This document shows, in pieces, positions 1-64,000 of a DNA stretch of 64,000 nt. Under the pieces are notes generated by a model that saw only the letters and a program-made list of their open reading frames with translations, was not told the origin of the DNA and did no database searches. The first letter of the stretch is position 1. Each line of letters starts with the position of its first letter. The translations under genes and the position numbers were made by a program. This DNA comes from Eledone cirrhosa (lineage: Eukaryota), in assembly GCA_964016885.1 (NCBI GenBank), contig OZ024754.1:22692001-22756000 (forward strand). Direction: 5' to 3'.

Positions 1-793
1 TTATATATATACATATATATAGATATATCACCCCCGTCTCTCTAACTCACTCCCTACTCGCACCAATTATAAATAAACCTGTTACGAGGGACAATCTCAG
101 AATTTGTCAACTCTTATTAATGGTCACTCCACTTCTACGAAATGTAATGTAAAAATAACATTTTCTTCTTGTCTCCCCACCCTTCGGTTCATTCATCCAT
201 ATATCTATAATCGCACAGAATCCAAATCCTAGTTCTTAATTGCTATTCTATAATTCTGTCTGACTGTTCTAAATAATCTTCTCCACGCTTGTTCTAATAA
301 TCTTCTCGCTACCATTTTAGCCTAAAATTTTTCCAGGATTCATAAAAATGGCTTCTCTCGGCCCTCTAAATCGCTATCACCCCCACTCTCTCTATCATAT
401 GCGTCCCTCTCTCTCTCCCTCTCTCTCTCACTCTCACTCCCTACTCGTACCAAATATAAATAAACCTGTTACCAGCGACAAATCTCAGAATTTGTCAACT
501 CTTATTAATGGACAGTCCACTTCTACGAAATGTAATGTAAAAATAACATTTTCTTCTTGTCTCCCCACCCTTCGGTTCATTCATCCATATATCTATAATC
601 TCCCAGAATCCAAATCCTACCTCTTAATTGCTATTCTATAATTCTGTCTGACGTTCTAAATAATCTTCTCCACGCTGGTTCTAAATAATTTTCTCGCTAC
701 CATTTTGGCCGAAAACTTTTCAAGGATTCATAAAAATGGCTTCTCTCGGCCCGCTAAATCGCTATCACACCCACTCTCTCTATCACATACGTC

Positions 794-888
<95 letters not shown>

Positions 889-1254
889 ATACTCGCACCA
901 CATATAAATAAACCTGTTACGAGGGAAAAATCTCAGAATTTGTCAACCCTTATTAATGGTCACTCCACTTCTACGAAATGTAATGTAAAAATAACATTTT
1001 CTTCTTGTCTCCCCACTCTTCGGTTCATTCATCCATATATCTATAATCGCCCAGAATCTAAATCCTACTTCTTAATTGCTATTCTATAATTCTGTCTGAC
1101 TGTTCTAAATAATCTTCTCCACGCTTGTTCTAAATAATCTTCTCGCTTCCATTTTGACCGAAAATTTTTCCAGGATTCATAGAAATGGCTTCTCACGGCC
1201 CTGCAAATCGCGAGCACCCCCACTTTCTCTATCATATACGCCTCTCTCTCTCTG

Positions 1255-1287
<33 letters not shown>

Positions 1288-1853
1288 GAGATTTGTCCCT
1301 CGTAACAGGTTTATTTTTATTTGGTGCGAGTAGGCAGTGAGAGAGAGAGAGAGAGGGGGAGGGACGTATATGATAGAGATAGTGGGGGGTGATAGCGATT
1401 TAGAGGGCCGAGAGAAGCCAATTTTATGAATCCTGGAAAAATTTTCGGCCAAAAATGGTAGCGAGAAGATTATTTAGAACAAGCGTGGAGAAGATTATTT
1501 AGAACAGTCAGACAGAATTATAGAATAGCAATTAAGAAGTAGGATTTGGATTCTGGGCGATTATAGATATATGGATGAATGAACCGAAGGGTGGGGAGAC
1601 AAGAAGAAAATGTTATTTTTACATTACATTTCGTAGAAGTTGACCATTAATAAGAGTTGACAAATTCTGAAATTGTCCCTCGTAACAGGTTCATTTATAT
1701 TTGGTGCTAGTAGGGAGTGAGAGAGCGAGAGAGAGAGAGGGGGATGTATATGATAGAGAGAGTGGGGCTGATAGCGATTTCAGGGCCGAGAGAGGCCATT
1801 TTAATGAACCCTGGAAAAGATTATTTAGAACAGTCAGACTGAATTATAGAATA

Positions 1854-1948
<95 letters not shown>

Positions 1949-2311
1949 CACTCGCACCAAATATAAATAAACCTGTTACGAGGGACAAATCTCAGAATTT
2001 GTCAACTCTTATTAATGGTCAGTCAACTTCTACGAAATGTAATGTAAAAATAACATTTTCTTCTTGTCTCCCCACCCTTCGGTTCATTCATCCATATATC
2101 TATAATCGCCCAGAATCCAAATCCTACTTCTTAATTGCTATTCTATAATTCTGTCTGACTGTTCTAAATAATCTTCTGCACGCTTGTTCTAAATAATCTT
2201 CTCGCTACCATTTTGGCCGAAAATTTTTCCAGGACTCATCAACATGGATTCTCTCGGCCCTCTAAATCTCTATCGCCCCGACTCTCTCTACCATATGCCC
2301 CCCCCCCTCGC

Positions 2312-2394
<83 letters not shown>

Positions 2395-2757
2395 CCCTAC
2401 TCGCACCAAATATAAATAAAACTGTGACGAGGAACAAATTTTAGCATTTGTCAACTCTTATTAATGGTCCACTTCTTCTACGAAATGTAATGTAAAAATA
2501 ACATTTTCTTCTTGTCTCCCCACCCTTCGGTTCATTCATCCATATATCTATAATCGCCCAGAATCTAAATCCTACTTCTTAATTGCTATTCTATAATTCT
2601 GTCTGACTGTTCTAAATAATCTTCTGCACGCTTGTTCTAAATAATCTTCTCGCTTCCATTTTGACCGAAAATTTTTCCAGGATTCATCAAAATGGCTTCT
2701 CTCGGCCCTCTAAATCGCTATCACCCCCACTCTCTCTATCATATACGTCGTCCCCCC

Positions 2758-2843
<86 letters not shown>

Positions 2844-3500
2844 TCTCCCTCTCTCACTCCCTACTCGCACCAAATATAAATAAACCTGTTACGAGGGGCA
2901 AATCTCAGAATTTGTCAACTCTTATTAATGGTCACTCCACTTCTACGAAATGTAATGTAAAAATAACATTTTCTTCTTGTCTCCCCACTCTTCGGTTCAT
3001 TCATCCATATATCTATAATCGCCCAGAATCCAAATCCTACTTCTTATTTACTATTCTATAATTCTGTCTGACTGTTCTAAATAATCTTCTCCACGCTTGA
3101 TCTAAATAATCTTCTCGCTACCATTTGGCCTAAAATTATTCCAGGATTCATAAAAATGGCTTCTCTCGGCCCTCTAAATCGCTCTCACCCCCACTCTCTC
3201 TATCATATACGCCCCCCCCCCCCCTCTCTCTCTCTCTCACTCCCTACTCGCACCAAATATAAATAAACCTGTTACGAGGGACAAATCTCAGAATTTGTCA
3301 ACTCTTATTAATGGTCACTCCACTTCTACGAAATGTAATGTAAAAATAACATTTTCTTCTTGTCTCCCCACCCTCCGGTTCATTCATCCATATATCTATA
3401 ATCGCCCATAATCCAAATCCTACTTCTTAATTGCTATTCTATAATTCTGTCTGACTGTTCTAAATAATTTTCTTCTCGCTTGTTCTAAATAATCTACTCC
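1..3500. repeat. Tandem array of ~400-500 bp units each containing a variable (CT)n tract; one unit inverted (~1287-1855)
   Basis: Unit 'ctcactccctactcgcaccaaatataaataaacctgttacgaggg...' recurs near 45, 430, 880, 1940, 2390, 2850 and 3235; a reverse-complement copy lies at ~1287-1855. Confidence 0.9.
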
Positions 3501-3559
3501 TCGCTAACTACCCCATACCCCTCCCTCTCGCCCCCACTCTCCACCTTTATTATTTGGAC

Positions 3560-6500
3560 CAATCACAAGTCAACGGCCTATGCTATCACTTCTGGTTGCT
3601 TTTCGATATGATGGATGGACTCAAGAATTTCTGGAGAGTCTGAAGAATCTGGACACTCGAAGACAATGCCAAAGATAACGACAAATTCACCTTAAGCTGC
3701 CGGACGAAAGGGCAAGGCCCCTCCTCTTTGTTGCGGCCGCGGATGGCCAACATAACCCAAACCCCATCCCCCTTACCCCTCCCTGCGCCCCACCCACCAA
3801 ACGCAATCCAAAACTTCAGAGTTGGTACCATGAATGTAGGCACCTTAAAAGGCCGCTCTAACGAGGTTTGTAGAAATGCTTCAACGTAAGGAGGTTGATG
3901 TTTGCTGTATCCAATAGACCAGGTGGAGAGGCAGGTCTGCTAGATTCATTGTGAGTAAAAAACGATGCTATAAGCTTTTCTGGGTGGGAAATGACAATGG
4001 GCTGGGTGGGGTAGGAATCATGTTAGCAGAAAAATGGGTGGATAAGATAATAGACGTAAATAGAGTGAATGACAGAATAATTAAAATAAGACTTGTTCTA
4101 AATAGAACTACTGTGACAGTAATATCTGCGTACGCGCCCCAATCCGGACTGCCTGGCGCTATAAAAGACAGATTCTATGAGACACTGATGCTCACTACCT
4201 CCCAAATAACTGACAGTGACTATATAATTATTGCTGGCGACCTAAATGGTCACGTTGGACAACATTGTGACGGCTATGACGGAATCCACGGAGGCTATGG
4301 GTTTGGTACTAGAAATGAGGAAAGCTCCAGAATCCTGGAATTCTGTGACGCAAATAACCTAACTATCTGTAACACTAACTTCAAAAAACGAGACAATCAC
4401 TTGATCACCTACAGATCAGGGGAACATACCAGCCAGGTAGATTATATCCTTACCAGAAGACGTGACAGAGTGTCTGTTTTAAACACTAAATCCCTCCCCC
4501 ATGAAGAATGCACCTCCCAACATAGACTGATAATTAGCGACCTCATAGTCAGTACGAGACGTACTCGACAGCAGAAGAGGACTATCCTCAGGAGAAAAAT
4601 ATGGAAGCTAAAGGACCCCACAGCCAGAAATAAATTTAAAAGCATATTACTTGATGCTTTCGACAGTAAGGAAGAGCATTTAGAGTCGTACAATATAGAG
4701 GAACAGTGGGAATTCCTGAAAGCAAACCTGCTGTTGACGGCAGACGAAGTCTGTGGCTGGACAAGCCTATAGGCAGGAGGAGAGTAACATGGAGTAAGGT
4801 GGAGGAGTCAATTAAGGCCAAAAAGCAGGCTTGGAAAGTATGGCGGGATGGGGGCAAGTAGAGAAGACTATCATATGGCCAGGAAGGAAGCTAGGAGACA
4901 AGTGTACTTCGCAAGAAGGGAAGCAGAGGAAAGAAAGTTCAACGCGAGGACCAAAATCGTGAGGTGTTCATGATTGCTAGGCAATGTGTCAAAGGAAAAC
5001 CGTGATATTGTCGGGGAGAAGTGTGTCCTTAATGATGATGGTGTACTTGCCATCACTGACGCTGATAAGAAGGTAGCTTGGAAGTGTCACTACGAAAGGC
5101 TACTAAATGAAGAGAATAAATGGGAGAAAGACAGACTCCCCAACATCGACCCAATAGAGGGACCAGCAGTGTTAGTCGAAGGTAGTATAATAAGTAAGGC
5201 AATCAAAGACATGAAGACGGGTAAAGCGGCTGGGCCTTCGGAAATAGTTGCTGAAATACTGAAAGCTTCTGGAACTGTGGGACACACCATGGTCACCCGG
5301 ATATTAAACCAAGTGATACAGAATGGGGTTGTTCCGAAGGACTGGAGTAGCAGCATCATCATTAACTGCTACAAGGGTAAAGGAGATGCCCTAGATAAGA
5401 GTAACTATAGAGGCATTAAATTAATCGACCAGGTCATGAAGGTCACAGAATAAGTAATAGCGCAACTAATCAGAGAGAGAATTGATCTAGATGAAATGCA
5501 GTTCGGGTTTGTGTTAGGTAAAAGTACCACAGACGCTCTTTTCATTGTACGACAACTACAGGAGAAATACCTAGCTAAAAGTAAACCCCTATACTTAGCT
5601 TTTGTTGACTTGGAGAAAGCCTTTGACAGAGTCCCCCGCTCCATTATCTGGTGGGCTCTTAGAAAACTAGATATTGATGAATGGCTTGTGAGAGCTATAC
5701 AAGCCATGTATAAAGAAACAGTCAGCAAGGTTAGAATTAACAACGAATATAGTGAAGAGTTTAGCGTAAAAGTTGGTGTTCATCAGGGCTCCGTTCTTAG
5801 CCCCCTACTATTTATTATTGCCATTCAGGCTATAACAGTGGAGTTCAAGACCGGCTGCCCATGGGAACTCCTATACGCAGATGATCTAACGCTCATAGCT
5901 GAATCAATGGCCGAACTAGAGAAGAAATTCCAAACATGGAAGCATGGCCTAGAATCAAAAGGCCTTAAAATTAACCTGTCTAAGACTAAAGTTCTAGTTT
6001 GTAGGAAGGAAATTAGGGCGCCGGGCCCATCCGGGAAATGGCCATGCTCAGTGTGTAGGAAAGGAGTAGGTAGAAACTCCATTTTATGTCCCAAATGCAA
6101 AGTATGGGTGCATAAAAGATGTAGTGGAATCACAGGTAAGCTAACTAAGAACATAGATTTTATATGTGGCCGGTGCTCTGGTGCAATAAGTAGCAGAAAG
6201 TGCCCACAGAATACTAACTCATTCCATTGCACAGATGGTTCTATAGAAATAGTGGACAGATTCCGTTACCTGGGTGACAAAATCAACAGTGGGGGAGGGT
6301 GCTCTGAAAGTACAGTAGCTAGAGTCAGAACTGGATGGAAAAAGTTCAGAGAGCTTATACCACTATTAGCCGCTAAAGGGTTCTCCTTAAAAATGAAAGG
6401 CAGGCTGTATGATGCCTGCATACGAACATCAATGTTGCATGGCAGTGAGACCTGGGCATTGTGTGCAGAGGATATACGCAGACTGGAGAGGAACGAAGCT

Positions 6501-7195
6501 TGCATGCTCCGCTGGATGTGTAATAGTAATATACGTGAACGGCAAAGCATAAACGAACTAAGGGAAAATTAGAAATAAGAGGGATCAGATGTTGTTTACT
6601 CGAGAGAAGACTACGTTAATATGGTCACGTGATGCGCATGAAAGACGACAGCTGTATAAAAAAGTGCAGGGCAATAAAAATAGACGGTAGCCAGAAAAAC
6701 CTGGGAGGACTTGATAAATTCCGAACTCACACACTTACACCTCTCCAAGACAATGTCACTGGACCGAGATCTTTGGCGATACACAGTAACAGAGAAGACC
6801 CGCCTTACTTAAGTACAAGGTGAAACCTACTACATTCAGTAGGCACCTCTAACAAAATACACCCCCGTCCCACTACCCTCACCCCACCCATACCACCCCT
6901 TTCAATGTAAAGTTATGTTGGTACCACAACATCCAGCCCGAAACAAATGAGGTCGTGTAGGTGTCACGACAAAAAAACACAGTCCACGCTGTAATGTGGC
7001 CATGGAGGTAACCCGGTAAAAACCTCCCAGTTCCACACTGTAAATGTGGTTGATGTTAGGAAGGGCATCCAGCCGTAGAAAACCCGCCAGACAGTCCTAT
7101 GCGAGCAAGACAACGACTCTTGCCTCAAGTGGGAAAACTCCCGTCCAAACCCATGCAAGCGTGGAAGATGGACGTTAAACGATGATGATGATGAT
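3560..7195 (+). mobile_element. RTE-like LINE (APE endonuclease + RT + PHD-like finger), degenerate, (GAT)n tail
   Basis: ORF fragments: VISAYAPQ, GDLNGHVG, SQHRL (APE); FVDLEKAFDRV, GVHQGSVLSP, LYADD (RT). Ends ggacgttaaac-gatgatgatgatgat. In-frame stops and frameshifts present. Confidence 0.92.
3951..6572 (+). pseudogene. Disrupted APE-RT ORF of the RTE-like LINE
   Basis: Consecutive ORFs 3951-4772, 4974-5453 and 5496-6572 give endonuclease, linker and RT in order. Confidence 0.9.
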
Positions 7196-7199
7196 ATAT

Positions 7200-7261
<62 letters not shown>

Positions 7262-7266
<5 letters not shown>

Positions 7267-7836
7267 TAAACGGAATAGAAAATGCTGACAAATTGTTCAC
7301 AGTTGAAAAATGGTTTAATTAGGAATAAAAGAGTATTAGTAATTGTATGGGTTAGTATTCAGTTGTGGTTTTAAGTTTTTAAGTTTTCACCGGTTGCGCA
7401 TTTCTAAATGCTTTTCAAAAATAATTTTGAGATAGAGTGTCCGTGTTGTTTGCTCTGATCTGATTAGTTTTGGGAATTCTACCTGTTTTTATGTTAAAAA
7501 AGTGGCTCCAGCGCTACTTTGGTGTTGCAAAAATTCTTGTGGTCAAAACAATTTTGATTGGTCGGTAGAGGTTATGTGAATGTAAAACATTGATTTTGCG
7601 CCAAGACTGTTTTTATGTTAAAATAGTGGCTCCAGCGCTACTTGGTGTTTGCAAAAATTCTTGTGGTCAAAACAATTTTGATTGGTCGGTAGAGGTCATG
7701 TGAATAAGAAAATTGGTTTTGCGCCAAGATTGAGAAATGACTCTTTCACAACAAATATGTGTGTGTGTAGTAGTAGTAAGGTGTTCGATGTTGTGATAAT
7801 GGTTAGCAGGGATGTGTGTCAAATGGCTATTAAGAT

Positions 7837-7911
<75 letters not shown>

Positions 7912-8275
7912 GCAGAGTAATTCGTGGTAGCAGGGATGGTCAGTAAGAATGTGTCTGTAAGCAATGGGGTGTATTTTAGCATGTCAAAAGATATTTTTCA
8001 GCTTTTGTCTTATACGGAGAAGTGCGTGTGTATAAGTCTCTTTGTATGTTAATGTACGCGTGTGTATGTGTGTGTGTGTATATATGTGAGTGTGTGTGTG
8101 TGTGTGTGAGAATGTGTGTGTGTGTGTGTGGGTGGTCCAGTATTTTTTTCCCCCTGGTAAAATGGTGTACATTATTCGATTTTTTCAGTAAAATCGGTTC
8201 TCTTAATAGAACATCAAAAATCTTAACAATAAAAGGTGTGAAATGATATTCACTATATATACACATACATATATC

Positions 8276-8318
<43 letters not shown>

Positions 8319-8853
8319 TTTTTTTGTGTTGCACCATAGAGCATGTGTGTTTACGTATGTCATTGTGTTTATATGTGGGTAGAGATGTGTGCTGATGTAG
8401 GTATGTATGTTGACGTGTGTATGTTGTGGGTTCGTCTTAGGGAGAAGTGTTTAGACGGGGTCCGTATTTGTTAATGAAGTAAGATTCCTTGCTGATGCGC
8501 TGGGTGTGGGTGGCATTATCTTTAAATTTGTAGAGGGGAAAGATTCTGAAGTTGGGATGATTTTGGGCGGCACAGGTATCAATGTGTTCACTCAGTGGTA
8601 TTTTCCTGTATTCCCGTATTTTAATTTGGGATCTAATACTGGTCCACCCACACACACACACACACATTCTCTCACACACACACACACATACACACGCGTA
8701 CATTAACATACAAAGAGACTTATACACACACACACACACGCACTTCTCCGTATAAGACAAAAGCTGAAAAATATCTTTTGACATGCTAAAATACCCCCCA
8801 TTGCTTACAGACACATTCTTACTGACAATCCCTGCTACCACGAATTACTCTGC

Positions 8854-8936
<83 letters not shown>

Positions 8937-9510
8937 ATCTTAATAGCCATTTGACACACACCCCTGCTAACCATTATCACAACATCGAACACCTTACTAC
9001 TACTACACACACACACATATTTGTTGTGAAAGAGTCATTTCTCAATCTTGGCGCAAAACCAATTTTTTATTCACATGACCTCTACCGACCAATCAAAATT
9101 GTTTTGACCACAAGAATTTTTGCAAACACCAAGTAGCGCTGGAGCCACTGTTTTAACATAAAAACAGTCTTGGCGCAAAATCAATTTTTTACATTCACAT
9201 GACCTCTACCGACCAATCAAAATTGTTTTGACCACAAGAATTTTTGCAACACCAAAGTAGCGCTGGAGCCACTTTTTTAACATAAAAACAGGTAGAATTC
9301 CCAAAACTAATCAGATCAGAGCAAACAACACGGACACTCTATCTCAAAATTATTTTTGAAAAGCATTTAGAAATGCGCAACCGGTAAAAACTTAAAAACT
9401 TAAACCACAACTGAATACTAACTCATACAATTACTAATACTCTTTATTCCTAATTATACCATTTTTCAACTGTGAACAATTTGTCAGCATTTTCTATTCC
9501 GTTTACCAAT
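7262..9510 (-). mobile_element. 5'-truncated Penelope-like element (GIY-YIG C-terminal remnant) capped by an inverted copy of its ~880 bp terminus
   Basis: 7262-8150 is the reverse complement of 8637-9510. The spacer encodes ...PLSEHIDTC...FPLYK...RISKESYFINKYGPRLN on the minus strand (8437-8640), resembling a PLE GIY-YIG end. Confidence 0.75.
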
Positions 9511-9599
9511 ATATCATAACTTGTGTGTTACACCTCTATTCTTTTAACTATACATATATATATATATATACATATATATATTTATACATATATATATTT

Positions 9600-9654
<55 letters not shown>

Positions 9655-9669
9655 TATATATATATACAT

Positions 9670-9716
<47 letters not shown>

Positions 9717-9735
9717 CATATATATATATATACAC

Positions 9736-9790
<55 letters not shown>

Positions 9791-10251
9791 CATATATACA
9801 CATATATGTACATTATGGATACATTTTTATAAGTATGTCGAGATTGACACTTTCCTTTAATTACTATATTCCCTTACACATATATATACATATATATATA
9901 CATATATATATATATACATAAATATATACATATATATATACATATGTAGATAAATCTACCAAAAGTTTACGGTAGTGTCCAATCTGTATGAAGAACTCAA
10001 TGTAATCCGGATATAATGAAAAGAAGAGATGCATTCAAAAATCACTTTCGGTGAAAGATAAACGGAATACAGAGTCAAGTATAATATAAAAAAAAAATTT
10101 TTATTTCTAATTTTATGGATACATTTTTATAAGTATGTCGAGATTGACACTTTCCTTTAATTACTATATTCCCTTACCTCTTTTACTTCCGCATCTAAAT
10201 GTAAGTGTGTGTGGGTGTGTTTATGTGAGCGCCTCAATATCCATATATTTA

Positions 10252-10373
10252 TAATAATTGTTTCTACTTTTAGGCACAAGGCCAGCAATTACCCAGTGCA
10301 TTACTGGTACTTTATTCTATCGACCCCGTAAGGATGAAAGGCAAAGTCAACCTCGGCGGGATTTGAACTCAGA
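10252..10373 (-). mobile_element. tRNA-derived SINE, 3' part
   Basis: Reverse complement reads gagttcaaatcccgccgaggttgactttgcctttcatccttacggggtcgatag...; same family as 35621-35830. Confidence 0.85.
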
Positions 10374-10391
10374 TAATAATATATATATATA

Positions 10392-10438
<47 letters not shown>

Positions 10439-10717
10439 ATATGTGTGTATATGTATATTCTGTCTGTAGATTATAGACATACAGATATATTAGCCCTAAA
10501 TTTTTATATTTACATACACTTTTTCAACATACGTATACATATGAGCATACACTTTTATGCACATCTGTGAACGTATTTACATACATATATACACACACCT
10601 AACAGTATTTCTTGATAAATTTTTATGTATCTCAATCCTTATTTCATTGGTCTATTTAAAATCTGTTCCCAAACAGACCTGTTATTTTGAATTGTTGTTA
10701 TTATCAATAAACTAGCA

Positions 10718-10858
10718 TCATTATTTCTGAAGACAGCATATATATGTGAAGGTATGTATATTCTCTCTGATAGTTTGTATAATTCTGTACATAGATCTTT
10801 TGAATATGCATACCAATTCTAACACATATATGTCCTAGAAACGATCGTAAAATAATGA
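10718..10858 (+). ncRNA. Type I hammerhead ribozyme with long stem II insertion
   Basis: Stem I tcattattt/aaataatga; core CTGAAGA (10727); GAAA (10838); stem III palindrome ACGATCGT; GUA site. Confidence 0.7.
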
Positions 10859-11006
10859 ACTTTTTTTGTTTAATATAAGGAACTGTTTCTTTGTTTATTC
10901 ATTATTTTTTTTAATAATTTATATATACATATATATATACATATATATATACATATATATATATATACATATATATATAGATATACATATATATATACAT
11001 ATATAC

Positions 11007-11039
<33 letters not shown>

Positions 11040-11064
11040 CATATATATACTTATATATATACGT

Positions 11065-11095
<31 letters not shown>

Positions 11096-11201
11096 CATAT
11101 ATATATACAATATATATATACATATATAAACATATATATATATAAACATATATATATATACATATATATATAAACATATATATATATACATATATATATA
11201 C

Positions 11202-11282
<81 letters not shown>

Positions 11283-11305
11283 TATATACACACATATATA
11301 TATAC

Positions 11306-11416
<111 letters not shown>

Positions 11417-11530
11417 CATATATATATATATTACATTCACGTATTATATTACATTCATTATATTCACGTATTATATTTCGAATACCTGATGATATCACCG
11501 GATTCATTACATTCACGTATTATATTTCGA

Positions 11531-11588
11531 ATACCTGATGATATCACCGGATTCATACGGAACCCGGTCATTGAAATGATCATAGTAT
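11531..11588 (+). ncRNA. Type I hammerhead ribozyme
   Basis: atac-CTGATGA-t..accgg..ccggt..t-GAAA-tgatca-TA-gtat. Confidence 0.75.
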
Positions 11589-12954
11589 AATAAACCTTTC
11601 AAGGATTTACACAAATCCAGCCTCCTGTCATTTCATTATAATATTTAACTCCGTAATAGCACCACCAACTACAAAAACAAAGACGGTTGAACTGCTTTAC
11701 GTTGAGTACTCTCTATATTATTGCATTACGATTGACCATACGGAATAGACCAGCTCTATACAGTGGTGAACCTCAAACCTGAATAAATAACGCTCCTGAA
11801 ATGTTGAGCACTTCAAAATGTAATAATCAACAGCGGCATGGGACTGAATATATCTAACCACAATTCGAACTTTGGCTACCCGGTGCTTTCGCCTGGCCCT
11901 TTGCTACTCCCCTCACAGAATATCCGAACTTCGACGAAACTCCACGGACTGGACCATAACATGTATTGTACTGCACTGAATTAACTAAATGGCTACCCTA
12001 TACTTCTGGGCATGTATAACTCACACTGAACTCCCAGACTCGAACACGCACTGTTTCCACATCTATATGCATTATCTGACTGCAACTTGAACTATATTGT
12101 ATTTCTCCTGTGTCTTGAACTCTCCATCTAATAGACAACGACTCTTGTTTGTTTATTTATATCTTTACATCTTTATTTGCTGTATTAATGCTCCTCCACG
12201 TATTCTACCTCTATACATCCATGTACTTTCTACTTCCCTTATTCGGACTTGTACTCGCGTGTACCCTCAGCACACGTCACTGGAATATTTCCCCCTGGGA
12301 ACATAAATACCGCAACCCGAACTATATTGTATTTCTCCTGTCTCTTGAACTCTACATTTACTAGACAACGACTATTGTTTGTTTATCTGTATCTTCACAT
12401 CTTTGTTTGCTGTTTTAATGTTCTGATTTCTCCATCTTACTCCAACACCACTCTTGTTGGTTTATTTACATGTTTATACCTATATATTGATATGTTTATA
12501 TATTTATACCTCTGCTGTACCAATGTGCTCTTCCACGTATTCCACTTCTATGTATCCATGTATTTCTACCCCTCACATTGGGACCTGTACCCATTAGCTC
12601 TTCCACGTATTCCACTTCTATGTATCCATGTATTTCTACTCCTCACATTGGGACCTGTACCCATTAGCACACGACACTAGAATGTCTCCTCCTGAGAACA
12701 AAAATTAAACATTACACGACTATATCCCGTACTCTACATCCCACTAGGATAAATTACAGATCTACATAATACAATTAACGTTTCTTCATAAAAGACTATT
12801 TAATTAAACCCCGCAACCCAAAACCTCATAGAAGTTATTTGAATGTCTAATCTTCAATTTTCTGTTTGTTCAATTCTCAATCCTCTTACTCCTTAGTTTC
12901 ATAATGTTATTCTGAATTCTTTCAACTTCATCCGATAGAGTTAAGCAAAATTCT

Positions 12955-13960
12955 AAAGTTCCAACTTTCTGTCGGACCGTTGGGTGGGTTTTAGCGGCGG
13001 CGCGACCAGCTCCCTGGCGAACGGGCTCACCTGGAGTGCTTGGAAAAATAAATTCCCCTTCTTTCAGTAAATGAAAATACTCGGCGTGGCTTAATTAGCC
13101 ATGGGGCCTGGGGCGCGGCCGGTGTTTTAACCGCCAAATAGTACCTTTAAATTACAGAACAAATCGGAACTATTATATATATCAACCTGAAACTGTTGAG
13201 CTTTAAGTTTTCTAACCTCTTTAATATGGAATATTGATTATTAATTTATTAATTTTTTAACTTCATCCTATAAGTCTAAACATTGTAACACACTGACCCC
13301 CAATATATTCACCTCTGCTAAGATGCGAGTCCCTGTGAAAATTTTGTCGCGCCACTCCTGGCCCGACTGTGGTGTGACATTAATATCGACCTTCCTTCCT
13401 CTCTCTTTCTATCTTCCTTCTTGTAGCTATCAACCATTACTCTTTTACTTCTCTAAGCTAAATTTTAAAGTTCCAACTTTCTGTCGGACTGTTGGGTGGG
13501 TTTTAATGGCGGCGCGACCAGCTCCGTGGCGAGCGAGCTCACCTAGAGTGCTTGGAAAAATAAATTTCCCCTTCTTTCAGTAAATGAAAATACTCGGCGT
13601 GGCTTAATTCGCCATGGGGCCCGGGGCGCGGCCGTTGTTTTAACCGCCAAATAGTACCTTTAAATTACAGAACAAATCGGAACTATTATATAATTAATTG
13701 TTAAACTGTTGAACTTTAAATTTTCTAACCTCTTTAATATTGAATATTGATTATTAAATGTTTTTAACTTCATCCTAGAAGTCTAAACACTGTAAAACAC
13801 TGACTCCCAATATATCCATCTCCGCTAAGATGCGGGTCCCTGTGAAAATTTTCTCGCGCCACTCCTGGCTTGACTGTGGTCTGACATTAATATCGACCTT
13901 TCTTCCTCTTCCTTTCTATCTTCCTTCTTGTAGCCATCAACCCTTACTTTTCTACTTCTC
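12955..13960. repeat. Tandem duplication, ~510 bp period, GC-richer than its surroundings
   Basis: aaagttccaactttctgtcggac at ~12956 and ~13467; gctaagatgcg.gtccctgtgaaaattt at ~13317 and ~13824. Confidence 0.85.
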
Positions 13961-14332
13961 TCTTCCCTTCCTTCTCTCCTCTCCTCCTCCCTTCAGACTT
14001 ATCTTCCTTCCCCCTCTTGCTTGCCTATATCTGACCAGTAGTAGTTACCTTCCTCTTTTAGCTGACATTAACCTGACTTCTCTTCTTCTTTCTTCCCCCT
14101 TCTTCTCCTTCCTTCTTTCTTTCTTTTACCTTGTGTCATGGGATCGACGTTAACCTATGCTCCCATCTCTTTCTGTTTTCGTTCATCTGACCGGTAGTAG
14201 CATACTATAAAATTTAGCCACGTCACTCCAGGGCGACCGGCTGAGGTTGAAGGAACAGAATAGCGGTCGCCCTCGGGTCTCGATTTTCAGCCCCATGGAT
14301 TTTACCTATTACATTCACGTACTATATTTCGA

Positions 14333-14390
14333 ATACCTGATGATATCACCGGATTCATACGGAACCCGGTCATTGAAATGATCATAGTAT
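14333..14390 (+). ncRNA. Type I hammerhead ribozyme (second copy of 11531)
   Basis: Same core and stems as 11531-11588. Confidence 0.75.
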
Positions 14391-14442
14391 AATAAACCTT
14401 TCAAGGATTTACACAAATCCAGCCTCCTGTCATTTCATTATA

Positions 14443-14561
<119 letters not shown>

Positions 14562-14589
14562 CATATATATATATACATATATATATATA

Positions 14590-15376
14590 CCCATATATCT
14601 CGTGGCATCTAACAACATCAGAGACTTGGGAGTAACCGTGGACAGCAACATAAGCTGGACCACGCATATAAGCAGCAAAGTTGACATGGCCCGCAGAATG
14701 TGTTCCTGGATCCTCAGAACCTTCCAGTCGAGAGATTCCCGCACCATTATCCTTCTCTTCTCTACTTTTGCCCGACCACACCTTGAATACTGTTGTCCAC
14801 TGTGGTCTCCCCACACGAAACAAAGTATCATGAAACTTGAAGCTCCTCAAAGGGCAATCACGAAAAAGATAGATGGCATGTCAGACCTTGACTACTGGGG
14901 TCGATTAGAAAACCTGAAACTTTACTCACTCCAACGTCGCCGTGAGCGTTATATTATCTGCATGATGTGGAAAATGTTCCATCATCACTGCCCAAATGAT
15001 GTTGGCATCGCCTTCAAGATACACCCAAGGCTTGGGCCCCGTGCTATCCGTCCCATTCAAAAATTTAAATCGCAACTCATAACAACAATACGGCACAATT
15101 ATTTCACCTCAATCGCGCCTGCTCTCTTCAACATCACACCAGGACACGTCAAAACAGAAACTGACCACACAAAATTCAAGAAGTCTTTGGACAAATTCCT
15201 CCAGGTAATCCCGGACAAACCACCCACACCCGGATATGTCTCCGCAAACAGTAATTCTCTTCTCGAATGGGCCATGGTGCCCAAATCCCTGAATTGAAAG
15301 ACTTCGCCAGGTGGTGCTATTAAGTTAGACATGGCCTGGGCCAATACTGGCCAAAACATTTCAAAGTTATTCAAAG

Positions 15377-15380
<4 letters not shown>
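14590..15380 (+). mobile_element. CR1/L2-group LINE, 3' fragment
   Basis: ORF 14602-15297: RDLGVTVD...[14 protein letters not shown]...[10 protein letters not shown]; ends in the tandem ttcaaagtta-ttcaaagtta. Confidence 0.88.
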
Positions 15381-15441
<61 letters not shown>

Positions 15442-15613
15442 TAAGTGAGGTTTTTTTACAAAATGAAAAATAACCGAGGTGTCCTACACGAGTGAAAGTA
15501 TAAAGAAAAAAAGATGAAATCGAAAATGCAACTGGAGTCTTATTTTTTTAAAAAATATATATATTTAAAAAAAAAATAAAACTCCAGTTGCATTTTCGGT
15601 TTCATCCTTTTTT

Positions 15614-16376
<763 letters not shown>

Positions 16377-16432
16377 ATATATATGTATGTATATATATGT
16401 ATATATATAGGTATATATATATATATATATAT

Positions 16433-16944
16433 ATTGGTAAACGGAAAAGAAAATGCTGACAAATTGTTCACAAGTGAAAAATAGTTATAGTATTGATTAG
16501 TATTCAGTTTTGGTTTTAAGTTTTACCGGTTGCGCATTTCTAATGCTTTTCAAAAATAATTTTGAGATAGAGCATCCGTGATGTTTGCTCTAATCTGATT
16601 AGTTTTGGAAATTCTACCTGTTTTTATGTGAAAAAAGTGGCTCCAGAGGTATTAAAATAAGTTTCGCGCCAATTCGTGTTGCAAAAATACTTGTGGTCAA
16701 AACAATTTTGATTGGTCGGTAGAGGTCATGTGAATGTTAAAAATTGATTTTGCGCCAAATATAGGTTTGTGTCGGCTGATTGAGAAGTCACTGAAAAATA
16801 AGTCTTTCAAAACAAATATGTGTGTGTGTGTGTGTGTGTGTGTATTAGTAGTAAAGAGGTTCGTTGCTGTGATAATGGTCAGCAGGGATGCATGTGCGAC
16901 CCGCAGCCTGTTGACAGTTCAAATGCCTATTAAGACAAGTGTGA

Positions 16945-17027
<83 letters not shown>

Positions 17028-17062
17028 GCTCTTTGTATGTTAATGTACGCGTGTGTATGTGA
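16433..17062 (-). mobile_element. Further copy of the PLE terminal repeat seen at 7262
   Basis: attggtaaacggaa.agaaaatgctgacaaattgttcac... is shared with 7262 onward. Confidence 0.75.
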
Positions 17063-17067
17063 ATATA

Positions 17068-17165
<98 letters not shown>

Positions 17166-17174
17166 AATATATAC

Positions 17175-17207
<33 letters not shown>

Positions 17208-17208
17208 A

Positions 17209-19830
<2,622 letters not shown>

Positions 19831-19887
19831 TTTCTCAATCCTTTTTCTCATTTCATTTCTCACTCTTAGTACCTGTATGTGTACCTG

Positions 19888-19951
<64 letters not shown>

Positions 19952-20183
19952 TGCTACTTTAGGTCTGTATGCATATATGTATGTACGTATACATACATAC
20001 TTACATTTAAGTAAGTGCCGTACTAAGAGAGAGAAATGAAATTTCGTTTTCATTTTATTACAACTTATCGTTCTCGGTACGCCTGGCCGAACTCACTCGA
20101 TATGCAAATTAGGCTACTCAGCCGTTAATTTTCATAAGGAAAGTATATACTTTCGAACGTTCAACCATCTGGCAGAAGGGTAT

Positions 20184-20226
20184 ACGGTGCTGATGATAGC
20201 TAACAAGCTTGAAACTAGTACATCGT
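20184..20226 (+). ncRNA. Minimal type I hammerhead ribozyme
   Basis: acggtg-CTGATGA-t agct aaca agct t-GAAA-ctag-TA-catcgt, inside a longer gttcaac/gttgaac stem. Confidence 0.82.
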
Positions 20227-20560
20227 TCCTGTGTCAGTGTTGAACAAAAAGGTGACGTGGTTGCCTTAACACCGTACGGCATAAATTCAGGCTGTTCAGT
20301 TTGTTTACAAACGAACAAAGCGGGCGTTATAATAAGCGTCCGCTAAACTGATACGTACATATATGTATGTGTACCTGTATGTATATATGTATATATATAT
20401 ATATATATATATGCAGGCTACTTTAGGTCTGTATGCATATATGTATGTACGTATACATACATACTTACATTTAAGTAAGTGCCGTACTAAGAGTGAGAAA
20501 TGAAATTTCGTTTTCATTTTATTACAACTTATATATATATATATTTACATATATATATAC

Positions 20561-20593
<33 letters not shown>

Positions 20594-20715
20594 ATTACAT
20601 ATATATATACATATATATATATTTACATATATATATATATATATTTACATATATATATATATTTACATAAATATATATATTTACATATACATATATATAT
20701 ATTTATATATATATA

Positions 20716-20819
<104 letters not shown>

Positions 20820-21253
20820 GTTTACATATACATAATGTTATAGATATATATGCTGCAACCGGTCACTTTCAGGCTCTATGAAGAATTAATAAATTAAATA
20901 TCCAGAGAAATATATCATAAATCATGTCCTTAGAATTATTAGATAAAATATGTACCATTTCTTCTTCCAATTAGCATAATATATTTTATCTAATAAAAGT
21001 CTAAAAGTGACCGGTTGCAGCATATATATCTATAACTTTATGTATATGTAAACCTTTATATTTAATAATCTCCCGTTAGGTTGAGATTCAATTTGGCGAT
21101 ATTTGGCTGCGCTTTCTAACAACATGCCTACCCGCCGTAAGCAACTAATCACATTCTTTCTAGCTTGACCACAGGCACATAGCGATTCTTAGCCATTTTT
21201 TAATCTAATTTTGGCGCGATCAGGTTGGAAAACTAGATGTCTGATTTTGAGTT

Positions 21254-21332
21254 TATCTCCTGATGAATCCTAACTCAAGACATTCCTATTAATTGGATGT
21301 CTAAAAATACGGATGAAACCATGGTAGAGATA
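21254..21332 (+). ncRNA. Type I hammerhead ribozyme with extended stem II
   Basis: tatctc-CTGATGA-atcc..agacattcc/ggatgtct..ggat-GAAA-ccatgg-TA-gagata. Confidence 0.82.
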
Positions 21333-21611
21333 TAATTACGGTATGTACACATTTCTTCAAAGTTTAATTTTACACCTAATTGTGTATGGTTGATGGTATA
21401 TTTAGTCAGTTTCTACATGCTGTCGAAATGTTGGATAAATACTCTATTGGGGCCACCGCGAAGAGGCCACTTTCAGTTATTTGTCGGAGATTTCTTCATA
21501 AGAGCCTTTCTTCTTATAGCTTAGTCTAATTGATTTTTTATATGGTTAATTATGCTAATTGGAAGAAGAAATGGTATATATTTTATCTAATAATTCTAAG
21601 GACATGATTTA

Positions 21612-21751
<140 letters not shown>

Positions 21752-21961
21752 GTATGTATGTATACGTACATACATATGTGTATACAGACGTACAGTAGTA
21801 TGTATATATATACATACATGCACACATATATATATGCACGTATCGGTTTACCGAACATGTATTATAATGCTCGGTTTCTTTGTTTGTAAACAAACAGCCC
21901 GAATTACGCCGTACAGTGTTTAGGCAATCAAGTCACCTTTTTGTTCAACACTGACACAGGA

Positions 21962-22004
21962 ACGATGTACTAGTTTCAAGCTTATTAGTTATCGTCAGCA
22001 TCGT
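21962..22004 (-). ncRNA. Minimal hammerhead (20184 family)
   Basis: Minus strand: acgatg-CTGACGA-taactaataagctt-GAAA-ctag-TA-catcgt. Confidence 0.75.
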
Positions 22005-22112
22005 ATACCTTCCTGCCAGATGGTTGAACACCTGAATGTTTTATACTTTCCTTATGCATACTAACGGCTGAGCAGCCTAATTTGCATATCGAGTGAGTTC
22101 AGAGGAAGGTAT

Positions 22113-22155
22113 ACAATGCTGACGATAGCTAATAAGCTTGAAACTAGTACATCGT
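22113..22155 (+). ncRNA. Minimal hammerhead (20184 family)
   Basis: acaatg-CTGACGA-tagctaataagctt-GAAA-ctag-TA-catcgt. Confidence 0.75.
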
Positions 22156-22561
22156 TCCTGTGTCAGTGTTGAACAAAAAGGTGACGTGGTTGCCTAAACA
22201 CTGTACGGCGTAATCCGGGCTATTTGTTTGTTTACAAACAAACAAACCGAGCATTATATTAAATGTTCGGTAAACCGATACGTGCATATATATATGTGCG
22301 CATGTATGTATATATATACATACAACTGTACGTCTGTATACATATATGTATGTACGTATACATACATACATACTTACATTTAAGTAAGTGCCGTAATAAG
22401 AGTGAGAAATTAATTTTCGTTTCATTCTATTACATTTATCGTTTTCGGTGCGTCCAGTCGACTGATCTCACTCGATATGCAAATTAGGCTGCTCAGCCGT
22501 TAATATCCATAAGGAGAGTATATATTTGCAGACGTTCATCCATCTGACAGGAAGGTATAAA

Positions 22562-22601
22562 ATGCTGACTATAGTTAATAAGCTTGAAACTAGTACATCG
22601 T
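22562..22601 (+). ncRNA. Mutated hammerhead (20184 family; core CTGACTA)
   Basis: G8 replaced by T, so probably inactive. Confidence 0.55.
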
Positions 22602-22911
22602 TCCTGTGTCAGTGTTGAACAAAAAGGTGACGTGGTTGCCTAAACACTGTACGGCGTAATTCTGGCTGTTTGTTTGTTTACAAACAAACAAACCGAGCAT
22701 TATAATAAATGTTCGGTAAACCGAGCATTATAATATATGTTCGGTAAACATATATATATGTGTGCATTTATGTATATATATACATACTACTGTACCTCTG
22801 TATACATATATGTATGTACGTATACATAAATACATACTTACATTTAAGTAAGTGCCGTACTAAGAGTGAGAAATGAAATTTCGTTTTATTCTATTCCATG
22901 TATATACATAT

Positions 22912-22997
<86 letters not shown>

Positions 22998-23097
22998 ATA
23001 TATATATATATATATATAACGAAGGAAATGTGGTAAGGAACCAGGTGGACCATAACGCATCAAAGTACTCAATACTTAGGGTAGTAGAGTGGGTAAT

Positions 23098-23166
23098 AGG
23101 AACGAGTAGGACCCCGACGGCTGAGCTCGAAACGGCTTGAGCTCAGCCGTCGGGGTCCTACTCGTT

Positions 23167-23170
<4 letters not shown>
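23098..23170. repeat. Perfect ~32 bp-arm hairpin ending a short repeat element
   Basis: taggaacgagtaggaccccgacggctgagctc gaaacggctt gagctcagccgtcggggtcctactcgttccta. Confidence 0.9.
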
Positions 23171-23265
<95 letters not shown>

Positions 23266-23386
23266 GTATATATATGTATATACATGTATATATATGTATA
23301 TACATGTATATATATGTATATACATGTTTATATACGTATATATATATGTGTGTATATATATATATGTATATATATATATGTGTGTG

Positions 23387-23418
<32 letters not shown>

Positions 23419-23641
23419 TTTCGTTTCTGAATTTGTTTAGCAAGATTCTTTATCTGAAATCGTGTGTTGAAACCGATATTGTTATACTTTGGGAGGGTCA
23501 TGTTGCCAATAAGAAACACACGCACCAGTTGCTTTCACTTCAATTTATTATATATTTATAAATTTATAAATTTACAAATCTACAAATTTATAAATTTCTG
23601 GTTGGTTGGTTGGTTCCACAACCAGATAGTTGTTTATATAT

Positions 23642-23686
23642 AGTCATAGTCCTTTCGTCACACACTCTGTGACCTCTTCAGTGACT
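23642..23686 (-). ncRNA. Minimal hammerhead (17598 family)
   Basis: Minus strand: agtca-CTGAAGA-ggtcacagagtgtgtgac-GAAA-ggac-TA-tgact. Confidence 0.72.
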
Positions 23687-24254
23687 GGGGATTCCTTTCT
23701 TTGTTTCTGTGCCTTTCCTTTCTTCTGTCCTACGGCATTTTGTTTCTGTGTGTGTGTTGTGTGCTCAGTTTGCGCATGCGCCACATCCGGGTGTCTGTGT
23801 GTGTTTGTGTTCATTTATCTATTTGTTTATTTATTTACATGTTGTTGGTTGGTTGTTTGTTCTATGTGCGTGTGTGTTTTCATTTTGTCCTTAATTGTAA
23901 GTTGTGATGTTGCTGTTCCACTCATATTTTCTATTTAATTTTGGTTGTAATTCTTTTATGTTTACTGCCTCTGTAATTTGTCTAAACATTGCATCTTTTC
24001 TGTGTGTAGATTCTATTTTTATTTCTATGTTCTCTAATTTACCCTTGTGTTCTATCTTAGCATGTTGGTAGAGTACAGATGATTCTTTATTATCTTGAAG
24101 GTCTCGCCAGTGTTCATTTATCCGTTCCCCTATACTACGAGCTGTCTCACCTATGTACACTATATTTTTGTTTCTACATTGTCCTTCAGTACATCTTATG
24201 CTATGGCGTAGGACAGAAGAAAGGAAAGGCACAGAAACAAAGAAAGGAATCCCC

Positions 24255-24299
24255 AGTCACTGAAGAGGTCACAGAGTGTGTGACGAAAGGACTATGACT
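24255..24299 (+). ncRNA. Minimal hammerhead (17598 family, inverted copy)
   Basis: agtca-CTGAAGA-ggtcacagagtgtgtgac-GAAA-ggac-TA-tgact. Confidence 0.72.
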
Positions 24300-24458
24300 A
24301 TATATAAACAACTATCTGGTTGTGGAACCAACCAACCAACCAGAAATTTATAAATTTGTAGATTTGTAAATTTATAAATATATAATAAATTGAAGTGAAA
24401 GCAACTGGTGCGTGTGGTGTGTTTCTTATTGGCAACATGACCCTCCCAAAGTATAACA

Positions 24459-24574
<116 letters not shown>

Positions 24575-24591
24575 ATATATATATATATATG

Positions 24592-24636
<45 letters not shown>

Positions 24637-24683
24637 ATATAGATATATATATATATATGTATGTATATATATATATATATATA

Positions 24684-27600
24684 TTGGAATAAATGCTCTG
24701 AAATAGCGATATATATGTGAATATAGACATAGAATATTCGAAAATATTCTGTATGTTTATAATAAACATTTTGAAGACCTAATCGCTATAGAATAGAATA
24801 CGTCACGTATTACAATTAGATTCTCGATAAAAGCAAGGGAAGTAATCTACGCGTTTCATTCTTGTTAGAAATCATCAGGACTACATATCCAGTGCTTTTA
24901 TCGAGAATGACACAGCTAGAGACTTATAGAATACTTAGCTGTGTACAGGAACTGGTTTGAAAGAGCGGTTGCCGGTCCGGCAGAAATTAGAAATTGGAAT
25001 AAATGCTCTGAAATAGCGATATATATGTGAATATAGACATAGAATATTCGAAAATATTCTGTATGTTTATAATAAACATTTTGAAGACCTAATCGCTATA
25101 GAATAGAATACGTCACGTATTACAATTAGATTCTCGATAAAAGCAAGGGAAGTAATCTACGCGTTTCATTCTTGTTAGAAATCATCAGGACTACATATCC
25201 AGTGCTTTTATCGAGAATGACACAGCTAGAGACTTATAGAATACTTAGCTGTGTACAGGAACTGGTTTGAAAGAGCGGTTGCCGGTCCGGCAGAAATTAG
25301 AAATTGGAATAAATGCTCTGAAATAGCGATATATATGTGAATATAGACATAGAATATTCGAAAATATTCTGTATGTTTATAATAAACATTTTGAAGACCT
25401 AATCGCTATAGAATAGAATACGTCACGTATTACAATTAGATTCTCGATAAAAGCAAGGGAAGTAATCTACGCGTTTCATTCTTGTTAGAAATCATCAGGA
25501 CTACATATCCAGTGCTTTTATCGAGAATGACACAGCTAGAGACTTATAGAATACTTAGCTGTGTACAGGAACTGGTTTGAAAGAGCGGTTGCCGGTCCGG
25601 CAGAAATTAGAAATTGGAATAAATGCTCTGAAATAGCGATATATATGTGAATATAGACATAGAATATTCGAAAATATTCTGTATGTTTATAATAAACATT
25701 TTGAAGACCTAATCGCTATAGAATAGAATACGTCACGTATTACAATTAGATTCTCGATAAAAGCAAGGGAAGTAATCTACGCGTTTCATTCTTGTTAGAA
25801 ATCATCAGGACTACATATCCAGTGCTTTTATCGAGAATGACACAGCTAGAGACTTATAGAATACTTAGCTGTGTACAGGAACTGGTTTGAAAGAGCGGTT
25901 GCCGGTCCGGCAGAAATTAGAAATTGGAATAAATGCTCTGAAATAGCGATATATATGTGAATATAGACATAGAATATTCGAAAATATTCTGTATGTTTAT
26001 AATAAACATTTTGAAGACCTAATCGCTATAGAATAGAATACGTCACGTATTACAATTAGATTCTCGATAAAAGCAAGGGAAGTAATCTACGCGTTTCATT
26101 CTTGTTAGAAATCATCAGGACTACATATCCAGTGCTTTTATCGAGAATGACACAGCTAGAGACTTATAGAATACTTAGCTGTGTACAGGAACTGGTTTGA
26201 AAGAGCGGTTGCCGGTCCGGCAGAAATTAGAAATTGGAATAAATGCTCTGAAATAGCGATATATAGACGTATTCTATTCTATAGCGATTAGGTCTTCAAA
26301 ATGTTTATTATAAACATACAGAATATTTTCGAATATTCTATGTCTATATTCACATATATATCGCTATTTCAGAGCATTTATTCCAATTTCTAATTTCTGC
26401 CGGACCGGCAACCGCTCTTTCAAACCAGTTCCTGTACACAGCTAAGTATTCTATAAGTCTCTAGCTGTGTCATTCTCGATAAAAGCACTGGATATGTAGT
26501 CCTGATGATTTCTAACAAGAATGAAACGCGTAGATTACTTCCCTTGCTTTTATCGAGAATCTAATTGTAATACGTGACGTATTCTATTCTATAGCGATTA
26601 GGTCTTCAAAATGTTTATTATAAACATACAGAATATTTTCGAATATTCTATGTCTATATTCACATATATATCGCTATTTCAGAGCATTTATTCCAATTTC
26701 TAATTTCTGCCGGACCGGCAACCGCTCTTTCAAACCAGTTCCTGTACACAGCTAAGTATTCTATAAGTCTCTAGCTGTGTCATTCTCGATAAAAGCACTG
26801 GATATGTAGTCCTGATGATTTCTAACAAGAATGAAACGCGTAGATTACTTCCCTTGCTTTTATCGAGAATCGAATTGTAATACGTGACGTATTCTATTCT
26901 ATAGCGATTAGGTCTTCAAAATGTTTATTATAAACATACAGAATATTTTCGAATATTCTATGTCTATATTCACATATATATCGCTATTTCAGAGCATTTA
27001 TTCCAATTTCTAATTTCTGCCGGACCGGCAACCGCTCTTTCAAACCAGTTCCTGTACACAGCTAAGTATTCTATAAGTCTCTAGCTGTGTCATTCTCGAT
27101 AAAAGCACTGGATATGTAGTCCTGATGATTTCTAACAAGAATGAAACGCGTAGATTACTTCCCTTGCTTTTATCGAGAATCTAATTGTAATACGTGACGT
27201 ATTCTATTCTATAGCGATTAGGTCTTCAAAATGTTTATTATAAACATACAGAATATTTTCGAATATTCTATGTCTATATTCACATATATATCGCTATTTC
27301 AGAGCATTTATTCCAATTTCTAATTTCTGCCGGACCGGCAACCGCTCTTTCAAACCAGTTCCTGTACACAGCTAAGTATTCTATAAGTCTCTAGCTGTGT
27401 CATTCTCGATAAAAGCACTGGATATGTAGTCCTGATGATTTCTAACAAGAATGAAACGCGTAGATTACTTCCCTTGCTTTTATCGAGAATCTAATTGTAA
27501 TACGTGACGTATTCTATTCTATAGCGATTAGGTCTTCAAAATGTTTATTATAAACATACAGAATATTTTCGAATATTCTATGTCTATATTCACATATATA

Positions 27601-28522
27601 TCGCTATTTCAGAGCATTTATTCCAATTTCTAATTTCTGCCGGACCGGCAACCGCTCTTTCAAACCAGTTCCTGTACACAGCTAAGTATTCTATAAGTCT
27701 CTAGCTGTGTCATTCTCGATAAAAGCACTGGATATGTAGTCCTGATGATTTCTAACAAGAATGAAACGCGTAGATTACTTCCCTTGCTTTTATCGAGAAT
27801 CTAATTGTAATACGTGACGTATTCTATTCTATAGCGATTAGGTCTTCAAAATGTTTATTATAAACATACAGAATATTTTCGAATATTCTATGTCTATATT
27901 CACATATATATCGCTATTTCAGAGCATTTATTCCAATTTCTAATTTCTGCCGGACCGGCAACCGCTCTTTCAAACCAGTTCCTGTACACAGCTAAGTATT
28001 CTATAAGTCTCTAGCTGTGTCATTCTCGATAAAAGCACTGGATATGTAGTCCTGATGATTTCTAACAAGAATGAAACGCGTAGATTACTTCCCTTGCTTT
28101 TATCGAGAATCTAATTGTAATACGTGACGTATTCTATTCTATAGCGATTAGGTCTTCAAAATGTTTATTATAAACATACAGAATATTTTCGAATATTCTA
28201 TGTCTATATTCACATATATATCGCTATTTCAGAGCATTTATTCCAATTTCTAATTTCTGCCGGACCGGCAACCGCTCTTTCAAACCAGTTCCTGTACACA
28301 GCTAAGTATTCTATAAGTCTCTAGCTGTGTCATTCTCGATAAAAGCACTGGATATGTAGTCCTGATGATTTCTAACAAGAATGAAACGCGTAGATTACTT
28401 CCCTTGCTTTTATCGAGAATCTAATTGTAATACGTGACGTATTCTATTCTATAGCGATTAGGTCTTCAAAATGTTTATTATAAACATACAGAATATTTTC
28501 GAATATTCTATGTCTATATTCA
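24684..28522. mobile_element. Retrozyme-like tandem array of 310 bp units with 12 hammerheads in two divergent arms (junction ~26265)
   Basis: Exact 310 bp period. HHRs on minus near 24842, 25152, 25462, 25772, 26082; on plus at 26496, 26806, 27116, 27426, 27736, 28046, 28356. No ORF; flanked by (TA)n. Confidence 0.9.
26496..26538 (+). ncRNA. Minimal type I hammerhead ribozyme (representative array copy)
   Basis: gtagtc-CTGATGA-t ttct aaca agaa t-GAAA-cgcg-TA-gattac; predicted cleavage after 26532; enclosed by the attctcgataaaagca/tgcttttatcgagaat stem. Confidence 0.85.
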
Positions 28523-28541
28523 TATATATATATATATGAGT

Positions 28542-28665
28542 GAAGGCGTGTGGCTGAGTGGTTAGAGAATTGGATTCGCAATCGTAAGGTTGTGAGTTCG
28601 ATTCCTGGACCAGGCGATACGTTGTGTCCTTGAGCAAGACACTTTATTTCACGTTGCTTCTTCTA
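28542..28665 (+). mobile_element. tRNA-derived SINE (CORE-like body), truncated
   Basis: A box tggctgagtgg, B box gagttcgattc, followed by gtgtccttgagcaagacactttattt. Confidence 0.8.
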
Positions 28666-28858
28666 CCTGGAGTTGCGACCGATAGATAGTATTAGCAATT
28701 GGAAAGACCAATGGAAACATTGTTTCCTCGGTCCGATTTGACGAAAGTCGATCGATTGGAAATATATATATATATATGTATGTATATATATATATATATA
28801 TGTATGTATATATATATATATATATATGTATGTATATATAGATATAGATATATATATG

Positions 28859-28925
<67 letters not shown>

Positions 28926-29859
28926 AAGGTGAATATAAAATGAAAGTGCTTTTTTAAAAAAAAAGGAATTTATTAGGTATTGACATATGTTTCTGTAACA
29001 GACGGAATACCTATGTATCGCTGCTTGCGTAATCATATAATGTTAGCAAGTATTCGATAGTAAATGTATAATCAGTTGTCACTTCTTCAGAGATTTTGGA
29101 TAAATTGGAAAAAATCAGAAAAATTGAAGTATTTATATTAGTTGTAATAGAGGAAGAAGAGAAGGGATAGTATATGACAGATGGTAATTCAATTTACTGC
29201 TAAACAAGTATATAAAGGGTTTCTAATGAGAATAAAATGAGTAAATGGTTTATTTTATCTAAATAAGAATTTTTGGGAGTGCCTATTTTAATCTATACTT
29301 GACCAATTGAACAATGGACAGGGCTGGTCATTTGGTGTAGTAGTATTAATTATAAAGTGTCAATTAAGGAAGGGGGAGATTTCGACTGCTACTGAATAAC
29401 ATCAATGCTAGTAGCCAGCTGGTATATGCATTAGGGAATTGAATTAAGAAATCTCATTTTATCTATAGCAGTTTATATTAAATAGTAAATAATAGAAGAG
29501 TTGATAGAATTAAGACTAATAGAGAATGTTAATATGTATTTTGACAATAAAACGGAGATGGAGACAGGCGTTCAATCCTGGTAGTATTTGTAATATGAAA
29601 ATGTAGATTTTAAGCGATGGTTACAGTATAACGATCGCTCTATTCTGTTATTTAATAAAATTCATCAGATGAAATGACAGTTGATAATAACATTGAAATA
29701 TTGAATGTCTGCATAACTAATACTTTGTAGATAGCAGCTGTTTTCGGGTTATGTAACTGTTATTGAAACACGTGTCAATAAATTTCTTTTAACTGAACTG
29801 TATCCATTTAAATCCTTCTATATATACATATATATACATATATAAATATATATATATAC

Positions 29860-29924
<65 letters not shown>

Positions 29925-29937
29925 CATATATATATAC

Positions 29938-30166
<229 letters not shown>

Positions 30167-30350
30167 CGATATTAAACAAATGGAAACTAAATTTATAAAA
30201 CCATATTTATTTCATTATACATATTTCAGGGATACCATATTAGTTTCCATTTGTTTAATATCGTATATCTACTCCAAAAACTTGTCGAGTGCTTTATATC
30301 AGTTATAAAATATTTACTTGTTGTAACCCAACAATTTTAAATAAAACTTT

Positions 30351-30450
<100 letters not shown>

Positions 30451-30754
30451 GTGAAAAATTGAACGGGAACAAAACAGCGAGGCATTACGAACAAAGGTTT
30501 ACTGATAGAATAACTATGTAGCTTGTGTCTCTTCCTATCTACGGTTAGCTTTCCTCTTTGTTGTTTACTTGTCTCACTCGCTTTACGCGTTTTAATTGTC
30601 CTAATAACTTAATGTAGTTATTATTGCACCAACGTGAGGTATATGATTTTTAATACAATGAAATATCTATGATCGTTGGCAAATCACTGATGAGGGACTC
30701 ATTTTATAACATGTTATCCATGTGCAACCTGCAGTATTCTTCTCCCCATTTTTT

Positions 30755-30796
<42 letters not shown>

Positions 30797-30911
30797 GATA
30801 AGCAGAACAAGTAAAATTCAACCAATTTTTCAAAATAAATCAAAATTAATTTACAATTAAAATTAATCAAAATTAAAAAAAATATAATATAAATATTTAC
30901 CTATTCGGGCA

Positions 30912-30992
30912 GCTCTTACTGTACAGTTTCACTTTGCAAAACATTAGATATCACATGGATATTAATGGAAAAGCAAAGATCATCAGAGAAGC
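30912..30992 (-). ncRNA. Type I hammerhead ribozyme with extended stem II
   Basis: Minus strand: gcttct-CTGATGA-t ctttgc...gcaaag t-GAAA-ctgtacag-TA-agagc. Confidence 0.75.
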
Positions 30993-31212
30993 ATTTTCCT
31001 TTCCTAGGGTTAAAAACCCCAGGAACGATAAAATATATGACCTCACTCCAACTAATACAGGTCTGAAAGGTCGTGAAAGTGACCCATAAATACGTTGGTG
31101 TATAGTGAAGGCGGGAAATCGTAGACTTGTTGTCTATGTTTGCCACCAAAAAAATAAATTTTTAGCAGCTAGATAGAACGACAGAATATTTTCTCTACAT
31201 AATCGGAGAATA

Positions 31213-31870
31213 AGTGGGATGGGCTGTGGTATGAGGTTAGTGGATTGTCAGTAGACGGGTTGACGTGTGTGTGGGGGTGTGGTATTGGTGTCGTTGTCTA
31301 TGGTAGCGGCGTTTGTGGTGGTGTGGTGGATGTATTGGTGGCGTCAAGGCCCTTACCTAGATACATAGCTAGACGCTCTTCGTCTGACAGATACTTTGTA
31401 TATACGTATACGCACACACATATATGTATATATGTGCACACATATTGTTGTATAAACACACCCACCACAAAACACACACCCATCACACAACACATACGCA
31501 CATCCTTGCCCACACATATCGACACACGCTCACACACAGCCATATGTATATGTACACACATGTATGTGCATGCGCGCATGCGGACACGAATATGGAGAGT
31601 GGTGGAGTATCGATGGGGGTGGCGAACGACAGAGATGGGGGGGAAGGTGAGAGGCAATGTAGAAGGTGTTTTACATATATACATGCACATACATATACCC
31701 ATACACACATATGGGTATGGGCACATGGACTCACACTCACGTATACAAAATATACACATACACACTCACACACGTATACTCACACACACATATATATATA
31801 TATACACATATACACACGTCAACCCGTCTACTGACAATCCACTAACCTCATACCACAGCCCATCCCACTA
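31213..31870. repeat. ~56 bp inverted repeat pair
   Basis: agtgggatgggctgtggtatgagg...ttgacgtgt (~31213-31269) versus its reverse complement at ~31814-31870. Confidence 0.85.
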
Positions 31871-32131
31871 AGCAACCATAACCACCACCATATCATCACA
31901 TCCACCCCCACATACTCTACACGCCAAGGCCAACCAACCACCACTACACCACATCCCATCTCATCCACCGACCGTCACCAACATCTCACCATCACACCCA
32001 CTCCCATATACACTACAGGCCAGTACATTGCCTTGATCCTTCCCACCAATCAAAACAACTCATTTTGTCAAACTCTTGAATCTCTGACTTTACCACATAG
32101 CATGTATTTCATTTTCTTATAGCATTTTAAG

Positions 32132-32219
32132 AGGGTCCGTCGAGCTGCGGATTATTGAGTCGGGTAGGATCGATATAGATCGAACCTTGAGCTGATCAGT
32201 GGCGAAACGCGCGTCACCT
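32132..32219 (+). ncRNA. Degenerate hammerhead (core CCGTCGA)
   Basis: agggt-CCGTCGA-gctgc...gtggc-GAAA-cgcgcg-TC-acct; two core mismatches. Confidence 0.5.
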
Positions 32220-32380
32220 ATCAATAAATGCAATGAAGGAATAATCAATCGTCCTTTTTATCCTTTCTATATATTACACTCTGTATAGCTCTACACATCA
32301 TCTCAGAAGTGAACCTAAACATCGAGTGCTCTCCCGGGTGAACCTGCAGTAACTCCTAGTTACACCCCCTGGATATATAC

Positions 32381-32443
<63 letters not shown>

Positions 32444-32444
32444 C

Positions 32445-32551
<107 letters not shown>

Positions 32552-35470
32552 CATCCTATCTCTCTCTCTCTCTTTCTTTAAGATTGGTTACTCTTGAACT
32601 GTGTATACTTGAGCTCCTGTAGTTGAGCTATTTACTGTTAGAAGTCACCATGTTGAGCAAGCAGGAACTCAGAATCTCACTTAAGTCCATACCTATCCCG
32701 GACAGGAAGACATACCTCAAACTCCTAATACAGAGTGTCAACTCTTTCATCCGAAGAATAAGATGGAAAGCGTTCCACTTTGACCGTGCGGTTGCTGCTG
32801 ACGCCGGAAGTACAGCAAATAGATATGGATTTACCACCTGCAATAACCCCCCACACAACATCCTGCTGGACCCTTTTGAGAAAGATCTATTCCTCACTAA
32901 ATTAGCAACAACTATAAAAAAATTTAAAGATAACCACTTCTTACATGTTATGTCTGACAAAACTAAAAATCTATACACCATGACTCCTCAAACTTACAAC
33001 TCTTTCCTTCTTAAAGAACTCAATAAAAAACTATAAAAAAAACTATATCCTCCAGTGTAAACGTACTTAACCGAAAAGCCCAGGCTTTGGTTAAGGACTT
33101 GCATCTGGATAGATTTACCCACCCTTATGTACCAACAACCCCAAGGTTCTCTCTCAAGGATCATAAGCCAAACTTTATATAGAACCCATCTATTAGACTT
33201 ATAAGCCCAACCACATCCGACCTGGGTCGTATCAGTAAGAACATCCTTGATAGGATAATCCCTGGGCTACGGGATGATATCACCTACAAGTTGTGGTCCA
33301 ACACCGGCCAAGTCATTAGATGGTTCTCCGAGCTAAGGCCCAAGCAATCTTTGAGGTTCATCCAATTTGACATCGACAGCTATTACGCTTCAATAACCCC
33401 GGAACTGCTCAACAAAGCATTAACCCTAGCCAGCACCAACTAGGACATAACCAATAATGAGATTAACATCATACTTATGGCTAGGCAGATTATCATTGAA
33501 TTCAACGGAGCACTCTGGACTAGAAAAGATAGAACAGACAACTTTGACATCACGATGGGCTCAAGTGACTCTGCGCAAATCACCGATTTAGTTGGAATTC
33601 ACCTATTACATAACATCAGAGCCGAAATCCAACCCTTGCAAGGCGGAATATACAGGGACGACGCCCTATTTGCAGTCCACAATTGCACTAATCGGGGCAT
33701 TGATTTGCTAAAAAAAACAATTACATAGATTCTTTAAAAATAACGGTCTCTCTATCACCATCGAGCCGAACCATAAAGTAGTAAACTTCCTAGACGTCAC
33801 CCTGGATCTCAACAATAACCTATATTACCCCTACCATAAACCAGGTGAAATACTCACATATATTAGTCCACACTCTAACCACCCACCGGCAGTCATCAGA
33901 GCAGTAATCAAATCTATCTCGTATAGGATCTCAATGCTATCAGCAAATGAGGAGATATTTATAAACCATGCACAATATTATAATAAGGCTCTTTCTGAAT
34001 CTGGTTATGAACAATCAATTTACTACATACCTAAATGCCATAACACAGCAATTCACCATAATAAACTTAACACTAGAACTAGAAATACCTTAGCATATAG
34101 CCAGATTCACCGGAATTTTGGCAGTAACAGCACCTATACAGGGAAATTTAATGGTGGCAGCGGCCTGCTCCCCACTCCAAGTAGCAAACTAAAAATCAAC
34201 CCTAGAATAGGAATGAGAAATGGGATGACAAATAACAAATCCCCAGGTAATAATAACTCTAGGAAGGCCCCTACCAACTCCACTAGAACCCCTAGAAGGA
34301 ATAGACTTAGAAATATCACCTGGCTCAACCCCCTATTCTCTTCTAATCTAGCCACTAATATCCCTAAACGCTTCTTCTCTATCCTATCTAAACATTTCCC
34401 CCCAACCATAGATATTACAAACTCTTTAATAAAAATAACATTAAAATCTCATTCTCCACAACACCTAACCTAGCTAGCCACATCGCATTCAGTAACCATC
34501 ATAAACTAAGACAGTATAACTCCCACACCGCGGTACCACCACCCCTATCAAATACACCTCGCCACTACACCAATAATTACTCTAGTAGCACACCTCCCCC
34601 ATCTAATCCTTCTAGCACTGACATACCGCTTAGGTTAAACTACCCTACTCTCACTAACCGCAGAAGCAACTGGAACTGCCGTTACCCTAATGCATTCCCA
34701 TTAAATGGACACCCAACATAGTCTATAGGTGCACGGTTAAAACTGCTTCGAATACCAGCTCTTATATCGGGTCTACCTCTAACCCTTTTAAGGTACGCTA
34801 TAACGCGCACTCTTTTTCCTTCCGAGACCCTAGCAACAGATGTTCGACATCTCTAGCTAGGCTCATTAAAAACCTTAAATTAAGCAACGTTCAACACTCA
34901 CTAAAATGGGATATCGTGGCTAGGGCCCAACCGTTCAATGGACGAAGAAAATCTTGTGATCTCTGTATTACAGAAACATATTACATAACTCTATCACGAC
35001 CTCTACCGATTAACGATAGAACGGAGATAACTATTAGCTGTCAACATCGAAGGGCTAATTCCTTCGCCAATAGAATATTTCACCCAACTTAGTCATCTAG
35101 CCCCATTTTTAGTTGTAGCTAATAAGTTAAATAGATGTGACTAACTTAGATAATTATAAGTTACCTCCCCTACACTGTCTCTCAATTAAACAATTTAAAA
35201 ATTAGCACTTAACTATAAACTACCCACAATTTCTAATTTCTCGAGGAGTTACTTCCCCTGAAACCACCCTCTAATTAGTAAGGTAAATATGTCCTTTGGC
35301 AGCCATCTTGTTACCCATAGGCAGATCTCACACAATGCAGCCTCGACAGATGAATACTGCTTGATTATGGCTGACAACTGATACAACCAGGACACCATAG
35401 TGAAATACCAATATATGGAACACTATATTATGTAACATTCTCTCCTTATTTTAATTTATATTCCTTTGAA

Positions 35471-35590
35471 GTTCCGATGAGACGCTCTGTTTTTTAAATA
35501 TGTTAATTATTTTCAACTGAACCAGATCAATTATGATATATAGTCATCTGATCCAGAAATATTATATGGAGTAGCGAAATAATTGTAAAC
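35471..35590 (+). ncRNA. Hammerhead variant with long stem II in the PLE 3' region
   Basis: gtt-CCGATGA-gacgctctgt...atggagtagc-GAAA-taattg-TA-aac. Confidence 0.55.
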
Positions 35591-35620
35591 GGACATTATT
35601 ATTATTAATATTAATATTAA

Positions 35621-35830
35621 GGGCGGTGGATTGGCAGTATCGGTAGAGGGTCAGACGCCATGCTTTCCAGCATAGTTACGTCCCTTTACGATCTGAGTTC
35701 AAATCCCGCCGAGGCTAACTTTGCCTTTCATCCTTACGGGGTCGATAAAATAAAGTACCAGTAATGCACTGGGTAATTGCTGGCCTTGTGCCTAAAGTAG
35801 AAACAATTATTATTAATATTATTATTATTA
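35621..35830 (+). mobile_element. tRNA-derived SINE with (TTA)n tail, inserted in the PLE
   Basis: A-like box tggcagtatcgg, B box gagttcaaatc, body gcctttcatccttacggggtcgataaaataaagtacc. Confidence 0.85.
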
Positions 35831-36170
35831 TTCTCTACATTCCTTACATCAAACTAAAATATGTTGACAATCTTTTAATAATGTCTTCCTTGTGAAATTT
35901 GTGGTTTTGTTTTGCTAAATTAATGAATATTTCCAGCTCTGCGCACCTAACTTCTGCATGAACCCAGCCACCTAGCTGCTTTCTACTGCATATTGCACAT
36001 TGAGCACATGCCTTTACGCTTTGGCTTCTAACTAATTCACCAATCTCTCCTCTCATATCTCCTCTCCTATCTCCATCTCTCTCTTTAAGATTGGTTACTC
36101 TTGAACTGTGTATATATATATATACATATATTTTTTATTTATATACATATATATACATATATATATATAC

Positions 36171-36208
<38 letters not shown>

Positions 36209-36413
36209 TGTTATACTTGGGGAGGGTCATATTTGTGTAATATTGCCAGAATTAATAACAGAACACACTCACTGTTTGGTTGGTTTTCGCTTTTCGCTTC
36301 TGTCTCTTTTATATCGGTAATCTAATTTATTCGGTCCTCAATGTTGCCATTGACTGACCGACGGTAAAAAATAATACAGATACAATATAGACACAAACAC
36401 ATATATATAGTTT

Positions 36414-36455
36414 ATCATAAATCTTTCGTTACACATCTGCAACATCGTCAGTGGT
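36414..36455 (-). ncRNA. Minimal hammerhead in PLE 3' terminal repeat
   Basis: Minus strand: acca-CTGACGA-t gttgca gatg tgtaac-GAAA-gatt-TA-tgat; one stem I mismatch. Confidence 0.6.
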
Positions 36456-39097
36456 GCTATTGTTTCCTCCCGTTATATTGTATGTCTACGCCATTTTTAT
36501 TTAGTCTGTCTATATATTTATTTATTTATTTGCTTGTTTGTTTATTTTATTTTGTCTTCTTTGCGCATGCGTTTGCGTGTGTGTATAGTGTTTTGTTTGA
36601 TGTGTGTTCGTGATTGGGTGACTAGTGTGTGTTTATATGTGTTTGTTGTTATTGGGCTTGTGTATGTATTTATTTATTTATTTATCTATTTATTTATTTA
36701 TTTATACTTCTCTTAGGTCAGTGTTGTTTGATTGGGTGTTGTTGTTATTCCATTCATTCTTTCTGTTTAGTCTTGGCCTTCTAAGTTCTATTTCACTGGC
36801 CTCTCTGATTTGCCTATCTGCTGGGTCATTTCTATGTTTAGATATTATTCTAATTTCTATGTTGTCTATGTTACCGTCGTGTTGTTGTCTGGCATGTTCG
36901 TATAGTACTGACCCGTTTTTTCGTCCTTTTAGTTCCCCCCAGTATTGGTTTATCCTTTCACCTATGCTACGAGCTGTCTCACCTATGTATGTTGTTGTCA
37001 TGTTTCTGCAAGTACCCTCTGTACATCTTATGCTATAGACTACGTTTCTAGTTTTACAGTTTATCCGGGGGTTTACCTTACATATGATACATTTCCTATT
37101 AGTACAGTGGGTTTTCTTAAAAGGGTAGGTTTTGCTGATCAGGGATTTTATGGTGGTTCCTGGCTTTTCTACCACCTTAATCTTTAAGTGGGTCTTTCTC
37201 AGGGCCTTTCTACACTGGTTAGCTAACTTCCCTCCAGGGGTAGCGTCCACAAACATGACACTCTGGTATCTCTGGTTGTCGTACCATGAGGTGGCTTTCC
37301 CTATCTTATGTCTAGCCCTATCTAAGCTATTCCATGATTTACTCCTGTATAATGGGCAAATTCCTTTCATGTCCAGTTCTATGAGGGTCTTATATTTCTC
37401 CATGGCTCCTTCGTATACTCTGACTCTGTCTCTTTGGTTGTAGCCAGAGAACTGCATGCGGTTGATGAAGTGTTGGATGTGTCTTTCCATTTCTGTTGGG
37501 TCGCACATGCGGGACACATTCTTCATCACTCGTACCAAATCTGCGATCAGAATATTAAACTTAGCACTACTGGACATTGCTGAGTTTTTGAGTATCAGGT
37601 ATTTGGAGGCCATGGGTTTAGCATAGTGTGAGTGGAGAATTTGGGCTCTCTCGTCTATAGTGTTAATCCAGAGTTCCGTGTCTAATACAGGTAGTCTATT
37701 GTTAGGGTGTTTGGAAGGGAAGTCGATAGTTACAGTTATACTCTGGTGTATGGAATTAGGTATCTGCTGGATGCTTTCCATTGTGCTACGTTCTAAATCA
37801 AACTTGTTAGTGCTCTCTAGTGGGGATGTTCTTATAACTATATTGATATCGTCTACATAACGAGAGTACATGATGAGGTCTATGGAGCTCTCATTAAGGA
37901 GATCTTTAAGTCTCCTTTCCCACCATACCATGGAAAGGTTGGCACCATCACCAGCTATGCTGACGCCAATGGCTGCTCCCTCATTTTGGGTGTAGATCTT
38001 CTCGTTGAACTTAAATATGTGGCCCTTTAGGGTAGTTTTGATACTAGCCCCTATTGCATGTGCGACCATTTTTTTTTTCTTACCTGATCATTGTTTTGGG
38101 GGGTCCGTATAGCTTTGGTCCACCCAATCCACCTTCCCATGGGAGTCTTTTTTGCCATTGAGGTTATGGTGGGGGTCTACCTCTTATGGGTCTACTAGGG
38201 CAGAAACGTCTAAGGTCATGACTGTCTAGGTAGTCAGTGTCGTAGGTAAGTCTAAGTAGGAGGCCCAGTTCGTCTGTGTCGACGTCGCAGAACTCCACCT
38301 CACTCTCAATGATCATCTCCACACATTTTTTCACAGCAAAATCAATGTTAATGGATGGGTACAGTGACACCACATCCATGCTGCCTATTATGCAGTTGGA
38401 TAGGTTCCTGTTTTTGTTGCACTCACTGATTCTGCTGAGGAGGTCCTCTGTACTGTCACATACATCTGGGGACATCTTGATTATGGAGCGTATAACCATT
38501 GAGAGGAAGTAGGAGATCCTGTAGTTGCTAGCTATATTAGCTCCGCATACGGGTTTTGTTGGTGGTCCTGTTGTCGGGTCGTCGACTGTCTTGTGGTCTT
38601 TGTGGAGCCCATACAAGGGTGGTATGCCATTGTTAGACGCCTGGAAGTTGTTGGCAGTGCGTCTGCTTGGCTTTAGGATGTCAGTCCACATCATCATGTG
38701 AGCGTTGAGGATTTTCTCTCTCCCATCATATGTTTGTTGTGCAATTTCGCTCGTGTTGGTGATGTGGGGTTGCATAGCCTTGATGTAGTTCGGCATGCTA
38801 TCTATTGACATCCTACCAGATTTATCCGTGGGTAGACATACTACCTCACCATCCCTTGTGCGCTGCTTGAGGCTAACTAAGCCTTCTACAGGTTTCCTCC
38901 CAAGTTGTTGGGCCTCTGGTCTGCTCTGTCTCTTATTTGTCTAATCTTATTTCTAGCTATGGTGAACTGTGCCTCTGTCTCGTCATCTATTTGTTGTGGT
39001 ATGCAAACTCTTTTATTAAAGGGTAACCTCGTAGGATAGATATTACCCATCTTATATGTTTTGTCAGCTGGGTTGAAAAATAGTTTCTCTAAGGGGT

Positions 39098-39290
39098 TGT
39101 CGGTGGATTGGCAGTATCGGTAGAGGGTCGGACGCCATGCTTTGAAGCATAGAGTTACCTCCCTGTATGATCTGAGTTCAAATCCCGCCGAGGTTAACTT
39201 TGCCTTTCATCCTCGCGGGGTCGATAAAATAAAGTACCAGTAATGCACTGGGTAATTGATGGCCTTGTGCCAAAAGTAGAAACAATTATA
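39098..39290 (+). mobile_element. tRNA-derived SINE inserted in the PLE ORF
   Basis: Near-identical to 35621-35810. Confidence 0.85.
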
Positions 39291-40328
39291 TCTATCGTCA
39301 TATTTGTGTGTGTTGCTATTATTGTTATCATGGTGGTTGTTGTTGTTCCTATCATTAGCATTATTATTATTGTTATGATTGCTAGATGTATTGTTGCTGT
39401 GATTGCTAGATGTATTGTTGTTTACTTCACCGTTATTGTTGTTGTTACTGTTATTTCTACCATTGTGGTTGTTACTTTTATTATGTTTCTTGTTTTTGTT
39501 GTGTCTATCATTAATGTTGCTACATGTATTATTTCCATTATTACCACTGTGGTTATTGTTCTTGTTGTTCGTATTGTTACCGTTATTACTACTGTGGTCG
39601 CTGCTGCTGTGTCTGTGGTTAATGTTTCTATTATTATTATTATTGTGGTTGTTGTTGTTGTTCTGTCTATCGTTACTATTATTACCATTATTACTATTTC
39701 TCACTTTCCTGCTATTGTTATTGTTATGGCTGTTATTTCTATACTCAGAGTTATTGTTTATATTACTACTACCGTTATTATTGTTGTTGTTGTTTACTTT
39801 TGCATTCCAACGTATTTTTGTGAAACACTTTTCCAGCTCCGTTTTGCACTCCATAGGGTTAATCTTTTTGTAGATGGCAAATTTTGGTGGTAGCTGCAGG
39901 ATTTGTTGTTCTTGTTCACTGATTAAAGTGTTCCCATAAATATTTACTGTGTGGTCATTGGTAAATTCTTCCGGTAGTTTTACATCAGTCATACGGATAT
40001 TGTCGATGTTATCTGGGTATTCTTGAGAATATTCTATTTTCCTTTCTTGTAGTTTTTTCTTATTCATCCATTCTAATTTCTTATTGAAATGCCTATTGCA
40101 TTCGTTTCGGGCGTATTTCGTTTCACGTCGGATGACGCTCATGAAGTTATCCCTCTCGTTTGGCGTGGTGAGATTTCGGACTTCCTTATCGTTAATGCGT
40201 TTCTGTCTGTAAAGTTCGTTGACTTTTGTGTATGTTGTTCTTTTCATATTAACTGTTATTGTGTGTTTTAGTCGTTCAGCTTGTGTTTTGTTCAATAATA
40301 AATTATTTACTTGTTTTGATATGTTTGT

Positions 40329-40380
<52 letters not shown>

Positions 40381-40383
<3 letters not shown>

Positions 40384-41107
40384 AAATGAGTCCCTCATCA
40401 GTGATTTGCCGAAGATCATAGATATTTCATTGCATTAAAAATCATATACCTCACGTCGGTGCAATAATAACCAAAATAAGTTATTAGGACAATTAAAACG
40501 CGTAAAGCGAGTGAGACAGGAGAACAACAAAGAGTATGGCTAACCAGGGGAAAGAAACAAGCTTCAAAAATTATTCTGTTTAGCATAAGCTAGGTGAATA
40601 TATGAGCGCTTTTAGAACAGACCCGACACGAGCGAAGGCTATGAGCGGAGAGAGAAAAATAGCCTTCGTGGTGTACAGGATGAAATGAAGAGAAGAGAGA
40701 GAAACAGTGACTGAGTGAAAGTGTGAGGAAGAGTTAACTGACATGACAGTTAACTCTTCCTCACACTTTCACTCACTCACTGTTTCTCTCTCTTCTCTTC
40801 ATTTCATCCTGTACACCACGAAGGCTATTTTTCTCTCTCCGCTCATAGCCTTCGCTCGTGTCGGGTTTGTTCTAAAAGCGCTCATATATTCACCTAGCTT
40901 ATGCTAAACAGAATAATTTTTGAAGCTTGTTTCTTTCCCCTGGTTAGCCATACTCTTTGTTGTTCTCCTGTCTCACTCGCTTTACGCGTTTTAATTGTCC
41001 TAATAACTTATTTTGGTTATTATTGCACCGACGTGAGGTATATGATTTTTAATGCAATGAAATATCTATGATCTTCGGCAAATCACTGATGAGGGACTCA
41101 TTTTATT
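40381..41107. repeat. ~725 bp near-perfect palindrome centred at ~40743
   Basis: ...gaagagttaactg acatga cagttaactcttc...; arms match out to ataaaatgagtccctcatcag / ctgatgagggactcattttat; a related diverged copy lies at ~30450-30750. Confidence 0.92.
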
Positions 41108-41133
41108 ACATGTTATCCATGTGCTACCTGCAG

Positions 41134-41301
<168 letters not shown>

Positions 41302-41386
41302 GGAAAAATTTGAACAGGAACAAAACAGAGAGGCAGTACAACGAAAGTTTATTAATTTCACGCTCTGGAGAGTGGGGTGGTGGTGG

Positions 41387-41417
<31 letters not shown>

Positions 41418-41427
41418 ATACATATAC

Positions 41428-41473
<46 letters not shown>

Positions 41474-41712
41474 CTAAGGCGGGTAAAATTCCCGAGATCC
41501 ATGGACGAGTTCTCTCCAGCGGTCTCTGTCCCTCATTATCGCTGCCATGTCCTGCGTCTCCAACAGACCAGTGTATGTCCTTGGCGCATCAATATACGTT
41601 AACCTTGGTCTTCCACTTCTAGTGTGTCCATGTAGGGGCTCCCACAGGAGCACTGAGTGCAATGTCAACTCTGGATGTCGGTGAGCATGTCCAGCTAACC
41701 TCAGTCTCCTCT
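41474..41712 (-). mobile_element. RTE LINE 3' fragment
   Basis: [21 protein letters not shown]...GRPRLTYID. Confidence 0.8.
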
Positions 41713-41821
41713 GTGTCACTTTTGAGCTGACTTATGTATATATATATATGCATATATACATATACATATATATATACATATATATATATACATATATATA
41801 TAAATATATATATACATATAC

Positions 41822-41852
<31 letters not shown>

Positions 41853-42339
41853 CATATATATATACATATACATATATTCATATATACATATATATATATA
41901 CATATATATATACATATATATATATTCATATATACATATATATATACATATATATATATTCATATATACATATATATATACATATATATATACATATATA
42001 TACATATATATATACATACATATATATATACATATATATATGCATATATATATGATGGCTGCCCCCCTCGTTATCGAGTACGGCCATTGCACGGGGAGGA
42101 AAAATAAAAAAAAAATAAATAATAAAAAATAAAAATAAAAAAAAATATATATATATATACACATATACACATACGCATATACACACACACACAAATACAT
42201 TAATAACAATAATAATAATAATAATAATAACAACAATAATAATAACGACAACAACAATAATAATATACATATACATATATATATACACATACACGCACAC
42301 ACATAAACATATCTATACACACACACACACACACGATAG

Positions 42340-45300
42340 CAACTAACAGCGCTGCGATCGAATGTGGCTTTCTCGACCAGCCAATGATCTAAAATGTCTT
42401 GCACGGAGTCGGCAACCAAAACATTCACTGGGAATAGTCGGCTGTGGTAGAAGTTCGTGTACTTTTGCATGTCGCTTGAGCCCTCCTGCTGATTTACATT
42501 CTCTACCACATGTTTGGCAAGCATCTCCAACAGCAGCCTGGTAGTCAACCACTGGTTTTACTTTATGACTGCGAAGATGACTTTCGAGTCCAGCTTTGCT
42601 TAGGCAGAGTCTCGCACAGACGCTGCATGTCAGCACCATAGGAGGACCCTCGCCGTCTGGAAGTGCAACAGCAATGCCCTTCCTCACATCCCGCTTTACT
42701 TTCTCGTTTGCGATTCGAGATGCCTCAAAGGCAACTTTTCCCTCATATACAGTCTTTCTCCATTTATTACGATCAGCAGCAATATTTTCCCATGTATCAG
42801 CAGAGATGTTAGCGTCTTTCAGAGAGGCTTTCAAGGAATCCTTATACCTCTTTTTTGGTTTATGTGGCTCTCCAATCATCTGTTTTGGTATTCTAGAATC
42901 CTTCATCCTGGCAAGGTGACCACTCCAACGGAATCGTTGCTTAAGCACAAGAGCCTCTATACTGTCACACATAGAGCTTTCCAAAATCTCGACATCACTG
43001 ATGTGGTCCCTCCAGTGAACGCCATGGATCCGTCTGAGACACATCTGATGGAAACGCTCCAATTGCTTAAGGTGGTGTCGATATGTGTCCCAGGTCTCGC
43101 AGGCATAAAGAAGACAAGAGAGCACACATGCCCTGTACACCTTTACCATTGTCCTCCTGCATATGTCTCGCCGACCCCAGAGTCGCCTTTCTAGCTTTCC
43201 GAAAGCATCATTTGCTTTCCTAATCCTAAGTGAGATTTCACTGTCAAGGTTGCTGTATCGATTGACAGTGCTTCCCAGGTAGACAAACTGATCAACCACT
43301 CCAAGTCGTTTACCATACACATAGATGTTTGGTTCAGTGTACTGCTTACCAGGGGCAGGTTGGTACATGACGACAGTTTTCTTGAGACTGACAGTCAATC
43401 CTAGGGCAGTGCAAGCGTCAGAAAATGCATTCAAAATGTGTGTGCTACAAGATCGCAATCATCTGCATACAAGAGGTCTCTTATGATTGATGTAAATACT
43501 TTTGTCTTTGCAGCAAAGCGCCTGATGTTAAATATGCTGCCTGAGGTTCGATATCGGATGTAAACACCATGCTCGCAATTCCTGAATGCAATACAGAAAA
43601 CCATTGCAAAATATATGGCAAACAAGGTCGGTGCTAGAATATCCCCCTGTTTCACTCCATTTTTTTTTATTGACATAGGCTCCGACATGTTACCTCCGAC
43701 ATTAACCCAAGCCTTCATGTCGTCATGGAAAGACCTAATTAAAGCAAGGAACTTATCAGGGCAACCAAGTTTCTGGAGAACCTTCCATAATGCATCTCTG
43801 TTAACAGTATCGAAAGCTTTTGTCAGATCGACAAAAACCTGATACAGATCCAAGCCTTGTTCCATGCACTTCTCCTGGAGCTGTCTAGCTGAGAAGATCA
43901 TATCAGTAGTGCCGCGTCCAGCACGAAAACCAGATTGACTTTCAGGAAGAACACAATCTGCAATGTGTGTCAGCAGACGGTCCAGAAGCACCCTACATAA
44001 AACTTTCCCTACGACAGAAAGCAATGATATACCTCTGTAGTTCCCACAATCATTCCTGTTACCCTTTCCCTTGTACAAGACCACCATTACTGCATCTCTC
44101 CAGTCCCCAGGTACGGATTCATTAGCCCATATCCTGCCAAACAAAGAGTGAAGATGTTGCAGGAGTCTCTCACCACCATATTGTAGGACCTCAGCATGTA
44201 TGCCATCTATACCTGGAGATCTTCCACTGTTCAGCTTCGAAATAGCCACTGCAACCTCCACAAGCGTCGGAGGTTCTGCGAGAGCTACTTTCACAGGACT
44301 TTCCTCTCCTGTGGTTTTGCCGTCAAGTAGCGTGACAGAGCACGCCTCTTATCAGCCAACAAGTCTTCTATATGTACATCATTCATCATTCTCATTAAAC
44401 CAGTCTTGATGTTTTCTCTGCACCAATCCCAGAACACGCCTGCCTACATCATAAACCGACTTTTTAAGGGTCGGCCAATCCTCACCAAGATCTGCAGCCT
44501 GCATCTCTTCTTCCAATGTCCTCTTCACATTTTTATCCTTAAGACGAGCAACATTCAATCTTTTGGGCAGGGCAACACCAGGAGCCCGGATTTTACGTTT
44601 AGTGATTAGTTTCACTTTTGCGCGTACCAAGCGGTGGTCCGTCCAGCACTCAGCTCCACGAAGAGCACGAACACACTGCACATCCTGTCTGTCACGCATC
44701 CTGACTAGGACGTATTCCAAAAGATGCCATTCCTTACATGCAGGATGCATCCATGTGGTCTTGAATTTGTTCTTTTGTTGGAACATGGTGTTGGTAACAC
44801 ACAGATCCAGCTCCTCACACATCTGCAGCAGGAGCATACCATTGTTGTTACACTTTTCCACCCCATGCCTTCCGATTACATTCCATGTGTTAAAATCCCT
44901 ACCCACTCTAGCATTAAAGTCACCAAGCACGATGACTTTGTCTGCTGAGGGATATTTCTTAAAACACCTTTCAAGGCATGGTAAAAGGACACTTTTTCTT
45001 CATCGACAGAATTCATAGTTGGAGCATACACACTCACCAGGGTCGCATATCTTCCTTTGTCCAGCGGAATTCTCGTGGACATAAGACGCTCACTATTCCC
45101 TACTGGGAATTCTTCTAATTTATTCACAAGAACAGTCTTAACAGCAAATCCTACCCCAGCCTCTCTTCTGGTTCCTTCATCTCTTCCTTTCCAGAAGAAT
45201 GTATATTCTCCACAAAATTCCGTAAGATGACCATCTCCAGCTAACCTCGTCTCAGATAAAGCCACGATGTCAAGATCGTAACGTCGAAGCTCCTTTGCAA

Positions 45301-45500
45301 CAAAAGCGGTCCTTCGTTCAGGACGCTCCAAGGAATCCCAGTCAAGCAGCGTCCGTACGTTCCAGCAGCCAAGACTAAATGCCTTGTTTGGCTCTATTAC
45401 AATGGCACGATGACGAGCGGGCCCAGGCTGTGATAACCTGGGGCCCCTGCCCTTATTGCCAATTATCTCTTTTATATTGTTCTGGAACATCATTGAATTG
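42340..45500 (-). mobile_element. RTE (BovB-like) LINE ORF, frameshifted: APE, RT and C-terminal C2H2-like fingers
   Basis: GCWNVRTL, LSETR, GDFNARVG, TDHRLV; FVDLTKAFDTV, GVKQGDILAP, LYADD; CSVC..HLRSH, CQTC..HAKVH. Confidence 0.93.
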
Positions 45501-45541
45501 GGAAAAAAAAAAAAAAAAAAAGTAATAATAATAGTAACAAC

Positions 45542-45583
<42 letters not shown>

Positions 45584-45584
<1 letters not shown>

Positions 45585-48500
45585 TGGAATCACTGGCAAC
45601 AGAACAAATTAAAGAAAGGATCGAAAAAGTGGAGGGAGTGCATGCTCAAGATGAAACTCCAAATGAAAATAATGAGATCATAAATGATAAAGAAATGAAT
45701 GAGAATGAACTTGCCAACTTGAAGGATGAAATTATGATCGAATGAATGAAAATGAAAGAATCTGACATGGGGCAACGAGACACCCTCCCTAAGATCCAGA
45801 ACTCCAAACAGAACCAAAAGATAATACGCAAGACTAACATAATTCACAAAAACATTATCATCACAAACTAAACATTACTGATTTAAATCATCTCTATTAT
45901 GCATCAGCTAAAGTCACCACTCACTTATGTGGAGTGAAGATGAAAAAACAAAGGAATTCCCACAAGAAATCTACTTGGCAAGAGAACATCAATCGCCAAA
46001 TAAACCTTCTCCGATCTGGCATAGTTAAAAAACTATAAAGTAGGTGAACATGTTAAACAAACTAAACTTAGAAAATTGAAAAGAAAGTACAGTATAAAAT
46101 CAACAAGTGACATAGACATGCTGATAGAAATAATCAAGCAAAAAGTGTCGGCCAAAGCTGCTCGTATAAGGCGCTTTGAAAAACGATCTAGATTCTATAA
46201 GGACAATAATATGTTCAAAAACAACCAAAGAAACTTCTACATAAAAATTAGTAAGTCAACAATAACTGCTAAATCAATACCACCCAAGGAGGAAGTGCAA
46301 GAATTCTGGGAAAAGATTTGGGCCGAAGAAAAAGTTCATAACATACATGTCCCATGGATAGACAGACAAATGAAAGATACAGCTCACCTTGAGGAACAAA
46401 TATGGGAAAATATAACAGTTGAACAGTTGCGCTTGGCTCTAAGAAAAACCAGCAAATGGAAATCCCCAGGAAAAGACAAAATACAAAATTTTTGGATAAA
46501 TGCCTACACAGAGTCTCATGAGCTGTTAGCCCAACTTTACAATGAAATAGTTAAGGAGCCAGAAAAGATACCATCATGGCTAGTTAACGGCATTACATTC
46601 CTGCTTCCGAAGAATGATGAGACAAACAATCCCAAAAATTACAGACCGATAACTTGCTTGACCACAATGTATAAAATTTTAACATCAGTCCTAACTGAAT
46701 ACACATATGACCACCTGATAACAAATGACCTATTTCCCATTGAGCAGAAAGGGTGTAAACGAGGCTCATATGGCTGTAAAGATCAGCTTTTGGTTAACAA
46801 AATGATACTGGAAGATTGTCATAATAGACACAAAAATCTATCAATTGCTTGGATAGATTATAAAAAAGCATTCGATAGTTTGCCACACAGTTGGATTGAA
46901 AAATGTTTAGAGATTTTCAAAATATCCCCCGTTGTCAGGAGGTTTTTGTCATTCAGTATGAAGACATAGAAAACGACACTCCTTTTGAATAGTGAAACAA
47001 AATCACTGGAAGCTGGAGAAGTTAATATTAATTGTGGAATTTTTCAGGGTGACTCTTTATCACCGTTTTTATTCTGCATCGCACTTATACCATTAAGTAA
47101 AATGCTCAATGAAACAAAACATGGATATAAAGTCTATGACAAAACCATTAATCACTTGTTCTACATGGATGACCTGAAACTATTTGCAAAAAATGATGAA
47201 CAATTGCAAGGGCTATTATCCACTGTGAAGCAGTTCAGTGATGACATTAAAATGGAGTTTGGACTAGATAAATGCGCCAAAGCAACGTTCACCAGAGGAA
47301 AGCTGCCGAAGAGTTCAGACATTAATCTTGATCGGGGGAACGTGATAAGAGAACTTGATCAAGAAAAAACTTACAAATATCTAGGTGTTTGTGAAGGAGA
47401 CGGAATCAAGCACTCGACAATGAGGGAAAGGATAAGGAAGGAATGTTACCGCAGAGTAAGAGCAATCTTAAGAACGGAATTGAATGCAAGGAATAGGATA
47501 GATGCCATAAACACGCTTGTCATACCAGTAGTAACCTACAGTTACAATGTCATCAACTGGTCAAGCACAGAGATCCGTAGGCTCGATACAAAAATTCGAA
47601 AATTCTTAACCATGCATAGAATGCATCACCCTAAGGCAGATACAGATAGAATATATCTCCCTAGGAAAGAAGGAGGACGTGGGTTAATCCAGTTAGACAT
47701 TGCGTTGAAAACTGCAACAATTGGATTATCTACATATCTAAGGGAATCACATGATTGGATGATCAAACTCGTTTTGAAACACGAAAGCATCAAAAGATCC
47801 TACAAAAGATGCACAAAGATACAGTAATGGACTACAAATTTCAGAAGTCCCATTTACTGCTGAAATGGAAAACACAGAAAAAGCAAAGCAGGTAAAAGTA
47901 ACTGCAAAGAAAGAACTGCTACAGAAACTGGTTAAGAAATGGCAAGAAAAGCCTCTGTATGGAAAATACCCAGAACGAGCTAACAATCCTGATGTTGACA
48001 AAACTTTAACCCATCAGTGGTTGGCATCCTCTGGACTGAAATCGGAGACTGAAGGACTGATTATATCAGCACAAGATCAGTGTCTGCCAACAAAAAATGA
48101 CCAAGCCAACATAATAAAAAATGGATGCAGCCCATTATGCCGTGTATGCAAAAAACAACCAGAGACCATTGACCATATAATTTCAATGTGCAGTCCTATA
48201 GCTCCAACCGAATACCTAAACATGACAGAGCTGCACAATACATACATTGGATAATGTGTAAGCATTTTGACCTGCCCCATCAAAAGAATTGGTGGGAGCA
48301 TCAACCACCTCCCATACTTGAAAAAGATCACATCTCAATCTTATGGAACTTTAGCATCCAAACAGACCGAAAAATAGGTGCAAATAGACCTGATATAATA
48401 TTGAAGGACTTTAAAAAGAGGGTATGCCTGCTAATTGATATGTCCGTTCCAATAGACAAGAATGTATCTATAAAAACATTTGAAAAATTGAGCAAGTATA

Positions 48501-48845
48501 AGGACCTGGAGATAGAAATTGGAAAAATGTGGAAATTGAGAACTAAAACAATACCAGTGGTTGTAGGCGCTCTGGGAATGATACCTAAGGGGTCTAATGA
48601 TTACTTATCGCAAATCCCAGGAAACCCGCGTATAGGAGAAATACAAAAGATAGTACTAATGGGAACTGCCCATATACAAAAGAAGATTCTGTCAATATAA
48701 GTACATCACAAGTCTAAACACTAAAGATGCATGTGTGAGTATGTATGTTCTTTCTTGAGCATGGCGGACTTTGTTGTCTCTTGAGGTCACTGGTTGTGAC
48801 TTGGTGATAACTCGTATGAACATAAAGCAAGATAAATGCAACTAT
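45584..48845 (+). mobile_element. Dong/R4-like non-LTR element (RT + CCHC + restriction-like endonuclease) in (TAA)n
   Basis: WIDYKKAFDS, GIFQGDSLSP, FYMDDLK; CRVC...ETIDHIISMC; KHD; RPDII..IDMSVP..KLSKYKDL; (aat)n on both sides. Confidence 0.9.
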
Positions 48846-48862
48846 AATAATAATAATAATAA

Positions 48863-49165
48863 TAGTACACTATTAATAATTATTAATGCACTCGTGCAAT
48901 GCCTGTGCGTGACGAATATTTTTAAAGTGAGGAAAGACTGTGCACTGAGTCAATCCCACTCTCTGAGCGACAGTAGCTATAACCTGAAAAGAAAAGATCA
49001 ACATCATCGGTAACTACTGAGCCGCAGGTTTTATGTCGGAGTTAACCCAGTTTCCTGAGATGCCTTCTCCTAGAAGAATGCCCTGACAAGGGCTAGGGGT
49101 TCTTCACTCCCAGTGGTTTAACTGCGCGATCGGGCATCCAGCCCGATTATTTCTGTCCCCGCGCA
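48863..49165 (-). other. Probable structured 5' leader of the RTE at 42340-45500, displaced by the Dong insertion
   Basis: Same strand and upstream position; hairpins atcgggc/gcccgat, gccct/agggc and tcttct/agaagg; tctaggagaagg motif resembles RTE 5' UTRs. Confidence 0.55.
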
Positions 49166-49414
49166 AAAAAAAAAAAAAAAAAAAAAAAAACTCACTTATT
49201 GACACTTATACGTACGATATACACACACGCGCATACATATGCGCACACACACACGCATACATACGCGCGCACACAGCAACACTCATACATACAAACAAAC
49301 ACACACGCTACTCACTTACACACACACACATATATATATATATATTACCGTCATTACTGATACAAGATTACAAGATTATGTCAACTGTTGACTTTCAAGA
49401 GTTTGTATAGTTGA

Positions 49415-49610
49415 AGCCGTTCGTATTACAGTCCAGTATTATTATAATTGCTTTACAGCATAGAGTTATGGCTCTCCACGCTCTGAGCTTAAATCCCGCC
49501 GAGGTCAACCTTGCCTTTCATCCCCACGGAGTCAACAAAAGAGAGTACCAATGATGCGCTGGCCCAGTCGCTGGATCCGTGCCAAAAGCAGAAAAATTAT
49601 TATTATTAAA
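49415..49610 (+). mobile_element. Degenerate SINE (35621 family)
   Basis: aaatcccgccgaggtcaaccttgcctttcatcccc...gtacc...aattattattatt. Confidence 0.7.
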
Positions 49611-50459
49611 GTTGTTTTCTTAAGGCCCGGTCGCTGGTGATGGTGATGGCGGCGGTGGTGGCGGTGGCGGCGGTGGTGGTGGTGGTGGCAGTTGATGTTG
49701 TTGTTGTGTTGTGTGCGTGTGTGTGTGTTTTGTTATTTTGAGATTTTTTGTTTGTTTGTGGGTTTTTTTTTAAATTGTTTTTTTAATCTTTTGATGCCGC
49801 TGTTGTTGTTGTAAATGTTCATTTCAATTCATTCTGAAGCTGTTGTTGCTGTAAACATTAGTGCCGGTGTTGTTGTAGATGTTGGGGTTGAAATCTGGTC
49901 GTTTGACTGACACACACATACATATATATATATATATACACATTCAACACAGAGTAGAGAGTTTGACAACAGGTCGATGACTTTAGTCTAGATAGGTAAT
50001 GACATGTGATGGTGGGGAGAAGTGTAGACGTTATTGTGGTGGTGGGGGACAGTGAGATGTATCTAGTTCATTTGTCCGTTTTCTTCTCTTTGCAAAATTT
50101 GAATTTTAGCCATGTTATATTGAGATGTAAGTAAATGTAAAATGTAAAATATAAATAAGGATTGCTCTGGTAAAATATACTAAAATATTTGTGTAACTTC
50201 CACAAACTTCTGTCGTGACATTTCCGAGTCCAGTGACCAAAAAATTGTTGTATTTTGAAGTTTCAGAATACAAAAATTAATTAAAAACTTACCCCACGAA
50301 AAGACAGCGTGTGTTGTCCTATCTATAAGGTCCGTCATCATATGTATATATATATATGTATATCATCGTATGTATATATATATATATATACATATATACA
50401 TACATATATATATACATATATATATATACATGCATGTATATATACATATATATATATAT

Positions 50460-51050
50460 ATTATTAAGTGTAATGAATTCTTTTACAATGGAATTAGCTC
50501 GAAGGAGGAAATACCCCTGAGCCGTGTATAAACTAATATATATGATGAAACACAGATACCAACACATCTGTATTTATATTGCAAAAGAAAATTTAGCCAG
50601 AATGAAGTATACTAATTATTATACTACAGTTTGTCCATATCGATTTAAAATAATAAATCAACAACGACGAACTGCATTGCCAAATGGCTATGATGTTTAG
50701 ACATTTAAATTTCAAAATCAAACCTGTTCCGTAGATAAGTTTAAACTTTAAAATCCAAATATGTTTCGAGATGAATAAGTGTAGGAATATCATGTCCTGC
50801 TCTCCTCAGTAAACATCCAGGGACAAATTGATATGCTTCACTTCTAAATAATTTAAAAGACTGTGTAACGCACATGGTTTACAGTTTCTAGCTAGTCTCA
50901 TAACCGTACTGCTAGAAATAACAGTCGTATATATGAGGCAACGTTCAGCTCAGCCTAGGAGCAGTTATATTATTAAGTGTAATGAATTCTTTTACAATGG
51001 AATTAGCTCGAAGGAGGAAATACCCCTGAGCCGTGTATAAACTAATATAT
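50460..51050 (-). mobile_element. ~510 bp unit with partial tandem repeat and degenerate hammerhead (50753-50814)
   Basis: ttattaagtgtaatgaattc... at 50461 and ~50970; minus strand gttta-CTGAGGA-gag...ctc-GAAA-cata-TT-tggat. Confidence 0.55.
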
Positions 51051-51062
51051 ATATATATATAC

Positions 51063-51114
<52 letters not shown>

Positions 51115-51154
51115 AATATATAAGAACAAAAGATGGTTAAAAGAGTTTCATGTA

Positions 51155-51221
51155 TTTTATTATGCGCATTTCAAAAACAAATATCATCATGCAATAATAT
51201 TTGTGTTTTCATCAGATAAAA
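51155..51221 (-). ncRNA. Type I hammerhead ribozyme
   Basis: Reverse complement of 52666-52732. Confidence 0.8.
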
Positions 51222-52665
51222 CAGGAAGACATGATATGAAGATTAAAAAACACTTGTGGATAGTGCAGTTTTAAATCAACATATGAAAAGTAGTTTTAGA
51301 TTGATGTGTGATATTAGGAAAAAAATATTTTATTTTGAGGGGGGGGGGGTGAAAAAGAGGAGGAGATGAGAGTAAAAAGTGGAGAGGGAGGAGTATAATG
51401 AGGAAGGATGAGATAGGAGGAGAGATGGGTGATAGAGAGAGAGAGATAGCTTTTATAACTGAGAAAGATATATTGTTTTACATAGAGAGGTTGAAAACCG
51501 TTGGAAGATAATGTATAAATTAAAAGAATTTGAAAATTAACGAAGAGAAAAATAATGTAAAGTTAAGGTTTGTATATTGAAGGGTTTAATAATATGTGCG
51601 ATGAAAAGAAAATGTTAATATGTATTAAGAATAATATTTAAGGGTTTAATAAGATGTGCGATTGAAAGAAAAAGTTAATATGTATTAAGAGTAAAATTTA
51701 AGGGTTTAATAATATGTGCGATGGAAAGAAAATGTTGATATGTATTATTAAAAAGAACAACAGGTAATTTAAGTAAGGATATATTGTGGGATGAGCATGA
51801 ATGAGTTAGATGAAAGGGAGAAAAGAATAATGAATTGAGGATGAATAATCTAACGTCAAAAAAATGTTTATGTTTACGAAGGATTTTTACAAGGTGATAT
51901 AGAGTAAGAATGTATTGTATTATGTAATAATTGATTCTATGTTAGGCAACTGTGAGAAAAGGTACAGATTAGGGGTTAGACATTAAAAGAAAAAGAGAAG
52001 AAAGGGAAGTGATAAATAGGAGCGATATAGAATGAGTAACAAGTATTATATAATGTATAATAAAAACTTTGAAATAAGGTAGAAAGATGGGTATATTTTT
52101 AAAGAAGTGTATATATATATATATGTGCCTTTGAGAAAAAGATTCTAAATTGATAAAGTTTTAGATATTAGCTGTATACTTTGTGGAATGTTTTGTGGAA
52201 TTTATGCAAGCAGATAGAAAACAAGTCAGTGCGTCTATTTATTATAGAATCTAAATTAGATATAATGGTAAATTTTTCATTTAGACAGAGATTGCAAATC
52301 TTGGATAGAGAACTGTTCAAGTTTGAAAACGCAGAAGAAACCTTCTTCCAAAAGATGCTATATTTAATATTTTTGTCTTTCAAGGACCATATGAGTTCTG
52401 AGAGAGCCGTGTTGGTTCTTTTAAGTTTGTATTTAAAAGACGAATGATGGTTATAAAGACGAGCTTTAAAGGAGGTGGAAGTGGAGCCAAAATAGGTGAA
52501 GGAATTGGTGTCAGTTATAACTTTACATCCTTTCCACCCCCACCTCCCTCAAAATAAAATATTTTTTTCCCAATATCACACATCAATCTAAAACTACTTT
52601 TCATATGTTGATTTAAAACTGCACTATCCACAAGTGTTTTTTAATCTTCATATCATGTCTTCCTG

Positions 52666-52732
52666 TTTTATCTGATGAAAACACAAATATTATTGCATGA
52701 TGATATTTGTTTTTGAAATGCGCATAATAAAA
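52666..52732 (+). ncRNA. Type I hammerhead ribozyme
   Basis: ttttat-CTGATGA-aaac acaaatattat..tgatatttgt tttt-GAAA-tgcgca-TA-ataaaa. Confidence 0.8.
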
Positions 52733-52860
52733 TACATGGAACTCTTTTAACCATCTTTTGTTCTTATATATTATATATACTCCAGTCCTACAAACTGTAG
52801 AGTGCTTCTTATCCGATATCTGCATTGCTTTATTGTACTACAATAAAACTCACCTCCTAC

Positions 52861-52961
<101 letters not shown>

Positions 52962-53007
52962 TATATAAAATTAACAAAAAAGCCTTTAATTCATTAAAAA
53001 TCTTTAT

Positions 53008-53052
53008 TTGCTGACAATGTTTCGTCCCATTAATTAGGATTCATCAGAGCAA
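53008..53052 (-). ncRNA. Type I hammerhead ribozyme, GUC site
   Basis: Minus strand: ttgct-CTGATGA-atcct aattaat gggac-GAAA-cattg-TC-agcaa. Confidence 0.8.
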
Positions 53053-53864
53053 GGAAAAAGACAAGAAATATCATCGGCTAGAACAAGCCAAAATTCAGAA
53101 GAATAGCGAATGGATATTTATCAAAATTTAGGAAAATTTTCATGGAAAGACAAGTTAAACCTAACAGGGTGCATTTGTAAGTAAAAGTTATAGGGCAAGA
53201 GAGCAAGCAAACATTAAACAAACCCACGTTAAAAATACAATATAAGTCTAATACTTAAACTACAACATAGTAATATAATGCGAGAAATAAGATATACAAA
53301 TTGTAATATAATAATAATATACAATGCAATACAATACATAATACAGAAATAAAATTTAATATAAATATATATCTACACGGACTCCGACACATATATATAC
53401 ACACACACATATACACATACACGTATTAACACAAATATATAAATATAAGCATTATAATAGAATAATCACCCTGACGGTGTGATTAAACAATACTAAAATC
53501 AATGAAAATAATATATTGACATTAAAAAATAAATAAATACATCCAACGAACCAATACAATGTCAACAAAACGTGTATAAAAACATAATGTATTACACAGG
53601 GTAAAAAATAATAATACCATACAATAAAATAAAGTATGGTGAAAAAATATATATAAATATATATAATAGACAATAAATATATGGAGATATAGGCAATTCA
53701 AATACATATAATATTACATATTAATATTTCAATACCAGACAGACAATAGCAAGGGAGAAAGTTTTAAAACATATTTACACAATATATTCATCTACACATC
53801 TATATATGTATATCATCGTATCTATATATACATATATACATACATATATATATACATATATATA

Positions 53865-53898
<34 letters not shown>

Positions 53899-53920
53899 TA
53901 CATATATACATATATATACA

Positions 53921-53952
<32 letters not shown>

Positions 53953-53953
53953 C

Positions 53954-53984
<31 letters not shown>

Positions 53985-54069
53985 AGATATATATCTATAT
54001 ATATATATGTATATATAAGATATATATACATATATATATATATGTATATATATACACATATATATATAC

Positions 54070-54104
<35 letters not shown>

Positions 54105-54121
54105 CATATATATATATATAC

Positions 54122-54156
<35 letters not shown>

Positions 54157-54161
54157 CATAC

Positions 54162-54199
<38 letters not shown>

Positions 54200-54260
54200 A
54201 CATACATATATATACATATATATATATACATACATATATATACATATATATATATACATA

Positions 54261-54298
<38 letters not shown>

Positions 54299-54302
54299 CA
54301 TA

Positions 54303-54400
<98 letters not shown>

Positions 54401-54401
54401 C

Positions 54402-54432
<31 letters not shown>

Positions 54433-54482
54433 CAATATACTATATTAAACAAATGGAAACTATATTTATAAAACCATATTTA

Positions 54483-54544
54483 TTTCATTATACATATTTC
54501 GGGGATACCATATTAAAAATATGGCATGCCTTCGTCAGATAAAA
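54483..54544 (-). ncRNA. Type I hammerhead ribozyme
   Basis: Minus strand: ttttat-CTGACGA-aggc atgccatat..atatggtat cccc-GAAA-tatgta-TA-atgaaa; a partial copy lies at ~30168-30245. Confidence 0.75.
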
Positions 54545-55385
54545 TACAATATAGAAACAGTTTTATAAATAATTTTGACGTACCATAAATATGAGCGACC
54601 ATTATGTAGGAAGCTGGTTTGGTTGTGAAGTGTTTATAAATATTTAGTGTTAAGCACAGTTATAAAGAAAGACGGAGAAAAAGAAAAATGTATGTAAAGA
54701 AAAACAGAGAGAAATAGAGAGAGATAGGGGAGAGAGAAATAGGGAGGAGGTGAAAAAAGAGAGGCAACCGAAGGCAACAGATGAATAATAATAATTCATC
54801 ATACAAATTGAGAGATTTAAGAGGGAGGGAGTACGGTAATTATTTAGTTATAGTGTTAAGGACAGTTAGAGAGGAGACGGAGAGAAATAAAAAATGGAGA
54901 TGAAGAGAAAACAGAGAGAGAGAGATAGAGGTGGGGGGAAAAAAGAAAGAGGGAGACAAAATAATAATAATTATATAGGGGGAGGTGAAAATCAAGAGAG
55001 AAACCTGAGAGGCAAAGTCAAAACAACAGATACATAAACTTCATCATATATAAAGAGAGAGGAGAAGAAATAGCTATATCTAGAGAGAGGGATGATAGAG
55101 TTACATCCTTACGTCATGTCCTATCAATTTTAATTATCAATTCACATGAACTGGGTAATATAATGTAAATATCAATATTCATGAATGAGACATAGATATA
55201 TAATGTGTGAAAATAATTTTGCTCAATAATGACCATATGTTTAGTTTAAAACTCTGAGGTCGATGTACCAAAAACTGAGATAAATCTTCAAAAAATTACC
55301 CTATTTATAAAAATACGGAGATGTATAAGTATATACATACACATGCATATGCACTTTCTGGAAAAGGAAAGAAAAAGAGAAAGTC

Positions 55386-55499
<114 letters not shown>

Positions 55500-55601
55500 G
55501 TATATGTATATGTATATATATATGTATATATATATATATGTATATATATATGTATATATATACATATACATAAATATATATATATATACATCTATGTATA
55601 A

Positions 55602-55634
<33 letters not shown>

Positions 55635-55811
55635 CATATATATGCATATATATACATGTATATATATATATACATATATATACATATATATATATAGATA
55701 TATATATATACATATATATACATATATATATATATACATATATTTATATATATGTATATATACACACATATATATATATACATATATATACATATACATA
55801 TATACATATAC

Positions 55812-55900
<89 letters not shown>

Positions 55901-56179
55901 TATATACACATATATATATATAGATATAGATATATACATATATATATATCACCAGATCAACAACCTTAACACTCTCGATTACCTGCTTAAATGCTTCTAC
56001 TACACGTAACTCTCTGCCACACTATATAAACAAGACGCACGTGCTTGCCACACATATAACCTTTGCACTATATAACCGCTTAATTTCATGTTGTATTTTA
56101 ACCTGTATTTTTGATTGTATCTTTTAATATGAATGTAATCTCTAAGTGTGTACTGCCACTCTAAATGTGGTAATAATGT

Positions 56180-57090
56180 CTGAATCTTTCTTCATTTCTT
56201 GTGCCAACCCCATGGCCTCCATGGACTCTATTGAAGCCGTCACAGTGTTTACCTACGTGTCCGTTAAAATCTTCTGCGATGATTAGGAAGTCATTGTCGT
56301 TTGTTAGAGCAGTAGTGTGCATTAGGGACTCGTAAATTAGGGACTCCTTCAGTTCGTCTGGCAACCCCGATTTGGGTGCGTAAGCTGATATTATTGTGGT
56401 AATTGTTTTCAGGACTAGTCTGAGTTTAATGATTCTTGCATTTACCCTGTACACTGAGATTACTTTATCTACCCACTTGTCAGCTAGTAGTATACCTACA
56501 CCACCCATCCCATCGTCATTTCCCAACCAGAAAAATTTGTAGCACTGACTTTTTCCTACAAATACTCTAGCAGACTCTCCTCTCCATCTAGTCTCTTGCA
56601 CACAGCATACATCAATTTCCTTTCGCTCTAGTATCTCTACGATTTCTCCTGCTCTTCCTTTCATTGTGCTTACATTGATGGTACCAACTCTGAGTTTTGG
56701 GCATTTGTCAACATTCGTAGGGTCGATTTTTGCAGGGGTGTGTGTGTGCTTCCTGTCTCTGAATTGGAGCTTCACATGGGTGCCTGGTAGCTCGCGGATT
56801 CATATTCATTTTCATCTATTAATTCAGAGTTGCTCCATTTATTCTCAGCTCATCCATACATAACGGTAGGAATATTCAGAGCTAGAAGAACAGTGGTGGT
56901 GGTAATAATGGCAGGGTGTGTTGGGGCTGGGACGTGTGAGGAGAGAGGTAGGTAGTAGTAGAAATGGCAGGGTTTGTTGGGGTTGGTATTGGGTGAGTGG
57001 GACATGTGAGGTTTGATTGGTTGAATAGGCTATGGTGGTGTGTGGGGGTGGGCGGGATGGAAATTGTGAGATAGGTAGCTATCATGGCCT
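56180..57090 (-). mobile_element. 5' part (APE N-terminus) of an RTE-like LINE, inverted relative to its 3' part
   Basis: ORF 56161-56775: VGTINVSTM, CVQETRW, ISAYAP, DFNGHVG; homologous to 3820-4330. Confidence 0.85.
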
Positions 57091-57669
57091 ATAGCATCTC
57101 AGGGCAAAATAAACTGATACGAGTACCTATATTAGACAAGGCGAAATATTAAAGTTAGGATTTCAAAGTGAGTAGATGACTTCGTAGAGACAGCGAAATG
57201 ATAAATACAACAACACTAATAATAATGTAAGAGAGAGGAAGGGGGTAGATGACTTCGTAGAGAGACAGCATGGGAAAAGAAAACGAGGGTAAAAAATAAA
57301 TGTGTTGTGGAGGTTAGTCAAATGTTAAATACAACAATAATAGTGTGAGCGGAACATTTGCAATTGGGAAATAGAGAGATACCTGGAAGATATATATGGA
57401 TGGATGGCCGGAACATGGTTTAGAAGCTCTAGTGATTCATTTTAGCCTTTCAGAATCAAGTGTGTCTTAAAGAACTTCAAGATGAGTGAGGAATGAATGA
57501 ATGAAAAGGAGGTAATAGGTGGATTAGAGAGATAGATAGAGAGAGAGGGTAGCCATATATATGTATATATATGTATATATATATGTGAAAATTGTAAACT
57601 TGACTGTCACCACAGAATATGAACCTGAAGATTGCGAAAGCATGAAAGTACTTGTTCAATTAACACTTA

Positions 57670-60233
57670 ACATGGAAGCTGAAAGACCCCTCAACCAGTA
57701 ACAGATTTAAAGATATTTTACTCAACGCCTACGACAGTAAAGAAGAACAGATAGAGACATTCAATGTAGAAGAGAACTGGGAGTTCCTAAAAAATAACTT
57801 ACTAGAGGCGACGGATGAGATCTGTGGCTGGAGTAAGACCTCAAGCAGGAGGAGAGTGACTTGGTGGTGGAACAATAAGGTAGATGAGGCAGTTAAGGCC
57901 AAGAGACAGGCATGGAAAGAATGGAGAACGGGGGGAGCAGGGTACATTACATAGAGACCAAGAGAGAAGCTAGGCGACAAGTATACTTAGCTAGGAGGGA
58001 AGCAGAGGATAGAAAATTCAAGCATGTTTTGCAACGTGAGGACCAGAAACAGGAGGTGTTCAAGATTGCGAGGCAGTGTGTCAGAGAGAGTTGTGATGTC
58101 ATTGGAGAGAAGTGTATCCGGAATGATAAAGGTGAGCTTGCTCTCACAAGTGCTGAGAAGAAAGATGCATGGAAGAGTCATTATGATAGATTACTAAATG
58201 AGGAGAATGCATGGGAAGAAGAGACCCTACCCCAAGTAGACCCTATAGAGGGGCCAGCAGTACAAGTCAGCAGCAACGTAGTAAGTAAGGCAATCAAAGA
58301 TATGAAGATGGGGAAGGCAACCAGTCCATCGGTATAGCTGCCGAGATGCTGAAGGCATCTGGGTCTGTAGGTCACACTATAACCACACGTATTGTTAACC
58401 AGGTAATACTAGAAGGTGTCATACCAAAAGATTGGTGCAGTAGCATCATTGTCAACTGCTACAAAAGTAAAGGTGATGCACTAGATAGAGGAAACTATAG
58501 AGGTATAAAGTTGATGGACCAGGTCATGAAAGTAACAGAAAGAGTTATAGCACAGTTGATTAGGGACCGGGTGAAAATAGACGAGATGCAATTTGGGTTT
58601 GTACCAGGAAGAGGCACCACTGATGCCCTCTTCCTTGTGAGGCAGTTACAGGAAAAGTACCTAGCTAAAAGTAAGCCACTCTACTTGGCATTTGTCGACC
58701 TTGAGAAAGCCTTTGACAGAGTTCCACGTGCTGTAATCTGGTGGGCTCTTAGAAAACTAGGAGTAGATGAATGGCTTGTGAAAGCAGTACAAGCCATGTA
58801 TAGGGGAGCATTCAGCAAAGTTAGGATTAGCAATGAGTATAGCGAGGAATTTAGTGTACAGGTTGGAGTCCACCAGGGCTCTGTTCTTAGCCCCTCCTGT
58901 TCATCATAGTCCTGCAGGCAATAACGGAGGAGTTTAAGACCGGATGCCCATGGGAGCTCCTGTATGCTGATGACCTCGCACTTATAGCTGAATCTATGGT
59001 AGAACTAGAGAATAAATTCCAAACTTGGAAGCAGGGACAAGAAAGAAAGGGTCTCAAAGTCAACATGACAAAGACTAAGGTCCTTGTAAGTAGACGAGAA
59101 AACAGAACCCAGATCCCCTCAGGGAAATGGTCTTGCTCAGTATGTAGGAAAGGTGTAGGTAGGAACTCCATTCTCTGCCCCAAATGCAAACAATGGGTAC
59201 ACAAGAGATGTAGCTGGATCTCAGGAAGCTTAATTAAGAATGTAGGCTTCACATGCAGCAGCTGTGCTGGGACAGCAAGCAGCAAACAGCCACAGGAAAC
59301 AAGTACCACCAATCTCTGGGAGGGCTCTGTAGAAACAGTAGACAGCTTCTGCTACCTAGGTGACCGAATTAGCAGCGGAGGTGGGTGTTCAGAAAGTACA
59401 ATAACTAGGGTAAGAACGGGATGGAAGAAGTTTAGGGAACTACTACCACTGCTAGCTGCAAAAGGCTTCTCCCTCAGAATGAAAGGCAGACTGTATGATG
59501 CGTGTATCCGAACAGCGATGTTGCATGGTAGTGAGACCTGGGCGCTGAAAGTGGAAGACTTACGTAGATTAGAGAGAAACGAAGCCTGCATGCTCCGATG
59601 GATGTATAACAGTAATATACGTGAACGACAAAGCATAAATGAATTGAGAGAGAGACTGAGCATAAGAGGAATAAAATGCTGTGTGCAGGAGAGGCGGTTG
59701 CGCTGGTATGGACATGTGATGTGTATGAAGGATGACAGCTGCATAAAAAGGTGCAGAGCACTAGAAGTCGATGGAAACCGCGGAGTGAGGAGACCCAAGA
59801 TGACCTGGGATGAGGTGATAAAAGCCGACCTTACCCAATTACACCTCTCAAAAGCAATGACACACGACCGTGACCTCTGGCGTCACGCAGTAATACAGAG
59901 TACCCGACCTCCCATGGGTACAAGCTGAAGCATATAGACAATATGTCCCCACACCCCCCACTGCAAGGTGGTCGTGGAGGTGCCACGGCAAAAAAGCACC
60001 CAGCCCACACTGTAAAGTGGACGTGTAGGCGCCACGAAAAAGCACCCAGCACTCACTGTAAATGAGGTTGGTGTTAGGAAGGGCATCCAGCTGTAGAAAT
60101 CAAGCCAAATCAGTTCCTGTATGAGCAAGGCATGGTCAGCCGACCAGACACTGCCCACAACAGGACAACCCGTCTAACCCATGCTAGCGTGGAAGAACGG
60201 ACGTAAAACGGTGATGATGATGATGATGATGAT
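57670..60233 (+). mobile_element. RTE-like LINE 3' part (RT + PHD-like finger), (GAT)n tail
   Basis: Homologous to 4600-7195; FVDLEKAFDRV, LYADD, RLRWYGHV; ends gatgatgatgatgat. Confidence 0.92.
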
Positions 60234-60391
60234 TTAATATTCTACCATACTATTTCATTCTAATATCATTATAAATTTTAAAGGATTGTAAATAAAACGA
60301 GTAAATCAGGCAAAGTTGGAATTCTTTTTATTAATATAATCTTCTATACACAATCATACACACCCGTGTATATTTATTTTTATATATATAT

Positions 60392-60540
60392 ATAGGAAAA
60401 TGTTTGACCCTAACGGCAGAGCTCAAGCTGTTTCGACGGGGTCAAACATTTTCCTATTACCCACTCTACTACCCTAAGTATTGAGTACTCTGGTGCGTTA
60501 TGATCCATCTGGTTCCTTACCACACCTCCTTCGTTATATA
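60392..60540. repeat. Short repeat (same family as 23018-23170) ending in a fold-back hairpin
   Basis: taggaaaatgtttgaccc/gggtcaaacattttccta; attacccactctactaccctaagtattgagtact is shared with 23066-23100. Confidence 0.8.
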
Positions 60541-60630
60541 TATATATATATATATATATAAACAAGGTTTAGTAAATAATGAAAAAGTTTCAAAATAAAT
60601 TTTAAAAAATTGACTTTACCTACTATAGTT

Positions 60631-60714
60631 ACCTTTACCGATCGGTTTCGAATCCCAAAAATAAAACGTAGGCCATACGGCCTTCGTTGCAAAGAGAGAT
60701 TCTCGTCAGAAGGT
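60631..60714 (-). ncRNA. Type I hammerhead with extended stem II
   Basis: Minus strand: acctt-CTGACGA-gaatctc..aggcc gtat ggcct..gggattc-GAAA-ccgatcgg-TA-aaggt. Confidence 0.85.
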
Positions 60715-61113
60715 TCTTTTCATTCAAAGAATATAAAATTCCTGAATTTAAATCACAAACTAGCGCTATCAAAGACTGTTCCTGGGATGAGAGTGGATGA
60801 TGTAGAACAGGTTTATCAAGGGCCGTAGTAAAGATAGAGGCAAAAGGAGGTAGGTCAAACTAGCCACCGCTGTTATCAGCAGCAGTCGGAATGACCCGGT
60901 TTGTTCTCAACGTTTGTGGAGGTAGTAGTAATATGAAATACGTCCTTTCACGCACAAGGCGCCAAGGTACGCATGTATTGTCCAACCAAGTGCCAGTGTG
61001 GTTCAATGGCGGGTTAATAAATTAACGAGCCAGAACAAATATAAACAAGGTTTAGTAAATAATGAAAAAGTTTCAAAATAAATTTTAAAAAATTGACTTT
61101 ACCTACTATAGTT

Positions 61114-61197
61114 ACCTTTACCGATCGGTTTCGAATCCCAAAAATAAAACGTAGGCCATACGGCCTTCGTTGCAAAGAGAGATTCTCGTCAGAAGGT
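61114..61197 (-). ncRNA. Type I hammerhead (second copy)
   Basis: Identical to 60631-60714. Confidence 0.85.
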
Positions 61198-61530
61198 TCT
61201 TTTCATTCAAAGAATATAAAATTCCTGAATTTAAATCACAAACTAGCGCTATCAAAGACTGTTCCTGGGATGGGATTCGAAACCGATCGGTAAAGGTAAC
61301 TATAGTAGGTAAAGTCAATTTTTTAAAATTTATTTTGAAACTTTTTCATTATTTACTAAACCTTGTTTATATTCGTTCTGGCTCGTTAATTTATTAACCC
61401 GCCATTGAACCACACTGGCACTTGGTTGGACAATACATGCGTACCTTGGCGCCTTGTGCGTGAAAGGACGTATTTCATATATATATATATATGTATATAT
61501 AAATATGTGTATATATATATATGTGTATAT

Positions 61531-62030
61531 ATCATCATCATCATCATTATCGTTTAACATCCATCTTCCATGCTAGCATTGGTTAGATGGGAGTTGTCCC
61601 AATTTGTCAAGGTTGGTCGGGTGACCGTGTCTCGCTCATATAAGACTATCTGGCAGGTTTTCTATGGCTGGATGCCCTTCCTAACACCAGCCACATTTAC
61701 AGTGTGGACTGGGAACTTTTTACCGTGTTACCTACATGGTCACATTACAGTGTGGACTGTGTGGTTTTTTGTCGTGACACCTACACGATCTCGATCTCAT
61801 TAATTTGGACTGGATGTTGTGGTACCAACTTTACAGAGAGAGAGTGGGAGGATAGGGTAGGGGTAGTGGATTGGGGTGTATATTTGGTTAAGAGGTGCCT
61901 ACTGACTGTAGGTTTCGCTTTGTACATAGGCAAGGTGGGTCTTCTTTGTTACTGCGTAGCGCCAAAGATTTGGTCCAGTGACATTGTCTTAGAGAGGTAT
62001 AAGTGTGTAAGGTTGGAATTTATCAAATCG
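61531..62030 (-). mobile_element. 3' fragment of the RTE-like family of 3560-7195
   Basis: (atc)n tail; ggctggatgcccttcctaaca; homologous to ~6720-7195. Confidence 0.85.
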
Positions 62031-62405
62031 TGTGTATATATGTATGTGTGTATATATATATGTCTGTATATATATATGTCTGTGTATATATATGTGTGTA
62101 TATATATATATGTATGTGTATATATGTATATATGTGTATATATATGTAAATGTATATATATGTATATATATATGTGTGTGTGTAAAATAAAATTATTTAA
62201 AAAATGGAATTATAATCTTTGATGAAGAGAAAAGCATGGATCAACCACGCTTTTCTCTGTATGTATATATATATATATATATACAAAGCTCAAAATTATG
62301 TAGAGAATGATAGTATATAATTGCTAAGTAGTTTCAGAATTAGTTCAATGTATTTATATATTGGTCTGAAGAAAAGGTAGAGAAAAAGTTAGAAAGGCAG
62401 ACAAA

Positions 62406-63021
62406 CACAGAGCAAATATATATGTTTCTTTTATTTGCCACCAGGGCATCAAAAGTGGGACAAGTACAATGGGGGGAGTTTACAAAACAAGGCGTCCTCA
62501 ATAAGGAGGAGGCAATAACAATATATAAGAATAAAATAAAATATAACAAAAATAAAATTTATAACAAAGTCCTCAATAGAGAGGAGGCGCCTTGGGGGGT
62601 CGCACACACCCCCGAAAAAAGTGTGCAACCCTTCTCCCCAGGAGCACAGAGAAGGGGTGCTCCCTTGGTCTTTCATCTTCCTCACCTATAGTCTGATGTA
62701 GAGTGAAGGCCCATTCACACATCTTTCATAGAAACGGCTGGGGTGCAGCACCTCTCTCTCCATCCTGATCCTTCTTCCGAAATGATATCGGAAGAAACGG
62801 ACCAGTTGTTGGCCAGAGAGAAAGGTATCTGACCTCAGTCCTTTCAGACGCGTCCACCATACAACCTCTTTCGCCATGGCTATTACGCACAGAAACACCG
62901 CCTCTCCTTCGTTTTTGAAGAGGGGAGGCGGCTTGATCGTTACAATAGACTCGGTGGTCAACCGGATCGGTCCCACCCTTGACAGCAGTTGTTCGACATA
63001 GCCCCACAGAGCAAATATATA
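62406..63021 (-). mobile_element. Tx1/L1-group LINE 3' fragment with 17 bp target-site duplication
   Basis: cacagagcaaatatata at 62406-62422 and 63005-63021; ORF ..AKEVVWWTRLKG..RIRMEREVL..RFYER; AATAAA at the 3' end. Confidence 0.75.
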
Positions 63022-63470
63022 GATGGAAAATTTGCTTTTAAATCATTTTTAATTCCTCACACGTTTCAAGATAGTTGAACATGAAATTATTTGAAGAATG
63101 TTAGGTGAAAATCCGTTTAATCAAAATCTACACATACCTTTTACCCTAGGGGTAGATTCTTCATTAAGCAACCTAAAGTTATAAAGCTCAGCAGTTTCAT
63201 GAGCAAAAAGACAGAATTGTTCATCTTAATTGATCATCAGTTCGTTTTATCAGAAATGGCCCAATCCACAGAGGGTGTTCTGATTATATTTATAAGAAAA
63301 TTTATTAATCTGTTGCTGAATATTGTGTGTCCAGCATGGTGAACAATGCTGCATGCATGAATAGATCTAACAACAGTAAATATTTGTATATCAGAGACTC
63401 TTACAAGAAAAAGCAGACATTAAACAGTGATGAGGATGAGAGGAATTATAATATTGGCGAGTACACTGAA

Positions 63471-64000
63471 CTAGTCGATTACATATCGTAGAACTTTTGT
63501 CTCAATAAATACAACATCATCGGGTTCTGTAACATCCCTATGGTTGCCAGCAGGATCTCTGGTAATATCACAACTGTTATCAAGTAAAGACATCTTTTTT
63601 AAGGTTTGAGGTGAGAGCAAAGGCTGAGAATTTGAAGATGTGGAAAAGGGGCTAGGGGGCATAGTTTCTTGGCTTTCATTTATATTTTTATCCTCCCAAT
63701 CAGGATCACATTCACTGTTTTGAGAGTCACTGAGGACTATAGTGGATCCTGATAAAGCTGTGGCATTTGAATTCATTGTGTGATTTCTATCAAGAGAATT
63801 ATGATTATTATTGAAAATACAGTCAACATCTTTCTCCTCATCAGATTCACAACATTGTTGTTGAGTGATGCAATGTTCATCTTTATTGCTAACATATTTC
63901 CTTTTAGTATTAATTACACCAGTACAGTTTTCTAAAACAACTGTATGGGGTGGAAGAGGAAGAGCTAACTCAGTGTTGTTCAGCAATAGACTATCACATG
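63471..64000 (-). CDS. Probable exon of a host gene (Ser/Asp/Asn-rich disordered region); product not identified
   Basis: Non-repetitive 171+ codon open frame running to the window edge with no TE motifs; AATAAA on the minus strand at ~63301-63306. Confidence 0.5.
   Translation of the reverse strand, partial: CDSLLLNNTELALPLPPHTVVLENCTGVINTKRKYVSNKDEHCITQQQCCESDEEKDVDCIFNNNHNSLDRNHTMNSNATALSGSTIVLSDSQNSECDPDWEDKNINESQETMPPSPFSTSSNSQPLLSPQTLKKMSLLDNSCDITRDPAGNHRDVTEPDDVVFIETKVLRYVID

Follow-up and report, generated by a model that had tools for sequence, protein, structure and literature searches.

The window, the whole 64,000-nucleotide stretch of Eledone cirrhosa DNA that we analysed, contains at 24684..28522 a head-to-head array of a 310-bp unit with a GC content of 34%. 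Unit positions are numbered from 26533, the first base past the predicted cut. The leftward arm has its 5' end at unit position 133 and matches the unit with 0 mismatches, while the rightward arm has its 5' end at unit position 44 and carries a single substitution, at 26872. Thus the period of 310 bp, with one difference between units, and the five leftward and seven rightward hammerheads described in the initial annotation were recovered here, the CUGAUGA cores lying five on the - strand and seven on the + strand. The absence of an open reading frame (ORF) that it had claimed was likewise borne out: the longest stop-to-stop frame in the array, with no start codon required, measures 61 aa, neither the unit nor the arms hold an ORF, and there is no LTR, the arms abutting (TA)n directly. 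The array is itself not an autonomous Penelope-like element, as it has no ORF with reverse transcriptase plus GIY-YIG. We infer that the 35-nt tail equals the distance separating the two priming sites.

Table 1. Features of the retrozyme array, in window coordinates.
Feature	Position	Strand	Remarks
(TA)n target tract, left	24459..24682		
Arm ending at site B (unit position 165)	24683..26265	-	5.1 units, five hammerheads
35-nt tail (unit 131-165), closes - arm only	24683..24717	-	
Head-to-head junction of two 5'-truncated arms, blunt here	26265..26266		
Arm ending at site A (unit position 130)	26266..28522	+	7.3 units, seven hammerheads
Type I hammerhead with 16-bp outer stem	26472..26560	+	predicted cut after GUA at 26532
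310-nt monomer predicted between successive cuts, spanning unit positions 1-310	26533..26842	+	
Unit position 276 (UAG in stem I)	27118..27118	+	
Unit position 310, cleavage-site A	27152..27152	+	
(TA)n target tract, right	28523..28538		

The left (TA)n run also holds a fragment of a very abundant young Penelope-like family (23419-24459), itself divergent, with a weak GIY-YIG match at 23894-24256 and hammerheads at 23681 (-) and 24260 (+); related pieces lie at 17389-19742 and 36208-40394. To the right of the array is a SINE-like repeat (28539-28660) that is very deep in run X1.

The hammerhead at 26472..26560 comprises a 6-bp stem I, CUGAUGA at 26502 and GAAA. Stem II consists of a U.U pair and 3 bp closed by a UAACAA loop, and stem III of 2 bp with a palindromic loop that could pair between copies (duplex, -9.5 kcal/mol). 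By motif scan, a type I hammerhead with core and stems I-III is found in every unit (12/12). The hairpins listed in the initial annotation (the 16-bp outer stem, the UUCG hairpin and acacagcta/tagctgtgt) are all present in the computed fold, and its predicted cut after 26532 and monomer at 26533-26842 agree with our coordinates. Its description of the hammerhead core as intact holds for the sequence but less well for the structure, in which stem II opens with U.U and stem III has 2 bp, and Rfam scores fall below cut-off: no match was obtained at the gathering cut-off, and below it only HH9 was returned (19.2 bits, E 0.025, cut-off 52). Compared with shuffled sequences, the unit fold gives z = -4.4 as a linear molecule and -4.8 as a circle, and the active-like fold is computed to lie ~8 kcal/mol above the minimum-energy fold. 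In these predictions the hammerhead of the 310-bp unit looks weak. No fixed variants fall in the 12 core positions in the sampled loci, yet only ~1 would be expected. The axolotl HHR_Amex2, as described in PMC7229834, likewise has a stem II with U.U at its base and a stem III of 2 bp; it is weak alone, with 22% cleavage in 1 h as a monomer, and cleaves better as a dimer. Among Xenopus dimers, 1/9 is reported to cleave (10.64898/2026.07.22.740005).

The 49-nt core of the unit has 4,149 exact copies in the 3.0-Gb assembly, in which the window occupies C14:22692001-22756000, against 0 for the control. Patterns for the arm ends gave 666 forward matches for B and 618 for A; as reverse matches appeared two or three times each, the forward matches were doubled, giving ~1,300 B ends and ~1,240 A ends. 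The family comprises roughly 1,300 young insertions, in (TA)n, and with a mean of ~9 units per two-armed insertion we estimate roughly 12,000 units. The insertions studied come nearly all from C1 and were drawn from the first 100 places per pattern. The array is very probably one insertion of this young, dispersed family of non-LTR retrozymes. Metazoan non-LTR retrozymes (Cervera and de la Pena 2020, PMC7229834; Li, Clavereau, Pollet 2026, 10.64898/2026.07.22.740005) share with it tandem low-GC units of 170-400 bp with one type I hammerhead each and no ORF, as well as dispersal alongside Penelope-like elements. The insertions studied here are in addition two-armed, with fixed ends, a tail and putative edits fixed in arrays, features for which we found no description in these two sources. 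The class itself is known, and the unit sequence is new to our searches. A literature search that covered few subscription papers gave no account of this retrozyme family, nor of retrozymes inserted as two arms or with edits fixed in their arrays, and for the terms searched PMC13282606 and PMC6962438 returned no mention of retrozymes.

The inversion is the normal form of the family and not peculiar to the array at 24684..28522. We compiled 82 junction rows (L043 and L058 contribute two each), from which 3 cut by the stretch end were dropped; 77 of the remaining 79 consist of one A arm and one B arm, with no A+A and no B+B, and the exceptions are L043, where there is an internal duplication, and L054, where an end is damaged. 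The A class of ends spans unit positions 108-141, with 65 ends at 130 or 139, and the B class spans 155-175, with 54 ends at 165. Because 34 stretches had been selected for A and B matches close together, the unbiased subsets are reported separately. Insertions picked by the core were two-armed in 10/12 cases, with one single-armed and one broken by a gap, and those picked by the B end, with A ignored, carried an inverted A arm in 18/21, the other 3 being single-armed. Arm ends adjoin (TA)n, and since this is the target, target-site duplications are unreadable. The fetched arms are pure unit sequence from end to junction, and the central junction may fall at any unit position, mostly with an overlap of 0-5 nt or a few extra bases. 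We found no difference in length between A and B arms (Wilcoxon p 0.23, n 54), nor any relation between their 5' ends, which argues that the junction is not a one-point fold-back. At L036 the central junction holds 272 bp of unrelated GC-rich sequence between the arms, either a captured template or a later insertion.

Some loci have gaps or duplicates (L033, L058), as an assembly or fold-back read artefact would leave, but fold-back reads could not yield the A+B rule, the free central junctions (77) or haplotypes private to an array, and A-type ends are joined to (TA)n in X1 short-read contigs. An artefact is thus next to impossible, and the array is a genuine insertion.

The arrangement of an inverted 5'-truncated arm, a tail on one end and a microsatellite target is that of a Penelope-type insertion; the hallmarks described for such insertions are an inverted truncated copy, microsatellites as targets and, at one end, a tail of 30-40 bp (PMC8557442, PMC3846280). 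According to PMC11167929, the Penelope tail reflects the spacing between two internal start sites, with cutting and extension taking place on both strands of the target. Endonuclease-bearing Penelope-like elements as described in these three sources thus resemble our family in the inverted copy, one-end tail and target, and in having two internal start sites with both strands cut and extended; they differ from it in that the retrozyme has no ORF and in that each of its arms is a concatemer of several units. A further difference is in the match to the (TA)n target, which is partial at site A (9 nt) and limited to 1-3 nt at site B. The insertions very probably arose by Penelope-type twin priming, the two arms being two priming events at fixed sites. 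The initial annotation had missed both events as well as the editing described below; its view of a recent, Penelope-mobilised retrozyme is upheld by the 4,149 cores, the two fixed arm ends and a tail of 26-37 nt, and further by the (TA)n targets and the young autonomous Penelope-like families in the genome. Mobilisation of retrozymes by Penelope enzymes from circles is put forward as a proposal only in PMC7229834 and 10.64898/2026.07.22.740005. Chlamys elements such as MRC1 are, like our family, non-coding, multicopy, head-to-tail and made by Penelope-like enzymes; unlike the retrozyme, MRC1-type elements are described as having no canonical hammerheads and 3' ends in common with their partners (PMC8557442).

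Two autonomous Penelope-like families were examined. The first gave 39,624 first-look candidates, the best 150 at 83-99% identity, with frames of > 1,000 aa. The second has a C-terminal GIY-YIG-like domain and two fixed ends of its own, and its ending at two fixed sites was counted for twin priming. Pfam matches of both are weak and below cut-off. The retrozyme tail aligned to these two families and to one other hammerhead family at shuffle level only, and no autonomous partner sharing the tail was found among the loci examined. The autonomous C-terminal GIY-YIG family (L188, L192 and L198 on C1; 4,210 matches) has a hammerhead core and stem II nearly identical to those of the retrozyme, kilobases of TA/TG repeats in its 3' region and a 1.07-kb tandem derivative at C1:83.68 Mb. 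The likeness of core and stem II (41 vs 15 +/- 3, a score inflated by the universal core) would fit an origin of the units by truncation of the terminal repeats of an autonomous Penelope-like element; as the arms are wholly unit sequence and there is no similarity beyond the ribozyme, this origin is highly improbable.

The variants carried by the arms bear on the template. For insertions with at least 2 full units per arm, fixed variants are identical between the arms in 33/34 (24 non-reference, chance 0.13), and since both arms share them each insertion has one source. Among 73 loci there are 28 haplotypes fixed in all laps (L213, with two insertions, counted as one). Arm 5' ends lie <=3 nt from the cut site in 2/174 cases (~3 expected if uniform), and single-lap variants at the cut site number 0/126, over 825 crossings. 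The scarcity of such ends and the lack of variants at the cut indicate a template without a cut 5' end and with a seamless junction, that is, a closed circle or an uncut multimer. The same observations weigh against reiterated copying of an unligated monomer, in which a telomerase-like enzyme would jump between stem-held ends: there is no excess of arm ends and no error at the cut site over the 825 crossings. Such copying would account for all-lap fixation as well as a circle does, and it could switch both arms at the same lap, as in L211; Penelope enzymes are, moreover, described as related to telomerase (PMC8557442). A change of the terminal base would however be required for arrays with 310G in all laps, and we consider this route quite improbable.

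Satellite-like growth, in which short insertions were later expanded and homogenised at the DNA level, has been proposed for vertebrate retrozymes (10.64898/2026.07.22.740005), and some later expansion does occur, as the longest arms carry periodic shared variants (L035, L052, L067). As an origin of the family it is very improbable. Both inverted arms are multi-unit with private variants in common, the lap variants that the arms share line up when counted from the outer ends and not from the centre, and in laps covered by both arms 42/46 lap-specific variants are unshared, which argues for little ongoing conversion. The long arms (L067/L068, L035, L052) hold 19 to about 45 units, and their periodic variants reflect either later DNA-level expansion or assembly effects.

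A circle is likely to be the usual template. The rolling reverse transcription of a circle claimed in the initial annotation is supported indirectly by the all-lap variants, though not for three exceptions. In L211, both arms contain two laps of one haplotype followed by another, and in L099 and L062 one lap-1 variant is common to both arms. These in-register variants are unlike what a single monomer circle would give and call for a non-uniform template or a joint switch; the patterns point to linear multimers at times. Twin priming from an uncut linear multimer, transcribed from a few dozen uniform source arrays without circles, would explain all three loci, and it is also favoured by the weak-looking hammerhead, by the 8/9 Xenopus dimers without cleavage (10.64898/2026.07.22.740005) and by the purified anole Penelope protein, whose main substrate in vitro is uncut RNA (PMC11167929). 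As the general mode it nevertheless appears unlikely, if by no means negligible. It gives no way to fix new variants in all laps, as seen in the 28 haplotypes and in the occurrence of 276G on five backgrounds, and the haplotype junction of L211 is unique to that locus in the assembly, no source array having been found for it.

Edited circular templates would also account for A>G changes that recur in whole arrays. Run X18 shares the organism label and study of X1, derives from another sample and contains 88 million letters of contigs; its library is not recorded as RNA. Compared with the unit, it shows 13 A>G, 7 T>C and 1 T>G sites, at 4-43%, and its loose ends consist of unit sequence in which almost every A or every T is altered. 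In run X1, two A>G and one C>T exceed the threshold. A 5' G neighbour is found at 0/20 of the X18 A>G/T>C sites vs 42/204 of the background, and ADAR is described as avoiding 5' G (PMC9638939). X18 can be read as RNA hyper-edited on both strands, as read-through fold-back would give, and because both strands are edited it would reflect read-through duplexes and not circles. Its top sites are unit positions 276 and 310, both in UAG triplets. In the genome, fixed substitutions include 10 A>G and 4 T>C among 28, compared with 6 and 14 among 98 single-lap substitutions (Fisher p 0.035), and 6/10 of the fixed A>G fall in stem I or the outer stem, where 14/92 As lie (p 0.0006). Selection can add to this excess, since A-U to G.U stays paired and U-A to C-A breaks.

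The change 276G occurs in 834 genomic units, in insertions other than the array at 24684..28522. The matches listed (100 of 834) fall in 14 arrays, which represent five backgrounds; in all of them 276G forms runs, and L082 and L196 are mosaic. The B arm of L082 has four laps with A and then G, and its A arm has G throughout, a pattern for which either one edit during rolling or a template switch would do. Position 310 is the cleavage site, where 310G converts GUA to GUG and is predicted to block cleavage by the NHH rule, which excludes G at this position; inosine there slowed cleavage ~30-fold in one test (PMC3923133). Whole dead arrays had been predicted, for the case that circles undergo editing once ligated, before the search, which returned 30 matches for 310G: two insertions changed in all laps of both arms (9/9 and 20/20), on different haplotypes, and one single lap. 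At position 309, taken as a control, the changes searched for turned up in 8 scattered single laps. The 310G argument stands on these two insertions. A simple match between X18 and the genome is unsupported, as 304G, at 25% in X18, has one single-lap genomic match and 0 whole arrays; in addition, the A>G most often seen in the genome, 295G, is missing from X18 and most X18 sites are not fixed variants. Whole-array 276G and 310G are what an edited monomer circle predicts. Were linear multimers the template, edits would scatter by lap; the two all-lap 310G insertions also have no source array among the 30 matches, and they did not spread, although uncut RNA would suit that model. That RNA edits have been written into the genome is, on balance, slightly favoured by these data.

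Taken together, the explanation that we consider best, and reasonably probable, is Penelope-type copying of a self-cutting 310-nt RNA, likely circular, from two fixed sites. The retrozyme RNA would cut itself into the predicted 310-nt monomers, which would likely close into circles. A Penelope-like reverse transcriptase-endonuclease would then prime from both strands of a cut (TA)n tract, each cut strand priming one cDNA of one RNA, one at A and the other at B, and each polymerase would make a median of 3-4.5 laps of the template, displacing strand as it rolled, before the two cDNAs were joined at their far ends through microhomology of 0-5 nt or the addition of a few bases. In a minority of insertions the template may have been non-uniform, as a linear multimer or by switching. 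A-to-I edits made on the circle before copying would appear as G in every lap, and read-through transcripts of an insertion may fold into long duplexes, which would fit the hyper-editing of both strands. The full germline loop, in which an ADAR-edited ribozyme circle is rolled from two primers by a Penelope-like enzyme and edits enter every repeat, we hold at about even chances. If true, arrays record rolling-circle reverse transcription together with RNA editing as a source of heritable change, and even an edit that blocks the ribozyme's own cut site enters every repeat of new arrays. The family offers ~1,300 young insertions whose priming sites are exact, and its putative all-lap edits are natural marks of circular vs linear templates. 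It shows how inverted Penelope arms relate to one template molecule, supplies what an in vitro test of a Penelope protein would need (a substrate, two start sites, two edit sites), and makes every two-armed insertion a ready source of long double-stranded RNA.

The unit was also found under 17 organism labels, and horizontal spread was considered and is not supported. Runs X2, X5, X6 and X16 fit trace DNA: each has one unit contig of 331-340 nt at low depth, and X2 and X5 also carry traces of the neighbouring SINE-like repeat. The raw reads of run X21 gave 0 unit matches in 1.9 Gb. Among the 17 labels the trace-DNA reading covers X2, X5, X6, X16 and X21. None of the runs containing the unit is listed as RNA.

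No Penelope ORF was linked to the sister-family loci L138-L167. An older sister retrozyme of 322 bp lies in the window at 15738-16190 (-) and has 914 pattern matches. It is 74-78% identical around the tail region and retains that region, both end sites and the two-arm layout. Its core has UUGAUAA where the array unit has CUGAUGA; core positions 3 and 8, which form a pair in the hammerhead (PMC11167929), have thus both changed, to U3-A8. Another type I hammerhead repeat is present in two copies, at 20190 (+) and 21998 (-), with a stem II similar to that of the array unit (U.U, UAACAA/UAAUAA loop). Further hammerhead-like motifs occur at 53047 (-), 54538 (-), 57625 (+) and 11486/11535/14337 (+), most of them adjoining (TA)n; those at 11486-11556 lie inside a 49-bp tandem, without a clear GAAA. 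Finally, the window contains fragments of LINE-type reverse transcriptase and endonuclease at 3918-6572, 42343-48254 and 56161-59928, two of them with PHD fingers.
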